A DNA stretch of 64,000 nt from sequence record NC_014662.1; one strand, 5' to 3'. The notes below the pieces were generated by a model that searched no databases, was not told the DNA's origin, and was given only the letters and a program-made list of their open reading frames with translations. The DNA is from Enterobacter phage CC31. Shown in pieces: positions 1-64,000 of this stretch; positions within the stretch are counted from its first letter, which is position 1, and every line of letters begins with the position of its first letter. A program made the translations under genes and the position numbers.

Positions 1-392
1 TGTTTATACCACTTAGGCCGTTGAGCAATTTTTTCGTCCAGACGTGCTTGAGAAATTTTAAGAGCGTCAGAAGTTGGAATGTAATCATTACGCCACTCGA
101 CCGGAATATCACTAATGTCCTGGGCAGTTGTGTCCTGGATTTTAAAACCTCGTTTTAAACATTCAGCAATAATGTTGATTTGGCGTTTATGCAAGAACTC
201 AAGTTTATCATAAAAGAAAGTAACATGACCTGTACCTAAAATGAAAACCGAAGAGATTTTAAAATCCTTAAGCTTTTTACCATTTTGAACATGCTTACGA
301 ACGGCACCAAAAACACGTGGCAATTCACGATACTCAGCCATAAGATGTTGGTCGGCCAGTTCAGATACTAAAGTTAAGTTAATGCGTGTCAT
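1..392 (-). CDS. denV: Endonuclease V (pyrimidine-dimer DNA glycosylase), C-terminus off-window
   Basis: Manual minus-strand translation begins [34 protein letters not shown]..., near-identical to remembered T4 DenV; ATG at 392..390. Confidence 0.85.
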
Positions 393-451
393 TTTTAATC
401 TCCGTTTGTTTGGTATGAGAGTATCATAACATGGACAAACGGAGATGTAAA

Positions 452-742
452 CTACTTTCTAGTCAAAGATTTGATTTTTCCTACAAGTTTATCTTTCTTA
501 ATGCCTTTATGATAGTCTTTACCTACCATCATGAAATAAGTTCCAGTAGTAGGGTCAAAGTTAACAGACACACGAGTACCATTAACATCGATATCACGTT
601 GATTTATAACACGACTTACTTTACCGAATTCAGCGGCTAGAATAGTTTCAATTTCTTCTGCGCCTTTAGTAGCGGCCGCATAAAGTTCTTTGCCAGACAT
701 TTCACGTTTAGCTTCAAACATAAATTCATTATAGGTTTTCAT
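452..742 (-). CDS. Internal protein (IPII/IPIII-like) with capsid-targeting N-terminus
   Basis: In-frame start [11 protein letters not shown] matches T4 internal-protein capsid targeting sequence; lies between denV and e as in T4. Confidence 0.65.
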
Positions 743-1223
743 ATGCTTTCCAAGTACCTGTTTTAAATGTTGCAATCACGCGTTTAGCACGATTTGGTGT
801 CTGACGATACCACTTGGAATTAGCAAGCTCTTTTGCAGCTGCTTCCCATTGTTTTGATTTAAGCAGACGCATTGACGCTGGGAAACTAGCTACACCTGCT
901 ACACCCATCTGAAACACCATATTAATAAGTGCAGCACGACGAACTCCATCAAGTACATCATATACTGGTTTTAATACAGCATTTCCGAGAATCCCTCGAG
1001 TTGCTTTATCGACGTCTTTCGCAAAAATAGCTTCTGCTTCAGCTTTTGTGATTTGACCATTACATGGGCGTCCCACAAGCTTATCAAGTTCTCGTTTAGC
1101 AACATCAAGAGAAGGGTCACGTGTCAAAAGGTGACCGATACCGATTGTCCAAAAACCTTCGGTATCTTTATAGATTTTAGAATCGTATCCTTCATCGATA
1201 CGAAGCATGCCAAAAATGTCCAT
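729..1223 (-). CDS. e: Lysozyme (endolysin), T4 e-like
   Basis: 164 aa; [14 protein letters not shown] and C-terminal [20 protein letters not shown] match T4 lysozyme. Confidence 0.95.
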
Positions 1224-1256
1224 GAGGACCTCCTATCAGTTGATAGGAGTATTTAT

Positions 1257-1736
1257 TTAGCATTCCCAAAGAGCATCTTGAATGACCTTTGGATAAAGTT
1301 TCTGCATAACTGAGAAAAGACTTGGACCCATTACTACATTCCACATGCGCGGATGAATCAAAGCAAAAGCATCAATCTCCGGGAATTCATTTCCGTCTTC
1401 ATCTGTATGATATGCCGTGCAAATACAATCTCTGAATTGAGAGTGTTCCACTGGATGCATGTATTGGAAAAGATGTATATCTTTATTGCTAGCATAATCA
1501 TGACGACCTAGGTCAACCAGTAAACTCTGGTCGTAATCGACAAAGCCGGTTTCTTCACGGCATTCGCGAATAGCAGCTTCAATAGGTGTTTCACCTTCTT
1601 CAATATGGCCCTTTGGAATATCCCAGCGTGATGGCCCACCGCCTAATCCAGAATTAGTCACTCTTCCCATGAATAGTTCGTAGTCTTCGGTAAAGAAGAT
1701 AATTCCTGCAGATACTTCTTTAATTTTCTTACTCAA
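1257..1736 (-). CDS. nudE: Nudix hydrolase NudE
   Basis: 159 aa; Nudix box GHIEEGETPIEAAIRECREETG; follows e as in T4. Confidence 0.85.
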   Translation of the reverse strand: MSKKIKEVSAGIIFFTEDYELFMGRVTNSGLGGGPSRWDIPKGHIEEGETPIEAAIRECREETGFVDYDQSLLVDLGRHDYASNKDIHLFQYMHPVEHSQFRDCICTAYHTDEDGNEFPEIDAFALIHPRMWNVVMGPSLFSVMQKLYPKVIQDALWEC

Positions 1737-1963
1737 ATTTCACCCCAACTAATTTCACGAAGTCTTTGCATAATTGACTCAACTTCTTCAATCATATCTT
1801 CGTCAGAATCAAACGAACCTTCAACCATCCAATCAGAAATTGGAGTGAACATTTCCAGGCCCGTGGACAGACGATTACGAATATCATCAACTGATTCATT
1901 GTCGTTGAAGGAGTACAGGTAAGAATCAGCCGATTCAGATTTAACAAATACCGCAATACTCAT
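1733..1963 (-). CDS. Hypothetical acidic protein
   Basis: 76 aa ORF, start overlaps stop of upstream gene. Confidence 0.5.
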   Translation of the reverse strand: MSIAVFVKSESADSYLYSFNDNESVDDIRNRLSTGLEMFTPISDWMVEGSFDSDEDMIEEVESIMQRLREISWGEI

Positions 1964-2271
1964 ACCTTTTCCTCTAAGAAGTCAGACAGTTTAAAATCTT
2001 TACGGTCCATCAGACCATAGTGAATGTTCTTCAGCGTATCGTACATGTCCCAGTACTTTTCTTTTAGCATATTACCAAATGGTGGAATGTAAAGCTTATC
2101 CCATTTGGCAGCTAACTCACCGTTGCGCAGTTCTCCTGGAACATTTTCAACGATACGTAAAACTTTAGTTGCAACCTCATAATCGGATGGCGGAATCCAT
2201 CCCCAATTATGATGTACTGAACCGTTAATTTCGCCATTCAGCGAAGTAAAAATTGTAGCTGGACAACTCAT
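1960..2271 (-). CDS. Hypothetical protein
   Basis: 103 aa ORF in same-strand overlapping gene chain. Confidence 0.5.
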   Translation of the reverse strand: MSCPATIFTSLNGEINGSVHHNWGWIPPSDYEVATKVLRIVENVPGELRNGELAAKWDKLYIPPFGNMLKEKYWDMYDTLKNIHYGLMDRKDFKLSDFLEEKV

Positions 2272-2630
2272 CGTGTACCTCTAATACCTTGAATAAAGTT
2301 TAAAGCATCTTCACCTGAAGGAACTTCTTTAGACTTAGATTTTCGTTTAAAGAGTTTCCACTCTTTCTTTTGGTCGAAGGTTCCACGTTGAACCTGCCCA
2401 AGATAAAATAACCACTTTCCAATCCAGTAGAATGGAGTTAAAATGCCAGCCATCCAGCCAACAAAAAGTAATTGTTCTCCATAAAGAGGACTAAAGAAGT
2501 ACAATCCCCAATATAATCCAAACCCATTAAGCATTGTGAACATAAAGCAAATAATAATAGTGCCAATAGTCCATCCGAAATTATCATATGAACCAGCATC
2601 TTTGAATCCGCGAAATAATGTTTTAATCAT
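2268..2630 (-). CDS. Small membrane protein, paralog 1 of tandem family
   Basis: 120 aa; two hydrophobic helices; C-terminal NFIQGIRGTR tail. Confidence 0.55.
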   Translation of the reverse strand: MIKTLFRGFKDAGSYDNFGWTIGTIIICFMFTMLNGFGLYWGLYFFSPLYGEQLLFVGWMAGILTPFYWIGKWLFYLGQVQRGTFDQKKEWKLFKRKSKSKEVPSGEDALNFIQGIRGTR

Positions 2631-2965
2631 CGTTTAATCCTGCATCTGGAGATAAAGTTCTCTAAATTTTGTTTGTCGTCGTAAATGGCCTTGGCTTTAG
2701 TAAACAGTTTAACATGAATTTTACAATAGCACCATTTGATAAAAGAAGCTAAAACTATTACCACGAATAATGAGCATAAAGCACTTAGTGGTACAGTGAT
2801 AATCATTTCAGCTACAAAACCGTTGAACCACCAAACTGCGAAATTTGATAAGAAAACAGTAAGTATAATAATTGTCCAACAAACGTTGTCCTCATATTTC
2901 GACTTGAATCTGTCAGCAATTTCTCGTTCAAAATGTCTGATATTCATTTTAGGATTGTATTTCAT
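2627..2965 (-). CDS. Small membrane protein, paralog 2
   Basis: 112 aa; CWTIIILTVF and second hydrophobic helix; C-terminal ENFISRCRIKR. Confidence 0.55.
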   Translation of the reverse strand: MKYNPKMNIRHFEREIADRFKSKYEDNVCWTIIILTVFLSNFAVWWFNGFVAEMIITVPLSALCSLFVVIVLASFIKWCYCKIHVKLFTKAKAIYDDKQNLENFISRCRIKR

Positions 2966-3302
2966 TTTTACCTCGGCATTCCGTAATGAATTCTTCTGAT
3001 TCTCTGATTATTCTATTATGAAGAACTTTAGCATTCTGTTCAGCTAAGCGTTTATTTTCTGGTCGCATCACCCACCAAATAGCAATTTCTTGTGATTTTC
3101 CGTGAGACCAAAGTAGAACTGGAATAGAAAGAAACATTGATACTACAACCCAAATTGGAGCATATACTCCGTCATTAAGTATTAAAGCAGGAACAAAAAT
3201 TAAAAGCACCGCCACTGAACTAAAAGCCAAAAATATTATCATATGTAAAAATTCTGCTTTTGCTGCAAGCTCTCTTAATTCACTTTTTGGTTGATACCCC
3301 AT
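2949..3302 (-). CDS. Small membrane protein, paralog 3
   Basis: 117 aa; two hydrophobic helices; C-terminal EEFITECRGKN. Confidence 0.55.
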   Translation of the reverse strand: MGYQPKSELRELAAKAEFLHMIIFLAFSSVAVLLIFVPALILNDGVYAPIWVVVSMFLSIPVLLWSHGKSQEIAIWWVMRPENKRLAEQNAKVLHNRIIRESEEFITECRGKNEIQS

Positions 3303-3304
3303 GA

Positions 3305-3679
3305 TTATTTCCTCGCTTTACGACAGTCGTTAATGAAGCATTCAAACCGTTCAGCTTTGCTGAGCTTTGATATTATTCTATTTCTTCGCATGCCAATTAA
3401 AATTTGTGCAATAAAATTAACAAATTCACCAATCAGCATAACAATGATACCAAACATTCCCCAACCAAAGCATGTGAATGCAGCCATTGCTCCAGCAGAG
3501 TCAGCTCTTTCTTCTTTTGGAAGATTTGTGATATCAGACCAACCCCAAAATACAATAATTCCGTATAGTGTCAATGCAACGCACCAGCAGAGCTTTTCAT
3601 TTCTGGTCAAAATATATCTGACTTTGGTTGAAAGAGAATCCGTTTTAGCAATTTTAGCTTTAAGTTCAGTTGAATTCAT
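3305..3679 (-). CDS. Small membrane protein, paralog 4
   Basis: 124 aa; CWCVALTLYGIIVFWGW and second helix; C-terminal FECFINDCRKARK. Confidence 0.55.
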   Translation of the reverse strand: MNSTELKAKIAKTDSLSTKVRYILTRNEKLCWCVALTLYGIIVFWGWSDITNLPKEERADSAGAMAAFTCFGWGMFGIIVMLIGEFVNFIAQILIGMRRNRIISKLSKAERFECFINDCRKARK

Positions 3680-3712
3680 TTTATTTTCCTCATAGGGCCC
3701 GAAGGCCCTTTA

Positions 3713-4630
3713 TCATTTGAACGGACGAATCATATCAAAGTTTTGTTTAAAGCGTTTGACATAATCTGTCTTTCCAAGTTTCTTATGCATTGCAACTATC
3801 TTATGGTAGTTTTCCCATGCATATTCACGAAACCAGCCAGATGTAATGCTAGTACAAACTTTTTCCAAAGCGTACATAAATGAACCCGTAGGGTCTGGGT
3901 TGAAATTATTTGGAATTTGATGGCGTTCTAAAGCAAGTACACAAGTTTCTTCATATACACCTGCAAGCTTAAGTTCTTCAGGAAGAGAATCGAACTTCTC
4001 TTTTGAAGTCATTACTTCAGAGCCATCTTTCATGTAGAAAGTATAAGCAGGACGACCAGCTAAAGCCACTGCTTCATGAATTGAATCGTGGTCATAGATG
4101 TAAAAATCATCTTTAAAGAAAGAATCTTTATCTACATCCAGATTAGGATGAGAATATGCTAATGTTTCTTTCTGGCGCAGTTCAGAAATCTTTTTCAGTT
4201 TACTGTCTAAAACAATTCCTTTATTACGCAAGAAACGAATATGATGCATAGTCTTTTGAAAGAAACGAGTGTTCTTCTTGAAACGATGAGACATCTTAAT
4301 TGCTAAGCACATCTCAGGAGTTGCCCAATACATCTGTGAAAGCGCATCATAGCACCCATTAAATACTGCGTAGTGAGCAAGCAGTTCAGATGAACTCTCG
4401 TCGTTATATTCAAAAATGTATGCTTCAAAATAGGTCTCACGACCATTATGCATGCATTTAAAGGCTTGTACATTAGGAGATTGAACTTCGACCTCTGTAC
4501 CATTCATACGGTTTTTGAAATGGAGCCATTCGCCCGGAGACGCGATGAAGTCCCAATCAGAATTCTTAACATCACTGTACTCAATGAGTCCATGGTGATG
4601 TAGAGCTCTAGAACCAATAACCAGCAACAT
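3713..4630 (-). CDS. Hypothetical protein, 305 aa
   Basis: Long ORF; N-terminal VIGSRALHHHG...SDWD loosely resembles a nucleotidyltransferase motif but spacing is non-canonical; C-terminal NFDMIRPFK tail. Confidence 0.5.
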   Translation of the reverse strand: MLLVIGSRALHHHGLIEYSDVKNSDWDFIASPGEWLHFKNRMNGTEVEVQSPNVQAFKCMHNGRETYFEAYIFEYNDESSSELLAHYAVFNGCYDALSQMYWATPEMCLAIKMSHRFKKNTRFFQKTMHHIRFLRNKGIVLDSKLKKISELRQKETLAYSHPNLDVDKDSFFKDDFYIYDHDSIHEAVALAGRPAYTFYMKDGSEVMTSKEKFDSLPEELKLAGVYEETCVLALERHQIPNNFNPDPTGSFMYALEKVCTSITSGWFREYAWENYHKIVAMHKKLGKTDYVKRFKQNFDMIRPFK

Positions 4631-4659
4631 AATATTTTCCTCTTTAGAATGTAGAACTA

Positions 4660-5001
4660 CTATAACACACTTGACTGATGTTGTAAACGGTTCTTTCTAC
4701 ACATTCTGATGAAGTTTTCAATAGGCTCTTCTGGTCTATTGGCTGGATAGCATTTCTTCCAGTTCCACCCTCCCAGCAAGTCAAAGATTTGGTCAGGAAG
4801 AGAATCCCATGGATGTTCTCTTTCGCGGAGTTGAAGCACAATATCACCGGCTGCTTCTCTAATTCCAGTATCAAGTTTTCCATTACAAATCACGACATCC
4901 ATGAGTACTGCAAGACAACAACTATCATGGCTTCCGTATTTGTTCGGATAGTAGAAATAATGGTCAATAATGTAGCAGCAATTACGGTCTAAACCTTTCA
5001 T
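4660..5001 (-). CDS. Hypothetical Cys-rich protein
   Basis: Start chosen at MKGLDRN (ATG 5001..4999 after AGGA); C-terminal ENFIRMCRKNR tail shared with downstream genes. Confidence 0.45.
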   Translation of the reverse strand: MKGLDRNCCYIIDHYFYYPNKYGSHDSCCLAVLMDVVICNGKLDTGIREAAGDIVLQLREREHPWDSLPDQIFDLLGGWNWKKCYPANRPEEPIENFIRMCRKNRLQHQSSVL

Positions 5002-5064
5002 AGTGTTCCTCCAGTGATTCTGGGGAAACTTTTCAGTTTCCCCATATATTACCATTAACAGCTG

Positions 5065-5137
5065 CTAGTGTACCTGGACTCGAACCAGGGAATCGTAGAA
5101 TCAAAATCTACTGCCTTACCAACTTGGCTATACCCCA
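5065..5137 (-). tRNA. tRNA-Gln (UUG), no encoded CCA, acceptor mismatch
   Basis: Manual fold: anticodon arm GTAGA-TTTTGAT-TCTAC, T-arm CCTGG-TTCGAGT-CCAGG; body close to remembered E. coli tRNA-Gln. Confidence 0.7.
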
Positions 5138-5143
5138 ACTGTT

Positions 5144-5220
5144 TGGAGGCGGGTGATGGACTCGAACCATCGCGTAACGGGATATGAACCCGTCATTCTA
5201 CCAACTGAAGTTAACCCGCA
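5144..5220 (-). tRNA. tRNA-Met/Ile2 (CAU)
   Basis: Anticodon arm ACGGG-TTCATAT-CCCGT, T-arm GATGG-TTCGAGT-CCATC, encoded CCA; position 1:72 unpaired. Confidence 0.65.
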
Positions 5221-5230
5221 CTTATCCGGA

Positions 5231-5318
5231 TTCCTGAAGTACAACGGCTGCTTTATGTAGAACTCACCTATTGTGAGGGAACAAAATCACTGGTCCTGGC
5301 ATTAATTATGGACCACCA
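5231..5318 (-). ncRNA. Candidate structured small RNA within tRNA island (not a tRNA)
   Basis: Outer 9-bp stem ttcctgaag/cttcaggaa enclosing two hairpins (GGTCC..GGACC and CTCAC..GTGAG); no T-loop motif. Confidence 0.35.
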
Positions 5319-5340
5319 TCTTCAGGAACTGCCTCGTATT

Positions 5341-5416
5341 TGGCGGACCTAACGGGATTCGAACCCGTGACTCTCACGTGACAGGCGAGTATTTTCACCG
5401 CTGAAACTATAGGTCC
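5341..5416 (-). tRNA. tRNA-Asp (GUC)
   Basis: Perfect cloverleaf: acceptor GGACCTA/TAGGTCC, anticodon arm CTCGC-CTGTCAC-GTGAG, T-arm ACGGG-TTCGAAT-CCCGT, CCA encoded. Confidence 0.8.
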
Positions 5417-5658
5417 AAATTATCTTTCGTGATTATGTGAATCCCTCAGGTTTTCCGGAAAACCGAATAGGCGACAAAAGCTCTCATATACCCGTGCACA
5501 GATATAATCTTTGTTAACTAGTGTCTGAATCAGTATAATCCGAAAGATAACTTTCGGCGCCGTATTTAATTTGAGATATGTAGTTATCGTTGAGGGAACT
5601 CATATTCAGGGATTAACATGCCGACGACTTTGTCAGAACGTCTTCCAACTTCTATATT

Positions 5659-5743
5659 TGGCGGGTCGTGCAGGTATCGAACCTGCCTAGTCATTTCTGA
5701 CACGGATTAACAGTCCGCCGCTTACCCTCTCAGCCAACGACCC
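5659..5743 (-). tRNA. Type-II (long variable arm) tRNA with Asn anticodon GUU
   Basis: 85 nt; acceptor GGGTCGT/ACGACCC, 3-bp D-stem, anticodon arm GCGGA-CTGTTAA-TCCGT, 15-nt variable hairpin GTCA-GAAA-TGAC, T-arm GCAGG-TTCGATA-CCTGC, G73, CCA. Confidence 0.6.
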
Positions 5744-5748
5744 AAATT

Positions 5749-5823
5749 TGGTTCTCCGTAAGAGAATTGAACTCTTCTTTCCGACGTGAAAGGCCGGCGT
5801 CCTAACCGATAGACGAACGGAGA
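5749..5823 (-). tRNA. tRNA-Glu (UUC)
   Basis: Acceptor TCTCCGT/ACGGAGA, anticodon arm CCGGC-CTTTCAC-GTCGG, T-arm AAGAG-TTCAATT-CTCTT, CCA encoded. Confidence 0.7.
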
Positions 5824-5824
5824 T

Positions 5825-5902
5825 TGGTAGGACGTGAGGGAGTTGAACCCATCGACATTCCGATTAAAAGTCGGATGCTCTAACCAACTGAGCTAACGTC
5901 CT
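5825..5902 (-). tRNA. tRNA-Lys (UUU), weak T-stem
   Basis: Acceptor AGGACGT/ACGTCCT, D-arm GCTC-AGTTGGTTA-GAGC, anticodon arm TCCGA-CTTTTAA-TCGGA; T-stem only 3 bp. Confidence 0.65.
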
Positions 5903-5940
5903 GTAGATATTTATAATAACAAAAATATCTTTAAGCAAAT

Positions 5941-6016
5941 TGGTGGGAATAACTGGACTCGAACCAGTGACCTAACGATTATCGGTCGTTTGCTCTACCA
6001 ACTGAGCTATATTCCC
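5941..6016 (-). tRNA. tRNA-Ile (GAU), C at position 33
   Basis: Acceptor GGGAATA/TATTCCC, D-arm GCTC-AGTTGGTA-GAGC, anticodon arm AACGA-CCGATAA-TCGTT, T-arm CACTG-GTTCGAG-TCCAG, CCA. Confidence 0.7.
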
Positions 6017-6022
6017 TGAATT

Positions 6023-6110
6023 TGGTGGGGAGTGATGGAGTCGAACCACCCGAGTCGCAATGACAACAGATTTACAGTCTGCACCGCTACCTCTACGGAA
6101 TTAACTCCCC
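6023..6110 (-). tRNA. tRNA-Tyr (GUA), type II
   Basis: 88 nt; acceptor GGGGAGT/ACTCCCC; anticodon arm GCAGA-CTGTAAA-TCTGT as in remembered E. coli tRNA-Tyr; long variable arm; CCA. Confidence 0.8.
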
Positions 6111-6115
6111 GAAAT

Positions 6116-6475
6116 TTATTTAAGAACTGTTGAGTTCATCGATTTAACCAAGAAAACTTGGTGTGGTGAACGAAGTGAACCTTCAATAGTGCGATGTTCT
6201 GGAAAATTGGTTGAAGTCTGAAAACCAGCTACACGGTAACCTTGCTCAGTCCATCCTAAAAGGATACCAACCATACAGCCAGAATATTTTCCGCTTTTAT
6301 CCAAAGCTACAATATCACCAGGAGCAATTTCATTACCCATTGAATCAGGCTTAATCCATTGTGGAGTAACCAGTTCTATAGGTATATTTATACCGCTTGA
6401 AAAGCTGTAATATTCGTCTGAACGTAAGCCCTGAATGCTTTTAAAGACTTTATGCCAAGTTTTACTGATGCTCAT
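6116..6475 (-). CDS. Hypothetical protein
   Basis: 119 aa ORF directly upstream of tRNA island. Confidence 0.5.
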   Translation of the reverse strand: MSISKTWHKVFKSIQGLRSDEYYSFSSGINIPIELVTPQWIKPDSMGNEIAPGDIVALDKSGKYSGCMVGILLGWTEQGYRVAGFQTSTNFPEHRTIEGSLRSPHQVFLVKSMNSTVLK

Positions 6476-6701
6476 AATGTTCTCTCGCAGTGTTTTGGTG
6501 AATCAACGATAATTCATCGAAGATTGACTTCATTGCATTTTTCACAAAAATTTTTTCAGAAGGCTCCATCGACGTATTGTTGATGATTCTCGCCATTCGT
6601 TCTTTAAGCTTCTTTTTCCGATTCCGGACCGTCTCCTTGGAAGCGGTCCTCATGTGAGCAAGATTAGTCATCATGTTCCGTCGATAGATTAATAATAACA
6701 A
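6462..6701 (-). CDS. Hypothetical basic protein
   Basis: 79 aa ORF, Lys/Arg-rich. Confidence 0.45.
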   Translation of the reverse strand: MLLLIYRRNMMTNLAHMRTASKETVRNRKKKLKERMARIINNTSMEPSEKIFVKNAMKSIFDELSLIHQNTAREHYEHQ

Positions 6702-6717
6702 GTAGCTCTTTAAGCAT

Positions 6718-6954
6718 TTAACCGCGTTTATACGCGTGATGAATCAAAATACCAAGTACACCACAAGAAACTATAACGCTTTTAATAAAAGTTAAAACAA
6801 CGCCAGTAGCAACGCCGATAAGAATCCAGTCAAACTTATTCATCGGAGAATCGACATCATAAGTTTTCTTAACCCATGCTTTAGCTTTGGTGTACAGTTC
6901 TTTAATTTGGTTCATTTGCAATTTTATCCATAACGAATGAAATGATACCAGCAA
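6718..6954 (-). CDS. Hypothetical small membrane protein
   Basis: 78 aa; one hydrophobic helix (WILIGVATGVVLTFIKSVIVSCGVLGILI). Confidence 0.45.
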   Translation of the reverse strand: MLVSFHSLWIKLQMNQIKELYTKAKAWVKKTYDVDSPMNKFDWILIGVATGVVLTFIKSVIVSCGVLGILIHHAYKRG

Positions 6955-7146
6955 CGAGTGTAAGTACTACGCTACTGATGAGTTCAGAATTTGAAAGGAA
7001 CGGCCATCCGAAGATTGAAGTTCCAAGTGCTCCCAGGGTTACTACAGTAAAGATGTTTCCGATGATTTCGCAACGTTTCATTTTTAATCTCCTTGTGTTG
7101 ATAGGGCTATAGTATCATAGCCCTCAAGGAAAGTAAACGGCTAAAA

Positions 7147-8157
<1,011 letters not shown>

Positions 8158-8161
<4 letters not shown>

Positions 8162-8886
8162 TTAATTACCTTTTCAATTTTAGAATAGAGGTCCTCTAAA
8201 GAACCATCGTTTGTTATTACAATATCACCGTCTCTGATTGGTAAACCAGCTTCAGTGATGTGAGTATCTTGTGAACTTTCACTATCTGGACGAACTACAT
8301 GAATTACTGTAGCACCCATCGCCCGAGCAGCATCGAGTTCATGGTCCTGACGAGTATCTGGAACAATGTAAAAATCCAGGTCGTCATGGAAGCTATCGAC
8401 ATAATCAATAGCGAATAACTTCAACCAATACATGCGGTCAACCATGTTGCAGAAAATATCAGTCCCAAGGGTCTGCATGAGACGACGTACTGTCCATGGT
8501 TTGGTATTTTTATTTATTAGGGCTTCAATCTTGGTATTTCCACTGAATGAAAAATCACCATTGTCATGAATGAAGAACCCGTTTTCTCTTTTTCCAGCTT
8601 TTAATTTGCGGTCCAAAAGACGATAAACACACCGTTTCATGTAATCGATGACGTCTTTGTTATTCAGCAACAGAATCTGTTCGCGGTCATAACCTTTACC
8701 TTCAAAATCAAGGCGGTTCAAAGATACACCAGTTTTTTGGGTCAAATCTGGATTCCAGCAATCAGCTAATGTATCTTTAATTGGACCAGCAAGCTGGAAC
8801 TTTTTAGTTTTGTAGTTATTCGCAAGATAGTCAGCGGTGGTATCTTTACCTGACCGTTTCTTACCTATGATGAAAATAAGTTTCAT
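8158..8886 (-). CDS. 1: Deoxynucleoside monophosphate kinase gp1
   Basis: 242 aa; P-loop GKKRSGKDT; matches T4 gp1 size and position. Confidence 0.85.
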
Positions 8887-8887
8887 A

Positions 8888-9478
8888 TTACCTCATAGAA
8901 GGATGCATTCCAACAGATGAACGAGACTGAGCAGCCTGTTCGATATTTTGTTTACCTACTATGATTTTACCATCTTTTTCTATTTGCAAATACTTGAATG
9001 GGAACATTGCAGTGCAAATAACCGCTGGGTCAGTATCTTCAGTATAGCTGAATTCTACTTCGCCTAAATCAGAACACCAAGCTCCATAATAATGAAAACT
9101 CATTACAATTTTCTTCTTGGAGTTATCAAGCATATGCACAGAAACATGTGGTGGAGTGAAGCCAGGTTTCCACGCTTGAGAGTTAAAATCAATGTAGTTA
9201 TTGATTGAAAGCATCCATTGATACATCTGAAGCCAAGAGTTTAAGTCTTCATCGACTAAAAAGCGTATGACCAGTGGGTCATGCTCAAAAGTTGAACCTG
9301 GCAGTTGAGAACGTGCCAGACCACCTTGTCCAGATGGAGTTTCAGTAATAGGGATGCGTATACCTGGTATTGTAGCTGATTGTACGTTAAGCGTAAAAGC
9401 TTTTGTCAATCCAGCATCAGGAATATCTACTATAAAGTTAGTAATATTCGTTTGGTTAAAAAGTTGATTAGCGTCCAA
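8888..9478 (-). CDS. 3: gp3 tail completion / sheath stabiliser
   Basis: Synteny 1-3-2-4; ORF of expected size class. Confidence 0.7.
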   Translation of the reverse strand: MDANQLFNQTNITNFIVDIPDAGLTKAFTLNVQSATIPGIRIPITETPSGQGGLARSQLPGSTFEHDPLVIRFLVDEDLNSWLQMYQWMLSINNYIDFNSQAWKPGFTPPHVSVHMLDNSKKKIVMSFHYYGAWCSDLGEVEFSYTEDTDPAVICTAMFPFKYLQIEKDGKIIVGKQNIEQAAQSRSSVGMHPSMR

Positions 9479-9559
9479 TTCGCTTTCCTTCTGGAGTAGT
9501 TATAATGGTTTTGAGTTCTTCCGGAGCAATCAATATCAATCAATCCGGAAGAAGATGGA

Positions 9560-10390
9560 TTAAGATTTCCAAACAGCAGTAGCAGAATAACGCTTGCCTT
9601 TTGACATGAACTGTTGAGTTGGTAACATAACAACGTTAGCCCAGTCTGCTGGCTTAATCTCTACTAAACTTCCTTTGATATGACCAGGAAGATAAGCTTT
9701 AATCATCTTATCCGCGCCAGCGAAACCCTTAACTTGACTCCAATTAATCTTCAACTTAGTTTTGTTAGTAATAGTCGGAGTGTTAGCATATTGCTTTAGC
9801 AACTCTTCGAGAAACTGTTGTCGTGCTTTTGGTGGAATATAGTGCAAGTTCAAACCATACATCAACGTAGTTGAGCCTTGCTTACCCAATCCCAAATAAA
9901 TAATCAATGGAAATCTATCCCAGAATGGAAGTGTGTCTTTATGTTTAGCATCATACATATAAGCATAAAGTTTTCCTGGAGTAGGTTTTGATACCTGATG
10001 GCCACGAATATTTTTCTTCATAGTCTCGTTGAACCAACGAGCTGACTTATTGTTAACAGCTGCGCCTTCATTAGCAATCTTTTGACGAATGCTCTGACGG
10101 AAACTGTTAATCATCACGAGTTGTCTTTCTTGACGAGTAAGTTTCTTTGGACTCTTTCCTTCAAGTTTAGCAACTTGCACAGCCGTCTTAATTCTCGAAG
10201 CATATCTGCTCATCGCCTTTGTAAATGTAGCATATTTTATGCCTTTTTCTTCGGCAAAAGATTTGGCGGTGGCACCTTTCTTTTTCGCTTCAGCATATTC
10301 TACACCTATCTCTACCCATTTTCTTTCGTCTTTAGGGACTGTTCGAGCTATCGGTTGAGCACCTTCATTAAGCAATTCAAATATAGCCAT
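9560..10390 (-). CDS. 2: gp2 DNA end protector
   Basis: Synteny; start set at MAIFELL where ATG overlaps gene 4 stop (TAATG). Confidence 0.75.
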
Positions 10391-10839
10391 TAGCCTTTCC
10401 ACCCTAATCTCTTCAGACCATCTTCTGTAAGCAATCTGAATTTTATGTTATTCTTTTCAGCAACTTTTTGAGCAGCTGACCATTTATCCTGGTTCACACT
10501 CCATGTGTATATCTCATCGATATATCTTTTCTTTGCTGCTGTAGTAAGTTTAGCAGGCTTTGGAGGTGGTTGAGTCTCTTTCTTTGGCTTAACTTCAACA
10601 AAGAATTCTTGTCCGTTTACATCTCTGAACCAGAAGTCCATGAAGTATCTACGTTTTTTACCTTCTGCGTTGCAGAAATAAGGAATAACAACTTCTTCAC
10701 TGTTCCATTTAACTATTTCTGGATTTGCATCAAGCCATTTCATGAACCATGACTCCCAGGACGAGCGATATGTAATTTTACGAATATCACCCCTGTACTT
10801 TTCATGGTTCTTAGGCATAAATTTGCCAGAGTACGCCAT
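10390..10839 (-). CDS. 4: gp4 head completion protein
   Basis: 149 aa (T4 150); synteny. Confidence 0.8.
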
Positions 10840-10867
10840 TTCATTTTCCTCTAATAAATAATATTAC

Positions 10868-10875
10868 TATTTATA
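10868..10875 (-). promoter_or_regulatory. T4-type late promoter box TATAAATA for gene 4
   Basis: Exact TATAAATA on minus strand about 29 nt upstream of gene 4 ATG. Confidence 0.6.
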
Positions 10876-10888
10876 AAGTGGAGGCTTT

Positions 10889-11464
10889 ATGTTATTCAGC
10901 TTTTTTGACCCTATTACATACACCGCTAAAACGGTTGATGAAAACGCTAAGCCTATTTCCATGACAGACATTTTCAGAAACTATAAAGCATACTTCAAAA
11001 GAGTTGCTGCTAACTATCGTCTGCGCACATACTATATCCAAGGTTCTCCACGACCTGAAGAGTTGTCTAACATCATTTATGGTAACCCTCAATTGTATTG
11101 GGTGCTTCTGATGTGTAATGATAACTATGACCCTTACTATGGTTGGATTACGAGTCAAGAAGCAGCTTATAGAGCTTCTGAACAGAGATATGAAAATGCT
11201 GGTGGAAATCAGGTGTTGTACCACGTGGACGCTAAAGGAGAAAGATACTACAACTTAGTAGAATCTGAAACTAATCCTGGTACATGGTATGACAAAGGAG
11301 ATACTCTTCAAGAACATCCTCAATATCAAGGTGCTTTAGCAGCTGTTGATGTTTATGAAGCAGCTATTCTTGAAAATGAAAAGAAACGTCAAATCAAAAT
11401 TATTTCTCCTGCTGATATTGACACTTTTATTGCAGACTTAATCCGTGAGATGGAGATTGCATAA
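10889..11464 (+). CDS. 53: gp53 baseplate wedge
   Basis: Starts MLFSFFDPI; PMTDIFRNYK..YRLRTYYI matches remembered T4 gp53. Confidence 0.9.
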   Translation: MLFSFFDPITYTAKTVDENAKPISMTDIFRNYKAYFKRVAANYRLRTYYIQGSPRPEELSNIIYGNPQLYWVLLMCNDNYDPYYGWITSQEAAYRASEQRYENAGGNQVLYHVDAKGERYYNLVESETNPGTWYDKGDTLQEHPQYQGALAAVDVYEAAILENEKKRQIKIISPADIDTFIADLIREMEIA

Positions 11465-13197
11465 TGGAAATGATTAGTAACTCTCTTCAATGGTTCACAG
11501 GAGTTGTTGAAGATAGAATGGACCCGCTTAAGCGTGGTCGTGTGCGCGTGCGCGTGCATGGATTGCATCCGTTCCAAAAGACTCAAGGCCCTGTGATGGG
11601 TGTTCCGACTGAAGACCTTCCGTGGATGAGTCCAATATTTCCTGTGACATCTGCGGCTATTTCTGGCGTTGGTGGTTCAGTTACCGGTCCTGTTGAAGGG
11701 ACTCACGTATATGGTCATTTTTTAGACAAGTATAGACAGAATGGAATTATACTTGGAACTTATGCTGCTAATGCAACTGCTCGTCCAAATAGAACTGAAG
11801 GATTCTCTGACCCGACTGGACAGTATCCTCGATATCTTGGTAATGACACTAACGCATTGAACCAAGGCGGAGTTGAAGGTGACGATTATACCGCTAACAT
11901 AGTTCAAGATAACAACCTTGACACTGGTATTAATCCAGATGATACTGACCTTGCAAATATTCCTGAAGACAATAATCCGAATTACACAATAGAAGCAATG
12001 CTTCGTCGCGATGAAGGTCTTCGTCTTAAGGTGTATTGGGACACCGAAGGATACCCTACAATCGGTATTGGTCACCTTATTATCGCTCAACAAGTCCGTG
12101 ATATGACTCAGATTAATAAGGTGCTGAGTAAACAAGTTGGACGAGAAGTAACTGGTAATCCTGGCTCTATCTCAATGGACGAAGCTTCAAAATTATTTGA
12201 AGAAGACCTTGCTGATATGCAGCGTGATATTAAAACTAACTCTGCTGTTGGTCCAGTTTATGCTAAGATGAATAAGTCTCGCCAAATGGCTCTTGAAAAC
12301 ATGAGCTTCCAAATGGGAGTTGGCGGTGTAGCTAAATTCACTAACATGCTCGCTGCGATGTTTATTGGTGATTGGAAAACTGCATATAACGAAGCAAGAA
12401 ACTCTCGTTGGTTCCAGCAAACTAAAGGACGAGCATCTCGTGTTTCAATGATTATCTTGACAGGTAACTTGGAATCATACGGTGTTCCAGTTTCTCCACC
12501 AAGCCCAAAAAGTCTTTCAGCTGCCGCAGTTGCAATGGCGGTTGGTTCTGATGACCCATGGGGGCCGCCAATTCCTCAAACTGGACGAATCTTATTCAAA
12601 GAACCTGAATCTTCATATAATGGGCAATATCCTTATGTTCATACAATGGAAACTGAGTCTGGTCATATTCAAGAATTTGATGATACTCCAGGATATGAGC
12701 GTTATCGTATTGTTCATCCAACTGGAACATATGAAGAAGTTGCTCCTGACGGGCGAAGAACAAGAAAAACTGTCGGTGACCTTTATGATATGACTGGTGG
12801 TGACGGCAATATTTTAATTTCAGGCGATAAGAAAGTTAACGTCGGTGGTGATGAAACTTATTACAACATGGCTAATAAGACCACTCAAATCGATGGAAGC
12901 AACACTCTCTTTATTCGTGGTGATGAAACTAAAACTATTGAAGGCGATGGAACTCTTTATGTGAAGGGTAATATCAAAATTGTAGTTGATGGAAATGCTG
13001 ATATTCTTGTGAAAGGTGATGCCAAAACACAGGTTGAAGGAAACCATGATTATACCGTCAACGGTAACGTCACATGGTCTGTTAAGGGTAATGTGTCAAT
13101 GAACGTCACCGGAAACTGGGCTGAAACTATGCAGACGATGAGTTCTAAAGCATCTGGTCAGTACACCGTCGACGGTTCACGTATCGATATCGGTTGA
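11464..13197 (+). CDS. 5: gp5 baseplate hub with lysozyme domain
   Basis: 577 aa; MEMISN..DPLKRGRVRVRVHGLHP; internal lysozyme DTEGYPTIGIGHLI; C-terminal beta-helix. Confidence 0.95.
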   Translation: MEMISNSLQWFTGVVEDRMDPLKRGRVRVRVHGLHPFQKTQGPVMGVPTEDLPWMSPIFPVTSAAISGVGGSVTGPVEGTHVYGHFLDKYRQNGIILGTYAANATARPNRTEGFSDPTGQYPRYLGNDTNALNQGGVEGDDYTANIVQDNNLDTGINPDDTDLANIPEDNNPNYTIEAMLRRDEGLRLKVYWDTEGYPTIGIGHLIIAQQVRDMTQINKVLSKQVGREVTGNPGSISMDEASKLFEEDLADMQRDIKTNSAVGPVYAKMNKSRQMALENMSFQMGVGGVAKFTNMLAAMFIGDWKTAYNEARNSRWFQQTKGRASRVSMIILTGNLESYGVPVSPPSPKSLSAAAVAMAVGSDDPWGPPIPQTGRILFKEPESSYNGQYPYVHTMETESGHIQEFDDTPGYERYRIVHPTGTYEEVAPDGRRTRKTVGDLYDMTGGDGNILISGDKKVNVGGDETYYNMANKTTQIDGSNTLFIRGDETKTIEGDGTLYVKGNIKIVVDGNADILVKGDAKTQVEGNHDYTVNGNVTWSVKGNVSMNVTGNWAETMQTMSSKASGQYTVDGSRIDIG

Positions 13198-13204
13198 GGT
13201 AATA

Positions 13205-13708
13205 ATGGTTGACATACTTCCAGTAAGCACTGAGTTGCCTGATATTCAAGAAGGTGGTTCAGTTAATCAAACATTCACTGCTCAATTAGAAGCAACAGAC
13301 ACATTAGAGTCTATAAATATAATTGATTTTCAACCTACTCCTGGGATTACAGTCTCAGGAGCTAATTACACAGGCGTTTATGAGAGTGTCTTTTCTTTCG
13401 GAGGAGATGCTCTTAAATACCGAGAAGGTAATGAATTTAAAGTAGCCCAATCATGGGAATCTTTACCACCTCCTGGTACAGCCGATTTATACCTCTGGAA
13501 AGCCCCCTCTAAACTTGAGAGGACCTTTACATACACAGTTAAGGTTACATATTGGAGACAAGGTGAAGACACTACAGGACCATCTGGTGAACCTGTCACA
13601 CCTCCTCCAGTTAAAATGGAAATGACCAAAACTTATTCTCAGTTAGTGTATGGTAATTGGAGCAAATGGGCTGAACAACTTCGCTCATACGTATATGCGA
13701 GACCATAA
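13205..13708 (+). CDS. gp5.1-like protein
   Basis: 167 aa ORF between gene 5 and 5.4. Confidence 0.55.
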   Translation: MVDILPVSTELPDIQEGGSVNQTFTAQLEATDTLESINIIDFQPTPGITVSGANYTGVYESVFSFGGDALKYREGNEFKVAQSWESLPPPGTADLYLWKAPSKLERTFTYTVKVTYWRQGEDTTGPSGEPVTPPPVKMEMTKTYSQLVYGNWSKWAEQLRSYVYARP

Positions 13709-14005
13709 ATGGCCGGATTAAGTTATGACAAAGCTTTAACTGCAGGCCACTCAGCTTATCCTCCTACGCAAGTAAATGCGACTCAAGGAAAAGTATTTGT
13801 TGGTGGAATTGCAGTTCTAGTAGATGGAGACCAAATAACTCCTCATACTAAAACAGTTAAACCCTACGACACTCACGGGGGTTCTGTTCAACCTCGTACA
13901 AGTAAAGTGTTCGTTACAGGAAAGAAAGCCGTTCAAATGGCTGACCCTATTTCTTGCGGTGACACTGTAGCCGAATCGAGTAACAAAGTATTCATTCACG
14001 GATAA
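13709..14005 (+). CDS. 5.4: gp5.4 PAAR-repeat spike tip
   Basis: 98 aa (T4 97), Gly-rich, between gene 5 and gene 6. Confidence 0.75.
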
Positions 14006-14009
14006 AACA

Positions 14010-15956
14010 ATGGCAACTACTGAACCCTTTAACTATCAATTAAAAAGAACCGCGAATGCGATTCCTGAAGTTTTCATCGGCGGCACGTTCCAAGAAATTA
14101 AAAAGAACTTCGTTGATTGGCTGCGTGGCCAAAATGAGTTTTTAGATTATGATTTCGAAGGCTCCCGCATGAACGTATTGCTGGACCTCTTAGCATATAA
14201 CACTCTATACATTCAGCAATTCGGTAACAGCGCAGTTTATGAATCATTCATGCGTACTGCTAACTTGAGAAGTTCTGTTGTTCAAGCAGCTCAAGACAAT
14301 GGATATCTTCCATCTTCTCGTTCAGCAGCTAAAACTGAAATTATGCTTGAGTGTACACATGCACTGAATGAAAACAGTTTAAGAATTCCTCGCGGAACAA
14401 GATTCCTTGCATACGCTCGAGACACAAGTGCTGACCCATATCCATTCGTAACTACTGAAGACGTAATTGCATTAAAAGACCAAAATAGCTTGTACTTCCC
14501 TAGAGTAAAATTAGCTCAAGGACGTATTGTTCGTACTGAATTGAAGTACAATAAGTTGAAGCCGATTATCATCAGAGATGAAAATATCGACCGTTCAGAA
14601 GTTCGTTTATTTGTAGATGGAGCTGAATGGACTAACTGGACTTATAAATCAATGGTGCATGCTGGTTCTACATCAACGATTTATTACATGCGAGAAACTG
14701 TTGATGGTCACACTGAATTCTTCTTCGGTGAAGGCGAGCAATCTGTTTCAGTTGCTGGTGCAGCATTAGAAGCTAACTACATTGGTGGTTTAAAACCAAT
14801 TCAAGACCAGACTATTGTAATTGAGTATATCCGAACTGACGGTGAACGAGCAAATGGCGCTACTGAATTTTCATATGCTGATACCTTACAATACATCAGT
14901 GTTCAGAAAATTTATGAGAACCCAGATGATTCTCCAGATTACGTAGGTGCTGATGGTGGTGGTGACCCCGAAGATATTGAACGTATTCGTGAACTTGGAA
15001 CTATTAAACGCGAGGCTCAAGCCCGTTGTGTAACTGCAACTGACTATGATACTTTCGTTTCTGAACGTTTTGGTTCAATTGTTCAAGCTGTTCAGACATT
15101 TACTGACCAGTATAAACCAGGATACGCATTCATTGCAATTAAACCAAAATCTGGACTGTATCTTACTTCTGTTCAAAGAGAAGATATTCAGAACTATCTG
15201 AAGCCATTTAACTTGGCTCCGATTACTCCTTCTGTTATTTCTCCGAACTATCTGTTCTTGAAGCATAACATTAAAGTTACATATGCTTTAAATAAACTGC
15301 AAGAATCAGAGCAGTGGCTTCACGGTCAAATCATTGATAAAATCGATGAATATTACACCAATGAAGTAGAGATTTTCAATGCTCAATTTGCTAAGTCCAG
15401 AATGTTAACTTATGTTGACAGAGCAGACCACTCTATTATTGGTTCTTCTGCTGAAATTGAAATGGTTCGTGAAGTTCAAAACTTCTTTGAGACTCCATCT
15501 GCTGGTATTAAATACTATAACCAGATTACTCCGCGCAGTTTAAAATCGAGCGAATTCAAATTCACTAAAGGCACATCGTCTTACATGGTACGTTTAGCTG
15601 GTACTGTTGGTGATAGTAAAAAAGGTAAAGTTGTTCTTGGGCCATTTAAAGCCGGAGATTTAGTAGCTACACCTGCTGCTCCAATTTATACCGGAAGCGA
15701 TTTTGAAAAGCTCCCAGTGACTGACGGAAGAAATACATATTTCGTTGTTGGTGAAGTAGATTATCCATCAGATTACATCTATTGGAATATTGCAGCTCTT
15801 AATATTAACTCAAGTTTATTTGATGTTCAATCTATTGAGCTATACGCTTTACCAAAAGAAAACAACATTTTCACTAAAGATGGTTCACTGATTGTATTTG
15901 AGAATGACCTTCGTCCTCAATACACGACCATCACATTGGAGCCTATTGCACAATGA
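14010..15956 (+). CDS. 6: gp6 baseplate wedge
   Basis: 648 aa; synteny and size. Confidence 0.85.
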   Translation: MATTEPFNYQLKRTANAIPEVFIGGTFQEIKKNFVDWLRGQNEFLDYDFEGSRMNVLLDLLAYNTLYIQQFGNSAVYESFMRTANLRSSVVQAAQDNGYLPSSRSAAKTEIMLECTHALNENSLRIPRGTRFLAYARDTSADPYPFVTTEDVIALKDQNSLYFPRVKLAQGRIVRTELKYNKLKPIIIRDENIDRSEVRLFVDGAEWTNWTYKSMVHAGSTSTIYYMRETVDGHTEFFFGEGEQSVSVAGAALEANYIGGLKPIQDQTIVIEYIRTDGERANGATEFSYADTLQYISVQKIYENPDDSPDYVGADGGGDPEDIERIRELGTIKREAQARCVTATDYDTFVSERFGSIVQAVQTFTDQYKPGYAFIAIKPKSGLYLTSVQREDIQNYLKPFNLAPITPSVISPNYLFLKHNIKVTYALNKLQESEQWLHGQIIDKIDEYYTNEVEIFNAQFAKSRMLTYVDRADHSIIGSSAEIEMVREVQNFFETPSAGIKYYNQITPRSLKSSEFKFTKGTSSYMVRLAGTVGDSKKGKVVLGPFKAGDLVATPAAPIYTGSDFEKLPVTDGRNTYFVVGEVDYPSDYIYWNIAALNINSSLFDVQSIELYALPKENNIFTKDGSLIVFENDLRPQYTTITLEPIAQ

Positions 15957-18900
15957 CTGTAAAAGCACCTTCTGTTACAAGTCTCAGAATAACAAAACTA
16001 TCTGCAAACCAAGTTCAAATTAAGTGGGATGACGTTGGTGCTAACTTCTTCTATTTCGTTGAACTTGCAGAGACTCGTAACTCAAACGGGGAGATTATAC
16101 TCCCCGAAAATTATCAGTGGCGTAACTTAGGCTACACTGCTGAAAATGAATTTTTCGAGGACAACTACATTCGCCCTCTGAGCTATTATGTTATGCGTGT
16201 AGCTGTAGCAGCTGAAGGGTTTGAACAATCAAACTGGAAAATGACTGAAGAATTTCAATCATTCGAAACAAACGTTTATACGTTTGAAATGATGAGAGAA
16301 ATGACATTGTCTAAGCAATTCATTGAAGAAAAATTTACTAAAAATAACCAAGATTTTGTCAATTTTAACCGTGACACTATCATGGCTTCTTTAATGGATG
16401 AAACTTTCCAGTTCTCTCCTGATTATCGCACATCATCTTCTGTTGATAACTTCATTCTCAAAGAAGATGAGTATCATGAAATTCAAGGCGATATTACTAA
16501 GATTTGTAAAGATAAAGAACGAGTAATGCTAATGGAGTCAGAAGGGATTTTATATCTTTTTGAACGATTCCAGAACATCGTTAAGGTGTCAAACGATAAA
16601 GGACAGACTTGGAAGGCCGTACGATTACTCAATGACCGCGTAGGGAACCCAGTGTCCAAAAATGTATATTACCAAACGCGGAACACTACGTATCTCCTGG
16701 GATACGACAGGGTCTTCTATGGACGTAAGAGTAATGACATTCGTTGGTCAGCTGACGACGTAAAATTCAGCTCACAGGACGTTACATTTGCAAAAATTGG
16801 TGACCAGCTGAAATTAGGATTTGATGTTGAGATTTTCGGTACATATGCTCGTCTTCCGTTAGCTGTTCAGAAATATGCTGAAGCTATCACGGCAACTGAT
16901 GACATGATTTATGTTGCTGGTCGTGATGTTGTTTACAGAGCTCAAACACGAAATGCTCCGATTGACCAAGACCCATTATCACCAACCTTCGGTGAAAAGC
17001 TGTTTGATACTTGGACATCAAGAATAACTGGTAATTCAAAAGCAGTTTGTCATAACTTAGTTTCAGTTGAAGGCAAAACTTTAGCTCTTATTACTGGCGA
17101 AGTTAAAAACGATTTAGATGACAGAACAGTAGCAGATAACGTTGTTGATTCCGATTCGAAAGGTGTTTACATTCTCGAAGGAGATACTTGGACTCGAGTA
17201 TTTGGTAATACAGCCGAAGAACGCCGCCGAATTGAGCATGGATATACTTCACTTTCTACAAATGGAACTGAAATATTCTTTAGCTCAAGTAACTTCAAAT
17301 TTCTTGATTCAAACGTCGTTCCTGACCCAGACACTGCTGCTAAATATGGTCTTTTAGGTGCAGTAAAATATGAATACACCAGAGAATGGCTTTCTGATAA
17401 GCATTATCATATGATGAGCTTCAGAACTAACTCGAAGAGCGGATTTAAAACATTCGTTCCAGGAGCAATGAACTATTACGCTGAGCCGTTTTTCAATTGG
17501 TCACGTAAATCTAAGTCAAGATGCTGGATTGATACTTCATATCGAGTAGTAGTTGTTTACTCTGATATTGTTCACTCTAAAGTGATTGATGCTAATGGTT
17601 CTGGTTCTCCTGACCGTGTACTTCATGAATATTGGGATAAAGGGGTTTGCACTGTAACTAGCCCTAACATTCAATTTGATAACTTTACGAAATATGCTTC
17701 TGGAATTTTATTCCATAAAATGTCAGGTGAAATTATTTCATACTACGAGTTCAACTATCGAGTTCGTGATGAAGTATCAATAATTTGGAAACCATCTGAA
17801 ATTTTCTTAAAAGCGTATCTTCAGAATCAAGAAAGAGAAACTCCTTGGACACCTGATAATCGTGATGGACTGAAGGACCCTGATTTACGTCCATTGCTGA
17901 ATACTATGATGCCCGACAGTTATCTTCTTGAAGAAAGTAATTTTGAAGCGTTTTGCGAAGCTTATATTCAATATCTGTCAGATGGATACGGAACTCAGTA
18001 CAACAATCTGTTGAATCTCATTCGTAACAAATACCCTCGTGAAAAAGACGCTTGGGAATATTTGTGGTCTGAAGTTTACAAGCGCAATATCTATTTGAAT
18101 CCTGATAAACGAGATGCTGTTTCAAGATTCTTTGAAGCTCGTAAATCTGATTTTTATTCAACAAAAGGTATTGAAGCTTCTTATCAGTTCTTGTTCAAAT
18201 TGTTATACAATGAGAACGTTGAAATTGAAATAGAATCAAACTCTGGTACTGAGTACGATATCATTGTTGAATCTGATTCAGTAAATGACGATTTGGTTGG
18301 TCAGACAATTTACACCGCAACTGGTCGTACAAACGTTACTTACGTTGAACGCCACTATAATGAAGGCCGTTTGCAATGGCGAATTACAATTCACAACCTT
18401 TTAGGTCGTTTAATTGTAGGACAAGAGCTTAAAGCAGAACGTATGCCTGGATTTAGTGGTATTATTGTTCAGGGTGTACGTGGTAAAGAGTTAGTTGAAA
18501 ATACCATCGAGTATATCAACCGAAACCGCTCTTACTATGTGATGAAAATCAAATCTAATCTGCCTACTAGTAGATATCGTAATGACGTTTTAAGATTTGT
18601 TCATCCTGTAGGATTTGGTTTTATTGGCATTACGTTGTTGACTATGTTCATTAACGTAGGTTTGACTTTGAAACACGTTCAGACTATAATCAATAAATAC
18701 AAAAACTACAAATGGGATGCGGGACTTCCAAGTATTTGGGCTGACCGTGTTGCTCAATTGGATTCAAATGGTGATATAGAGCATGACCCTGTCACAGGAG
18801 AAGCATTATATTTACCTCACCCTAGAGCAGGTGAAGACTTTGACATTCCAGCCGATTATGATGCAGAGAATAATAACTCTGTAATTGCTGGCCAATTGCC

Positions 18901-19051
18901 GTCAGAAAGACGTAAACCAATGAGCCCTACATTTGACCAGAGCGCAGTAACATTCTCTAATTGGAGAGATTTGGTTGATGCTAGACTTATTGATAAAGTC
19001 AATATCCCTCGTGACCCGGCTAATCCAACACAGGTTAAGATTAATGAATGA
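15953..19051 (+). CDS. 7: gp7 baseplate wedge
   Basis: 1032 aa, identical length to T4 gp7. Confidence 0.9.
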   Translation: MTVKAPSVTSLRITKLSANQVQIKWDDVGANFFYFVELAETRNSNGEIILPENYQWRNLGYTAENEFFEDNYIRPLSYYVMRVAVAAEGFEQSNWKMTEEFQSFETNVYTFEMMREMTLSKQFIEEKFTKNNQDFVNFNRDTIMASLMDETFQFSPDYRTSSSVDNFILKEDEYHEIQGDITKICKDKERVMLMESEGILYLFERFQNIVKVSNDKGQTWKAVRLLNDRVGNPVSKNVYYQTRNTTYLLGYDRVFYGRKSNDIRWSADDVKFSSQDVTFAKIGDQLKLGFDVEIFGTYARLPLAVQKYAEAITATDDMIYVAGRDVVYRAQTRNAPIDQDPLSPTFGEKLFDTWTSRITGNSKAVCHNLVSVEGKTLALITGEVKNDLDDRTVADNVVDSDSKGVYILEGDTWTRVFGNTAEERRRIEHGYTSLSTNGTEIFFSSSNFKFLDSNVVPDPDTAAKYGLLGAVKYEYTREWLSDKHYHMMSFRTNSKSGFKTFVPGAMNYYAEPFFNWSRKSKSRCWIDTSYRVVVVYSDIVHSKVIDANGSGSPDRVLHEYWDKGVCTVTSPNIQFDNFTKYASGILFHKMSGEIISYYEFNYRVRDEVSIIWKPSEIFLKAYLQNQERETPWTPDNRDGLKDPDLRPLLNTMMPDSYLLEESNFEAFCEAYIQYLSDGYGTQYNNLLNLIRNKYPREKDAWEYLWSEVYKRNIYLNPDKRDAVSRFFEARKSDFYSTKGIEASYQFLFKLLYNENVEIEIESNSGTEYDIIVESDSVNDDLVGQTIYTATGRTNVTYVERHYNEGRLQWRITIHNLLGRLIVGQELKAERMPGFSGIIVQGVRGKELVENTIEYINRNRSYYVMKIKSNLPTSRYRNDVLRFVHPVGFGFIGITLLTMFINVGLTLKHVQTIINKYKNYKWDAGLPSIWADRVAQLDSNGDIEHDPVTGEALYLPHPRAGEDFDIPADYDAENNNSVIAGQLPSERRKPMSPTFDQSAVTFSNWRDLVDARLIDKVNIPRDPANPTQVKINE

Positions 19052-20054
19052 TTCAAGCGTAATCTATCGTTCCATAGTGACTTCAAAATTCCGTACTGAA
19101 AAGATGCTGAATTTTTATGAGTCAATTGGTGATGGCGATAATCAAAATACAATTTACATCACATTCGGACGAAGTGAACCTTGGTCAGATAACGAATCGG
19201 AGGTGGGGTTCGCCCCACCATATCCAGTAGATAATACACAAGGTGTTGAAGATATGTGGACTCACATGATGGGTTCAGTAAAAGTAATGCCTTCTATGCT
19301 GGATGCAATTATTCCCCGTAAAGACTGGGGAGATATTCGTTATCCAAATCCAAGAAACTTTGCAATTGGCGAAATTGTTGTGGTGAACAGTGCTCCATAT
19401 AATGCTACTGAAGTAGGTAGTGGATGGATGGTTTATCGTTGTATTGATATTCCAGATGCTGGTACTTGTTCAATTAACACTATCAAAAATAAAGAAGAGT
19501 GTATTAAGCTAGGCGGAAAATGGACTTCTTCAGTTCAATCAGCATTCCCTCCTCGTGGACGTGGTGATGCCACCAATGACAACAAAATTGATATGAAAGA
19601 TGGATATCTATGGGAATATCTGTATGAGATTCCACCTGATGTTTCTATCAACCGTTGTACAAACGAATATATTGTTGTTCCTTGGCCAGATGAAGTTAAA
19701 GAAGACCCAGAACGTTGGGGCTATAACAATAACTTAGAATGGGAACACGACGCATATGGAATTATCTATCGTGTAAAAGCATATACCATTAGATTTAAAG
19801 CATATTTCGATTCAGTGTATTTCCCAGAAGCTGCTTTGCCTGGCAATAAAGGCTTCCGTCAGATTTCAGTTATTACAAACCCGTTGGAAGCTAAAAAGAT
19901 ACCTTCTGAGCCAAATAAAAAGGCTAAGAATTTGTGGTACAACCCTATTGATTTAAGCCGTCATTCCGGTGAAATGATTTACATGGAAAACAGGCCTCCT
20001 ATCATTATGGCTATGGACCAAACCGAAGAAATTAACATCATCTTCGAATTCTAA
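19044..20054 (+). CDS. 8: gp8 baseplate wedge
   Basis: Start at MNDSSVIYR overlapping gp7 stop; C-terminal NRPPIIMAMDQTEEINI matches T4 gp8. Confidence 0.9.
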   Translation: MNDSSVIYRSIVTSKFRTEKMLNFYESIGDGDNQNTIYITFGRSEPWSDNESEVGFAPPYPVDNTQGVEDMWTHMMGSVKVMPSMLDAIIPRKDWGDIRYPNPRNFAIGEIVVVNSAPYNATEVGSGWMVYRCIDIPDAGTCSINTIKNKEECIKLGGKWTSSVQSAFPPRGRGDATNDNKIDMKDGYLWEYLYEIPPDVSINRCTNEYIVVPWPDEVKEDPERWGYNNNLEWEHDAYGIIYRVKAYTIRFKAYFDSVYFPEAALPGNKGFRQISVITNPLEAKKIPSEPNKKAKNLWYNPIDLSRHSGEMIYMENRPPIIMAMDQTEEINIIFEF

Positions 20055-20057
20055 TGC

Positions 20058-20081
20058 GGGAGCCTTCGGGCTCCCATTTTT
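20058..20081 (+). terminator. UUCG-tetraloop hairpin plus T-run after gene 8
   Basis: gggagccTTCGggctccc followed by tttt. Confidence 0.6.
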
Positions 20082-20082
20082 G

Positions 20083-20090
20083 TATAAATA
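20083..20090 (+). promoter_or_regulatory. Late promoter box TATAAATA for gene 9
   Basis: Exact TATAAATA about 25 nt upstream of gene 9 ATG. Confidence 0.65.
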
Positions 20091-20114
20091 GCATATATCA
20101 ATAGAGGACTCATT

Positions 20115-21023
20115 ATGTTCGAACAAGAAGCTAAACAACTAATTGACGTCGGTGAAATTGGTAACGCATCGACTGGTGATATTTTGTTCGATGGCGGTAA
20201 CAAAATTAACGACAACTTCAATGGCATTTATAATGCTTTTGGAGACCAACGCAAAATGGCACTTGATAATGGTCAAGGACAGGGCGTAGGACAGGTAATT
20301 CATGCTACCGGTTATTGGCAGAAATCAAATGACCCGCTGGAATTTACTACTCCAGTACCAAACGGCTCACAATATGACATTGACACCTCGGGCGGAGCTG
20401 TTCAAGTTACTTTAAGTAAAGGTGTTCGTGGAGAAGCAGTATTTTTCTGTAACAGCAATGGCTCATTCTCTCCAACCAATCCACTGACAATTGATGCAAA
20501 CGATACATTTGCAACAGTCACCGGCTCATTGAGAATTACATCTCCTTATGTATTTGTAAAATGCTGGTGTATTTCTGATGAAGGCGGTCGTTCAGTCTGG
20601 GATTATTCAGTAGAAAGTATGTTTGGTGAAAAACATATTCCAACTGACGGAACTTGGCAGTTAGGTGCAGCTGGAACTTCTACTAATATTCCGCTGTTCC
20701 ATAACACTGAATTTACAGTAGCTAAATATCTCATTACAGCTGAAACTAGTAATGGTTCAAAAGCCAAGAGCTGCGAAATAAATATTCACATAGACAGGGT
20801 TAAACGTGAAGTTAATAGCGTAGAGTATGCAGTAATTCGTATTGGTGCAGTTGATACTCCAGCTACTTCAACAACTCCAGAAGTGATTGACAAAATTTTT
20901 GTCCCATCATTTTCAATTAACCCTACCACAGGATATGTAGTCCTGACTTTAACGCCAGGAGTCGCTGGTTTGAAAGCGGCAGTTAAAGCTATCGCTACAC
21001 AGAAAATTGGGAATCCAAGATGA
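20115..21023 (+). CDS. 9: gp9 baseplate long-tail-fibre socket
   Basis: 302 aa; synteny. Confidence 0.85.
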   Translation: MFEQEAKQLIDVGEIGNASTGDILFDGGNKINDNFNGIYNAFGDQRKMALDNGQGQGVGQVIHATGYWQKSNDPLEFTTPVPNGSQYDIDTSGGAVQVTLSKGVRGEAVFFCNSNGSFSPTNPLTIDANDTFATVTGSLRITSPYVFVKCWCISDEGGRSVWDYSVESMFGEKHIPTDGTWQLGAAGTSTNIPLFHNTEFTVAKYLITAETSNGSKAKSCEINIHIDRVKREVNSVEYAVIRIGAVDTPATSTTPEVIDKIFVPSFSINPTTGYVVLTLTPGVAGLKAAVKAIATQKIGNPR

Positions 21024-22828
21024 AGCAAGATATTAAAATTGGTCAAGCTGTTGATGACGGCTCCGGCGACTACCTCCGTAAGGGCGGTCAAAAAATTAAT
21101 GAAAACTTTGATGAGCTTTATTATGAGCTTGGTGATGGAGACGTTCCATATGCTGCTGGCGCTTGGAAGAACCATAAAACTTCTAGTGGAGCTACATTAA
21201 CAGCTGAATGGGGTAAAGCATACGTTCTTGATACATCAACTGGTCGTATGAATGTTCGTCTTCCAAAGGGAACTGCCAACGATTACAATAAAGTAATTCG
21301 TTTCCGTGATGTTTATGCAACATGGCAGGTTAACCCAGTTACTATTATTCCAGGGTCTGGCGATACGTTGAAGGGTGATTCTCGTCCTCGAGAAATTCGC
21401 ACTCAATTCGCTGACTTGGAAATGGTTTACTGCCCTCCAGGACGTTGGGAATATGTTGAAAATAAACAAATCAACAGAATTTCCAATAGTGAATTAAGTA
21501 CCGTAGTTCGTAAAGAATTCTTGGTTAAAACTGCAGGCCAAACAGATTTTCCTGACGTCTTTAATGGTACAGAATATAACATCGGCAATACACAAGTATT
21601 CCATCGTGGTAACATTCTGTACTACGGAGAGAAATTTAGTGCAACTGATTCTGATTTTGGTTCTATTGGACCTAATGGAACTATGGTTGCTCTTGATGGT
21701 AAAAGCATTAAATTAAAAAATGCTGCCAACGTAGGTGATACTGTAATTGTTGTTTCTTACCTTGATGGTATTTCACAATTCCGTAGCTCATATAATCGTC
21801 GCACTATAACTCTAAGAGATTCTTCAAAGACTAACGAAACTTCAATTGAAGGTTCACTGTTAGTCACTGATTTAAGCACTCTAACTTATTTACCATTAGA
21901 TGTATTTGGTATTGATAGTTTCTCTCCTGTCAACCATCAATCAATGGAAGTTCGCTTTAATGGAATTCTTCAAAACGAAGCTGGCACAGCTGGTCTTCCA
22001 ACTGAACGTTGTATTAATGCGATTGCTGATGATGCATTTACATGTCAAGCTCTTGGTGGAACTTGGCAAAACAGCAAGTTAGATTACGTTCTCGATATCG
22101 ATGACAACAACAAATTGGTCGGTATTGAAACAGACCGCAAAATGGAAGATGGAGACGTTATTACACTGACTTGGTATAATAACCAAATCGGTACTGTAAT
22201 GGAGCTTGAAGACATTATCGCTGAAACCGATGCAAAATATGTATCTAAAGGCGAAATTCTTAATATTACTGGCCAAGTGCGTATTACTGACCAAAACAAA
22301 CCCGGTTGGCCTAATGTTGTTCCTGAACCAGCTCAATCGATAGAAGTAAATAACGTTCAAAACTTATTTGATTTGGTTTATCCAATTGGAACGATTTATG
22401 AAAACGCAGTGAACCCAAATAACCCAGCAACATATATGGGATTTGGTACTTGGGTGTTGTGGGGACAAGGTAAAGTTATAGCTGGTTGGAATAATGATAC
22501 TACAGACCCATATTTCGCCATGAACAATAATGATTTGGATGTTAACGGAAATCCAAGTCATACTGCGGGCGGAACTGGCGGTACTACATCAAATGAGTTA
22601 GAAAATGCTCAAATTCCAGCTGCTCAGACTACCGAAAAAGTTTTAGTAGTAGACCCTAATGGTCCTATTGTAGTTGGCGGGTGCCAATTTGACCCAGATG
22701 AACAAGGCCCAGCTTATACAAAATATCGTGAAGCTGTGGCAAATATAAATCCAACACATACGCCACCAAAATCGGTAAATAACGTTCAACCGTATATTAC
22801 TGCATATCGCTGGTTAAGGGTTTCTTAA
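21020..22828 (+). CDS. 10: gp10 baseplate wedge
   Basis: 602 aa (T4 602); MKQ..I.IG..VDDG.GDYLRKGG.KINENFDELYYELGDGDVPY. Confidence 0.95.
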   Translation: MKQDIKIGQAVDDGSGDYLRKGGQKINENFDELYYELGDGDVPYAAGAWKNHKTSSGATLTAEWGKAYVLDTSTGRMNVRLPKGTANDYNKVIRFRDVYATWQVNPVTIIPGSGDTLKGDSRPREIRTQFADLEMVYCPPGRWEYVENKQINRISNSELSTVVRKEFLVKTAGQTDFPDVFNGTEYNIGNTQVFHRGNILYYGEKFSATDSDFGSIGPNGTMVALDGKSIKLKNAANVGDTVIVVSYLDGISQFRSSYNRRTITLRDSSKTNETSIEGSLLVTDLSTLTYLPLDVFGIDSFSPVNHQSMEVRFNGILQNEAGTAGLPTERCINAIADDAFTCQALGGTWQNSKLDYVLDIDDNNKLVGIETDRKMEDGDVITLTWYNNQIGTVMELEDIIAETDAKYVSKGEILNITGQVRITDQNKPGWPNVVPEPAQSIEVNNVQNLFDLVYPIGTIYENAVNPNNPATYMGFGTWVLWGQGKVIAGWNNDTTDPYFAMNNNDLDVNGNPSHTAGGTGGTTSNELENAQIPAAQTTEKVLVVDPNGPIVVGGCQFDPDEQGPAYTKYREAVANINPTHTPPKSVNNVQPYITAYRWLRVS

Positions 22829-23490
22829 TGATTAGTGTATCTTCTTCAAAGGCGGGACTTAAGTCCCGCTCTGCAGCATTCCTGCAATATGAACTGGCTT
22901 CTGGAAGTATTGATGTAATGAATACTCAGCCGCTCGGTTCAAATACAATTTCTCAAAAATATCAAGGTGTTGATTTTCCTAACGTCCAATCCGCTATAGA
23001 AGATGTCCGTGGATTCGCTATTCTTCCTATTGGCTCAATTGTTATAAACGATACTGGTACCTCACCAGAGGGTATTCAGCAAATAGATGATTGGACTTTT
23101 ACTGGAACAGTTGAATTTGAAGGAAAAACTACAGGAGATTCAGTTCTTGTAGATGTTTATGGATTCATGGTACCTGCGCTAGTAGGTGATACTGATACTG
23201 AGTTTACTGCAAAAGTTAAAACCACTCTTGAGAATGCTATAACTGCAGGAGAAATTATTTCTTCTGTTGAAGTATCTTCATCCGCTGGTAATATTTTGAA
23301 TGTTAAATACATAGACAACCAAGAACATGTACTTCCTTCGTATTCATCATGCGGAATTTCTATTTCAGCGTCAATTCAATCTCCTTCTAAAGTAGGTTAT
23401 GGGTCTTGGGAATTAATTGGTCGTCAATCACTAACGTTTGACGGTGCTTCGGCTCCTACCGTCTTACAATACTTTAAGAGAATGGGTTAA
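22828..23490 (+). CDS. 11: gp11 baseplate wedge / short-fibre attachment
   Basis: 220 aa (T4 219); synteny. Confidence 0.85.
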   Translation: MISVSSSKAGLKSRSAAFLQYELASGSIDVMNTQPLGSNTISQKYQGVDFPNVQSAIEDVRGFAILPIGSIVINDTGTSPEGIQQIDDWTFTGTVEFEGKTTGDSVLVDVYGFMVPALVGDTDTEFTAKVKTTLENAITAGEIISSVEVSSSAGNILNVKYIDNQEHVLPSYSSCGISISASIQSPSKVGYGSWELIGRQSLTFDGASAPTVLQYFKRMG

Positions 23491-25040
23491 TGGCTACTAA
23501 TACTCTAAATCACATCAGTGATGAATCAAAATATAAAACGTTTAACCCGGCGGGAACAAGTTTCCCGTCAAATATAACAAACGTTCAAGCTGCTCTTGCA
23601 GCTTTAAAACCAATTGCTGTGAATGGTGTTCCTGACGCTACTGAAACTGTAAAGGGCATTATTCGTATTGCTACCCAACAAGAAGTAAATGATGGCGATT
23701 CGGCGAATACTGTGGTCACTCCGAAAACGTTAAAAGAGCGTTTAGGTAATCCTCAGGCTACAGAAACTACAATTGGTCTTACACGATACGCAACTACTCC
23801 AGAAGCTATCGCTGGAACAGTTTCTACTGCAGCTGTAGTTCCGACCGGTTTAAAAGGCGCAATTGATAATGCCTTCACAACTCGTACAGCAAAAGAATCT
23901 GTTTTGGGTGTAATTAAATTAGCTACTATTGCAATGGCTGAAGCCGGCACTGACGATACTTCAGCAATGACTCCACTTAAAACTCAGCGTGCAATTGCTA
24001 AAGCTACTGCAGTTCTTCCAGTGTATGGTCCAGCAACTGAAGCTGTCAGCGGTACAGTTCGTATTGCTACTAATGGTCAAGTTGCTCAAGGAACATTACG
24101 CGATGGTTATGCTGTATCTCCTAGCGGATTAGCTTCTTTAACTGCAACCTCTTCTCGTCGCGGAATTGCTCGTTCAGCTACAATAGCTGAGGTTAATGCA
24201 AACACCGCTGGAGATATTTTCGTTACTCCTAACGGATTGAACCAAAGAGTCGGCACTACTTCAACAAAAGGTCTTGTTAAATTAACAACTACCGTAGGTT
24301 CTGGCGATGCTAATACAGCTTTAGCTTATAACGCTGATGTTGTTCATACCAGAGGCGGACAAACAATTAATGGAAACACAACATTCGGTACTGCTCGAGT
24401 AAACGGTCGTTTAGATATGGGGTCTGGCTTTATTAACAACCAGCAAATTGCTACAGTTAATATGTTAGTTGATTCTGTTCCTATTGGAACAATTATCATG
24501 TGGCCTGGTCAAAACCCTCCAAGTTCAGATTGGATGCATTGTAATGGAGCTTTACTAAACAGAAGCGACCCACAATTCTCTACGTTGTTCAGTATTATCG
24601 GTATTCTGTACGGTGGTGATGCTACACGATTTGCTTTACCTGATATGCGTGGTATGTTCCCTCGTGGTGTAGGTAAATCAAATATCATGAACCAATATTC
24701 AGGAAACGACTCTAAAGGTAAACCTGGTCTTGGCGCTGGATGCGGCGGTGCGTCGCTTGGTCAATCTATGCCGCAATCTGTTCGTAAACACAAACACGAA
24801 TCTGGATGGGGTGAACATTATAAGCGTTCAGATGCAAGAAATGGTTGTACTGTTCGCAACGGTTATTTAGGTTCTAATCGTTCAGATTATGATAACTACA
24901 AGTATTTTACCAATGATGGCGATGAAGTTGAACCAGCCAATATTCGTGATTCATTCGGTACAATGAATACAGAAGGTCTAATGGGCGATGAAAACCGTCC
25001 TTGGTCAATTGCTCTAAACTTTGTAATAAAAGTAAGATAA
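23490..25040 (+). CDS. 12: gp12 short tail fibre
   Basis: 516 aa; synteny between 11 and wac. Confidence 0.85.
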   Translation: MATNTLNHISDESKYKTFNPAGTSFPSNITNVQAALAALKPIAVNGVPDATETVKGIIRIATQQEVNDGDSANTVVTPKTLKERLGNPQATETTIGLTRYATTPEAIAGTVSTAAVVPTGLKGAIDNAFTTRTAKESVLGVIKLATIAMAEAGTDDTSAMTPLKTQRAIAKATAVLPVYGPATEAVSGTVRIATNGQVAQGTLRDGYAVSPSGLASLTATSSRRGIARSATIAEVNANTAGDIFVTPNGLNQRVGTTSTKGLVKLTTTVGSGDANTALAYNADVVHTRGGQTINGNTTFGTARVNGRLDMGSGFINNQQIATVNMLVDSVPIGTIIMWPGQNPPSSDWMHCNGALLNRSDPQFSTLFSIIGILYGGDATRFALPDMRGMFPRGVGKSNIMNQYSGNDSKGKPGLGAGCGGASLGQSMPQSVRKHKHESGWGEHYKRSDARNGCTVRNGYLGSNRSDYDNYKYFTNDGDEVEPANIRDSFGTMNTEGLMGDENRPWSIALNFVIKVR

Positions 25041-25048
25041 GGAAAAAT

Positions 25049-26461
25049 ATGTCAACTATTGATTTAACTCCCCTTCCTTACGTCAACGGCCTTCCGGATG
25101 AAGGCCAATCTCGTGTAAACTGGATTAAAAATGGCGAGGAATTAACAGGAGCATCCACCAAGAATGGTGTAGACGGTAATTTGAACCGTGGACCTGTGCA
25201 GGTTCAACAAAACGTGGAAGTGCTCGACGGGAATATCGTAGTTGTCCGTGATTCTCTTGAGCAATCAAACGTAAGAATTAAGAATGTCGAGGATGCCCTA
25301 GGGGTCATTGGGGATGTAGATGTTGTCAAACAAATAGGTATTAACACAGCCGCAATTAAAGTTCTCCAGACTGACACAGGGGAACTTAAAACTACATCCG
25401 AGGACCACGGCTTACGTATTACTCACATTGAAGAAGATGTCGGTGAGTACGACCCATCTCGTGATTCGGTTTATCGTCCAGTTCGTGAAGATTTGCTTTG
25501 GATTAAAACTGAATTAGGTGCTTATCCAGGACAAGACATTAATGGTATGTCAGTACCAATGGCTCCTGGCCGCGGCTTAAAGAAAAGAGTCATTGATACC
25601 GCAAAAGCAACCAATGATAACTCAGTAAGAATCACAGAACTTGAAAAACAATTCAGCGATTCTGATGTTGGCGCTCTTACTATTGAAGTTCAGCGTCTTC
25701 GTGAAGAAATGGGTCCAAGAGCTTCAGCCGGGATTGATAGCGTTTATATCCGTTTGAACAAAATGGGTAATTCTATTGGAAGCTTAGCTTCTGATATGGA
25801 AAACGTTCTTGATTCTATCGGTTATACAAATGGCGTTACAAACCTTTATCAAAAGGTAGTAATTAACGAAAACGGTATCACTGAAATAAACCGTAAGCTG
25901 AGTGACCAGACTGTTGGTTTAATTCCTCGTGTAGATTTAATCGAATCTGCAATTGGTAAAGATTCTCAACCATCGACCATCAATGGTAGAATTAAAATCA
26001 ACTCAAATGAAATCACTGCTCTTAAATCTATCGTTGGTGCTGATACTTCATCAGGTCTTCGTGGACAAGTAGCTTGGATTAATCAGGTCGTTGGTATTAC
26101 CGAAAGTGGTCAGCCAGCTCCAACGAATTCTTTAATTGGCCAAATCAATACCTTAACTACTATGCAAAATCAGATGGCGAATACCATCCAAGATATTCAG
26201 GTAGATATTGGTAACAATAACGAAGGTTTGAAAGGGCAAGTAATTCGTTTAAATAGTATTGTTATGGGTACAAACCCTAATGGCTCTACTGTTGAAGAAA
26301 GAGGGTTGTTATCAACTGTTAAAACTCATGACACTGATATCGCATCTATTAAATTAGCTCAAAATAATTTCATCTCAGAAGCACCAAAAGATGGAAAAGC
26401 ATACGTTCGTAAAGACGGAGCTTGGGTTGATTTAGACACCATTCTTAATCCTACTCCATAA
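25049..26461 (+). CDS. wac: Fibritin (whisker, neck collar)
   Basis: Start at MSTIDLTPLPYV; C-terminus GSTVEERGL..EAPKDGKAYVRKDGAWV matches T4 foldon region. Confidence 0.9.
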   Translation: MSTIDLTPLPYVNGLPDEGQSRVNWIKNGEELTGASTKNGVDGNLNRGPVQVQQNVEVLDGNIVVVRDSLEQSNVRIKNVEDALGVIGDVDVVKQIGINTAAIKVLQTDTGELKTTSEDHGLRITHIEEDVGEYDPSRDSVYRPVREDLLWIKTELGAYPGQDINGMSVPMAPGRGLKKRVIDTAKATNDNSVRITELEKQFSDSDVGALTIEVQRLREEMGPRASAGIDSVYIRLNKMGNSIGSLASDMENVLDSIGYTNGVTNLYQKVVINENGITEINRKLSDQTVGLIPRVDLIESAIGKDSQPSTINGRIKINSNEITALKSIVGADTSSGLRGQVAWINQVVGITESGQPAPTNSLIGQINTLTTMQNQMANTIQDIQVDIGNNNEGLKGQVIRLNSIVMGTNPNGSTVEERGLLSTVKTHDTDIASIKLAQNNFISEAPKDGKAYVRKDGAWVDLDTILNPTP

Positions 26462-26491
26462 TAAAGGGCCTTCGGGCCCTTAGAGGTTTAT

Positions 26492-27430
26492 ATGGCCGCA
26501 AATACCGCACGAAATCCAAAAGAACTTAAAGACGTTATTCTGCGTCGCCTTGGTGCACCAATCATTAACGTCGAATTAACCGAAGATATGATTTATGATT
26601 GTATCCAACGAGCTTTAGAGCTATTCGGTGAATATCATTATGACGGCTTAAATAAAGGCTATCAAGTAATTCATATTGGCGATGACGAAATTGGTTGTGG
26701 TCAATTCAAAAACGGTGTGTTTGATTTTTCAGACCGTAACATTTTCGCAGTAACACAGATTGTTCGTACTAACGTTGGTTCATTAACGAGTATGGACGGT
26801 AATGCTACCTATCCATGGTTCACCGACTTCCTTTTGGGAATGGCTGGAATTAATGGTGGTATGGGTAGCTCTTGTAATAAAGCTTATGGACCAAATGCAT
26901 TTGGTGCTGACCTTGGCTATTTTACTCAGCTAACAACTTATTGGTCAATGATGCAAGATATGCTTGCTCCGTTGCCTGATTTCTGGTTCAACGACGCTAC
27001 TGGCCAACTCAAAATAATGGGTAACTTCCAGTTAGGTGACGTAATTGTAGTTGAATGCTGGACTAAATCTTATATTGATGTGGATAAAATGGTTGGAAAC
27101 ACTGCAGGATATGGAACAGCAGGCCCAGAAACATCTTGGACTCTTCCTGATGTGTATGATAATCCAGATAAACGCTTAACTGGTTACAGAGCTGGTGAAG
27201 AACTTTCAATTGTTCAAGGCTCTTATAACAACCGTTGGGTGAAAGATTATGCTCATATTCTGGCCAAAGAATTACTTGGCCAAGTATTAGCTCGTCACCA
27301 AGGTATGCAGCTTCCAGGCGGAGTCACATTAAATGGTGAACGTTTAATTGAAGAAGCTCGATTAGAAAAAGAATATGCTTTAGAACAGCTTTATTTACTT
27401 GACCCTCCAACAGGAGTACTTGTAGGATGA
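26492..27430 (+). CDS. 13: gp13 neck protein
   Basis: 312 aa; synteny. Confidence 0.85.
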
Positions 27431-28227
27431 TGAATAAAAATTTGTTCGCGAAGCTCGAGAACAAATCAGGTTATTCACGCACTAATGAAGAGGAAGTTCT
27501 TAATCCATATGTGAACTTCCACAATCATTTTAACACCCAAGCTCTGTTTGATACTCTTGTGGCTGAAAGTATTCAAATGCGTGGGGTTAAATGTTATTAC
27601 GTTCCCCGTGAATATGTAAAACCTGATTATGTCTTTGGTGAAGACCTTCAGTCCAAGTTCACTAAAGCTTGGCAATTTGCAGCTTACATTAACTCATTTG
27701 AGGGTTATGAAGGAGCAAATACATTTTATAGTAAGTTCGGAATGCAAGTTAATGATGAAGTTACTTTGTCAATTAACCCGGGCCTCTTTAAGCATCAAGT
27801 AAATGGACAAGAACCAAAGGAAGGAGACTTAATTTACTTCCCGATGGACAATAGCTTGTTTGAAATTTCTTGGGTAGAGCCGTATGACCCGTTCTATCAA
27901 GCTGGACGAAATGCTATTCGTAAGATTACAGCAGAGAAATTCATTTATTCTGGTGAGCAGCTTAAACCTGAGCTTCAGCGTAATGATGGAATTAACATTC
28001 CTGAATTCAGTGAGCTTGATTTAGACCCTATTCATGAATTAGATGGTCTTTCTGATATCAATGAAGTTCCGTATCAGGAAGTAGACCAAATGAATGATGA
28101 AGCTGATAAAGACGTTAAGCAATATGAAGTCGTTAATGGTACCGGTTCACCTAAGGTAGAACCACCAAGAAACAGACCACCAGCTAATCATGTAGCATCT
28201 CCGTTTGATGATGGTTTTATGCTATAA
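27427..28227 (+). CDS. 14: gp14 neck protein
   Basis: 266 aa; synteny. Confidence 0.85.
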
Positions 28228-28230
28228 ATA
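28223..28230 (+). promoter_or_regulatory. Late promoter box TATAAATA for gene 15
   Basis: Exact TATAAATA about 43 nt upstream of gene 15 ATG. Confidence 0.6.
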
Positions 28231-28272
28231 GTTAAAAGCATATACGGCTCTTCGGAGCCGTTAGGAGAAACA

Positions 28273-29102
28273 ATGTTCGGATATTTTTATAACTCGTCTT
28301 TGCGCAGATACATCCTAATGCTGGGTGACTTGTTCTCCAATATTCAAGTTCAAAGAGTGCGCGAAGACATAGGCAAGACATACATCAGAGTTCCAATTAC
28401 TTACGCTTCCAAAGAACATTTTATGATGAAGCTGAATAAATGGACTTCTGTTAATAATGAAGATGGTCCTGCGAAAGTAGAGACAATTCTTCCACGTATC
28501 AACCTCCATTTAGTTGATATGATGTACAACCCAACTTATAAGACTGGGCAACTTAATCGTTCAGCAATGAGCAATCCTAATTCGAAGACTGGGACTATTT
28601 CTCAATACAACCCAACTCCGATTAAAATGATTTTTGAGCTTGGAATTTTTACTCGTCACCAGGACGATATGTTTCAAATTGTAGAGCAAATTATGCCCTA
28701 CTTCCAACCTCATTTTAACACCACAATGACTGAACTATTCGAAAACGAAATTACATTTGAAAGAGATATAAGAATAACTTTCCAATCAATTTCAATTGAT
28801 GAACAAATTGAAGGCGAGAAACAATCTCGCAGACGTTTAGAATGGGCTATAATGTTTGAAGTAAATGGATGGCTTTATCCTCCAGCTTTCGATTTAAGTG
28901 GTGAAATCCGTACAATTTATCTTGATTTCCATGCTAATAGTCGTGAATTGGTAAATGAAGGTGTATTTGAATCTGTAGATTCTGAAGTAGACCCACGCGA
29001 TGTTGAAATTCAAGATTGGGACGGAAAATCTATTCAGAAATATGATAGCGATTCAACTCCAATTCCAAAAGAGCCTGAACCGCCTGGACCACGAGGTGTA
29101 TA

Positions 29103-29103
<1 letters not shown>
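28273..29103 (+). CDS. 15: gp15 tail sheath terminator
   Basis: 276 aa; synteny. Confidence 0.85.
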
Positions 29104-31419
<2,316 letters not shown>

Positions 31420-31449
31420 TACTAAAGCACACATGTAGAGGAATTCTTA

Positions 31450-33432
31450 ATGGCTTTATTATCTCCGGGCGTTGAGCTCAAAGAAACTAGTGTACAAAGC
31501 ACTATTGTTAATAATGCTACTGGGCGTGCGGCTCTTGCTGGTAAATTCCAGTGGGGCCCGGTTGGTCAAGTTGTTCAGGTGACTAACGAAGTCGAATTAG
31601 TCGATATTTTCGGCACTCCAGATAGCCAAACTGCTGACTACTTTATGTCCGCAATGAACTTCCTGCAATATGGTAATGACCTTCGTATTTCACGTGCAGT
31701 AAACCGTGAAGTTGCGAAAAACTCATCTCCTATCGCAGGAAACGTTCAAATCACTATTTCAGCAGCTGGTTCAAACTATGCTGTAGGTGATACTGTTCGC
31801 GTAAAATACAACGTTAATATCATCGAATCTGCTGGTAAAGTAACTCAGGTTGATGGTAATGGCGGTATTTTAGCTGTTTCAGTACCAAGCGCAAAAATTA
31901 TTGCATACGCGAAATCAATTAATCAATATCCAGATTTAGGTTCAAACTGGACTGCTGAAGTTACTTCCGCATCTTCTGGTGTAGCAGCAACTCTGGCTGT
32001 TGGTAAAATTGTAACTGATTCTGGTGTTCTGTTAACTGAACCAGAAACTGCTACCGAGCAAATGACTTCAGTTGCGTTCCAAACTGCGTTAAAAACTTAT
32101 GGAATGCCAGGTGTCGCTGCTCTTTATCCAGGTGAGCTTGGTTCTCAGTTAGAACTTGAAATTGTCTCTAAAGCTGGATTTGAACAGGGCGCTGCTACAC
32201 AGCTTCCAATTTATCCTGCTGGTGGTACTCGAGTATCAACTGCTCGTGCTGTATTCGGTTATGGACCACAATCTGACGACCAATATTGCATTATCGTTCG
32301 CCGCGATGGAGCTATTGTAGAAAGCTTCGTTCTGTCTACTGAAAAAGGCTCTAAGGACGTTTACGGAAATAACATCTATATTGATGATTTCTTCTCTAAA
32401 GGTTCAAGCAATTACATCTTTGCTACTGCTCAAGGCTGGCCTGCTGGATTCTCCGGTATTGTTCAGTTATCTGGCGGTGTATCAGCTAACGAATCTGTTA
32501 CTGCTGGCGATGTAATGCAAGCATGGGATTTATTCGCTGACCGTGAAGCTCTGCATGTTAACCTCTTAATTGCTGGTGCATGTGCTGGTGAAGACCAAGA
32601 ATTCGCATCTACCGTTCAGAAACACGTAGTATCAATTGCCGATGAACGTCAAGATTGTCTGGCTCTTATTTCTCCTCCACGTAGTGTGCTGGTTAATATT
32701 CCACTGACTCGTGCGATTGATAATCTGGTCGATTGGCGTACAGGTCAAGGTACCTACACTGATGCAAACATGAATATTAGTTCAACTTATGCATCTATTG
32801 ATGGTAACTACAAATATCAGTATGACAAATATAACGATGTTAACCGTTGGGTTCCGTTAGCTGCTGATATGGCTGGTCTGTGTGCTCGTACTGATAATAT
32901 CAGTCAGCCTTGGATGTCTCCAGCTGGTTATAACCGTGGACAGATTCTGAACGTCATTAAATTGGCAATCGAACCTCGTCAGAGCCAACGTGACCGTCTG
33001 TATCAGGAAGCAATTAACCCTGTTACTGGCACCGGTGGTGACGGATTCGTTCTGTTTGGCGATAAGACTGCAACCAAAGTTCCTACTCCGTTTGACCGCA
33101 TCAACGTACGTCGTCTGTTCAACATGCTGAAAACGAATATTGGAAACGCTTCTAAATATCGTCTGTTCGAGATGAACGATAACTTCACTCGTTCAAGCTT
33201 CCGTATGGAAACCTCTCAGTACTTGTCTGGAATTAAATCTCTGGGCGGTGTATATGAATTCCGTGTGGTATGTGATACTACGAACAACACGCCTGCTGTA
33301 ATCGACCGCAATGAGTTTGTTGCATCGTTCTACATCAAGCCAGCTCGTTCTATCAACTACATCACTCTGAACTTCGTTGCTACTGCTACGGGTGCTGATT
33401 TCGATGAACTGATTGGACCACAAGCTCAATAA
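31450..33432 (+). CDS. 18: gp18 tail sheath
   Basis: 660 aa (T4 659); MALLSPGVELKE start. Confidence 0.95.
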   Translation: MALLSPGVELKETSVQSTIVNNATGRAALAGKFQWGPVGQVVQVTNEVELVDIFGTPDSQTADYFMSAMNFLQYGNDLRISRAVNREVAKNSSPIAGNVQITISAAGSNYAVGDTVRVKYNVNIIESAGKVTQVDGNGGILAVSVPSAKIIAYAKSINQYPDLGSNWTAEVTSASSGVAATLAVGKIVTDSGVLLTEPETATEQMTSVAFQTALKTYGMPGVAALYPGELGSQLELEIVSKAGFEQGAATQLPIYPAGGTRVSTARAVFGYGPQSDDQYCIIVRRDGAIVESFVLSTEKGSKDVYGNNIYIDDFFSKGSSNYIFATAQGWPAGFSGIVQLSGGVSANESVTAGDVMQAWDLFADREALHVNLLIAGACAGEDQEFASTVQKHVVSIADERQDCLALISPPRSVLVNIPLTRAIDNLVDWRTGQGTYTDANMNISSTYASIDGNYKYQYDKYNDVNRWVPLAADMAGLCARTDNISQPWMSPAGYNRGQILNVIKLAIEPRQSQRDRLYQEAINPVTGTGGDGFVLFGDKTATKVPTPFDRINVRRLFNMLKTNIGNASKYRLFEMNDNFTRSSFRMETSQYLSGIKSLGGVYEFRVVCDTTNNTPAVIDRNEFVASFYIKPARSINYITLNFVATATGADFDELIGPQAQ

Positions 33433-33527
33433 TTCTAAGACATTTAGGGACCTTCGAGAGGAGGTCCATAAATACAATCATCTTAGGAAAACTAATTCAT
33501 CTCGGCCGCTCTGGCGAATCAGAGCGG

Positions 33528-33535
33528 TATAAATA
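33528..33535 (+). promoter_or_regulatory. Late promoter box TATAAATA for gene 19
   Basis: Exact TATAAATA 15 nt upstream of gene 19 ATG; preceded by hairpin ccgctctggcgaatcagagcgg. Confidence 0.65.
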
Positions 33536-33549
33536 TAACAGGAACTCAC

Positions 33550-34041
33550 ATGGAACTTACAGATTTAACTCGTGCATTTGAATCCGGTGATTTCGCGCGT
33601 CCTAACCTGTTTGAGGTAGAAATTCCTTATCTCGGTAAGAACTTCAGCTTCAAATGTAAAGCAGCTCCACTGCCTGCTGGTATTGTTGAAAAAATTCCGG
33701 TCGGTTATATGAACCGTAAGCTTAACGTTGCCGGTGACCGTACATTCGACGATTGGACCGTGACTATCTACAATGACGATGCTCATAATACTCGTCAAGC
33801 TATTGTTGAATGGCAGGGTATCGCAGCAGGTCAAGGTAATGAAATTACTGGTGGCTCACCTGCAGAGTATAAGAAAAAAGCAATTGTCCGTCAATTCGCA
33901 CGTGATAGTAAAACAATCACTCGTGAAATTGAAATTACGGGCGTTTGGCCAACTAACGTTGGTGAAGTCCAGCTCGACTGGGATTCAAACAACGAAGTTG
34001 AGACCTTTGAAGTAACATTCTGTCTCGACTGGTGGTTGTAA
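33550..34041 (+). CDS. 19: gp19 tail tube
   Basis: 163 aa (T4 163); synteny. Confidence 0.95.
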   Translation: MELTDLTRAFESGDFARPNLFEVEIPYLGKNFSFKCKAAPLPAGIVEKIPVGYMNRKLNVAGDRTFDDWTVTIYNDDAHNTRQAIVEWQGIAAGQGNEITGGSPAEYKKKAIVRQFARDSKTITREIEITGVWPTNVGEVQLDWDSNNEVETFEVTFCLDWWL

Positions 34042-34061
34042 AATGTGGGCCTTCGGGCCCA

Positions 34062-34069
34062 TATAAATA
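34062..34069 (+). promoter_or_regulatory. Late promoter box TATAAATA for gene 20
   Basis: Exact TATAAATA after gggccTTCGggccc hairpin, about 33 nt upstream of gene 20 ATG. Confidence 0.65.
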
Positions 34070-34101
34070 TTAGTATGCTTTAACCCTTATTGGAGACTCT
34101 A

Positions 34102-35670
34102 ATGAAATTTGACGTCTTAAGTTTGTTCGCGCCGTGGGCCAAAGTCGACGAACAGGAATACGACCAGCAGCTAAATAATAATTTAGAGTCTATCACGGCC
34201 CCTAAATTTGATGACGGCGCGACAGAGATTGAATCGGAACGTGGAGACATTGCAGGCGCTGGATTATTCCAGAGAATGTACGGTCAAAATGAACCGGGAA
34301 TGAAAAACACCAGGGAGCTTATCGATACTTACCGTCAGTTAATGAATAACTACGAAGTAGATAATGCTGTCCAAGAAATCGTCTTAGATGCAATCGTATA
34401 TGAAGACGAACATCCAGTAGTTGCACTGGATTTAGATAAAACAAATTTTAGCCCAGCGATTAAAGACCGACTGCAAGAAGAATTTAATGAAGTTCTTACT
34501 TGTCTGAATTTCGAAAGAAAAGGTCTCGACCATTTCCGTCGCTGGTACGTCGATTCTCGTATCTTCTTCCATAAAATTATTAACCCTAAAAACCCGAAAG
34601 AAGGTATTCAAGAGCTTCGTCGTTTAGACCCTCGCAATATTCAGTTCGTTCGTGAAGTTATCACTGACACTGAAGCGGGCGTGAAAATCGTTAAAGGCTA
34701 CAAAGAATATTTCGTTTATAACACCGGTCACGAATCTTATCAATGTGACGGTCGAATTTACGACGCTGGAACAAAAATTAAAATTCCAAAGGCTGCAGTT
34801 GTTTATGCACACTCTGGATTAGTTGATTGCTCAGGAAGAAACATCATCGGTTATTTGCACCGAGCTGTTAAACCTGCAAACCAGCTTAAACTGCTTGAAG
34901 ACGCAATGGTGATTTATCGTATTACACGTGCACCAGACCGTCGAGTATTTTACATTGACACAGGGAATATGCCTTCCCGTAAAGCTGCTGCTCATATGCA
35001 ACACATCATGAACACCATGAAAAACCGTGTGGTATATGATGCATCTACTGGTAAGATTAAAAACCAGCAGCATAATATGTCAATGACAGAAGATTATTGG
35101 TTACAGCGTCGTGACGGTAAAGCTGTTACTGAAATCGATAATATGCCTGGTGCTACTGGTATGAACGAAATGGACGATGTCCGTTGGTTCAAGAACAACC
35201 TTTACCAAGCATTACGTGTTCCACTGTCTCGTATTCCGAACGACCAGCAAGGCGGAGTTCAATTCGATGCGGGTACAGGTATTACGCGTGACGAGTTACA
35301 GTTTGCTAAATTCATTCGTGAATTGCAGCATAAGTTCGAAGAAATTTTCCTCGACCCTCTTAGAACGAATCTTGTTTTAAAAGGCGTAATGAGCGAAGAT
35401 GATTGGAAAGATGAAATAAATAACATTAAGATAGTATTTCATCGTGACAGTTACTTCACTGAACTTAAAGATGCTGAAGTTACCGAACGCAGATTCAATA
35501 TGCTTCAAATGGCCGAACCGTTTATCGGTAAGTATATTTCTCACCAGACAGCTATGAAGACTATTCTTCAAATGACTGATGAACAAATTGAACAAGAGGC
35601 TAAGCAAATTGAGCTAGAGTCTAAAGAGGCTCGTTTCCAAGACCCAGACCAAGAACAAGAGGATTTCTAA
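34102..35670 (+). CDS. 20: gp20 portal vertex
   Basis: Start at [14 protein letters not shown] (ATG 34102 after GGAGA); track start at 34090 is a TTG. Confidence 0.95.
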
Positions 35671-35912
35671 TGGAAGATTTCATCTCCGCACTCAAATCCA
35701 ACGACCTCGTTAAAGCAAAGAAAGCCTTTGGTGCTATTATGCTTGAACAGACCGCTGATTTGATTAGCCAACGTCGTGTTGAGATTGCCCAATCTATTAT
35801 GATTGAAGGCGAAGAAAAAGAAGACGACGAAGACGAGAATGATGATTCTGAAGATGAAGGTAAAGAAAAACCTGAATCTAAAGATGAAAAAGATTCTGAA
35901 GACGAAGACTAA
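35670..35912 (+). CDS. 67: gp67 prohead core protein
   Basis: 80 aa, highly acidic C-terminus; between 20 and 68. Confidence 0.85.
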   Translation: MEDFISALKSNDLVKAKKAFGAIMLEQTADLISQRRVEIAQSIMIEGEEKEDDEDENDDSEDEGKEKPESKDEKDSEDED

Positions 35913-35927
35913 GAATAAGGAGTCGCA

Positions 35928-36353
35928 ATGCTGATTGTTCCTGATGAGTACGAAGTCGTACTTGAAAACATCGAAGCAGCTATTCCTGAAGCCGAATCTC
36001 GTTTTAAGCAGTTGTCAGAAGCTCTCGATAAAGCAGACATAAATACAATTGTAGAAAACATGTTGCCAATTGAACCTGAAGTAGCAATTGCTATGGGTTC
36101 ACTGAATGAAGAAATGCAGCTCAATGAATTTATCGTTAAGCATGTTTCTTCTCGTGGAGAAATTACGCGTACTAAAGACCGTAAAACCCGCGAGCGTCAA
36201 GCATTCCAAACAACTGGTTTATCTAAAGCTAAACGTCGCGCTATCGCTCGAAAAGTCGTTAAGTCCAAACGCGCTAATCCGTCTGGTACTGTACGAGGCA
36301 ACCGCAAACGTAAGAAAGCTATGAAACGTCGTCAGGCGTTAGGATTAAGCTAA
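35928..36353 (+). CDS. 68: gp68 prohead core protein
   Basis: 141 aa; synteny. Confidence 0.85.
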
Positions 36354-36994
36354 TGAATGAACCCCAATTACTCATTGAGCATTGGGGTCAACCCGGCGAA
36401 ATTTTGAATGGCGTACCGATGCTTGAGTCATACGATGGCTCAGATGCTGGGCTAAAACCTGGATTATACATCGAAGGCGTGTTCATGCAAGCCGAAGTAG
36501 TTAACCGAAATAAGCGTCTTTATCCAAAGAGAGTGTTGGAAAAAGCCGTAGCTAATTATATTAAAGAGCAGGTTTCTACTAAACAAGCACTTGGAGAATT
36601 AAATCACCCACCACGTGCTAACGTTGACCCGATGCAAGCCGCAATCATCATCGAAGATATGTGGTGGAAAGGAAACGATGTTTATGGACGAGCTCGTATT
36701 ATTGAAGGTGACCACGGTCCTGGAGATAAACTCGCTGCAAACATTCGTGCTGGCTGGATTCCTGGAGTATCTAGTCGTGGACTAGGCTCATTAACGGAAA
36801 CCAATAAAGGCTACCGTATCGTAAACGAAGGATTTAAACTCACCGTTGGCGTTGATGCTGTGTGGGGACCTTCTGCACCAGATGCTTGGGTAACTCCGAA
36901 GCAGATTTCGGAATCCGCTGAGGCGCAAGTCGCCAAAAAGAATGACGATGAGTCATTTAAAGCTCTCGTAGAGAGTCTCGAAAAAGCATTATAA
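36353..36994 (+). CDS. 21: gp21 prohead core protease
   Basis: 213 aa (T4 212); synteny. Confidence 0.9.
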   Translation: MNEPQLLIEHWGQPGEILNGVPMLESYDGSDAGLKPGLYIEGVFMQAEVVNRNKRLYPKRVLEKAVANYIKEQVSTKQALGELNHPPRANVDPMQAAIIIEDMWWKGNDVYGRARIIEGDHGPGDKLAANIRAGWIPGVSSRGLGSLTETNKGYRIVNEGFKLTVGVDAVWGPSAPDAWVTPKQISESAEAQVAKKNDDESFKALVESLEKAL

Positions 36995-36997
36995 ATA
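36990..36997 (+). promoter_or_regulatory. Late promoter box TATAAATA for gene 22
   Basis: Exact TATAAATA overlapping gene 21 stop, 31 nt upstream of gene 22. Confidence 0.65.
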
Positions 36998-37027
36998 ATA
37001 ATGTAACTTAACAACAGGACTAACAAA

Positions 37028-37843
37028 ATGCTGAAAGACATCCTGCTCCAGGAAGCTCAGAATATTGAAGCTACCGTAGCTGTGGACAGTATTTTCGAAT
37101 CGGTCGAGCTTTCTCCGGAAGTAAAAGCGAAGTTCGAAACTGTATTCGAAGCAACTGTAAAGAAACATGCCGTTGAACTGGCTGAATCCCACATTACCAA
37201 AATTGCTGAAATGGCTGACGAAAAGCTGAAAGATGCTAAAGACGAAGCCGAAGAAAAAGCTGAAAAGAAACTGACTGAACATGCTTCTCGTTTCTTCAAT
37301 CACATCGCTCAAGAATGGATGAATGAAAACAAACTGGCTGTTGATAAAGGCATCAAAGCTGAACTGTTTGAATCCATGTTCGCTGGTATGAAAGAACTGT
37401 TCGTTGAACACAACGTTGTTCTGCCAGAAGAATCAGTTGATGTAGTTGCTGAAATGGAAGAAGAACTGGCTGAAGCTCGTGAAGAAATCAGCAATCTGTT
37501 CGAAGGTATTTCTGCTCGCGACGAAAAAATTAATACCATGCTGCGTGAAAGCGCTGTAATGGAATCAACTAAAGACTTGACCGACGTTCAGAAAGAGAAA
37601 GTAGCTTCTCTGACCGAAGGTATGGAATATTCCGACGAATTCTCAAGTAAGCTGTCTGCCATCGTCGAAATGGTTAAAGGCTCCGTCGAGAAAGAGGTAG
37701 TAAATGAAAGCATAAATACTACCGACAATGATGCTGACGGTCTCAACTTCATTACTGAAGAACATATTGAGCCAGAAGAAAAAGTATCAAAACAGCCATC
37801 GATGATGGACGCATACGTAGCCTCTGCGGCACGTCTTTCTTAA
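37028..37843 (+). CDS. 22: gp22 prohead scaffold
   Basis: 271 aa acidic coiled-coil; synteny. Confidence 0.9.
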   Translation: MLKDILLQEAQNIEATVAVDSIFESVELSPEVKAKFETVFEATVKKHAVELAESHITKIAEMADEKLKDAKDEAEEKAEKKLTEHASRFFNHIAQEWMNENKLAVDKGIKAELFESMFAGMKELFVEHNVVLPEESVDVVAEMEEELAEAREEISNLFEGISARDEKINTMLRESAVMESTKDLTDVQKEKVASLTEGMEYSDEFSSKLSAIVEMVKGSVEKEVVNESINTTDNDADGLNFITEEHIEPEEKVSKQPSMMDAYVASAARLS

Positions 37844-37865
37844 TTTTTAAAAGGTTATAAAACAC

Positions 37866-39428
37866 ATGAAAAAGATTAATCCGTTAGTAGAAAAATGGAC
37901 TCCGCTGCTTGAGAACGAAGCACTGCCTGAAATCGTTGGTGCTGGTAAAAAAGCTCTGATTGCAAAAATCATGGAAAACCAGGAATCAGCTATTAAAACT
38001 GAACCTGCATTCCGTGATGAAAAAATCGCTGAAGCATTTGGTTCGTTCCTGACTGAAGCAGAAATTGGTGGTGACCACGGTTATGATGCTCAGAACATCG
38101 CTGCTGGCCAAACCTCTGGTGCAGTAACTCAGATTGGACCAGCTGTTATGGGCATGGTACGTCGTGCAATTCCTAACCTGATTGCTTTCGACATCTGTGG
38201 TGTTCAGCCAATGAGTTCTCCTACCGGTCAGGTATTCGCTCTGCGTGCCGTTTACGGTAAAGACCCTCTGGCTGCTGGTGCTAAAGAAGCATTCCACCCA
38301 ATGTACGCTCCAGATGCAATGTTCTCTGGTCAGGGTGCTGCTGAGAAATTCGCTGCTGTAAAAGCTGCTGACGTTCTGACTGTTGGTACTATCGTAGTTC
38401 ACGATTTCGCTGATGTTGGTCGCGCTTACTTCCAGGTTGCTGAAGGTTTCACAGTAGATGCTGGTGCTACCGATGCTGAAAAACTGGATAAAGCAGTTAA
38501 AGCTGCTGAAGAAGCTGGTCAGCTGGTAGAAATCGCTGAAGGTATGGCTACCTCCGTAGCTGAACTGCAGGAAAACTTCAACGGTTCTACTGATAACCCA
38601 TGGAATGAAATGGGCTTCCGTATCGATAAACAAGTTATCGAAGCTAAATCCCGTCAGCTGAAAGCTCAGTACTCTATTGAACTGGCTCAAGATTTACGTG
38701 CTGTTCACGGTATGGACGCGGATGCTGAACTGTCTGGTATCCTGGCTACCGAAATCATGCTGGAAATCAACCGCGAAGTTGTAGATTGGATTAACTACTC
38801 TGCTCAACTGGGTAAAACCGGTATGACTCAGACTGTTGGTTCTAAAGCTGGTGTATTTGACTTCCAGGACCCAGTAGATATTCGTGGCGCTCGTTGGGCA
38901 GGTGAAAGCTTCAAAGCTCTGCTGTTCCAAATCGACAAAGAAGCTGCTGAAATCGCACGTCAGACTGGTCGTGGTGCTGGTAACTTCATCATCGCTTCTC
39001 GTAACGTAGTTAACGCTCTGGCAGCTGTTGATACTGGCGTTACTCCTGCTGCTCAGGGTCTGGGTCAAGGCTTCAATGCTGATACCACTAAGACTGTGTT
39101 CGCAGGTATTCTGGGCGGTCGTTATAAAGTATACATCGACCAGTACGCTCGTCAGGACTACTTCACCATTGGTTACAAAGGTGCTAACGAGATGGATGCT
39201 GGTATCTACTACGCTCCATACGTTGCTCTGACTCCACTGCGTGGTTCCGACCCTAAAAACTTCCAGCCAGTCATGGGCTTCAAAACCCGTTACGGTATTG
39301 GTATCAACCCGTTTGCTGATAGTGCATCACAGCAGCCGAATGCTCGCATTCAGTCTGGTATGCCTTCTATCGTCAACTCTGTTGGTAAGAACGCGTACTT
39401 CCGTCGCATCTGGGTTAAAGGTCTGTAA
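37866..39428 (+). CDS. 23: gp23 major capsid protein
   Basis: 520 aa; long stretches identical to remembered T4 gp23 (GAVTQIGPAVMGMVRRAIPNLIAFDICGVQPM). Confidence 0.97.
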   Translation: MKKINPLVEKWTPLLENEALPEIVGAGKKALIAKIMENQESAIKTEPAFRDEKIAEAFGSFLTEAEIGGDHGYDAQNIAAGQTSGAVTQIGPAVMGMVRRAIPNLIAFDICGVQPMSSPTGQVFALRAVYGKDPLAAGAKEAFHPMYAPDAMFSGQGAAEKFAAVKAADVLTVGTIVVHDFADVGRAYFQVAEGFTVDAGATDAEKLDKAVKAAEEAGQLVEIAEGMATSVAELQENFNGSTDNPWNEMGFRIDKQVIEAKSRQLKAQYSIELAQDLRAVHGMDADAELSGILATEIMLEINREVVDWINYSAQLGKTGMTQTVGSKAGVFDFQDPVDIRGARWAGESFKALLFQIDKEAAEIARQTGRGAGNFIIASRNVVNALAAVDTGVTPAAQGLGQGFNADTTKTVFAGILGGRYKVYIDQYARQDYFTIGYKGANEMDAGIYYAPYVALTPLRGSDPKNFQPVMGFKTRYGIGINPFADSASQQPNARIQSGMPSIVNSVGKNAYFRRIWVKGL

Positions 39429-39439
39429 TCCAATTAAAT

Positions 39440-39468
39440 GGGAGCCGCAAGGCTCCCATTGTTGTTTC
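39440..39468 (+). terminator. GCAA-tetraloop hairpin plus T-rich tail after gene 23
   Basis: gggagccGCAAggctccc followed by attgttgtttct. Confidence 0.6.
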
Positions 39469-39513
39469 TACGGATGATAAATAAAAGTATAATCCACTAG
39501 AGGAAAAGCGACG

Positions 39514-40797
39514 ATGGCTAACATCCATGACCTTCTGCGCGAATCAACTACAACGACGAGTTCAATTTCTGCCCGTCCTAGCCTCGTTGCATTGACTCGC
39601 GCTACTACTAAATTAATTTACTCTGATATTGTAGCTACTCAGCGTACTACTCAACCTACTGCTGCTTTCTACGGTATCAAATATTTGAACCCTAACAAAG
39701 AATTAACGTTCCTTACTGGTGCTACCTACGCAGGTCAAACTGGTACTGAGGACCGTAAATCTATTGAAACATTAACTGCTTCAAATAAAGATTCATTTGG
39801 CAAGGGTGATTTGTTCAAATACGATGACATTGTTTACAAAGTACTTGTAGATAATCCATTTGACCAGATTACTGAAACTGATTTAGAAGTTGTAATTCAG
39901 ATTTCTCTGGTTAAACTCACTACTCGTTTAATGTCTGACGCTGCTATCACTTCCAAGTTTGAAACTGCTGGAGCTGATATCGCTGAAGCTAAATTCCAAA
40001 TTGATAAATGGCAGACTCAAGTTAAATCTCGTAAACTTAAAACGAGCTTGACTGTTGAATTGGCCCAGGACCTTGAAGCTAATGGCTTTGATGCTTCCAA
40101 TTTTATCGATGATTTACTGGCTACTGAAATGGCCGATGAAATTAACAAAGACATTTTACAAAGTCTTGTGACAGTTTCAAAACGATATAAAGTTGAAGGT
40201 ATCACAGATACTGGATTCATCGATTTATCTTATGCATCTGCTCCAGAAGCTGGTCGTTCTCTGTATCGCATGGTATGCGAAATGGTTTCTCATATTCAGC
40301 GCTCAACATCCTTTACGGCAACATTCGCTGTAGCATCTACTCGTGCTGCTGCTGTTCTTGCTGCATCAGGTTGGTTGAAGCATAAACCTGAAGATGATGA
40401 TTATCTGTCACAGAACGCTTATGGTTTCCTGGCAAACGGTTTGCCTCTGTATTGCGATACTAACACTCCACTCGATTATGTAATCGTCGGTGTAGTAGAA
40501 GATATTGGTGATAAAGAAGTTGTATCGAGTATTTTCTATGCTCCATACACTGAAGGTATCGACCTTGATGACCCGGAACACGTTGGTGCATTTAAAGTAA
40601 TTGTTGACCCAGAAAGCTTACAGCCTTCTGTAGCTTTATTCGTTCGTTATGCATTGTCTGCTAACCCGTATACTGTAGCTAAAGATGAAAAGGAAGCTCG
40701 AATCATTGATGGCGGGGATATGGATAAGATGGCAGGACGTTCTGATTTATCAGTTCTTCTTGGTGTTAAGTTACCAAAAATCATCATTGAAGACTAA
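39514..40797 (+). CDS. 24: gp24 capsid vertex protein
   Basis: 427 aa (T4 427); gp23-like fold motifs. Confidence 0.92.
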   Translation: MANIHDLLRESTTTTSSISARPSLVALTRATTKLIYSDIVATQRTTQPTAAFYGIKYLNPNKELTFLTGATYAGQTGTEDRKSIETLTASNKDSFGKGDLFKYDDIVYKVLVDNPFDQITETDLEVVIQISLVKLTTRLMSDAAITSKFETAGADIAEAKFQIDKWQTQVKSRKLKTSLTVELAQDLEANGFDASNFIDDLLATEMADEINKDILQSLVTVSKRYKVEGITDTGFIDLSYASAPEAGRSLYRMVCEMVSHIQRSTSFTATFAVASTRAAAVLAASGWLKHKPEDDDYLSQNAYGFLANGLPLYCDTNTPLDYVIVGVVEDIGDKEVVSSIFYAPYTEGIDLDDPEHVGAFKVIVDPESLQPSVALFVRYALSANPYTVAKDEKEARIIDGGDMDKMAGRSDLSVLLGVKLPKIIIED

Positions 40798-40803
40798 AAG
40801 AAA

Positions 40804-40826
40804 GGGAACCTCACGGTTCCCTTTTG
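40804..40826. terminator. Bidirectional hairpin terminator between gene 24 and convergent minus-strand gene
   Basis: gggaaccTCACggttccc followed by tttt on plus and T-rich run on minus. Confidence 0.6.
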
Positions 40827-40829
40827 TAG

Positions 40830-41375
40830 TTATAAAGCAAATATATCGAATGTTGGTGCGTATTTTTCTTTAAATCTCTGATAGATTTCTTTCTCGTACA
40901 GATTGTAGCAAGGTATACCATGACGCTTGGCTATATCAACGGCCACTCGTGTCCCTCCAGTAACGCTAGAGAGTTTTATTGGAGCATAGAATAGTACCAT
41001 ATCCACAGGTGACTGGCAATCCTCTCCGAGCACCTGAAGTGCATTGCGGGCAAATAGAGTCTTCACTATATCCCGGCACTCATCCCAGTAGCTTGTCACT
41101 TCTCTTGCTTTAATTACACTCCTGATTCTCACTTCATTTGGAAAGTCTTTCCACACCTTTACTCCAACTCCAGTTTTAAGACCATTGAAGCCTTCGTATG
41201 GTATGATACGTAATGAACGTTCACGGTCGTATCTACTGAGCCATGATTCATCTGCACCAGGAGCACCTCCCGAATACGAAAAATGGCCTGACTCCGAAAG
41301 AGCCTGACCAGTTAATGACATGACATCTAAAACACGACGTGGCGTCTCTCGAGAACCGATTAACGCCAAACGCAT
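40830..41375 (-). CDS. DprA/Smf-like Rossmann (SLOG-type) protein
   Basis: 181 aa; LALIGSRETP and SGGAPGADESW resemble DprA motifs (GSR; SGxARGxD); no T4 counterpart recalled at this position. Confidence 0.5.
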   Translation of the reverse strand: MRLALIGSRETPRRVLDVMSLTGQALSESGHFSYSGGAPGADESWLSRYDRERSLRIIPYEGFNGLKTGVGVKVWKDFPNEVRIRSVIKAREVTSYWDECRDIVKTLFARNALQVLGEDCQSPVDMVLFYAPIKLSSVTGGTRVAVDIAKRHGIPCYNLYEKEIYQRFKEKYAPTFDIFAL

Positions 41376-42379
41376 TAGTTACTTACCAGTTCAATCCAAA
41401 CTGGACGAATTACGCCTTGCACGTAATTGACAAGTTCTTTCTTGACTACATCAGGATTATCAGCGTCAGTAATGAAGATTTCTTCACGGCCAGCTTCTTC
41501 CAGAATATCCTGGACAGTAAGACCCATAACTTTACCAAAGTCCTTTGGACCAACTTGGCCAATCTTACTGATAACGTTATTGACTCGGTTCAGAGTAGCA
41601 TAAGCTGCCAGCGTAGAGAAAGCAACCTTATCAACATCAGTTAATTCAACCTTAGCTTTAATAGGCTTATCGGATTTAGCTTTCTCAGAGAACTTGGAGT
41701 TCTTGCATTTAATAGCTACGCGAGAACCATTAGGGAAAAATTTAGGGTAGCATGGTTTCAGAACGTAGCCTTCGGCGATATTACTTTCTGATACAACCGC
41801 TTGGAATGGCATAGTATTAGCTTCTTCAAGACCATGAGCTTCAATAGCTTGATTATAGCGATTAACTACAACATCCAGCATATTAGGAATTTGAATCAGG
41901 TCATCGAATTTACCACGGCCCAGAAGTGGAGCCATTTTAAACCCAAAGACGTTACACATACGTTCCATCATAAAATCATCAACGTAAGACGATTCACCTG
42001 ATTCGGTAGTCACTTTAATATCAAAGACGTAGAAGTCTTTTTCACCGTAATCAACACCCTTCTGAATTCCGCCGCCAGCAAATTCACCAAAGATTTGATA
42101 AGCTACTGTAGCACCAGTCAGTGCAGCTTGAACAGCTTTAAAGGACTCGTTATAACGACCCATGATAACCATATAGCCAAAGAAGTCTTCTGCTGGCAGA
42201 ATAGGACCAGTACGCTTGGCAGGTTGGATGCTATCTTTAGTTACGATAACAGAGAAGTTAGTGCCGTGAATTTTCTCACGCGCTACCCAAGTTTCAGAGA
42301 CATCAAAACCAGCATTACGAATACGCTCAATGAATTTACCGTTGTAGTGGTTCTCGAGCGTTGAATATTTCTCAAACAT
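41375..42379 (-). CDS. rnlB: RNA ligase 2 (Rnl2)
   Basis: 334 aa (T4 334); adenylylation site [13 protein letters not shown]; [25 protein letters not shown] match T4 Rnl2. Confidence 0.95.
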
Positions 42380-42387
42380 ATTTCACC

Positions 42388-42648
42388 TTAGAATTTAATT
42401 TTGAAAGATTTGCCCTGGTAGTCAGAATTGAACTCATAAGAGAACTTTTCTTTATTCAGGAATCCTTTTATAGCGGTTTCATGAGAATACCACTCACTTG
42501 GAATAATATAAAGGGCTTCAAACTTGCCGCGGGCGGCAGCGTCGCGAAGATGGTCTTCAATATGGGTTTGAACTTCTTTTGGTAAATTTGTATTAGCTGA
42601 CTCAGCCATATTCCTGTAGAAATTAGCAAGACTCATTATAATCACCAT
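42388..42648 (-). CDS. Hypothetical protein (T4 24.2 position)
   Basis: 86 aa ORF. Confidence 0.5.
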   Translation of the reverse strand: MVIIMSLANFYRNMAESANTNLPKEVQTHIEDHLRDAAARGKFEALYIIPSEWYSHETAIKGFLNKEKFSYEFNSDYQGKSFKIKF

Positions 42649-42750
42649 ATAAATATCAATAATTAGGGAGGGTTCTATCCTTCTATCGTCAAGCGTATGT
42701 ACTAGAAAGAATCCGTGAAACCATTATACCACGCGGATTCTTTAAGCATA

Positions 42751-43332
42751 TTATAGAGGGATTACTTTATACTTCTTATTGCCACGAGCATCACGCTTAC
42801 AAACTAATTTGCACTTCATGCCGCTTGTGATAGTGTAATCTTCATCAACCTTCATCCGCATCCAGTCTAATACCATTCCAGATGGGTTCAAAGATTTTTC
42901 AACTTCAACCATAATTTTAGTGCCAGACTTATAAAACTTAGATTCTTGTTGCTCATAGTCAGATAGTGCGCGAGCAAACGCAGATGGGCTTAAGAATTTA
43001 TTATAACCGTGAGCAGCAGCCACAAATGTATTATCTAAAGCATGTTTGATATTTTTGATTACGACTGTTGCGTAACCGATGTGTTTTTCTGGATAGTGAG
43101 TCATTACAAAGTCCTCATGAACTGCGAAAGTTTTTTGATGACGAGATTTTACATCAACATTTGATAAGCGTTTACGATAAACCACTTTCTCTTTTCGTTT
43201 AGATTTAGCTTTTGCCGATTCAACTTTAGCATAATATAAAGCTGCTTCTTCGGGTTTAATACCCGCTTCTCTCGCAATTTCAATAAAACTCAATCCGCAC
43301 TCATGCTTAAAATGAATCTCAATCGGTGTCAT
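42751..43332 (-). CDS. Hypothetical protein (T4 24.3 position), possible N-terminal HTH
   Basis: 193 aa ORF; basic. Confidence 0.5.
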   Translation of the reverse strand: MTPIEIHFKHECGLSFIEIAREAGIKPEEAALYYAKVESAKAKSKRKEKVVYRKRLSNVDVKSRHQKTFAVHEDFVMTHYPEKHIGYATVVIKNIKHALDNTFVAAAHGYNKFLSPSAFARALSDYEQQESKFYKSGTKIMVEVEKSLNPSGMVLDWMRMKVDEDYTITSGMKCKLVCKRDARGNKKYKVIPL

Positions 43333-43385
43333 GGTAATATCCTACAGTAAAAGATGTTGATATAATACCACTCTCCAGAAAAAGC

Positions 43386-43412
43386 AAAAGGAGCCTTCGG
43401 GCTCCTTTTAAT
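43386..43412 (-). terminator. UUCG hairpin terminator downstream of hoc
   Basis: ggagccTTCGggctcc flanked by T-runs on both strands. Confidence 0.55.
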
Positions 43413-44218
43413 AGATGATACCAGCTTCTAAAGCTGAACGATGAACAATACGTCCATTACGTGATTCTTGAACATCAACTTCAGGGTAGTCTTCAATCAT
43501 TTTAGCTAACGTAGCCAAATGACAGTAATAAGGAGTATCAGAAGCGGTTGCAGTTTTCCAGTCTTTACCTTCTTCAGTAAGTTTCTGAATTGCATCCATA
43601 ACCCACCAACCAGCCCAGATATAAGCACTAGAGCGATGCGGAAGTGGATGAACATAGAGAATTGGGCATTCGTCTGGAACAACTGGCTCGGCAGCTTCAA
43701 CTGTAATATTCAGCACATTTGAAGTTTTAACAGTGTCTTCGTATCCAGTTGCTTTAGCAGTTACTTCACATGTTAAAGCAACATTTCCTTCCGTTTGAGC
43801 TACTGCACTAATATCAGCCGTAGTTTCTCCGGTTGACCATTTGTAAGCAAGAGTTGCTCCTGATGGTTGACCTGTTACTCCACAGGTTGCACTATAGCTT
43901 TCACCAACTTTAACAGTTTGAGACTGAGCTGAAATAGTAACAGTAAGATTCATAACGTCATTTACTGTTAAGTTAGTAGTTGCGGTTTGAATATCGTCTG
44001 GGTCTTCACCAGCTTTAGTGGTTGAAGTAACTTTAACTACTTTAGTTCCAGCCGAGTCAGCGGTGTAATCCAAAGTATCAGTCACAGATGATTGTACTAC
44101 AACCATTCATAAGTTATAGTTGCTCCTTCTGGCGCTCCGTTAACAGTTGCTGTAAACTGTTGTGAATCTCCAACTTTGATAGTGGGATTTAGAGGAGTTA
44201 AATCTACTGTAGTAGCCA
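43408..44218 (-). pseudogene. hoc: hoc (Ig-like outer capsid protein) interrupted by frameshift
   Basis: N-terminal frame MATTVDLTPLNP..ITYEWL stops at 44099..44097; remainder runs in the other frame from ATG 44106; C-terminal ECPILYVHPLPHRSSAYIWAGWWVMD..DYPEVDVQESRNG matches T4 Hoc capsid-binding domain. Confidence 0.7.
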
Positions 44219-44252
44219 TATAATTTCCATTATTTAAGAGGGACAAGCCCTC

Positions 44253-45008
44253 TTATGATAAAGTTACAAATGAAGAGTTTCGGGTTTCTCTTACTTGAAC
44301 TGAACCATTACGTTTGATGTAATAAATCAAGCTCAAAAGAGTTTGATGAGCAGTAGGATGCTCAAATGACAGTGGTCTAGATTTCCAATCTGGATTTTCA
44401 AGAATCCACTGATAAATCCACCAAGGAAGAGTAGCATAACCTGGATTACGCCCAATTAAATGCAGAGATGGACTGAAATCAGCCGGAAGCTCGAATGTGT
44501 CAGTTTCAATAACTTTGACAACTTTATCCATAGCTTCATTAAATTCATCTTGGGTCATATTCCCTACTGGAATTTTATGAACTTCGCCGTCATCTGAAAC
44601 TGCAATAACAGAATCACCAATCGGAGCTTCAAGGATTACACCTTTAACTGAGTCCATTGGCTTACCAAAATGAGGGTCGATATCAGTTACTTTCACTTGT
44701 GGTGCGTCAGCAGATACAGAATCAATCAATAGACGAGCTTCTTCTTTAGCTTCATCTTTAAAAATAGCAGTGCCTTTGGCTTCATCATCAGCTTGAATGA
44801 GGTCATAAATTGAAAGACCGTCATTATCTTCTGGCATAGGTTCTTCTGCTAGTTTAGCCAATTCGACTTCAAGGTCAGCGACCATATTGTCGAAGGCTTT
44901 AGTTTTCTTCAGCTTAATACCGAAGGTTTCAGCGTACTCGGCAAGCTTCTCTTTGGCTTCTTTTTTCTCAAGTGCACCGATTTCAGCAATATAATCTTTA
45001 TCTAACAT
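44253..45008 (-). CDS. inh: Inh-like protein (prohead protease inhibitor position)
   Basis: Start set at MLDKDYIAEIGAL; position between hoc and uvsW as T4 inh; identity not verified by motif. Confidence 0.6.
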   Translation of the reverse strand: MLDKDYIAEIGALEKKEAKEKLAEYAETFGIKLKKTKAFDNMVADLEVELAKLAEEPMPEDNDGLSIYDLIQADDEAKGTAIFKDEAKEEARLLIDSVSADAPQVKVTDIDPHFGKPMDSVKGVILEAPIGDSVIAVSDDGEVHKIPVGNMTQDEFNEAMDKVVKVIETDTFELPADFSPSLHLIGRNPGYATLPWWIYQWILENPDWKSRPLSFEHPTAHQTLLSLIYYIKRNGSVQVRETRNSSFVTLS

Positions 45009-45023
45009 AGTAGCCTCGTTGTG

Positions 45024-45045
45024 TATAAATATAAATGTATTTATA
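45024..45045. promoter_or_regulatory. Divergent late promoter boxes (TATAAATA on plus for uvsW; on minus for inh/hoc)
   Basis: tataaata at 45024..45031 and tatttata at 45038..45045. Confidence 0.55.
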
Positions 45046-45060
45046 ACTAAGGAATCGGCA

Positions 45061-46563
45061 ATGCACGATATCAATGTAAAATTTCATGATTTTAGTCATG
45101 TGTTTATTGAATGTGATGAATCCACATTTCATGAACTAAGAGACTATTTTAGTTTTGAAGCTGATGGCTACAAATTCAATCCAAAATACCGTTATGGGCA
45201 TTGGGATGGACGTATTCGTCTTCTGAACTACGATCGTCTGCTTCCGTTTGGCCTCGTCGGACAAATCCGCAAATTCGCTAATAGTATGGGTTATTCAGTT
45301 TACTTCGAACCGAAGATTTTTGAGACTGAAGAAATTACTCGTGAAGCGTTTGATGATTGGCTGGGCAATCTCAATATTTACTCTGGGAGTAAAAAGATTG
45401 AGCCTCACTGGTATCAGAAAGATGCAGTGTTTGAAGGATTAGTTAATCGCCGTCGAATTTTGAACCTTCCAACGTCTGCTGGTAAATCTTTAATTCAATG
45501 CTTACTTGCTCGTTATTATGTTGAGAATTATGAAGGTAAAATTTTAATCATCGTTCCAACAACAGCATTAGTAGACCAGATGATTAACGACTTCTGTGAT
45601 TATCGTCTATTTGGTAAACAACATTGTCTTGGTATTCGTTCAGGTACAAAGCGTGATTCTGATGCAATGATTTATGTTGCCACCTGGCAAACAGCAGTAA
45701 AACAGCCAAAAGAGTGGTTCCATCAATTCGGCATGATGATGAACGATGAATGCCACCTGGCTACCGGTAAGTCTATTTCTACTATCGTTGCTGGTCTAAA
45801 TAACTGCATGTTTAAGTTCGGCTTATCCGGTTCATTAAAAGACGGAAAAGCTAATATCATGCAATATGTTGGAATGTTTGGTGAAATTTTCAAACCAGTT
45901 TCAACATCACAGCTTATGGAAGATGGACAAGTAACTGACTTAAAAATTAACTCTATTTTCCTTCGGTACCCGGATGAGTTTACCGTCAAAATGAAAGGTA
46001 AAACTTATCAAGAAGAAATTAAAGTTATTACAAATGCAAAACGTCGCAATAAATGGATAGCTAATCTTGCAGTAAAATTGGCTAAGCGAGACGAAAATGC
46101 ATTTCTGATGTTTAAACACGTGGCTCACGGTAAAGAGCTATTTGAAATGATTAAAGAACTTGGGTATGAGAAAGTGTATTATGTTTCAGGGGAAGTTTCT
46201 ACTGAAGTTCGTAATGCTCTGAAGGTGATGGCTGAAAATGGAACAGGAATTATCGTAGTTGCGTCTTATGGCGTTTTTTCTACTGGCATTTCTGTAAAGA
46301 ATCTCCATCATGTTATTTTAGCTCACCCAGTTAAATCAAAAATTATCGTTCTGCAAACAATCGGTCGCGTACTTCGTAAACATGATTCTAAATCAGTTGC
46401 TACAGTATGGGATATCATCGATGATATGGGTGTTAAACCAAAATCAGCAAATGCTAAGAAAAAATATGTTCATTTGAACTATGCTTTAAAGCACGCGCTG
46501 GAGCGCATTCAAAGATATGCAGACGAAAAATTCAATTACGTAATGAAACAAATCGATATTTGA
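45061..46563 (+). CDS. uvsW: UvsW DNA/RNA helicase
   Basis: Start at MHDINVKFHDFSHV; Walker A PTSAGKS, DECH box MMNDECHLATGKS match T4 UvsW. Confidence 0.95.
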   Translation: MHDINVKFHDFSHVFIECDESTFHELRDYFSFEADGYKFNPKYRYGHWDGRIRLLNYDRLLPFGLVGQIRKFANSMGYSVYFEPKIFETEEITREAFDDWLGNLNIYSGSKKIEPHWYQKDAVFEGLVNRRRILNLPTSAGKSLIQCLLARYYVENYEGKILIIVPTTALVDQMINDFCDYRLFGKQHCLGIRSGTKRDSDAMIYVATWQTAVKQPKEWFHQFGMMMNDECHLATGKSISTIVAGLNNCMFKFGLSGSLKDGKANIMQYVGMFGEIFKPVSTSQLMEDGQVTDLKINSIFLRYPDEFTVKMKGKTYQEEIKVITNAKRRNKWIANLAVKLAKRDENAFLMFKHVAHGKELFEMIKELGYEKVYYVSGEVSTEVRNALKVMAENGTGIIVVASYGVFSTGISVKNLHHVILAHPVKSKIIVLQTIGRVLRKHDSKSVATVWDIIDDMGVKPKSANAKKKYVHLNYALKHALERIQRYADEKFNYVMKQIDI

Positions 46564-46570
46564 GGAAGTT

Positions 46571-46801
46571 ATGAAAACATTCGAAGAAGTCATTTACGAA
46601 GCTACTATCGACACGTTTATGAGTAAGATTGCTCAGTGCCAAACTTTAGAAGGTTTAGAAGAACTGGAAGCTTATTACAAAAAGCGTGTTAAAGAAGCTG
46701 ACCTGAAAGATACTGATGATATCTCTATTCGAGATGCATTGGCAGGAAAAAGAATGGAATTTGAATCTGAAGATGAGTCAGAATCAGAAGAAGAATTCTA
46801 A
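46571..46801 (+). CDS. uvsW.1: UvsW.1
   Basis: 76 aa acidic ORF directly after uvsW. Confidence 0.7.
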   Translation: MKTFEEVIYEATIDTFMSKIAQCQTLEGLEELEAYYKKRVKEADLKDTDDISIRDALAGKRMEFESEDESESEEEF

Positions 46802-46808
46802 TAAAAAA

Positions 46809-46835
46809 GGCCCCTCAAAAGAGGGGCAAACCACA
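46809..46835 (-). terminator. Hairpin terminator downstream of uvsY operon
   Basis: gcccctcAAAAgaggggc with T-run on minus strand. Confidence 0.5.
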
Positions 46836-46854
46836 AGTGGCATAAAACACTAGG

Positions 46855-47046
46855 CTACATTAAAAGTTGCGTTTCGTTTAATTGCTCTTCTGCGCTTTCG
46901 CTTACCGGCAATTCAATCGCATAATTATAACAAGCACCTGGATGAACAGGGCCTTTATCTGTTTCAACAACCAACGCCGAATCAATCGGTTGCTTACAGA
47001 CAGCACAAATCTTTTCAGACATGATTGTCTCCTCAGTTATTAACAA
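46855..47046 (-). CDS. UvsY.-2-like small Cys protein
   Basis: 63 aa ORF with CxxC pair, downstream of uvsY. Confidence 0.55.
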   Translation of the reverse strand: MLITEETIMSEKICAVCKQPIDSALVVETDKGPVHPGACYNYAIELPVSESAEEQLNETQLLM

Positions 47047-47055
47047 TTCTATTTA

Positions 47056-47475
47056 TTAGTCGCCTGCTTCAAACCTACGCATATCAATAATGTGCTTGAT
47101 TGAAAATCCGCGAGACTTAATAGCATCCATCGCATCGCGACAGAACTCTAACAAAATTCCCCAGTATTGCAAACTTGTATCAATACGAAGAACTTCTTTA
47201 TCGGCAGACAGAACAGTCTTCATCTCAGACTTTTCATAACGGTCCATGCTGAACTCGTCACCATCACCTCTACCTGTATAGTAATCCAACTTCTGCTTTA
47301 ACGCGGACTTCTTCGAAGCCTCGATGCGAAGCATTTCTTTACGAATAGCAGACAATTTTGTCAACCACTTACCATAAAGAACTGGATTATTAGCTGCTTC
47401 ATACTGCAATTTAGTTGAATCAATAATCAAATCTTGTTTCAACTCTTCCTGTAAATCTTCAAGCTTCATAATCAC
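47056..47475 (-). CDS. uvsY: UvsY recombination mediator
   Basis: LEDLQEELK..DSTKLQYEAANN..GRGDGDEFSMDRYEKSEMKTVLSADK matches T4 UvsY. Confidence 0.95.
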   Translation of the reverse strand: MIMKLEDLQEELKQDLIIDSTKLQYEAANNPVLYGKWLTKLSAIRKEMLRIEASKKSALKQKLDYYTGRGDGDEFSMDRYEKSEMKTVLSADKEVLRIDTSLQYWGILLEFCRDAMDAIKSRGFSIKHIIDMRRFEAGD

Positions 47476-47545
47476 CTTTCTTTGTTCAATTTGTTACTCT
47501 AGCAAGGAACTCAAAACCATTATAACCATCTTGAAATAAAAGCGA

Positions 47546-47944
47546 TTAGTTACGGCTTGAGCTTGCCAATTGAAGCTTAATCTGTTCAAGGTCGTCCGGG
47601 TTGTCAATGACGGAGAACTGAACTTCAACGATAAGCGTGTAATCATCGTAAACCGGAGTGACGTTCACCTGAAGACGACGAATGCGTGGTTCATAGTTTC
47701 TTATAGCAGATGTGATGTTTCGTTCTACTGTGTCAGCCGTAAGAGGAGTCATGTTCTCGAAAAGCTGGTCTTGTAAATCACACCCAAAGTTAGGGTCAAA
47801 TGGACGGCTTCCCTTTCTTGTTGTTATAATACCTAAAAGAGAGTTTTTAATTGCTCGTAACCCACGAGCACGTGCAACGTCTTTGGACCAGTTCATTTTA
47901 AGTTCAGGGTCCAAATCCGAATAAAGGTCGTTTATATTTGCCAT
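47546..47944 (-). CDS. 25: gp25 baseplate wedge
   Basis: 132 aa (T4 132); synteny. Confidence 0.9.
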   Translation of the reverse strand: MANINDLYSDLDPELKMNWSKDVARARGLRAIKNSLLGIITTRKGSRPFDPNFGCDLQDQLFENMTPLTADTVERNITSAIRNYEPRIRRLQVNVTPVYDDYTLIVEVQFSVIDNPDDLEQIKLQLASSSRN

Positions 47945-48573
47945 TACAGATACCTGAAGAATTCTTTAAGGCCTTTAATCACTTCAACGTGAGTTGCTCC
48001 GCATTTCTGACATTTCACAGGAACTGCTAGATAAACGGTAGGCTTTAAAAGCATATTTTTGATGCGGATAATATCCTCTTCAGTGATAGCTGAGTAAAGG
48101 TCATCGATTTCTTTGTCATTCAAATCTTCGATTGAAATGGTTTCACCATTCACATAGATGTACTCGATACACGTAGCAATCATCTGTGCGATGTTTTTAT
48201 CATCGAATAATTTTGGATAACGAAGCTTAAGTTTAAAATTCGCTAGAGGATACCAGAGTTCCTCTGGTTCATCGATTTGTGCAGATGTAAAGTTAATCGG
48301 CGTTAATGTTTCGTGACCTTCTGGACATATCCAGATGTTCTCATGATTAACCTCACCTAATGAGTGAGACCATAACTGAATCAGCAGAAGTTCTGACTCT
48401 TGCTTGTTAAGGTTTCGTGCTGATGTACAATTATTAATCAGCCGTTTTACTACTTCACCAATGTTTCCATTGATTTTGCCATCGATGAGCTCTTTGTATT
48501 CTTCTAACGTAAAAGCTCTGCATTGGATATCAGAGCCATTAATCTGGACTTCAAATTTGTAATCGTAGTTCAT
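47944..48573 (-). CDS. 26: gp26 baseplate hub
   Basis: 209 aa (T4 208); synteny. Confidence 0.85.
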   Translation of the reverse strand: MNYDYKFEVQINGSDIQCRAFTLEEYKELIDGKINGNIGEVVKRLINNCTSARNLNKQESELLLIQLWSHSLGEVNHENIWICPEGHETLTPINFTSAQIDEPEELWYPLANFKLKLRYPKLFDDKNIAQMIATCIEYIYVNGETISIEDLNDKEIDDLYSAITEEDIIRIKNMLLKPTVYLAVPVKCQKCGATHVEVIKGLKEFFRYL

Positions 48574-48590
48574 ATTAGCTCCTTACGGAC

Positions 48591-48602
48591 TATTTATAAA
48601 TA
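48591..48602. promoter_or_regulatory. Overlapping divergent late promoter boxes (gene 26 on minus, gene 51 on plus)
   Basis: Palindromic tatttataaata: tatttata 48591..48598 and tataaata 48595..48602. Confidence 0.6.
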
Positions 48603-48622
48603 TTTCAATAAAGGAGACCTCT

Positions 48623-49375
48623 ATGGCCAATATAATTCGTTGTGTACTACCGGACGGGGTCCATCGTTTTAAACCCTTCACGGTAGCTGATTACAGAGAT
48701 TTCCTTCTGGTTCGTAATGATATGCAACATAAAACTTACGAAGAGCAGAAGGTGATTATAAAAGAACTTTTAGCTGATTACTTTGGTGAATATCCTGAGA
48801 CTTTACGTCCATACATGTTCATGAAGGTATTCACTGGCTCAATCGGTAAAACAAAAATTCCAGTAGCTTTCACCTGTCCGACTTGCGAAAAACAAAAGCA
48901 AGTTCTGTTTGACATCAGCCAAGAAGATTTGGTTGAGCCTACTATTGAAGTTGCCGGAATCACAATAGCTTTTAAATTCCCTGAGAAGGAATACGAAGAT
49001 AAAGCTGCAATGATTTACGATTGCATTAAAGCAATTAAATACAACAATCAATGGTATCCTTGGAAAGAGATGTCAGAAGACAACCAAATCCAAGTGATAG
49101 AAGCAATTGACTTTACAACGTTTGAAAAGATTTACACTCAACTAACTCCAATGAGATTTGAACTTAAAATGAAATGTTGCGAGTTAAGAACAAACGTGTA
49201 TGAAGACATTTTATCAGTCTTTAAGCTTCTTATAAACCCAGATGAAATTTTTAGCTTCTATCAAATCAATCACACTCTGGTTAAAAGTTCATATGATTTG
49301 AACAGCATAATGGGTATGATTCCAATCGAGCGAAGCATCGCCCTTTCGTTAGTAGAGAAGGACAATAAGAAATGA
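48623..49375 (+). CDS. 51: gp51 baseplate hub assembly catalyst
   Basis: 250 aa (T4 249); synteny. Confidence 0.85.
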
Positions 49376-50556
49376 CAGTACTACAACGTCCAGGTTTTCC
49401 TAACTTAAGCATAAAGCTCTATGAAAATTACGATGCTTGGTTAGATAACCGTTTCCTTGAATTAGCAGCAACTGTAACGACACTCACTATGCGTGATGGT
49501 CTTTATGGCAGAAATGAAGGGATGCTGCAATTTTATGATAACAAAAATATGCATACCAGAATGAATGGTGACCAAATCATTCAGATTTCTGTGGCCAATG
49601 CAAACAGTAAAAGAACATTGAACCGCATTTACGGTTGTAAGCATTTTTCAGTTTCAGTTGACTCTAAAGGCGATAACATCATCGCAATTCAACTTGGATT
49701 GGTGCACGAGATTATCAACCTCAAGTTTAGTCGTTGTTTCTTCAACGATGCTGGTGAGTCAATTAAAGAGATGATTGGTGTAATTTACCAAGAAACTCCT
49801 CATATTGCTCCAGCTATAAACTCGATTAACACCTACGTTCCACGGGTTCCATGGACGAGTACGTTAAAGGACTATTTAGCTTGGGTTAGAGAAATTTCAC
49901 TTGCCGTTGAAAGTGACCAATTCGTATTTGTGTGGGAAGACATCTATGGCATTAACATGATGGACTATGCATTTATGATTGCACAAGAGCCTATCCCGGT
50001 TGTGGTCGGTGAACCAAGACAAATCGGTCAAATGGTTAATGAGTTGAATACGGACTTGGCATATGACTTTGAATGGCTCACTAAAGCTAACCAATTTACC
50101 CGAAACCCAATGGCTAACGCTACATTTTATGCTCACAGCTTCTTGGATAATCAATTCCCTCGAATTGTTACGGGCGATGGTTATAACTCGGTGTTAGTGT
50201 CTCGTTCAGGTTCATATTCTGAAATGACTTATCGTAACGCATACGAAGAAGCTCTGCGATTAGGAACGATGGCACAATATGATGGTTATGCTAAGTGCAC
50301 GATGGTTGGTAATTTTGAATATACTCCAGGTCAAAAGATAAACTTCTTTGACCCTAAAAACCAATTCCGCACAAACTTTTACGTAGATGAAGTTATTCAT
50401 GAAGTTTCTAATAACGAATCAATAACTACATTGTATATGTTTACTAACGGACAGAACTTAAGTCCAGTAGAACCAATTAAGGTGAAAAATGAATTTAAAC
50501 CTAATACTTCCAATGAAAACAATTCAAGTGAACCAGAAGGAAATAAAAATTCCTAA
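49372..50556 (+). CDS. 27: gp27 baseplate hub
   Basis: 394 aa (T4 391); synteny. Confidence 0.9.
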
Positions 50557-51016
50557 GCTTGGATTGAAGCATCACAACATGCTGAAAGAAGTTAAATCTC
50601 CGGAAGAGAATTTATCTCTGCTGATTAATTCAATTCATCCGGGTTTAACACCAGCCGAAATCGATTACGTTTCAATTCATTTACTTGAGTTCAACGGTAA
50701 GATTAAAAGTAAGGTAGTCAAAGACGATTTTGAATATGACCTTTCAACTTTAAGAATTGTTCAACGATTAGAATTTCAATTCGCTGGTCATACTTTCAAA
50801 TTCAGAGCTCCTGAGCAGTTTGAAGGATTTGGCGGTGTTGATAAGATGCTTTCAAAATGCCTTGAAACGGTAGACGGTAAAAAAGAAGATGTCGACTTCA
50901 TGAAGATGCCAGCATTTGTGACCAAATGGGCAGATGACATTTCAAGTACCGTAGCAGTAAGCGGCCCTAATGGCGACATCAGAGGAGTTGCCAAAATCAT
51001 AGGAATTTTTGAATGA
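50489..51016 (+). CDS. 28: gp28 baseplate distal hub
   Basis: 175 aa (T4 177); ATG preceded by AAGGTG; overlaps gp27 end by 68 nt. Confidence 0.8.
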
Positions 51017-52773
51017 AAACCGAAAACATGAAGACTATGCGTCGGAAGGTTATTGAAGAGGGTCGTAGTGAAAGAGATGCAGCGAAAGCTGCATCAACTC
51101 AAGCCGAATCTTTATCAGTTCTTTCTTCACAGCTTGATGATTTACAAACTCAAGCTGAGCTTACGTCTGAAGTAATTGAGGATAAAGGTAATCAAGTTAT
51201 TGATGCCTTGAATCGAGTTGACCAAAGCATAATTGATACTACTGCCGGGGCTGAATTAACTGCCGAAGCATCTGAAAGAACCACGGAAGCTGTTAAGCAA
51301 CAGACCGAAGTGTCAAACAAGATTTCAGATAAGCTCAGTAAGCTGACTGAACTTTTAAATGAACGTCTTTCAGCTATCACTCCGAATCTTCCGCAGATAT
51401 CTGTTCCCGATACATCTCTGTCTGTAGTTGAAGATGCAGTACCTGTTGATATAGTGACACCAGGGTTACCAGAGTTACTTCAGGAGTTAATTCCTGACCC
51501 TGTCAATAATACCAATAACCCTAACGATGCGTTCTTCCCTACCGTTCCAGAGAACCCAGAGAGTGATTCTAAAAAGGGAGCTGACGAGGAACGTAAGAAG
51601 AAAGACTCTGACACTCTGAGTAATCTGCTTAAAGCTACAAAAAGTGGATTTAAGGCTTCAATGAGTATCACGGATAGAATAGCTGGAATGCTTTTCAAGT
51701 ACACGGTAACTGCTGTGATTGAAGCTGCTAAAACAGCCGCATTGCTGTTCTCTATTGTGCTCGGTATCGATGTCATAATGAAGCACTTCAAATATTGGTC
51801 AGACAAATTCACTTCAGACTTTGATAAGTTCTCTGCTGAAGCTGGCGAATGGGGAAGCACATTATCATCTATATTCGGAACACTTGAAAACATTCAGAAG
51901 TTCTGGGAAGCTGGAGACTGGTCTGGATTGACTGTTGCTATTGTAAAAGGCGTAACTGAAATCATTTACAACCTCAGTGAACTCATTTCTTTAGGAATGT
52001 CAAAAGTAGCTGCCGCTATTCTTTCACTTATTCCTGGCTTAGGAGATGCTGCATTATCTGTTGAAGGAGCTGCATTAGAAGGTTTCCAAGAAAGAACCGG
52101 TAACTCTCTTTCTAAAGAAGACCAAGATACATTAGCTAAGTATCAATCATCTAAGATTGAAAAAGGCGAAAACTTCTTCGATAAAGTATCTCAAGGTAAA
52201 ACTTGGATTGTTAACAAAATAACTGGAGATGCTAACATTTCTGATTTTGTTACAGACGAAGAAAGAACAGCTCAGAACGAAAAACTCCGTCAGATGAAAC
52301 CTGAAGAAAGGGAACAAGTTCTGAAGAAAGGTAATGAAGCTCGTGCTGCTATTGTCAGATTTGAAAAATACATGGAACAAATCAATCCTGACGATAAACG
52401 TTCAGTTCAATCAGCTGATAAAGCATACGCTAATCTTCAGACACAGTTAAATGACACTGACCTGAATAATTCTCCTATTACCAAAAAAGAATTAAATGCT
52501 CGTATGAATATTGTTACTGCTAAGTATGATAAGCTCAAAGGCAAAGAACCACAGCCTGCTCCATCATCTCAATCTGAAGATGTTAAAAAAGTCGAAAGTA
52601 TCGAGAAGAATAAAGCAGCTGAAAAAGCTTCATTAGGAACTGGCGCAGGAGCTGCAGCAGCTAACTTGTTCAATACAAACAACGTCATTAACAACAGTAG
52701 AACTATAAATACTGTTAGTCCTGTAACGAGCACTAATGCTCCAGGCGTATTTGGTGCAACTGGTGTTAACTAA
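51013..52773 (+). CDS. 29: gp29 tail tape measure
   Basis: 586 aa (T4 590); synteny. Confidence 0.9.
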   Translation: MKTENMKTMRRKVIEEGRSERDAAKAASTQAESLSVLSSQLDDLQTQAELTSEVIEDKGNQVIDALNRVDQSIIDTTAGAELTAEASERTTEAVKQQTEVSNKISDKLSKLTELLNERLSAITPNLPQISVPDTSLSVVEDAVPVDIVTPGLPELLQELIPDPVNNTNNPNDAFFPTVPENPESDSKKGADEERKKKDSDTLSNLLKATKSGFKASMSITDRIAGMLFKYTVTAVIEAAKTAALLFSIVLGIDVIMKHFKYWSDKFTSDFDKFSAEAGEWGSTLSSIFGTLENIQKFWEAGDWSGLTVAIVKGVTEIIYNLSELISLGMSKVAAAILSLIPGLGDAALSVEGAALEGFQERTGNSLSKEDQDTLAKYQSSKIEKGENFFDKVSQGKTWIVNKITGDANISDFVTDEERTAQNEKLRQMKPEEREQVLKKGNEARAAIVRFEKYMEQINPDDKRSVQSADKAYANLQTQLNDTDLNNSPITKKELNARMNIVTAKYDKLKGKEPQPAPSSQSEDVKKVESIEKNKAAEKASLGTGAGAAAANLFNTNNVINNSRTINTVSPVTSTNAPGVFGATGVN

Positions 52774-52782
52774 GGAATAATC

Positions 52783-53832
52783 ATGGCTATAAGAGCTACA
52801 GAAATTCTAGATAAAGCTTTCGGCAGTGGAGAAAAGACCTCTGCCGGCCAAAGCTCTATTTCATCAACTCGAAGAAGTACTGTAACAGCTCAATATCCGG
52901 CAGAACGTTCTGCCGGTAACGACGCTGCAGGAGACCTTCGTGTTCATGACCTTTATAAGAACGGATTGCTGTTTACTGCATACGATATGAGTTCAAGAAC
53001 GACTCCCGACCTTCGTAGTATGCGTCAATCACAATTGAGTAAATCAGCAAGTTCTATTCTCAATAGTCTTGGAATTAAAAACAACGGACAAGTCGATAAA
53101 TCTCCGATTGCGAATATTTTACTTCCACGTTCTAAATCAGACGTTGAATCAATATCACACAAGTTCAATGATGTTGGTGATTCATTAATGACTCGTGGTA
53201 ATAACTCAGCTACTGGAGTATTGAGTAACGTTGCATCTACAGCAGTATTTGGTGCATTAGATTCAATCACTCAAGGTCTGATGGCTGACAATAACGAGCA
53301 AATCTATAACACTGCACGAAGCATGTATGCGGGCGCAGATAACAGAACGAAAGTATTCACTTGGGATTTGACTCCTCGTTCAGTGGCGGATTTGGTTTCA
53401 ATTATTCAAATATACGAGTACTTTAACTATTTCAGCTACGGTGAAACCGGTAATTCAACTTATGCTAAAGAGTTGAAAGGACAATTAGATGAGTGGTACA
53501 AAACAACTCTGTTATCTCCATTGACTCCAGATGGAGCTGATTTGAATAACACAATGTTTGAAAATATCACTTCATTCTTAAGTAATGTTATTGTTGTGAC
53601 TAACCCAACGGTATGGTTCATCAGAAACTTTGGTAAGACATCTAAATTCGATGGAAGAGCTGAAGTGTTTGGCCCATGCCAGATTCAGAGTATTCGCTTC
53701 GATAAAACTCCGAATGGTCAATTCAATGGTTTAGCAATTGCTCCTAATATGCCAAGCACATTCACTCTGGAAATTACTTTCCGTGAAATCTTGACACTGA
53801 ACAGAGCATCACTTTATGCAGAAGGTTTCTAA
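52783..53832 (+). CDS. 48: gp48 baseplate tail-tube cap
   Basis: 349 aa; synteny. Confidence 0.85.
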   Translation: MAIRATEILDKAFGSGEKTSAGQSSISSTRRSTVTAQYPAERSAGNDAAGDLRVHDLYKNGLLFTAYDMSSRTTPDLRSMRQSQLSKSASSILNSLGIKNNGQVDKSPIANILLPRSKSDVESISHKFNDVGDSLMTRGNNSATGVLSNVASTAVFGALDSITQGLMADNNEQIYNTARSMYAGADNRTKVFTWDLTPRSVADLVSIIQIYEYFNYFSYGETGNSTYAKELKGQLDEWYKTTLLSPLTPDGADLNNTMFENITSFLSNVIVVTNPTVWFIRNFGKTSKFDGRAEVFGPCQIQSIRFDKTPNGQFNGLAIAPNMPSTFTLEITFREILTLNRASLYAEGF

Positions 53833-54794
53833 TGCTTAATTTAGATGAATTCAACAACCAAGTAATGAACGTTGATTTCCAACGTACAAATATGTTTAGT
53901 TGTGTATTCGCAACGTCTCCATCTGCAAAGTCTCAATTACTGTTGGACCAATTCGGTGGAATGCTTTATAATAACTTGCCAGTCTCAGGAGACTGGCTTG
54001 GATTATCTCAAGGCGAATTTACACAAGGACTTACATCAATTATCACCGCAGGTACTCAGGAACTTGTTCGTAAATCGGGCGTATCTAAGTACCTTATTGG
54101 AGCAATGACTAATCGTGTTGTTCAGTCTTTATTGGGAGAATTTGAAGTCGGTACTTATTTACTTGACTTCTTCAATATGGCTTTCCCAACATCAGGATTG
54201 ATGATTTATTCAGCTAAAATTCCTGATAATAGACTGTCTCATGAAACAGACTGGCTTCATAACTCTCCGAATATTCGTATCACCGGAAGAGAATTAGAGC
54301 CGCTTACTTTAAGTTTCCGAATGGATTCTGAAGCAAGTAACTGGAGAGCAATGCAAGACTGGGTTAACTCTGTACAAGACCCTGTCACTGGATTAAGAGC
54401 TCTTCCTGTTGACGTTGAAGCTGATATTCAAGTTAACTTGCATGCACGCAATGGACTACCTCATACAGTGTGTATGTTCACAGGTTGTGTTCCAGTTTCA
54501 TGTGGTTCACCTGAATTTACTTGGGATGGTGACAACCAAATTGCTGTATTTGACGTTCAGTTTGCTTATCGTGTTATGCAGGTAGGTGCTGTTGGTCGTC
54601 AAGCTGCTGCTGACTGGGTTGAAGATAGACTTGTTCATGCTATTGGAAATATTTCTGATGACATGGGTCTGGACTCATCACTGTCAAGACTTAGTAGATT
54701 AGGAGGCGCTGCTGGAGGTATTACTCAGATGGGTAATGCGATAGGGCGTAAGACTGGAATGTGGAATAGTACTTCCAAGATACTTGGACTATAG
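53832..54794 (+). CDS. 54: gp54 baseplate tail-tube initiator
   Basis: 320 aa (T4 320); synteny. Confidence 0.9.
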   Translation: MLNLDEFNNQVMNVDFQRTNMFSCVFATSPSAKSQLLLDQFGGMLYNNLPVSGDWLGLSQGEFTQGLTSIITAGTQELVRKSGVSKYLIGAMTNRVVQSLLGEFEVGTYLLDFFNMAFPTSGLMIYSAKIPDNRLSHETDWLHNSPNIRITGRELEPLTLSFRMDSEASNWRAMQDWVNSVQDPVTGLRALPVDVEADIQVNLHARNGLPHTVCMFTGCVPVSCGSPEFTWDGDNQIAVFDVQFAYRVMQVGAVGRQAAADWVEDRLVHAIGNISDDMGLDSSLSRLSRLGGAAGGITQMGNAIGRKTGMWNSTSKILGL

Positions 54795-54799
54795 AAAAA

Positions 54800-54830
54800 G
54801 GGAGCCGCAAGGCTCCCTTTGTTTTATTTG
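54800..54830. terminator. GCAA-tetraloop hairpin terminator after gene 54
   Basis: gggagccGCAAggctccc followed by tttgttttatttg; A-run on other side. Confidence 0.6.
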
Positions 54831-55114
54831 CGGAACACCACGAAAGCATTCAGAACAACTTCCGAAGATTGCTCAATGTTAGTTACAGTGATTTTAAACG
54901 GAACTTCACCATTGAACTTACCGTTCAGAGTGTAAGCGATATACCCCTCACATTTGTCTTCTGGAATTCCGAAAGGTGCCAGTGGAACCATTTCAACCAT
55001 TCCTTTAGCAATCTTTTGAATCTCGTTAAAGACCATGTTATTGAATTCGTCAGATACTGGAACTACACCTTCAACAACAGTTTCTTGGCCATTCATACGC
55101 AGAATCGATTTCAT
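54824..55114 (-). CDS. Hypothetical protein downstream of alt
   Basis: Start set at MKSILRMNGQ after GAGGAG. Confidence 0.5.
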   Translation of the reverse strand: MKSILRMNGQETVVEGVVPVSDEFNNMVFNEIQKIAKGMVEMVPLAPFGIPEDKCEGYIAYTLNGKFNGEVPFKITVTNIEQSSEVVLNAFVVFRK

Positions 55115-55173
55115 GATGTTCTCCTCAGTTAGTGTAAGTCTATAGTAACACACTTCCATGTGCGTGTAAACGG

Positions 55174-57309
55174 TTAAAGAACGAACTTCTCTGGAGTGTC
55201 TTCAACATCAATCATTGAAGCCAACAGAGCAAGAATCTTGTTGCTTTCTGATGCCTTTGTGGACTTAACAAATCCTTCAAAATCATATGGACTTGGTTCA
55301 GGCTGAGGCTCGTCACTGTATTCTACTACTTCACCGGTTTCCATAAGAACGTCACCATCATAAACAACAGCTTCGTCTAACTGGTCAGCTGTCATTACTT
55401 CGCCTTGGATGAATTTCTGATTGTCATACACTAGACCATCACTATAAGAAGCATCTACAATGCTGTTGACTTTCAGCATAGTACCGCGAGGCAGAATAAC
55501 TTCCATTTCACCAGACATGTTGCTCAGGTCACCAGGATAAACAACGTTAACTTTCTCACCACCAGTAATAGCCCAACCAATCATGACTCTCGTGCTTTCC
55601 GCCTGCTGAACGTCTTTAGCTGCATGAACCTCATCAGTAAGACCTAATTCAGCATAAGTCATAGAAGCTAACTTGACAGTTTCTGCACTGTTATCTGGCT
55701 GATTCAATACTGCACGAGTATTATCAGAAGCCATTGCAACCGCTTGGTTACCTTTCCAACCACCAAAAATAATTGGAGACAGAGAAGTTGAAACATAGTT
55801 TCTGAAATAGAATACTCTGTTCTTAACCATTGCTTCAAAAATTGGTTTACGGACTGACTGCGAACGCCATAAGGTAAGTCCTTCTGGAATTCTGTCACCG
55901 CGTTTAAAAGCATCATCCAGATTTTTGATAGCAGTAGTAACTTCTTTATAAGACAGCGTATCGTAATTGTCAGCTCTATAACGGCCTAAAAGCATATTGT
56001 TGATGTCTGAATAGCCGGAACCAACATACTCTTTGATGCCGCGTTTTTCTGCATTTGTATATTGAAGAGGTGTACGAGTACGAGTAATATCTTCGATAGT
56101 AGCAGAAACGTTTTTAGCATAACCTTGAAGAGCAGCTTTAATCATTTTGGTACGTTCAATGTTCCAAAGATTGTTAGCCATTTGCTCTTTATCTTTTGGT
56201 TCAAGGTATTGTGGAACTTTAGTCATGATATGTTCCATTGCTTCATATTTACGCTCTTCTAATGTGTCTAAAAGAGTTTGAGTATATGCTTGCATACTCT
56301 GAACTGAAGTTAATGGAGCATTACCAATTCTTGATTCAAGTTCTTTTACGAATCTCTGCTCAAATTTTTCTGACTGACTTAATTTAATTGTAGTCAGTGA
56401 TTTCAAATGGAATATAGCTCCAGTGGCTGCCAATTGAGCAGAACGAGCTTTAGCCGCTTTAGATTCTACCGCGTCCTTTAACTGCTGAGCTTCCGGAATA
56501 GGATTTGCTGTAGCTGGTTTACTGAATTCAGCAGCAGTGGCTTCATACTTTTCAAATTCTTCCGGGTCATGAATGATATCAGAAGTTAATGATTGACTTG
56601 CCGCAACTTGACGACGAGATACCTTAGCACGAGCAATAACAGATTGGTCAGTACGTTTGTCATTCTCTTGAGCAATAGTAGCTGCTAACGCTTCCGATTT
56701 AGAAACTTGCTTACCTGACTTATTGTTGATGTAAACATCACCGACCGCAGTGTCAACCTTAGTGAACTCTTCTGTTGATATCTCTGGGATGCCAGGGATG
56801 GTCGAGAGGTCAACATTCTTACGATGAATAAGAACATATACGTACTTCTTATCGTAATCATAGAGTTCTTTCAGGATAACAAAACGACCACCCAGACGAC
56901 TCATCACCAAACGGTTGATAATCATCTGCACTGCTCGAGCTTGTCCACCCATCTTAGACTTATTGATGCGGAACATTACAGCATCCATTTTGTATTTCTT
57001 CACAGTTTGAGATACTAAGTCAAACATGGTAGAAATAACACCCAATGGATTGCCACCAAGATTTTTCAGCTTAACCAAAGTACCTTTTTCAGATACACCG
57101 AGCACAATAGCATGCATCATTTTATCACCAGGCTTAACGTTCTTGTTAACGTCTCCGCCGCCAGTGTAAGAACACATACGAAGAGCTACTGAACCTTCTG
57201 GAGCAGCAATAGCAAAAATCTGTGGAATTTTAGTTTTCGGATAAAGATTAGTGACCGGAAGCATTTCTGAATCCGCGTCAAAAATCTCATTTAATTGAAA
57301 TTCGGTCAT
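55174..57309 (-). CDS. alt: Alt ADP-ribosyltransferase
   Basis: Start at MTEFQLNEIF; LPVTNLYPKTKIPQIF, RIPEGLTLWRSQSVRKPI, EVILPRGT.LKVN match T4 Alt. Confidence 0.9.
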   Translation of the reverse strand: MTEFQLNEIFDADSEMLPVTNLYPKTKIPQIFAIAAPEGSVALRMCSYTGGGDVNKNVKPGDKMMHAIVLGVSEKGTLVKLKNLGGNPLGVISTMFDLVSQTVKKYKMDAVMFRINKSKMGGQARAVQMIINRLVMSRLGGRFVILKELYDYDKKYVYVLIHRKNVDLSTIPGIPEISTEEFTKVDTAVGDVYINNKSGKQVSKSEALAATIAQENDKRTDQSVIARAKVSRRQVAASQSLTSDIIHDPEEFEKYEATAAEFSKPATANPIPEAQQLKDAVESKAAKARSAQLAATGAIFHLKSLTTIKLSQSEKFEQRFVKELESRIGNAPLTSVQSMQAYTQTLLDTLEERKYEAMEHIMTKVPQYLEPKDKEQMANNLWNIERTKMIKAALQGYAKNVSATIEDITRTRTPLQYTNAEKRGIKEYVGSGYSDINNMLLGRYRADNYDTLSYKEVTTAIKNLDDAFKRGDRIPEGLTLWRSQSVRKPIFEAMVKNRVFYFRNYVSTSLSPIIFGGWKGNQAVAMASDNTRAVLNQPDNSAETVKLASMTYAELGLTDEVHAAKDVQQAESTRVMIGWAITGGEKVNVVYPGDLSNMSGEMEVILPRGTMLKVNSIVDASYSDGLVYDNQKFIQGEVMTADQLDEAVVYDGDVLMETGEVVEYSDEPQPEPSPYDFEGFVKSTKASESNKILALLASMIDVEDTPEKFVL

Positions 57310-57332
57310 GACAAGTCCTCTATTGTTTCTTA

Positions 57333-57340
57333 TATTTATA
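57333..57340 (-). promoter_or_regulatory. Late promoter box TATAAATA for alt
   Basis: Exact TATAAATA on minus about 24 nt upstream of alt ATG. Confidence 0.6.
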
Positions 57341-57363
57341 GACAACAAAAGCCCCGAAGGGCT

Positions 57364-57582
57364 TTAGACTGCAATAATATTCCTGAAGATTTCAACCTTT
57401 CCACCGCCACGGGTAGCAATGACCTCATGCTTGTTAATTCCGGAAACTCGACCATCTGTAAATGATTCCACTTCACCCTGTGGACGGAATGGTAATTCGA
57501 CCAAACTCTGTGTTACATTAGCGGCTCGTCCTGAGCCTTCACCTGGATGAGCAATTGTGATAATTTCTAAATAGAATTTCAT
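57364..57582 (-). CDS. Hypothetical protein
   Basis: 72 aa ORF overlapping stop of ligase gene. Confidence 0.45.
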   Translation of the reverse strand: MKFYLEIITIAHPGEGSGRAANVTQSLVELPFRPQGEVESFTDGRVSGINKHEVIATRGGGKVEIFRNIIAV

Positions 57583-59063
57583 AGACCAGTTACCTCATGG
57601 AAATCACCCCAGATATCAGCAAACGTATTTGCTACATCTTTATCACGACGCATTTTAATCGCAATAGGCAAGAACAGCTTGACATAATCAGTTCGCCCTT
57701 CAGCAGCTAACCAACCATTACATTCGGATTCAAGAACACCACCGATGTAGTCATTCTTGTTTTCCCAAATTCGAGTTCGGTCTAACTCATGAGCATCTTT
57801 ACCTGGTTTGTCTTTAAGACCTGAACCAGCTTTAACTTTAATCAGACCACATTCGGATTCAAGATAAAAACCACCGGCTTTACCTGGCTGCTTGCTATGC
57901 TCATAGATATCAACAATACGAAGGTCAATCGTAATAACTTCTTTGAACTTATAAAGGTTTTTAGAACGGGTGTTTTCCCAGAAAGCCCCAATGTTCTTCA
58001 GGATAATACCTTCAAGACCTTCATCAACGTATTTGCGATAAATGACCTTAGCTTCATCAAGATTATGAACGATGTGGTTCTCAATCAGAATCATCTGAGA
58101 GTAACCTTGAACCATCAGTTCTAATGCACGGAAGCGAACATCATAAGCAAATCCAGATTGCTTACCTTCGGAATAAACAACATCCAACGGAACGTAATCC
58201 CATACTTGGAATTTCATACCAGCAGCTTCTTTAGCTGAGATAGTTCCTTTCAGAGATTTGTTAGCCAACCCGTTTGACATTGTACGGGATTCTTCTTTGA
58301 ATTCCTTAGCTTTACTCAGCTCGGGTAAATCACCGAAGATATCGTCCAATGGACCAGCTGGGAGAGTGCTTGCATGATAGACGAGTTCACCATCAATCAT
58401 TACACCGCCAGGATGACGTTCACGAGCTTCTTTGGTCATTTCAATGAGTTGTTGTTTTAACAAATCAAGACCAAGATACTCGTTACCCGCTCGGGACAGA
58501 ATTTTTACATCATCTAATTCATCACCACGAACTTCAGCAAATGCTCTGGCACCATCGGCTTTAAGCTGTGCAAATGCAGGGAACTTGATGTTCTTTTCAA
58601 TACCTTTTTCATCATAAGATGAAGCAAGCATCTGTGGCTGTTCGGGAATTAGATTTTTCCATACTTTATTCGCAATACTACGGGATGCGCCACAGCGCAA
58701 ATCACGAAGCAGAACTTTCTTAACAACTTCTGCATCTGCATCAGATGTTTGAGATAAAGCAATTTCAAGTTTTTCCTTTGCGGCATTACCGGTCACAACT
58801 CGCTTAGCTAATTTTTCTTCTAACAAATAAAGCATGTCTTCAAGAGTAAGATGAATATCACCTTTAGGTCTCGTATCCCACTTCTTGATGTAATACTGGA
58901 GCTTGCCATCATAAGTCATTCTGAATACTCGCTTCAGAAGCTCATTATCTTTATGACGACGGATGATAGCTTCTTTTTCTTTGGTAGAGCCAATTGAAGC
59001 AATTTCATTGATAATATCTAAAATCATATTCACCTCGTTTATTGTCCCGAGCGGGTATGACAA
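57579..59063 (-). CDS. 30: ATP-dependent DNA ligase gp30
   Basis: 494 aa (T4 487); adenylylation motif LKADGAR. Confidence 0.95.
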   Translation of the reverse strand: MSYPLGTINEVNMILDIINEIASIGSTKEKEAIIRRHKDNELLKRVFRMTYDGKLQYYIKKWDTRPKGDIHLTLEDMLYLLEEKLAKRVVTGNAAKEKLEIALSQTSDADAEVVKKVLLRDLRCGASRSIANKVWKNLIPEQPQMLASSYDEKGIEKNIKFPAFAQLKADGARAFAEVRGDELDDVKILSRAGNEYLGLDLLKQQLIEMTKEARERHPGGVMIDGELVYHASTLPAGPLDDIFGDLPELSKAKEFKEESRTMSNGLANKSLKGTISAKEAAGMKFQVWDYVPLDVVYSEGKQSGFAYDVRFRALELMVQGYSQMILIENHIVHNLDEAKVIYRKYVDEGLEGIILKNIGAFWENTRSKNLYKFKEVITIDLRIVDIYEHSKQPGKAGGFYLESECGLIKVKAGSGLKDKPGKDAHELDRTRIWENKNDYIGGVLESECNGWLAAEGRTDYVKLFLPIAIKMRRDKDVANTFADIWGDFHEVTGL

Positions 59064-59085
59064 TTATATCATACCCTTTATAAAG

Positions 59086-59316
59086 CTATTGCCCGCGATA
59101 CTCACGAATGAGTTCAGCCAGAGTTCGGTGGTAAAGTACTCCACCATTTTTACGAGTAATGTAGATTGCGCCATTGAACATCGCATCAATCATTTCACGT
59201 TGTTTTTGATTATCAGCATGAATGTTACGCGCCTTGAAGAACTCTTCTTTGTTTGCGAAACTTTCTAAACGCTTAGTTTTGTCAGTTTGCGGGAACCATT
59301 CAATTACGTTAATCAT
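59086..59316 (-). CDS. Hypothetical protein (30.1 position)
   Basis: 76 aa ORF. Confidence 0.5.
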   Translation of the reverse strand: MINVIEWFPQTDKTKRLESFANKEEFFKARNIHADNQKQREMIDAMFNGAIYITRKNGGVLYHRTLAELIREYRGQ

Positions 59317-60182
59317 GCTTTACCTATAGTAGTTTTAGCTGTAGGCTGACGATTCAGATATTCGATACCTGTCCCAATTCCGTATCCTACACCTGGATTG
59401 TAAACAGGAAGATTACCTGGATGCTCATACCACGGCTTATAATCAGAAGGACCTGGATTTACCCATTTCTTTGGAAATTCTGGAAACTTATCAAATGGCC
59501 AATTCGGAGTAGTCTTTTCAACCTTTTTGAATAAGTCGCTCAGCTTATCACCGAGGCTTTCCTGGAATTCGCGCTGATTCATCAGACGCTGAACATGTTC
59601 CCAGTTATGCACCTTTTCTCCATATTTAGAGGAGGTGTCTCGCTGACCACGAGGCATAAACATGCAATTGACTTCACCGCCAAAGACTTCATAAGCTGAA
59701 TCTACATGATGAGGAAGGTCATCAATATAAGCAACAACTCTGTCGCCATATTTTTCTTTGATTTTCTCAAAGAGTTTAGTCTTTGGCTCAGCATGGTCAC
59801 AGATGAAAGTTTCAAGGAAAGCACCTGGGAACAAAGCATTCAAGTTGAATTGACGATTCAGTTTAGCATCTACAGAAGTACCAAGTGCCGTTACTGCAAC
59901 GAAGTCATACTTATCTTTCAGAGCATTGACAACCTTCAAAGCATCGTCATACGCAGCCAGATAGCGAATGAAATCTGAGCAATTATATTTGACCATCAGT
60001 TGTTGAGCAAATTCTTCGTCTACACCAAACAAATCTTTTGGAGCAACGAATTGGTCGTCAATAATCATTTCAAGAATGTGATGAACAGGCAGATTGTACT
60101 TCTGAGCGAAGTAAGGCAAGCCTGATTGCCACTTTACTAATACACCGTCTACATCAGTAGAGATAATTGGTTTATTTGACAT
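59313..60182 (-). CDS. HAD-superfamily hydrolase-like protein (30.2 position)
   Basis: 289 aa; N-terminal DVDGVL resembles HAD motif I. Confidence 0.55.
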   Translation of the reverse strand: MSNKPIISTDVDGVLVKWQSGLPYFAQKYNLPVHHILEMIIDDQFVAPKDLFGVDEEFAQQLMVKYNCSDFIRYLAAYDDALKVVNALKDKYDFVAVTALGTSVDAKLNRQFNLNALFPGAFLETFICDHAEPKTKLFEKIKEKYGDRVVAYIDDLPHHVDSAYEVFGGEVNCMFMPRGQRDTSSKYGEKVHNWEHVQRLMNQREFQESLGDKLSDLFKKVEKTTPNWPFDKFPEFPKKWVNPGPSDYKPWYEHPGNLPVYNPGVGYGIGTGIEYLNRQPTAKTTIGKA

Positions 60183-60326
60183 TTTTAGCCTTCATTTTAG
60201 CAATCATGTAAGCCGCGATACAAGATTTACCCGGCAGCGATGGTTGTCCAACTCCACTTAATAGAGTAGTTAACTCTCCTACTTTAATACCGCCTTGATT
60301 TAAGCGTTTTAAAACATCAAGACCTT

Positions 60327-60509
60327 TCATATCATATTTGACTTGCATAACATTTTCTCAAAGGTTGCGATACTGTTAGCTGGGCCACTTAGAGTTATCT
60401 CTATGAACCCAGGCTGACTTGAAGGACCAATTCTGTATATACATATGGCTAATGTTCTTGCGTATTCCAGAAGGTCCTTCGTTAACCCTCTTACATTAAA
60501 CTGTTTCAT
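60327..60509 (-). CDS. Hypothetical small protein
   Basis: Start chosen at in-frame ATG 60509. Confidence 0.35.
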   Translation of the reverse strand: MKQFNVRGLTKDLLEYARTLAICIYRIGPSSQPGFIEITLSGPANSIATFEKMLCKSNMI

Positions 60510-60699
60510 AAATTTCGTCATTAGCAGCTTTAAGAGGTTCGATTTCACATTCTAAACGAATATCAGTATTCCCATCAACCCATTGTACTTCATAAGCAGG
60601 TTGAACACCATATTCTGGGATTGCTTCAGCAGTATCACAGATGACTCCCGGAATACCGCCTTTTCGCAGCTGTACGGCTTGTAAAATGTGGTATTTCAT
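60496..60699 (-). CDS. Hypothetical small protein
   Basis: 67 aa ORF. Confidence 0.45.
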   Translation of the reverse strand: MKYHILQAVQLRKGGIPGVICDTAEAIPEYGVQPAYEVQWVDGNTDIRLECEIEPLKAANDEIYETV

Positions 60700-60862
60700 T
60701 CTGCCACCGCATAAGTTGGAATTTGACGAAAGAAATCAGGGCATTCAAGCTGATACTTAACTTCTGTATCAGAGACAGTTACACCCAGCACTTCAATCAT
60801 TGGATTGCTCAACATGCCGCGTTCAAATTCAGGTGCTTTATTACGAGGAATAGTGATAATCA

Positions 60863-61330
60863 TTACAGAGTCTCCAATACAGTTTTTACTTTAGCTTCAG
60901 CAACTTGTTTAACAATCAGAACACGAACACCTTCAATCGCGTTGCGAATTTGCTTTTGAGCTTTTTCTGTAGCTTCATCTTCAGTGTAAGGACCAACACA
61001 GAAGGGCGATTGAGAACGACTGGCCGGGATGGTCATCATCCAGAAATCTTTATCTACAGAAGCTTGCTTAACTTCTTCAAGATACTTATGAATATCAGTA
61101 GCCAAGAAGAAGCACCATACTACATTGAATACACCAACATTAGCATGATGAAGTTTACCATCAACATCAATTGCAATAATGTTTCCACCGCCGTCTATCT
61201 TTTTGACTGTAAATGAAGTTAGTCCGTTATTCAACAGCTTAAGAAGTTCATCAGAATAAGAACTTCCACGATTCTTAAGACAAGTAACACCGGATTCAGT
61301 CAGTTTAAACTCTTTATCAATAATGCTCAT
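60863..61330 (-). CDS. Hypothetical protein
   Basis: 155 aa ORF. Confidence 0.5.
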   Translation of the reverse strand: MSIIDKEFKLTESGVTCLKNRGSSYSDELLKLLNNGLTSFTVKKIDGGGNIIAIDVDGKLHHANVGVFNVVWCFFLATDIHKYLEEVKQASVDKDFWMMTIPASRSQSPFCVGPYTEDEATEKAQKQIRNAIEGVRVLIVKQVAEAKVKTVLETL

Positions 61331-61369
61331 AACTATTTCCTCAAGTAGAGGGGCCGAAGCCCCTAATTT

Positions 61370-61732
61370 TTAGATTACGAATTCGTTTGAAACGATATCC
61401 CAAATTGCTTCACGTTGTTCTTCAGTAGTTTTGAGGCTGAGAACATGACGCAGATAAAGTTTAACCAGAATTTTACGATTATCACCGTTCCAAGAAGGAT
61501 GAGTTCCTAAATCGCGAGTACGATGATCATCGTGGAAACCAATTGAAATGACTGAACCTTTGAGTTTGACGTCTAAGGTTGGGCCATTTTCAAAACTGAT
61601 GAAGACGTAGTTATCTTCCCAGTACATATCGATTTGAGCAACTGTGCCATTTTTATGTTCCCAGAGTAAAGTTGTTGAAACGTCCCATGCATTATCTTGA
61701 ACGTATTTTCTGTTAAAGTTTGTGAAGTTCAT
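61370..61732 (-). CDS. Hypothetical protein
   Basis: 120 aa ORF. Confidence 0.5.
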   Translation of the reverse strand: MNFTNFNRKYVQDNAWDVSTTLLWEHKNGTVAQIDMYWEDNYVFISFENGPTLDVKLKGSVISIGFHDDHRTRDLGTHPSWNGDNRKILVKLYLRHVLSLKTTEEQREAIWDIVSNEFVI

Positions 61733-61802
61733 TTTGTTCTCCGTTGTATCTGTTTGTTTTTGAGTTTATATACTAACACATACAACGGAGGATGTAAACG
61801 GT

Positions 61803-62324
61803 TTAGTTCACTTCTGTGAAAATTGTTTGAGGAACTTGCTCGGTTTTGGCAGTTGCAATCATCTTCATAATGGCAGCTTTTCCTTCAATGTTTTTACGCA
61901 AGAACGACTTGCATGCATCATGAGCTTCTTCGGACGTCATAAGCGTAGCTATTGAACGCGCTTCCCCTACTTGGTCCAGATTCAACCAAACGTTTTCTTT
62001 CTTAGTCTGGCCAAAAGCCGCATACATCACTTCAACGGTCTTTTCTTCAGTTTCAATCAGAAAATTTTTAATTTCATTTGAAGTAAACCAAGGACACGAA
62101 TCGCCATTCATACCATCAATATCAGCACCCTTTGGACTTATCCAGCCTTCATTTTCAAATCGGATAAGACCAATAGAACCTGAAGCAATTGCTTCACCCT
62201 TTGCAATGTAAAAAGGTCTGTCACCGATATAATCGGCAATCAATTGATTTACTCGCTGATTGCATCCTTCAGCGAACTTTAAAAAACCTTCTTTGTCTAA
62301 GCGGTACAGAACATCACTTTTCAT
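61803..62324 (-). CDS. Hypothetical protein
   Basis: 173 aa ORF. Confidence 0.5.
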   Translation of the reverse strand: MKSDVLYRLDKEGFLKFAEGCNQRVNQLIADYIGDRPFYIAKGEAIASGSIGLIRFENEGWISPKGADIDGMNGDSCPWFTSNEIKNFLIETEEKTVEVMYAAFGQTKKENVWLNLDQVGEARSIATLMTSEEAHDACKSFLRKNIEGKAAIMKMIATAKTEQVPQTIFTEVN

Positions 62325-62348
62325 AGTTTCCTCATAAGGCCCGAAGGC

Positions 62349-62771
62349 CTAGAACATTTTACGTTCGGTCCAGTTATCAAGATTAACTGTGCCAGTTTTC
62401 TTCATTTTCTCAATCAAGTTATCTGCGCGAGTGCGTCCATTTTCATACCACACTACATCTTCAGAATAACCATCTTCGTCTTCATAAGTTTCTGAACGAA
62501 TGTGACCGTGAATGCTTGTTTTCAAAACGTATTCAGAGCCAGTGAACCAGTTAGTCAAAACGATGTACCAGCAGAAATCAGTAGATGGACCATCAGGAGT
62601 CATACAGTGAACTACATCTCCTTGCCATGAAGACAGATGCCACATTGGCTCTTCTACTTCAATTGCTTTATATCCGTCATGGTCTTTCGTTTTGATTTTA
62701 GCGTTCAGATTAATTGTGTTCATTTTATTCTCCGTTACCATATTGGTTATTGAGATTCTATCATAACACAA
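62349..62771 (-). CDS. Hypothetical protein
   Basis: 140 aa ORF. Confidence 0.5.
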   Translation of the reverse strand: MCYDRISITNMVTENKMNTINLNAKIKTKDHDGYKAIEVEEPMWHLSSWQGDVVHCMTPDGPSTDFCWYIVLTNWFTGSEYVLKTSIHGHIRSETYEDEDGYSEDVVWYENGRTRADNLIEKMKKTGTVNLDNWTERKMF

Positions 62772-62791
62772 CTTTCAACAGATGTAAACGG

Positions 62792-62995
62792 TTAGAGTTT
62801 TTCGCAACTATGATATTCAGTATCTGTCCAAATACCAAATGACGGCAATGATTCTAGCATTGAGTTTCCGACTTTAACTGCGTCTTCCCATGGCCAAAGC
62901 GTAGCAACCTTTTCATAGAAAAAGATTGAATCCATGTGTGAATATTCTGCTGGGTATTCTGATGTAACTTTGAAAATAAATTTACGCTTAAACAT
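62792..62995 (-). CDS. Hypothetical small protein
   Basis: 67 aa ORF. Confidence 0.4.
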   Translation of the reverse strand: MFKRKFIFKVTSEYPAEYSHMDSIFFYEKVATLWPWEDAVKVGNSMLESLPSFGIWTDTEYHSCEKL

Positions 62996-63050
62996 ATGAA
63001 CCTCTTAAACAAAAAAGGGACTCCCGAAGGAGTCCCGAACTTATGCTTTA

Positions 63051-63230
63051 TGCTTTCTTACGTGGATTACCAAAAGCCGTGTCGTGAGCAATAACTTTAC
63101 GAGCACGAGATGCTAACTTATCTGTTAGCTGATTGATACGCTTGTTCGAACCACGCTTGTAGCCAGCGCGTTTAGAGGTACCAACAACTTCTTTTACTGC
63201 AGTTTTTGCTTTAGCTTGTTTAGCCATTTT
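63051..63230 (-). CDS. Hypothetical small basic protein (not in ORF track)
   Basis: Manual translation MAKQAKAKTAVKEVVGTSKRAGYKRGSNKRINQLTDKLASRARKVIAHDTAFGNPRKKA, 59 aa. Confidence 0.4.
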
Positions 63231-63375
63231 TAGTCTTCCATATAAGGAGGTAATAAAAGAGCTCTAAGTCTTAGACAGCTAACCTTTTGCTGACGCATAG
63301 AGCCGTTGTTAATGGAAGTTTTGGATATTTAACGTCTGGATAACTACCAACCACGACCAAGTCCTCGAAGGGTAC

Positions 63376-63624
63376 TTATTTCAAAGTCACTACGAAGTGA
63401 CGAACCGCTTTACGAGCTGCTGAACACAGAGGTTTAGCAAACTTCAACTCATCTTTCAGAGCAAGTGCATCGCGGAGGTCTGCCTGAACAGGATTCAGAT
63501 GTTTGAAACCTTTCAGAACTTCCAGTGCTTCGGCGTAAACGTCGATAGATGCACCGTAGTTTTCGTGACCTGCGTTCCAGGAGTTGCGCTGCAGATGCAG
63601 AGCGTGTTCAAGTTGTTTGTTCAT
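63376..63624 (-). CDS. rIII: rIII-like lysis-inhibition accessory protein
   Basis: About 82 aa from MNKQLEHALHL; sits just before gene 31 as T4 rIII; recalled from memory. Confidence 0.55.
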   Translation of the reverse strand: MNKQLEHALHLQRNSWNAGHENYGASIDVYAEALEVLKGFKHLNPVQADLRDALALKDELKFAKPLCSAARKAVRHFVVTLK

Positions 63625-63755
63625 TGACATTATGTCATTCCTCAATACGAGGTTAATAAAAGGTAGACGGTATCAGAGTTTAATCTATGCGTCTACCACC
63701 TTGTAATTTCTCCGGGTAACTTTTGTCCGGCAGCCAAATTACAATAATATTTATA

Positions 63756-64000
63756 TCACCCGTAGATACACGGAATTGATTTCCAATGACAAGTCACAAA
63801 TTTTTGTGCAATTTCTTTTGGTTTTTTCATACCAGCAGCGACAAGCGGATGAGGTACATTACGAATCTGACCAGTTGGCAGCGGCACTAACATACCGACT
63901 TCGAAAATACCTTCAGGAACATCCGCGCCGATTGAATATATTTCACACATATCGGGGATTTGTCCGGTTTCTTGTTTGCCGATAACAATACCGCCAGAAG
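63756..64000 (-). CDS. 31: gp31 co-chaperonin (GroES-like), N-terminus off-window
   Basis: C-terminus [33 protein letters not shown] matches T4 gp31; frame stays open to window edge. Confidence 0.85.

Follow-up and report, generated by a model that had tools for sequence, protein, structure and literature searches.

What is the 12-bp palindrome that lies between the divergent genes 26 and 51 of this phage, and can it start transcription of both genes at once? The window, by which we mean the whole stretch of 64,000 nucleotides analysed here, comes from a T4-like Enterobacter phage. The region is 96-98% identical to Enterobacter phages such as EcL8g, myPSH1140 and PG7, in which the genes at the junction are annotated as T4-like gp25, gp26, gp51 and gp27. 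Over 3027 bp the window matches the IMG/VR contig IMGVR_UViG_650627040_000001 at 100% identity, and this contig encodes a homologue (L165) of the late sigma factor gp55, with 81% identity to T4 gp55. The proteins that flank the three divergent junctions considered below are also recognisably those of T4, with identities of 64% (gp26), 57% (gp51), 76% (UvsW), 57% (Inh), 74% (gp4) and 72% (gp53).

Read directly, the letters at window positions 48591-48602 are tatttataaata. The octamer TATAAATA is present on both strands, at 48595-48602 (+) and at 48598..48591 (-), with an offset of 4 bp, and the central TATA of the palindrome is the overlap common to both boxes. The features of the junction are as follows.

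48591..48602, both strands: 12-bp palindrome TATTTATAAATA with both late-promoter boxes inside it, exact sequence read
48595..48602, plus strand: gene 51 promoter box TATAAATA, placed at -13 to -6 by the rule of PMC1524935
48608, plus strand: predicted +1 of gene 51, an A, from the box position rule, giving a 15-nt leader
48591..48598, minus strand: gene 26 promoter box TATAAATA, exact match
48585/48584, minus strand: predicted +1 of gene 26, with a leader some 11 nt long
48613..48616, plus strand: gene 51 ribosome-binding site GGAG, a conserved block in the palindrome-anchored alignment
48579..48582, minus strand: gene 26 ribosome-binding site GGAG (CTCC on the plus strand)
47944..48573, minus strand: gene 26 homologue (baseplate hub), first in a leftward 26-25 unit
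48623..49375, plus strand: gene 51 homologue (baseplate hub assembly), first in a rightward 51-27-28-29-48-54 unit

The gap between the two open reading frames is 49 bp, and the distance from the end of the box to the ATG is 20 nt for gene 51 and 17 nt for gene 26. Since the late box of T4-type promoters occupies positions -13 to -6 (PMC1524935), the predicted divergent start sites are 23 bp apart. The overlapping divergent boxes that the first-pass annotation had described here are thus present as claimed, both exact and offset by 4 bp.

We consider it highly probable that the palindrome is a compact two-way late promoter of the gp55 type, serving the 26-25 and 51-27-28-29-48-54 operons. The TATAAATA box on each strand, lying at -13 to -6, would be read by the host RNA polymerase carrying gp55, activation at both boxes coming from gp33 and the gp45 sliding clamp. 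The plus box would start the rightward 51-27-28-29-48-54 baseplate-hub operon at about 48608 and the minus box the leftward 26-25 unit at about 48585, and both leaders would be very short, beginning almost at the ribosome-binding site. Economy of genome is the best account of the overlap: a gap of 45-53 bp has to accommodate a pair of boxes, each with its 6-nt spacer and its ribosome-binding site, and TATAAATA and its complement are able to share the self-complementary TATA. The spacer of the gene 26 promoter in the window (GTCCG) is richer in G+C than usual, implying that the two promoters, P51 and P26, may differ in strength. Across relatives, a comparison of the A+T content downstream of the two boxes gave no consistent asymmetry (Wilcoxon P = 0.40).

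Could such a palindrome have arisen by chance? The window contains 18 exact copies of TATAAATA, a 4.6-fold enrichment over the 3.9 +/- 2.0 expected from dinucleotide-preserving shuffles (n = 100), none of which reached 18. Thirteen of the 18 sit 14-42 nt upstream of the start of an open reading frame on the same strand, whereas positions 10-45 nt upstream of such starts make up only 2.4% of strand-positions (binomial P ~6e-18 for the box placement). The exact 12-mer is present as a single copy in the window, and when one mismatch is allowed there are two matches, compared with 0.6 expected. A chance origin for the 26|51 palindrome is therefore rejected, on the enrichment of the boxes relative to the shuffles and on their placement upstream of gene starts. 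Apart from the two boxes of the palindrome, no box with up to one mismatch is found between 47900 and 49400, an interval that takes in all of genes 26 and 51, and a search of the 49-bp gap for a sigma-70-like promoter gave no match, leaving one candidate promoter for each of the divergent genes. The majority of the window's late promoters serve one direction; at 26|51 two of them are packed into 12 bp.

The element is also strongly conserved. We compared the 26|51 junction in 14 Straboviridae genera, including one Acinetobacter phage of another subfamily, among which the identity of gp26 falls to about 30%. The 12-mer TATTTATAAATA is exact in 12 of the 14, the Acinetobacter phage among them, and both of the exceptions retain back-to-back boxes at the junction. 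In Krischvirus a box of the ACTAAATA type and a TATAAATA box have 4 bp between them, and in Tulanevirus there is a 10-bp palindrome, TATTTAAATA, in which the boxes overlap by 6, implying that the exact overlap is not indispensable. Among related IMG/VR loci, found with a seven-sequence alignment of gp26, the 12-mer is present at the junction in 38 of 39; the 39th has a split gene 51 and its junction could not be parsed. When 29 distinct contexts are aligned on the palindrome its 12 columns are invariant, and the flanks are variable and of low information except for the two ribosome-binding sites. The distance from box to ATG is 16-24 nt on both sides in these 29 relatives, and the base 6 nt downstream of the box is an A in most of the 29 sequences, again on both sides. 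With its shared spacing, A and ribosome-binding sites, the gap can be seen as two mirror-image units, each comprising box, 5 nt, A, ribosome-binding site and ATG. Consensus boxes, at the proper leader distance and invariant across genera, make the first-pass assignment of divergent late promoters to genes 26 and 51 very probably correct.

Can both promoters be in use at the same time? Open complexes at late promoters are stable and site-specific, and the gp45 clamp is located at the upstream end of the activated complex, where it adds 13 bp to the footprint (PMC2988020). With start sites only 23 bp apart, a clamp-bearing complex at one promoter would reach upstream over the other, so that occupancy of the two would be mutually exclusive, with one polymerase at a time on the site and the direction chosen at each initiation event. 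The geometry thus favours the earlier proposal that simultaneous occupancy is impossible. What the analysis shows is the sequence, enrichment, positioning and conservation of the boxes and the presence of a gp55 gene; the start sites are predicted, mutual exclusion is deduced from footprints at other late promoters, and an influence of either direction on its opposite would be a further step.

The same geometry raises the question of whether this arrangement is regulatory. Competition between the divergent transcripts, as put forward in the first-pass annotation, is plausible. That the two baseplate operons restrain or balance one another through the shared site, one going down when the other goes up, is a more specific proposal, and one that we regard as possible but rather unlikely. 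Mutually exclusive occupancy is required by the geometry, the exact overlap is frozen across genera, and in the bidirectional promoters of Escherichia coli, when one direction is strongly activated, polymerase competition is by itself enough to repress the opposite one (PMC12825309). In that same study, however, basal activity was too low for competition at all five of the five promoters tested, the steric effect appearing only at high activity (PMC12825309). Nor does conservation demand a regulatory role. It is fully explained by two boxes that are unable to mutate independently: because the boxes are merged, any base change must harm at least one promoter, and the 12-mer is thereby frozen. 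Krischvirus, with boxes 4 bp apart, and Tulanevirus, with an overlap of 6, moreover depart from the exact overlap.

The dyad symmetry, which is perfect over 12 bp, might instead indicate that a dimeric DNA-binding protein controls both operons and that the palindrome is chiefly its binding site. DsbA could be such a protein: it is reported to bind A/T-rich sites that overlap late promoters, and sites overlapping two T4 late promoters have been mentioned, but its affinity is micromolar, its gene is non-essential and it had no effect in vitro (PMC2988020). More generally, the symmetry equals that expected from two overlapped consensus boxes, and no symmetric positions outside the 12-mer are conserved in the 29 contexts. 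We therefore reject a regulator-binding site as the main explanation, and rate it extremely improbable. It is also conceivable that only one box works. TATAAATA is close to its own complement, for which reason a weak match on the reverse strand is common beside a box, and in A+T-rich DNA the other box might have arisen in this way. Here, however, both halves are exact consensus sequences and invariant in the 29 contexts, genes 26 and 51 are each first in their units with no alternative box within 1.5 kb, and the ordinary one-way late promoters of the window have no exact reverse box beside the forward one. A single working box is thus very improbable, and the two-way late promoter is the reading that we retain.

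Do the other divergent late junctions in the window share this arrangement? The first-pass annotation described similar arrangements at 45024-45045, between inh and uvsW, and at 10868..10880, between genes 4 and 53. At the former, the exact boxes on both strands are confirmed.

45024..45031, plus strand: uvsW box TATAAATA, exact, with predicted +1 at 45037
45038..45045, minus strand: inh box TATAAATA, exact, with predicted +1 at 45032

There is, however, no overlap and no shared site. The boxes are crossed, with 6 bp between them, so that each is found just downstream of the start predicted for the other, and the predicted starts at 45037 (+) and 45032 (-) mark the two ends of the shared 6-bp spacer. 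The offset between box starts is 14, both in 18 of 18 IMG/VR loci and in T4. Two one-mismatch boxes lie beside or near this crossed pair: TATAAATG at 45030-37 (+) and TATAACTA at 45042-49 (+), the latter forming a near-palindrome (TATTTATAACTA) with the inh box. As a candidate for the uvsW promoter, TATAACTA at 45042-49 was rejected: besides carrying a mismatch, it would place the start past the ribosome-binding site, and T4-type relatives do not retain it.

At the 4|53 junction the minus box proposed earlier is exact, but the plus box, TATAAAGT at 10872-79, has two mismatches and there is no overlapping pair. As a promoter for gene 53 this plus box can be rejected; it ends 9 nt before the ATG, so that the start would fall after the ribosome-binding site. 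When one mismatch is allowed, the only plus-strand box at the junction is AATAAATA at 10853-60.

10868..10875, minus strand: gene 4 box TATAAATA, exact, with predicted +1 at 10862
10853..10860, plus strand: gene 53 box AATAAATA, a variant with A at -13, likely promoter, with predicted +1 at 10866

This box is crossed with the gene 4 box at an offset of 15. In T4, the 4|53 junction has an exact TATAAATA where the window has AATAAATA, with an offset that is likewise 15, and the offset in enterobacterial-type relatives is 15 or 18. A at -13 is the commonest variant of the late box, found at 9 of the 50 late sites listed for T4, although not all of these are proven to be active in vivo (PMC2988020). 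Judging from sequence and position, we conclude that gene 53 is probably transcribed from AATAAATA at 10853, and that the earlier assignment should be corrected. Both inh|uvsW and 4|53 are thus crossed promoters with a shared spacer of 6-7 bp and no shared box.

Other geometries are seen at 4|53 in some relatives. In L071 (IMGVR_UViG_2706796453_000001) the usual crossed pair is replaced by the back-to-back 12-mer TATTTATAAATA, and in L103 by a back-to-back 14-mer, TATTTATATAAATA, implying that crossed and back-to-back geometries can interconvert. In a set of environmental gp4 loci from distant uncultured relatives (L092-L097, L107, L117 and L125), the plus late box overlaps the start codon of gene 4 as CATATAAATA; the promoter of the divergent gene here begins within the initiation codon of its neighbour. 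Each of the three divergent late junctions holds its own tight geometry across many genera of T4-like phages, and this is the only, modest, addition made by the present study.

Several other exact boxes in the window stand in unusual contexts. Within a cluster of seven tRNA genes at 5064-6016, a minus box at 5915..5908 separates tRNA-Ile from tRNA-Lys (window 5825-6016), and its predicted +1 (5902) falls on the base at which ARAGORN begins tRNA-Lys. The sequence suggests a late transcript that would begin at, or next to, the mature 5' end of tRNA-Lys. The minus-strand open reading frame 42388-42648 has its start codon (CAT, 42646-48) overlapped by a plus box at 42648-42655. This box points into a 100-bp gap with a hairpin, and then antisense to the minus-strand frame 42751-43332 (window 42646-42750). 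No plus-strand gene lies downstream of this box for 2.4 kb, and the homologous 24.3|hoc gap of T4 has no late box. Three further exact boxes are inside open reading frames, at 13312-13319 (+), 6385-6392 (-) and 52704-52711 (+). The last of these, 71 nt before the start of the gene 48 homologue (52783), could serve as a late promoter inside the operon; those at 13312 (+) and 6385 (-) have no nearby downstream gene start in the window. Finally, a minus box at 63755..63748 (window 63630-63776) is 117 nt upstream of the minus-strand frame 63376-63630, much farther than the others, with G+C-rich inverted repeats between the two.

If one polymerase at a time uses the 26|51 site, what would set its direction? 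The gp45 clamp has two different faces, its orientation is fixed by the strand that carries the 3'-OH at the loading site, and this orientation sets the polarity of activation (PMC2988020). We may speculate that the direction chosen follows the orientation of the clamp. The shared site could in that case be a polarity switch read out by gp45, in which the arriving orientation activates one promoter only, although we consider this improbable. Were it true, the ratio of 26-25 to 51-27-28-29-48-54 transcripts would report which strand was nicked, or whether the duplex was a leading- or lagging-strand product, and the three junction geometries (overlap of 4; crossed at 14; crossed at 15 or 18) would be tuned for clamp polarity.

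How, then, does the two-way promoter at 26|51 compare with known systems? Its closest counterpart is in T4 itself, where the identical 12-mer TATTTATAAATA is found at NC_000866 116450-116461, between the same two genes and in the same orientation. The element in the window is orthologous to the overlapping P26/P51 promoters of T4; it is real, deeply conserved and already known, and its presentation as a fresh observation cannot be upheld. Scarlato et al. (1989, Virology 171:475) reportedly described overlapping promoters from which the T4 base plate gene cluster is divergently transcribed. No promoter feature is annotated at the 26|51 site in the T4 GenBank records NC_000866 and AF158101. A 1991 study by Gruidl et al. 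of the 25/26/uvsY transcription units is cited in PMC2988022. There are small differences between the two phages. Host and genus are different, the window being from an Enterobacter phage, and the gp26 and gp51 proteins are 57-64% identical; the 26|51 gap is 50 bp in T4 compared with 49 bp in the window, and the palindrome in the window is 4 nt nearer to gene 26, which shortens the gene 26 leader. The crossed pairs of T4, at inh|segE and 4|53, have the same geometry and offsets (14 and 15) as those at inh|uvsW and 4|53 in the window. In T4, however, the homing-endonuclease gene segE is inserted between the promoter and uvsW, whereas the window has no segE, and the gene 53 box is an exact TATAAATA in T4 but the A(-13) variant in the window. 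PMC2988022 refers to the late promoters that precede inh and segE.

No new kind of element is revealed by this analysis. What it provides, for annotation of the phage, is a promoter assignment for two baseplate operons and a corrected one for gene 53. The three junctions are also convenient natural systems in which to ask what governs the balance between divergent late transcripts, be it polymerase competition or the orientation of the clamp.

In more general terms, the 26|51 site resembles both the T4-type late promoters and the bidirectional promoters of bacteria. With the former, which depend on the gp55 sigma factor, the gp33 co-activator and the gp45 clamp (PMC2988020, PMC1524935), it shares the 8-bp TATAAATA box, the lack of a -35 element and a position just upstream of late-gene homologues, and the phage of the window encodes gp55. 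In the bacterial bidirectional promoters described by Warman, Grainger and colleagues, divergent starts flank a shared, symmetric, A/T-rich opening element, as they are predicted to do here, and one binding event excludes the other, as would be the case at 26|51. The predicted spacing of 23 bp between starts is one of the common bidirectional spacings (18, 10 and 23 bp; PMC12825309). The bacterial promoters, however, are built from sigma-70 hexamers with flanking -35 elements, whereas the 26|51 site uses an 8-bp box that would be read by gp55, and its activator would be a sliding clamp, which has no specific binding site.

Follow-up and report, generated by a model that had tools for sequence, protein, structure and literature searches.

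The frames of genes 27 and 28, which encode the baseplate hub protein gp27 and the baseplate hub distal subunit gp28, appear to share 68 nt in the stretch of phage DNA analysed here (64,000 nt, hereafter the window). The original prediction placed the start of gp28 at an ATG that follows AAGGTG inside gene 27, regarded the resulting overlap as longer than the 1-4 nt usual for T4 and proposed that either gp27 has a C-terminal extension or gp28 starts at an ATG further inside its own frame. Where does gp28 start, what is the part of gp27 encoded beyond this start, and is the long overlap a peculiarity of this genome, a device with a function, or a tolerated property of a larger group of phages?

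The Gene 27/28 Junction

The elements of the junction are as follows.

49372-50556, + strand: gene 27, baseplate hub protein gp27, 394 aa, stop codon TAA at 50554-50556 (ORF listing)
50479-50484, + strand: AAGGTG, putative Shine-Dalgarno sequence of gp28, within gp27 codons K370-V371
50483-50485, + strand: TGA in the gp28 frame, one codon 5' of the ATG (sequence)
50489-51016, + strand: gene 28, baseplate hub distal subunit gp28, 175 aa, ATG start (ORF listing)
50489-50556, + strand: 68-nt out-of-frame gp27/gp28 overlap (sequence and ORF listing)
50513-50515, + strand: internal ATG, codon M9 of gp28 (sequence)
50530-50532, + strand: codon E387 (GAA) of gp27, TAA in phages myPSH1140 and KMB20
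51013-51016, + strand: ATGA stop/start junction of gp28 and gp29 (tape measure), of the ordinary T4 type, 4 nt (ORF listing)

Both the sequence and the ORF coordinates bear out an overlap of 68 nt. In gp28 it covers codons 1-22 and 2 nt of codon 23; in gp27 it takes in 2 nt of codon N373, codons 374-394 and the stop. The gp28 frame is +1 relative to that of gp27, (50489-49372) mod 3 being 1. AAGGTG is followed by a 4-nt spacer, AAAA, and the gp28 ATG (50489-50491), and because of the in-frame TGA at 50483-50485 this ATG is the first possible gp28 start in its frame. Elsewhere in the cluster the gp51/gp27 junction is a 4-nt ATGA and the gp48/gp54 overlap is 1 nt, according to the ORF listing. 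In 50 kb of the near-identical PG7 genome, where the overlaps read from CDS coordinates are mostly 1-4 nt, the 27/28 overlap is the longest between neighbouring CDSs, and the next longest are 20 and 17 nt. Taken purely as an open-frame event, the 68-nt overlap is only mildly unusual, with an off-frame stop density of 0.12 per codon in the hub gene cluster and a probability of about 0.05-0.06 for an open run of at least 22 codons. The first nine codons of the overlap are forced open by the conserved N-terminal codons of gp28.

Identity of gp27 and gp28

The window is from a Karamvirus similar to Enterobacter phage PG7. In a megablast search with its gp27-gp28 segment, 31 phage records matched, all over the full query: the ten nearest Karamvirus records, PG7 among them, at 95-98% identity and the other 21 at 83-95%. 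The order of genes 51-27-28-29-48-54 matches the T4 and PG7 annotation. Two Pfam profiles are matched over their full length by gp27, PF09097 at residues 5-199 (E 7e-102, profile 1-196 of 196) and PF09096 at residues 202-374 (E 4e-81, profile 1-173 of 173); the match to T4 gp27 in the PDB (1k28_D) has an E value of 9e-186, and the identity to T4 gp27 is 69%. The product of gene 28 matches PF11110, Phage_hub_GP28, at residues 21-174 (E 1e-59, 200.8 bits with a cut-off of 21.5) and PHROG 1140 at residues 1-175 (E 8e-77), has 58% identity to T4 gp28 in a tblastn alignment that spans the whole protein from residue 1, and, as expected for the T4 gp28 family, is encoded between genes 27 and 29 in the hub cluster.

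A search of PDB sequences with gp28 detected no relative, so the role of its N-terminus cannot be read from a structure. In the AF2 model of gp28 the first 10 residues have a mean pLDDT of 66, which is moderate, and the first 8 are coil; given this moderate confidence, the model leaves the conservation of the N-terminus unexplained. The fold weakly resembles, in a structural comparison, the tail assembly chaperones (TACs), a class of proteins that often use frameshifting. Phage TACs (HK97 TAC, PDB 2ob9; YqbN, 3klu) are encoded directly upstream of the tape-measure gene.

The Start of gp28

The proposed start at ATG 50489 after AAGGTG stood up to comparison with T4. The window gp28 aligns with T4 gp28 residue for residue from the N-terminus, and the first 8 residues, MNLNLILP, are identical in both. 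The RefSeq entry of T4 gene 28 carries a note that Arisaka and co-workers determined the N-terminal sequence of gp28 by protein sequencing; the window N-terminus is thus collinear in the alignment with a T4 protein N-terminus that, per the GenBank note, was determined experimentally. In the alignment with T4 gp27 and gp28 the start of gp28 lies inside gp27 and not past its stop codon. The N-terminal segment of gp28 (window residues 1-25) can be aligned in all 15 phages, with L3 invariant, and phages without the long overlap carry extra N-terminal residues upstream of window residue 1. Since the N-terminus is aligned in these outgroups as well, homology supports the start at 50489 far beyond the overlap-bearing clade.

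Two other starts have to be weighed. Initiation at the internal ATG 50513 (M9), offered by the original prediction as the alternative, would shorten the overlap to 44 nt and the protein to 167 aa. The ATG is there, the GenBank records of PS49 and SonariX annotate its equivalent, and the first eight residues of the AF2 model, which this start would remove, are coil of lower confidence; these same eight residues, however, are the most conserved stretch of gp28 and match the sequenced N-terminus of the T4 protein, and the invariant L3 would be lost with them. The sequence preceding ATG 50513, cctaatacttcca, contains no Shine-Dalgarno sequence. Within Karamvirus, codon 9 specifies M, I (CW742, RZH) or T (EnA02); T4 has L here and further genera have L, I or T, so that this codon cannot be a conserved start. 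We therefore consider initiation at 50513 very improbable. A start past the gp27 stop, for example at ATG 50579, would abolish the overlap altogether. It is annotated in three GenBank records (myPSH1140, EnC07 and EnA02), and the PF11110 match begins only at gp28 residue 21, but this start would delete the invariant residues P22, K23 and G25 and the conserved IPKLGLKH motif, and both the PHROG 1140 match and the tblastn alignment to T4 begin at residue 1; it is hardly credible. The start at 50528, which likewise appears in GenBank, was rejected together with 50579 for the invariant residues that would be deleted. As judged from these alignments, the comparison shows only the 50489-equivalent start of gp28 to be right.

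The Overlap in T4 and Other Relatives

The statement that the overlap exceeds the usual 1-4 nt is correct for this genome but does not hold as a departure from T4, where the same junction has an overlap of 56 nt (NC_000866: gene 27, 117228-118403; gene 28, 118348-118881). Because T4 has the same arrangement, the implied departure is not real and the overlap is a family trait. The two phages share the gene order, the +1 frame relation, the junction AAGGTnAAAA-ATG-AATTTAAA, the first 8 residues of gp28 and a polar gp27 tail after KVKNEFK. They differ in the length of the overlap (56 nt in T4 as opposed to 68 nt in the window) and in the tail of gp27, which has another sequence in T4 (SDTTTEESSSSNKQ), where gp27 is 3 residues shorter overall. 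PG7 (Karamvirus pg7, NC_023561), with 95% nucleotide identity over the gp27-gp28 segment, has an annotated 68-nt overlap and does not differ from the window in its junction sequence, gp27 tail or gp28 protein; the 68-nt overlap is annotated in the CW742 record too, as in the PG7 RefSeq.

For a broader comparison, 16 phages were anchored on the homologous gp28 ATG. The junction AAGGTnAAAA-ATG-AAnTTAAA and the +1 frame relation were found in all 10 long-overlap phages, which represent nine lineages with overlaps of 29-89 nt:

Jiaodavirus (JD18): 29 nt
Marfavirus (Marfa): 29 nt
Bragavirus (phiP4-3): 38 nt
Dhakavirus (IME08): 47 nt
Mosigvirus (Shf125875): 53 nt
Tequatrovirus (T4): 56 nt
Serratia phage 4S: 59 nt
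Karamvirus (window, PG7, CW742): 68 nt
Kanagawavirus (CIP9): 89 nt

AAGGT is invariant in these 10 phages. The 27/28 junction is 1-4 nt in Krischvirus and 4 nt in the Aeromonas phages Riv-10 and Aes012, and Acinetobacter phage Maestro has no overlap. The ATGA letters of the 1-4-nt junctions of Krischvirus, Biquartavirus and Tulanevirus are kept in the window at 50489-50492, but gene 27 of the window meets the ATG in a different frame, so that it does not use this TGA as its stop codon and goes on for 21 more codons. The 27/28 overlap is already known, as it is annotated in T4 and PG7; in the literature searched, no account of it was found.

The C-Terminal Tail of gp27

Of the two possibilities first proposed, it is the C-terminal extension of gp27 that is real: gp27 of the outgroups stops at the gp28 ATG, and gp27 of the window runs past it. 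The overlapped part comprises residues 373-394, past the last Pfam domain, which ends at residue 374, and the structural domains of T4 gp27 end at residue 368 (PMC3004832). In an AF2 model built from a 15-sequence alignment, residues 372-394 have pLDDT below 50 and the last strand ends at residue 358; the overlapped tail is thus predicted to be disordered. After NExK, both the length and the sequence of the tail vary among genera. Variation is also found within Karamvirus, where a G-to-T change at the equivalent of 50530 turns gp27 codon E387 into a stop in myPSH1140 and KMB20. This change makes gp27 8 residues shorter and cuts the overlap to 44 nt, and it is synonymous in gp28 (V14). The existence of such natural isolates means that at least the distal part of the tail is dispensable in nature.

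Given the conserved gp28 N-terminus M-N/K-L-N/K-L/V/I-I-L-P-x-K, the earliest possible stop in the gp27 frame is the tenth codon from N373, and gp27 of JD18 and Marfa ends exactly there (…NELKRDSSY*). By a hand calculation, 9 codons that are forced open and a mean open run of roughly 7, as follows from 0.12 off-frame stops per codon, give an expected tail of about 16 codons, and the observed spread of 9-29 codons is close to this value. The gp27 tail is best interpreted as an extension that results from read-through and is tolerated.

The gp27 motif KVKNE (K370-E374, 50479-50493) is invariant and lies in or beside the C-terminal region of low confidence. Its codons coincide with the Shine-Dalgarno sequence, spacer and start codon of gp28, and its conservation probably reflects these gp28 expression signals.

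Selection within the Overlap

All long-overlap phages have the first 27 nt of the overlap in common. Read in the gp28 frame, this stretch has a mean pairwise amino-acid identity of 0.77, above the 0.51 of gp28 overall; read in the gp27 frame, it reaches 0.52, below the 0.61 of the gp27 core. The 0.52 of the gp27 frame is mostly due to N-E-x-K, which is forced by ATG-AAy-TTA-AA. Substitutions within the genus were counted in 12 Karamvirus sequences with nine variable alleles in the overlap. The synonymous/nonsynonymous counts there are 6/3 for gp28 and 1/8 for gp27, one of the latter being the nonsense change, as opposed to 253 synonymous and 33 nonsynonymous substitutions in gp27 outside the overlap (Fisher p = 6e-7). 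This pattern indicates that substitutions in the overlap follow the gp28 frame and that it is gp28 on which selection acts. The 27/28 overlap is a clean, if small, example of asymmetric selection in overlapping genes.

Transcription and RNA Structure

A motif search located one element upstream of the cluster.

48595-48602, + strand: late-promoter consensus TATAAATA upstream of gene 51

There is no further TATAAATA between this site and the next one at 52704, and hence no sign of a separate late promoter for gene 28; in the absence of an intervening late promoter, genes 51-27-28-29 are presumably transcribed as one polycistronic late mRNA. In the window as a whole the motif was found 18 times with 3.9 expected, an enrichment of about 4.6-fold. 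At 48591-48602, in the gp26/gp51 intergenic region, each strand carries one TATAAATA motif and the two overlap back to back (TATTTATAAATA), which suggests divergent late promoters for genes 26-25 and genes 51-27-28-29.

When the same 131-nt segment around the gp28 start and gp27 stop was folded for ten phages, no RNA structure common to all of them was found. In the window and in CW742, the gp27 stop codon lies within a hairpin at 50520-50566 that has a 10-bp and a 5-bp stem and an MFE z of about -2.2 to -2.4; two of its G-U pairs are replaced by C-G and U-A in CW742. Folding did not recover this hairpin in T4, JD18, IME08, Shf125875, 4S, phiP4-3 or CIP9. Of the eight phages folded from outside Karamvirus, seven have z-scores between -0.6 and +1.5, and Marfa, with -2.2, has a different fold. 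A conserved regulatory RNA element finds no support in these folds. Since it is missing in other genera, the hairpin is probably a genus-specific coincidence with the IPKLGL codons of gp28.

At 50494-50500 the letters TTTAAAC, divided as U UUA AAC by the gp28 frame, resemble a slippery site. This heptamer lacks conservation, being confined to some members of Karamvirus; T4 carries the similar TTTAAAT, and CW742, JD18, IME08, Shf125875, CIP9 and Marfa have CTTAAA at this position. No downstream RNA structure that could stimulate frameshifting is conserved among the folded phages.

Origin of the Overlap and Alternative Explanations

The 68-nt overlap is very probably the ordinary, conserved gene 27/28 junction of T4-like (Tevenvirinae-type) phages, and the gp27 tail its by-product. 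According to this explanation, gp28 would be initiated on its own at ATG 50489, from a ribosome-binding site (AAGGTG and the 4-nt spacer) that gene 27 carries in its final conserved codons, K370-V371-K372-N373. Ribosomes in the other frame, that of gene 27, would pass the gp28 start and run for 21 more codons to the TAA at 50554, thereby adding to gp27 a polar, disordered and, presumably over its whole length, dispensable tail, the sequence of which would be dictated by the overlapped gp28 codons. The most likely origin of the arrangement is a small indel by which gene 27, close to its 3' end, was shifted out of frame with an ancestral ATGA stop/start. In Krischvirus, gene 27 reads GAA GGT AAA ATA TGA and stops on the gp28 ATGA, while gene 27 of the window divides these letters (AAGGTGAAAAATGA) into AAG GTG AAA AAT GAA; the frame of gene 27 relative to the ATG is thus one position apart in the Krischvirus-type and long-overlap groups, a difference for which a small indel in the ancestor of the long-overlap clade would account. 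The direction of this change is taken from parsimony over a few outgroups, not from a rooted phylogeny. The biological weight of the overlap is small, as it appears to be a tolerated consequence of the frame change at the end of gene 27.

It is also conceivable that the overlap is itself selected. Ribosomes translating the gp27 tail cross the gp28 ribosome-binding site and may throttle or couple gp28 synthesis, keeping the gp28:gp27 ratio low; gp28 itself could be a hub factor present in few copies, or a chaperone of the tape measure. Another possibility is that the acidic/polar, disordered tail of gp27 has a part in assembling the hub. All nine sampled long-overlap lineages have kept the long overlap, which could for this reason be selected instead of just tolerated, a stable Karamvirus hairpin (z about -2.3) surrounds the gp27 stop, and the copy number of about 1 gp28 per tail compared to 3 for gp27 (PMC3004832) would agree with a device that tunes the ratio of the two proteins. 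Nevertheless, overlaps of anything from 29 to 89 nt occur and a single genus spans 44-68 nt, neither the sequence of the gp27 tail nor any RNA structure is conserved across genera, and the outgroups function with a 1-4-nt junction, so we consider such a role rather unlikely.

Much less can be said for a programmed frameshift, either +1, producing a gp27-gp28 fusion, or -1 at U_UUA_AAC, leading from the gp28 into the gp27 frame. The heptamer in the gp28 frame and the weakly TAC-like fold of gp28 are what speaks for it, but CW742, JD18, IME08 and others have lost the heptamer (AAC TTA AAC), no conserved structure follows it, a -1 shift at this site would yield just a 22-aa peptide and no gp27-gp28 fusion product was found in the literature searched; the probability of this explanation is close to negligible. 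Nothing specific speaks for an artefactual gp27 tail, produced by a frameshift in sequencing or assembly close to the 3' end of the gene, and the probability of such an artefact is practically nil: the same frame relation recurs in nine lineages, T4 among them, and in 12 Karamvirus genomes that were sequenced independently, and the matching records found by megablast, 31 of 31, align over the full gp27-gp28 query. An artefact is already refuted by this replication across genomes. We thus retain the explanation by which the overlap is the ordinary junction of these phages.

Annotation of Gene 28

The practical value of the comparison lies in annotation, since GenBank records disagree on the start of gp28 and only the 50489 equivalent agrees with the alignment. 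Four different starts are found in public Karamvirus records:

50489 equivalent: PG7, CW742, KMB20, COW86c and RZH records
50513 equivalent: PS49 and SonariX records
50528 equivalent: Pet-CM3-4 record
50579 equivalent: myPSH1140, EnC07 and EnA02 records

A possible split hoc gene in the PG7 annotation, a separate matter, did not map cleanly to the window. Outside Karamvirus, the gp28 annotation is 75 nt too long in IME08 (Dhakavirus) and 39 nt too short in CIP9 (Kanagawavirus).

What the first reader, a model, noticed from the sequence alone, without database searches (positions are those of the whole stretch)
59086..63230. Run of small minus-strand ORFs between DNA ligase and rIII, including a HAD-like hydrolase
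About ten short ORFs of unknown function lie here, most separated by UUCG hairpins. ORF 59313..60182 begins with a DVDGVL motif resembling HAD motif I. This matches the variable 30.x region of T4-like phages, a typical site for host-range or takeover genes.
Basis: partly seen in the sequence, partly recalled or inferred. Interest (0 to 1): 0.3.

Follow-up and report, generated by a model that had tools for sequence, protein, structure and literature searches.

The report
Variable 30.x gene block, T4-like phage
This is the familiar variable "30.x" cluster of small early genes that T4-like phages carry between their DNA ligase and rIII genes, here in a CC31/PG7-type Enterobacter phage; it holds one real HAD-family phosphatase (gp30.2) and several lineage-specific genes inserted at conserved hairpin and promoter sites, which is ordinary for this phage group.

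Summary
The minus-strand ORF run is real: 12 ORFs lie between DNA ligase (57579..59027) and rIII (63376..63630) in a Karamvirus-type T4-like phage. One product is 100% identical to a CC31 protein.

- **Orthology:** It is the T4 30.x block. Clear T4 orthologues exist for 30.2, 30.5, 30.7, 30.8 and 30.9, and weak ones for 30.1 and 30.4. Five ORFs have no T4 counterpart. T4 30.3 (AdfN, anti-DarTG1), 30.4 proper and 30.6 are absent.
- **HAD call:** ORF 59313..60182 (gp30.2) has all four HAD motifs, with D10, D12, K134 and D155 invariant in 104 relatives. Its confident model matches only capped HAD enzymes. Profile links point to NT5C-type 5'(3')-deoxyribonucleotidases. The substrate is unknown.
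- **Hairpins:** "Mostly separated by UUCG hairpins" is overstated. Only 3 of 11 internal junctions have one, and 6 are gene overlaps. Those three hairpins and two T4-type early promoters do mark where lineage-specific ORFs (67, 173, 155 aa) are inserted. This fits the published PeSL modular-shuffling model.
- **Function:** Nothing here establishes a new function.

Verdict: an ordinary, already-described kind of region, of low to moderate interest.

The parts
57579..59027 (-). DNA ligase (gp30), the downstream flank of the block
   Evidence: 69% identical to T4 gp30 over 487 aa. The alignment starts at ATG 59027. PG7 annotates it as ligase.
59053..59076 (-). Strong non-UUCG hairpin (10-bp stem, UAAU loop) in the 58-nt gap before the ligase start; it embeds a TGATATAAT sequence resembling an extended -10
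   Evidence: RNA fold -19.4 kcal/mol, z = -4.8, 0 of 200 shuffles as stable.
59086..59316 (-). 76-aa ORF, probably a diverged 30.1 (DUF3045-like) positional orthologue
   Evidence: phrog_13133, E = 2e-44. T4 30.1 hits the same PHROG at E = 0.0065. BLASTP to T4 30.1 gives E = 0.065 with a shared YHR[ST]LxEL motif. It occupies the same slot between 30.2 and ligase. Changes against relatives are 15 synonymous and 3 non-synonymous.
59313..60182 (-). gp30.2: HAD-superfamily phosphatase core (aa 1-~193), a long helix (194-224) and a disordered Pro/Trp/Gly-rich tail ending in the motif GTGIEYLNRQPT
   Evidence: 49% identical to T4 30.2. D10, D12, R110, K134 and D155 are invariant in 104 relatives. 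The family profile hits PDB 3bwv, a putative 5'(3')-deoxyribonucleotidase, at E = 5e-6. Of 104 relatives, 26 hit Pfam NT5C, 19 HAD_2 and 16 Hydrolase. AF2 pLDDT is 87.9, and 96-98 over residues 1-225. Foldseek gives 106 PDB hits; the 50 listed are all HAD-fold proteins. Tail motif.
60138..60155 (-). Codons for HAD motif I (D10-V-D12-G-V-L15)
   Evidence: Read directly from the sequence. D10 and D12 are invariant, G13 and V14 at least 90% conserved.
60172..60348 (-). 58-aa ORF, Karamvirus-specific, function unknown
   Evidence: phrog_23929. Annotated in PG7, VPA32 and RZH. No match in T4 or the other sampled genera. Too invariant to test for coding constraint.
60327..60509 (-). 60-aa ORF, function unknown (ORF listing reports it as 73 aa from a GTG start)
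   Evidence: Annotated in VPA32 and RZH but not in PG7. A 37%-identical homologue lies immediately upstream of 30.2 in Klebsiella phage Hyena. phrog_27351, E = 1e-5.
60496..60699 (-). gp30.5 orthologue (67 aa)
   Evidence: 41% identical to T4 30.5, E = 3e-13. phrog_1690. T4 30.5 is reported to bind host Ppk and trigger bNACHT11.
60696..60863 (-). 55-aa ORF, DUF7428
   Evidence: Pfam PF24204, E = 3e-17. Also present in Hyena at 34% identity; absent from T4.
60863..61330 (-). 155-aa ORF in the slot T4 uses for 30.6: a two-domain member of a multi-copy family of large-myovirus proteins
   Evidence: 100% identical to CC31p207. Present in 69 phage records as alleles of 86, 62, 40 and 30% identity. 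AF2 pLDDT 91. No PDB analogue; the best hit is a FeoA SH3-like barrel at E = 0.63. 42 BFVD hits, all uncharacterised.
61349..61364 (-). UUCG hairpin after 30.7; its position is conserved across genera
   Evidence: AGGGGCUUCGGCCCCU, -11.7 kcal/mol, z = -2.3. T4 has GGGGCUUCAGCCCC and SP18 has GGGGCGAAAGCCCC at the same junction.
61370..61732 (-). gp30.7 orthologue (120 aa)
   Evidence: Pfam PF06919, E = 8e-59. 52% identical to T4 30.7.
61770..61799 (-). T4-type early-promoter-like site upstream of 30.7
   Evidence: GTTTACA...TGTGTTAGTAT. The pattern occurs 10 times in the window against 2.6 expected. Equivalent promoters lie upstream of 30.7 in T4, SP18 and Hyena.
61803..62324 (-). 173-aa ORF inserted between 30.8 and the 30.7 promoter; probably a distant paralogue of the 155-aa ORF
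   Evidence: Found in only 32 phage records. Its C-terminal 40 aa are 35% identical to the 155-aa ORF, E = 4e-4. hhalign aligns the two families end to end over 147 columns at E = 0.002 but only 13% probability. Both ORFs hit phrog_3710.
62337..62350 (-). UUCG hairpin after 30.8, overlapping its stop codon
   Evidence: AGGCCUUCGGGCCU. The hairpin alone folds at -8.4 kcal/mol. With z = -1.3, it is not distinguishable from shuffled sequence on its own. Hyena has a UUCG hairpin at the same junction.
62349..62723 (-). gp30.8 orthologue (124 aa from ATG 62723)
   Evidence: Pfam PF06019, E = 2e-47. 41% identical to T4 30.8. A GGAG ribosome-binding site lies 8 nt upstream.
62760..62789 (-). T4-type early-promoter-like site upstream of 30.8
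   Evidence: GTTTACA...TGTGTTATGAT. It corresponds to the promoter half of the hairpin-plus-promoter cassette at the T4 30.9|30.8 junction.
62792..62995 (-). 67-aa ORF inserted between the hairpin and the promoter of the 30.9|30.8 cassette; a distant 30.4-like protein
   Evidence: phrog_22802, plus phrog_2042 at E = 2e-4. phrog_2042 is the T4 30.4 family. BLASTP against the T4 30.4 C-terminus gives E = 0.011. An AAGAGG ribosome-binding site lies before ATG 62995.
63010..63036 (-). UUCG hairpin plus U-run (terminator-like) after 30.9
   Evidence: GGGACUCCUUCGGGAGUCCC followed by UUUUUUG; -16.7 kcal/mol, z = -4.6. Nearly the same hairpin follows 30.9 in T4, SP18 and Hyena.
63048..63227 (-). gp30.9 orthologue (59 aa, very basic)
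   Evidence: 62% identical to T4 30.9 by BLASTP, E = 1e-13, and 65% by tblastn. phrog_1427.
63376..63630 (-). rIII, the upstream flank of the block
   Evidence: 77% identical to T4 rIII. phrog_1457, lysis inhibition accessory protein.

Best explanation
The region is the early-transcribed, non-essential 30.x 'hyperplastic' block of a Karamvirus (CC31/PG7-type) T4-like phage.

**Backbone and cassettes.** It has a conserved backbone of a 30.1-like ORF, 30.2, 30.5, 30.7, 30.8 and 30.9. Lineage-specific ORFs are slotted into this backbone. The inserted ORFs of 67, 173 and 155 aa each begin directly after a conserved UUCG stem-loop. Two of them end at a T4-type early promoter. Hairpins and promoters therefore act as the punctuation at which cassettes are exchanged by recombination, which is the published PeSL modular-shuffling mechanism. 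The same elements would insulate and drive early transcription.

**gp30.2.** The one recognisable enzyme is gp30.2 (59313..60182). It is a Mg2+-dependent phosphomonoesterase of the HAD superfamily with a helical C1 cap, closest to the NT5C 5'(3')-deoxyribonucleotidase branch. Asp10 would be the nucleophile and Asp12 the acid/base. Thr98 and Lys134 would hold the phosphate, and Asp154/Asp155 the metal. It most likely dephosphorylates a nucleoside monophosphate or a similar small phosphoester in phage DNA or nucleotide metabolism. Its disordered tail, ending in GTGIEYLxxQPT, probably docks it to a partner.

**What is shown and what is inferred.**
- Shown: gene order and orthology, the HAD fold and motifs, the hairpins and their positions, and the insertion sites.
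- Inferred: promoter and terminator activity, the recombination mechanism, enzyme activity and substrate, and the role of the tail.
For: **Identity of the block.**
- DNA is 92-94% identical to Karamvirus genomes. The PG7 annotation lists 30.2, 30.5, 30.7, 30.8 and 30.9.
- BLASTP to T4 gives 49, 41, 52, 41 and 62% identity for 30.2, 30.5, 30.7, 30.8 and 30.9.

**Variability.**
- In eight genomes, 30.2 plus ligase are universal and 30.5/30.7/30.8/30.9 are present in all six genomes sampled from Karamvirus, T4, SP18 and Hyena but in neither Slopekvirus nor Pseudotevenvirus.
- The 76-, 58-, 155-, 173- and 67-aa ORFs are Karamvirus-only.
- The 173-aa ORF occurs in 32 records. The 155-aa ORF occurs in 69 records with 30-86% identity.

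**Cassette architecture.**
- The T4 and Hyena 30.9|30.8 junctions are a single cassette of UUCG hairpin, T-run and early promoter.
- In the window the 67-aa ORF lies between that hairpin and that promoter.
- SP18 has an unrelated ORF (30.6A) at the same site, flanked by two hairpin copies.
- 30.8|30.7 is promoter-only in T4. Here it is hairpin, 173-aa ORF, promoter. In Hyena it is hairpin, two ORFs, promoter.
- The hairpin after 30.7 is conserved with different loops (UUCG, UUCA, GAAA), but the gene that follows differs: 155 aa here, 30.6 in T4, 163 aa in Hyena.
- UUCG hairpins number 13 against 0.58 expected. The promoter motif occurs 10 times against 2.6 expected.
- The PeSL model and its experimental support are in PMC2839356 and PMC4122927.

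**gp30.2.**
- D10, D12, K134 and D155 are invariant, and T98 and D154 are invariant within Tevenvirinae.
- The motifs fall at the ends of predicted strands 6-10, 93-98 and 149-154, with a five-helix insert at residues 18-88.
- The listed Foldseek hits are all capped HAD-fold proteins. 3bwv has the best target-normalised TM-score, 0.69.
- The family profile hits 3bwv at E = 5e-6. 26 of 104 relatives hit Pfam NT5C.
- gp30.2 abuts or overlaps the ligase gene, or is separated from it only by 30.1, in all five further genera sampled and in a 34%-identical metagenomic relative.
- Other distant relatives lie next to RecA, dNK/Tmk, UDG, dCMP deaminase, RNase H or PhoH.

**Accessory status.** CRISPRi-ART scores knock-down of T4 30.2, 30.3, 30.4, 30.5, 30.7, 30.8 and 30.9 as 'Not Fit', meaning no fitness contribution in the laboratory (PMC11879866 supplement).
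Against: - No transcript, promoter or terminator data exist for this phage. The promoters and hairpins are consensus or thermodynamic calls, and the 62350..62337 hairpin is not distinguishable from shuffled sequence (z = -1.3).
- Two of the three inserted ORFs lack a complete hairpin-plus-promoter unit on both sides, so strict PeSL-to-PeSL recombination is not demonstrated.
- The gp30.2 protein itself matches no Pfam, NCBIfam or PDB entry by single-sequence search. The NT5C link is only at profile and family level. The listed fold hits span many HAD specificities (dehalogenase, epoxide hydrolase, sugar phosphatase), so the substrate is open.
- The same CRISPRi-ART screen also scored ligase as 'Not Fit', so it is not a sensitive test.
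- Paralogy of the 155- and 173-aa ORFs rests on E = 4e-4 and E = 0.002 with hhalign probability of only 13%.
Confidence: 0.85

Rival explanations
1. gp30.2 is a polynucleotide 3'-phosphatase, an end-healing enzyme that prepares nicks for the adjacent DNA ligase. It would work like the HAD phosphatase domain of T4 Pnk or eukaryotic PNKP.
For: - The 30.2-ligase adjacency is conserved, sometimes with overlapping coding regions. It holds in T4, Gaprivervirus, the Hyena phage, Slopekvirus and Pseudotevenvirus, and in a 34%-identical metagenomic relative.
- One of 104 relatives weakly hits Pfam HAD_PNKP at E = 0.003.
- The DxDG[TV] form of motif I is shared with PNKP-type phosphatases. This last point is from memory.
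Against: - The model has a roughly 70-residue helical C1 cap between motifs I and II. From established knowledge of the superfamily (Burroughs et al. 2006, recalled from memory), that cap type goes with small-molecule substrates. Polynucleotide phosphatases are capless.
- The best profile and fold links are to capped subfamily IA and NT5C enzymes.
- T4-like phages already encode PseT for this job. This is also from memory.
Confidence: 0.12
2. gp30.2 is a HAD phosphatase acting on a non-nucleotide metabolite, such as a sugar phosphate, phosphoglycolate or FMN. Its place next to ligase would be only inherited gene order.
For: - Fold hits include sugar phosphatases, beta-phosphoglucomutase, YfnB and HDHD4 with scores similar to the nucleotidases.
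- One JGI record names a 91%-identical homologue 'FMN phosphatase YigB'.
- The window protein itself does not reach Pfam NT5C.
Against: - Among relatives, NT5C is the most frequent Pfam hit, at 26 of 104.
- The best profile hit in the PDB is a deoxyribonucleotidase-like protein.
- Neighbourhoods of distant relatives are DNA or nucleotide metabolism genes rather than sugar metabolism.
Confidence: 0.2
3. The hairpins and promoters are ordinary transcription and RNA-stability signals, and the ORF differences arose by illegitimate recombination or deletion unrelated to them. There would be no PeSL-type targeting.
For: - UUCG hairpins occur throughout the window, including between conserved genes.
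- Only five punctuated junctions exist in the block, so the coincidence is small-sample.
- The other lineage-specific ORFs (58, 60, 55 aa) sit in an overlapping gene string with no hairpin or promoter.
Against: - All three ORFs inserted between backbone genes start immediately after a hairpin that is conserved in position across genera.
- Two unrelated insertions (67 aa here, 30.6A in SP18) use the same cassette, and SP18 carries a duplicated hairpin on both sides.
- PeSL-mediated excision has been shown experimentally in RB49 and phi1 (PMC2839356).
Confidence: 0.2
4. gp30.2 is a catalytically inactive HAD-fold scaffold whose real function lies in the conserved cap surface and tail motif, that is, in protein binding.
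For: - The cap is unusually conserved. WQSGLPYFAQKYNLP and KYNxSDFIRYL are invariant or nearly so across Tevenvirinae.
- The tail ends in a recurrent linear motif.
- T4 knock-down shows no phenotype.
Against: Every catalytic position (D10, D12, K134, D155) is invariant across 104 relatives down to about 22% identity. That is the pattern of an active enzyme.
Confidence: 0.08

Closest known systems
T4 gene 30 - rIII interval (genes 30.1-30.9), a 'hyperplastic region' of T4-like genomes
   Same: - Same flanks (ligase, rIII), same strand and same order of 30.2, 30.5, 30.7, 30.8 and 30.9.
- The same hairpins follow 30.9 and 30.7, and the same early promoters precede 30.8 and 30.7.
   Different: - This window lacks 30.3 (AdfN), 30.3', 30.4 proper and 30.6.
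- It carries ORFs of 58, 60, 55 (DUF7428), 155 and 173 aa that T4 lacks.
- A 30.4-like ORF sits in a different slot, and 30.1 is highly diverged.
PeSL (promoter-early stem-loop) cassettes of RB49/phi1 and other T4-like phages (Arbiol et al. 2010, PMC2839356; Comeau et al. 2014, PMC4122927)
   Same: - Intergenic stem-loops and sigma70-like early promoters flank lineage-specific ORFs in a variable region.
- The T4 and Hyena 30.9|30.8 junctions hold both elements in one intergenic unit.
   Different: - Here the stem-loop (a UUCG tetraloop terminator type) and the promoter are split by the inserted ORF instead of forming one unit on each side.
- The published PeSL stems are mostly G-tract/C-tract and often sit within the promoter.
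- No mini-circle or recombination evidence exists for this phage.
NT5C family 5'(3')-deoxyribonucleotidases (human cdN/mdN; PDB 3bwv from Staphylococcus epidermidis)
   Same: - HAD core with a C1 helical cap, DxDGVL motif I and an hhhDD motif IV.
- The family profile hits 3bwv at E = 5e-6. 26 of 104 relatives hit PF06941. Foldseek TMt is 0.69.
- W18 is nearly invariant, eight residues after the nucleophile. NT5C enzymes have a base-stacking Phe at that position (recalled from memory, not tested here).
   Different: - The window protein itself does not match PF06941 even at E <= 0.1, and identity to 3bwv is 18%.
- It has an extra long helix (194-224) and a 65-residue disordered Pro/Trp/Gly-rich tail that NT5C enzymes lack.
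- No activity data exist.
T4 30.3 = AdfN (NADAR DNA ADP-ribosylglycohydrolase, anti-DarTG1) and T4 30.5 (Ppk binder, bNACHT11 trigger)
   Same: They show that genes of this block act at the phage-host interface. The window has a 30.5 orthologue at 41% identity.
   Different: - AdfN is absent from the whole 64-kb window. Its slot is occupied by the 58- and 60-aa ORFs.
- Ppk binding by this 30.5 orthologue is untested.

Membership tests
HAD (haloacid dehalogenase-like) superfamily, phosphatase type | Motif I, hhhDxDx[TV], at the end of strand 1 (nucleophile Asp and Asp+2 acid/base) | tested here: met
   I-I-S-T-D10-V-D12-G-V14. D10 and D12 are invariant in 104 relatives. Strand E6-10 ends at D10. 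The presence of the second Asp argues for a phosphatase or mutase and against a dehalogenase (established knowledge).
HAD (haloacid dehalogenase-like) superfamily, phosphatase type | Motif II, Ser/Thr at the end of strand 2 | tested here: met
   F-V-A-V-T98. T98 is invariant in 25 Tevenvirinae-type sequences and is the majority residue in the wider set. Strand E93-98 ends at T98.
HAD (haloacid dehalogenase-like) superfamily, phosphatase type | Motif III, a conserved Lys/Arg before the helix that leads into strand 4 | tested here: met
   K134 is invariant in 104 relatives and sits immediately before helix 135-148.
HAD (haloacid dehalogenase-like) superfamily, phosphatase type | Motif IV, acidic residues (DD or DxxxD) at the end of strand 4 that bind Mg2+ | tested here: met
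   Y-I-D154-D155. D155 is invariant in 104 relatives and D154 is invariant in Tevenvirinae. Strand E149-154.
HAD (haloacid dehalogenase-like) superfamily, phosphatase type | Rossmann-like alpha/beta core fold | tested here: met
   AF2 pLDDT is 96-98 over the core. Foldseek gives 106 PDB hits at E <= 1e-3, and the 50 listed are all HAD-fold proteins.
HAD (haloacid dehalogenase-like) superfamily, phosphatase type | Mg2+-dependent phosphoryl transfer through an aspartyl-phosphate intermediate | not testable with these tools
   Needs an enzyme assay of the purified protein and a D10N control.
NT5C (PF06941) 5'(3')-deoxyribonucleotidase family | Match to the Pfam NT5C model above its gathering score | tested here: not met
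   The window protein has no NT5C hit even at E <= 0.1. 26 of 104 relatives match NT5C, with a best E-value of 4e-10. I therefore file it as NT5C-like, not as a member.
NT5C (PF06941) 5'(3')-deoxyribonucleotidase family | C1-type helical cap inserted just after motif I | tested here: met
   Five helices span residues 18-88, between motifs I and II. The best TMt, 0.69, is to the deoxyribonucleotidase-like 3bwv.
NT5C (PF06941) 5'(3')-deoxyribonucleotidase family | Hydrolysis of dNMPs with deoxyribose preference | not testable with these tools
   Needs a substrate panel. Only context supports it.
T4-type 30.x block | Location between DNA ligase (gene 30) and rIII on the same strand | tested here: met
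   Ligase is 69% and rIII 77% identical to T4. The PG7 annotation agrees.
T4-type 30.x block | Orthologues of the T4 30.x genes in conserved order | tested here: met
   30.2, 30.5, 30.7, 30.8 and 30.9 are present and collinear. 30.3, 30.4 proper and 30.6 are absent.
PeSL regulatory/recombination cassettes | [quoted passage not shown] | tested here: inconclusive
   Both elements are present in the block and form a single unit at the T4 and Hyena 30.9|30.8 junction. In the window they lie on opposite sides of the inserted ORFs.
PeSL regulatory/recombination cassettes | Association with lineage-specific ORFs (insertion, deletion or replacement at the cassette) | tested here: met
   The 67-, 173- and 155-aa ORFs each start right after a conserved hairpin. 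SP18 30.6A is flanked by two hairpin copies.
PeSL regulatory/recombination cassettes | Demonstrated promoter and terminator activity, and recombination or mini-circle formation | not testable with these tools
   Needs reporter fusions and inverse PCR on infected cells, as in PMC2839356.

The most novel reading that the evidence does not exclude
gp30.2 could be a ligase-linked nucleotide phosphatase conserved across Straboviridae that protects infection by destroying particular (modified or damaged) deoxynucleoside monophosphates released when the phage degrades host DNA. These are the kind of molecules now known to trigger nucleotide-sensing defences, for example m6-dAMP sensed by PUA-Cal-HAD (bioRxiv 10.64898/2026.01.15.699771). 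Its conserved GTGIEYLxxQPT tail would tether it to the replication or nucleotide-synthesis machinery. Alongside it, the multi-copy 155/173-aa family in hairpin-delimited slots would be a fast-evolving set of host-interaction or counter-defence proteins. None of this is excluded by the evidence, and none of it is supported beyond the family assignment, the gene neighbourhoods and the allelic diversity.
Probability: 0.1. Interest if true: 0.6.

Novelty: new member of a known kind. Interest (0 to 1): 0.25.

Why it matters
Mostly it does not change anything. The block is a known variable region of T4-like phages, and its HAD-like gene has already been labelled as such in a few database records.

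Three modest points are useful:
- gp30.2 is one of the few genes of this block conserved in every T4-like genus sampled, always next to ligase, with intact catalytic residues and no assigned activity. That makes it a cheap and well-defined target for a substrate screen.
[quoted passage not shown] This supports the PeSL shuffling model in Tevenvirinae.
- This phage lacks AdfN (30.3) within the 64 kb examined. If the rest of the genome also lacks it, that predicts sensitivity to DarTG1-type defence unless another gene compensates.

Tried and rejected
- **Single-sequence searches of gp30.2.** Pfam, NCBIfam and PDB gave only noise (ADH_Fe_C at E = 0.03, an ArsA ATPase at E = 0.4, a lipase at E = 0.14). 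I discarded these in favour of profile and structure evidence.
- **A dehalogenase or epoxide-hydrolase reading of the top fold hits.** Rejected because the Asp+2 residue is invariant.
- **Rfam scan of 57000..64000 at E <= 1.** Nothing found.
- **PADLOC scan of ten block ORFs (30.9 and the 67-aa ORF not included).** Nothing found.
- **Fetching CC31 itself.** The exact-protein contig look-up and accession NC_014662 both failed. The link to CC31 therefore rests on one protein that is 100% identical.
- **Paper searches.** Searches by T4 protein accession and by gene numbers gave noise. Two genome-wide T4 fitness papers do not mention 30.x in the main text. Only a supplement gave scores.
- **The 155-aa model against the PDB.** No significant match. 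The afdb50 library was unavailable.
- **Pfam scan of longer gp30.2-like proteins for informative fusions.** Nothing beyond HAD itself.
- **The VPA32 record's labels.** 'Putative peptidase inhibitor' for the 155-aa homologue and 'YorP' for 30.5 found no support in my searches. I did not adopt them.
- **Plus-strand ORFs in the block.** They are at most 103 aa, overlap the minus-strand genes and have no family hits, so I treat them as non-genes.
- **The 5-bp UUCG-loop hairpin at 59113..59100.** It lies inside the 76-aa coding sequence and I treat it as chance.

Full report
**What is there**

The interval 59086..63227 is filled by a single run of minus-strand ORFs. After correcting starts I count twelve:

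| ORF (minus strand) | Size | Assignment |
|---|---|---|
| 59086..59316 | 76 aa | 30.1-like (weak) |
| 59313..60182 | 289 aa | gp30.2 |
| 60172..60348 | 58 aa | Karamvirus-specific |
| 60327..60509 | 60 aa | also in phage Hyena |
| 60496..60699 | 67 aa | gp30.5 |
| 60696..60863 | 55 aa | DUF7428 |
| 60863..61330 | 155 aa | multi-copy phage family |
| 61370..61732 | 120 aa | gp30.7 |
| 61803..62324 | 173 aa | probable paralogue of the 155-aa ORF |
| 62349..62723 | 124 aa | gp30.8 |
| 62792..62995 | 67 aa | 30.4-like (weak) |
| 63048..63227 | 59 aa | gp30.9 |

The flanks are DNA ligase and rIII. Ligase is 69% identical to T4 gp30, and its true start is ATG 59027. rIII is 77% identical to T4 rIII.

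Comparison with three relatives shows the third-position and synonymous excess expected of real genes for most ORFs. The 58- and 60-aa ORFs are nearly invariant, so they cannot be judged this way. The 60-aa ORF has a 37%-identical homologue in the same position in another genus.

**Source**

The DNA is 92-94% identical to Karamvirus genomes such as PG7, RZH and VPA32. The 155-aa product is 100% identical to CC31p207 of Enterobacter phage CC31. CC31 itself could not be fetched.

**Relation to T4**

- BLASTP against the T4 30-rIII interval gives clear orthologues for 30.2 (49%), 30.5 (41%), 30.7 (52%), 30.8 (41%) and 30.9 (62%). Pfam confirms 30.7 as PF06919 and 30.8 as PF06019.
- The 76-aa ORF is probably a diverged 30.1. 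It occupies the same slot, T4 30.1 hits its PHROG at E = 0.0065, and the two share a YHR[ST]LxEL motif.
- The 67-aa ORF is a distant 30.4-like protein sitting in a different slot (phrog_2042).
- The 58-, 60-, 55- (DUF7428), 155- and 173-aa ORFs have no T4 counterpart.
- T4 30.3, 30.4 proper and 30.6 have no match anywhere in the 64-kb window.
- All PHROG families hit in the block are 'unknown function'.

**What the literature adds**

- T4 30.3 is AdfN, a NADAR enzyme that reverses DarT1 ADP-ribosylation (bioRxiv 10.1101/2024.07.11.602962). It is absent here.
- T4 30.5 binds host polyphosphate kinase and is one of the triggers of bNACHT11 (bioRxiv 10.1101/2024.12.17.629029). Its orthologue is present here.
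- In the CRISPRi-ART screen, knock-down of T4 30.2, 30.3, 30.4, 30.5, 30.7, 30.8 and 30.9 had no fitness effect (PMC11879866 supplement). The same screen also scored ligase as unimportant, so it is not a sensitive test.

**The HAD claim**

Single-sequence searches of the 289-aa protein found nothing. A full-library search gave 256 relatives, mostly about 200 aa and matching residues 3-205.

- In an alignment of 104 relatives, D10, D12, R110, K134 and D155 are invariant, and G13, V14, W18, S69 and N113 are nearly so.
- The family profile hits PDB 3bwv (putative 5'(3')-deoxyribonucleotidase) at E = 5e-6, followed by many other HAD enzymes.
- Of the 104 members, 26 match Pfam NT5C, 19 match HAD_2 and 16 match Hydrolase.
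- AlphaFold2 gives pLDDT 96-98 for residues 1-225. Strands end exactly at D10, T98 and D154, K134 precedes a helix, and five helices (18-88) form a C1-type cap.
- Foldseek returns 106 PDB hits at E <= 1e-3. The 50 listed are all capped HAD-fold proteins, and 3bwv has the best target-normalised TM-score, 0.69.

All four motifs and the fold are therefore met. The invariant second Asp points to a phosphatase and not a dehalogenase. The window protein itself does not reach the Pfam NT5C model, so I call it NT5C-like and not a member. Two JGI records and one GenBank record already carry HAD or nucleotidase labels for homologues, so the assignment is not new.

**Further features of gp30.2**

- It occurs in 1,436 phage records.
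- In every genus sampled (T4, Gaprivervirus, the Hyena phage, Slopekvirus, Pseudotevenvirus) it lies directly upstream of ligase. It is separated from ligase at most by 30.1 and sometimes overlaps it.
- A 34%-identical metagenomic relative is again next to a ligase.
- Other distant relatives lie beside RecA, dNK/thymidylate kinase, UDG and an HD nucleotidase, near a dCMP deaminase, or near RNase H, PhoH and PDDEXK genes.
- Homologues come as about 200-aa cores or 270-330-aa forms with a variable Pro/Trp-rich tail. The tail is predicted disordered.
- In 15 of 55 long homologues the tail ends in GTGIEYLxxQPT, and T4 carries a variant of this ending (GGIEYLYNRPT). This suggests a docking motif.
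- One metagenomic protein is a 30.2::30.1 fusion.

The substrate cannot be determined with these tools. I rate a (d)NMP-type substrate at about 0.4.

**Hairpins and promoters**

C(UUCG)G hairpins are strongly enriched in the window: 13 against 0.58 expected. Within the block only three internal junctions have one: after 30.9 (63036..63017, with a U-run, -16.7 kcal/mol, z = -4.6), after 30.8 (62350..62337, weak, z = -1.3) and after 30.7 (61364..61349, z = -2.3). Six junctions are gene overlaps. A strong non-UUCG hairpin precedes ligase.

Two junctions carry T4-type early-promoter matches, GTTTACA...TGTGTTAnnAT, at 62789..62760 and 61799..61770. This motif occurs 10 times in the window against 2.6 expected.

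**Cassette architecture**

The junction comparison explains the layout.

- In T4 and in Klebsiella phage Hyena, the 30.9|30.8 junction is one unit of UUCG hairpin, T-run, early promoter and ribosome-binding site.
- In the window the 67-aa ORF sits between that hairpin and that promoter.
- In SP18 an unrelated ORF (30.6A) sits at the same place, flanked by two copies of the hairpin.
- The 30.8|30.7 junction is promoter-only in T4. Here it reads hairpin, 173-aa ORF, promoter. In Hyena it reads hairpin, two ORFs, promoter.
- The hairpin after 30.7 is conserved with loops UUCG, UUCA or GAAA. The following gene is 155 aa here, 30.6 in T4 and 163 aa in Hyena.

This is what the PeSL model of Arbiol et al. 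2010 and Comeau et al. 2014 describes for hyperplastic regions of T4-like genomes. Here the two halves of the cassette are split by the insert, and no recombination data exist for this phage.

Sequence identity to relatives is also mosaic. It is 96-100% across 60172..60863 but 62-88% for the 155- and 173-aa ORFs.

**The lineage-specific 155- and 173-aa ORFs**

- They share a C-terminal 40-residue stretch (35% identity, E = 4e-4).
- They align end to end by profile-profile comparison at E = 0.002, but with only 13% probability.
- Both touch phrog_3710.
- The 173-aa ORF is in 32 phage records. The 155-aa ORF is in 69 records as sharply different alleles.
- The 155-aa model is confident (pLDDT 91) and has two domains.
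- It has no significant PDB match.
- It matches 42 uncharacterised 145-180-aa proteins of T4-like and other large myoviruses, several per genome.

It is therefore a member of a widespread, multi-copy, fast-evolving phage family of unknown function.

**Verdict**

The interpretation (30.x variable region, HAD-like gene) is correct. The region is ordinary and already described in kind. The useful residue is a well-defined uncharacterised enzyme, gp30.2, and a neat example of cassette insertion at regulatory punctuation.

Noticed in passing
window 63228-63375 (rIII|30.9 intergenic): This 148-nt non-coding gap is 244 nt in T4 and 397 nt in SP18. It contains a block, GGTTATCC..CGTTAAATATCCAAAA, conserved in all three phages. 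There is no Rfam hit and no stable fold (z = +0.8). Its function is unknown; it may be a promoter.
   Followed up: partly
window 59053-59076: A strong 10-bp hairpin (UAAU loop, -19.4 kcal/mol, z = -4.8) lies in the 58-nt gap before the ligase start. It embeds TGATATAAT, which resembles an extended -10. The layout recalls the stem-loop around the -10 at the T4 30.8|30.7 promoter.
   Followed up: partly
protein P0058 (metagenomic, 302 aa): This is a natural fusion of a gp30.2 HAD core with a 30.1 (DUF3045) domain in place of the Pro/Trp tail. It hints at a functional link between 30.2 and 30.1, unless it is an assembly frameshift.
   Followed up: no
window 60172-60863 versus 60863-62324: Identity to relatives is mosaic. 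The segment holding the 58-aa, 60-aa, 30.5 and 55-aa ORFs is 96-100% identical to PG7, VPA32 and RZH, while the neighbouring 155- and 173-aa ORFs are only 62-88% identical. The 30.9 and rIII genes are 100% identical to RZH, while 30.9 is 87-88% and rIII about 97% identical to PG7 and VPA32. This points to recent recombination between Karamviruses.
   Followed up: partly
protein P0261 (Enterobacter phage vB_VIPECLOM01, 153 aa): This protein carries the 30.8 Pfam domain and also matches the C-terminal 55% of the 173-aa ORF at 86% identity. It looks like a deletion that fused 30.8 to the 173-aa ORF across the intervening hairpin.
   Followed up: no
whole window (64 kb): No homologue of T4 30.3/AdfN (NADAR, anti-DarTG1) is detectable by tblastn. 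The rest of the roughly 165-kb genome was not available to check.
   Followed up: partly
window 55174-57348 (alt) and 57348-57365: The N-terminal part of the Alt ADP-ribosyltransferase ORF matches T4 alt.-1 and alt.-2, which T4's own annotation calls an old duplication of the start of alt. Another UUCG hairpin (57365..57348, z = -2.8) lies between the alt.1-like 72-aa ORF and alt.
   Followed up: no
window 423-452, 4659-4688, 55142-55171 (minus strand): Three further copies of the same early-promoter class, GTTTACA...TGTGTTAnnAT, occur elsewhere in the window. This suggests a shared promoter family that could provide homology for cassette exchange.
   Followed up: no
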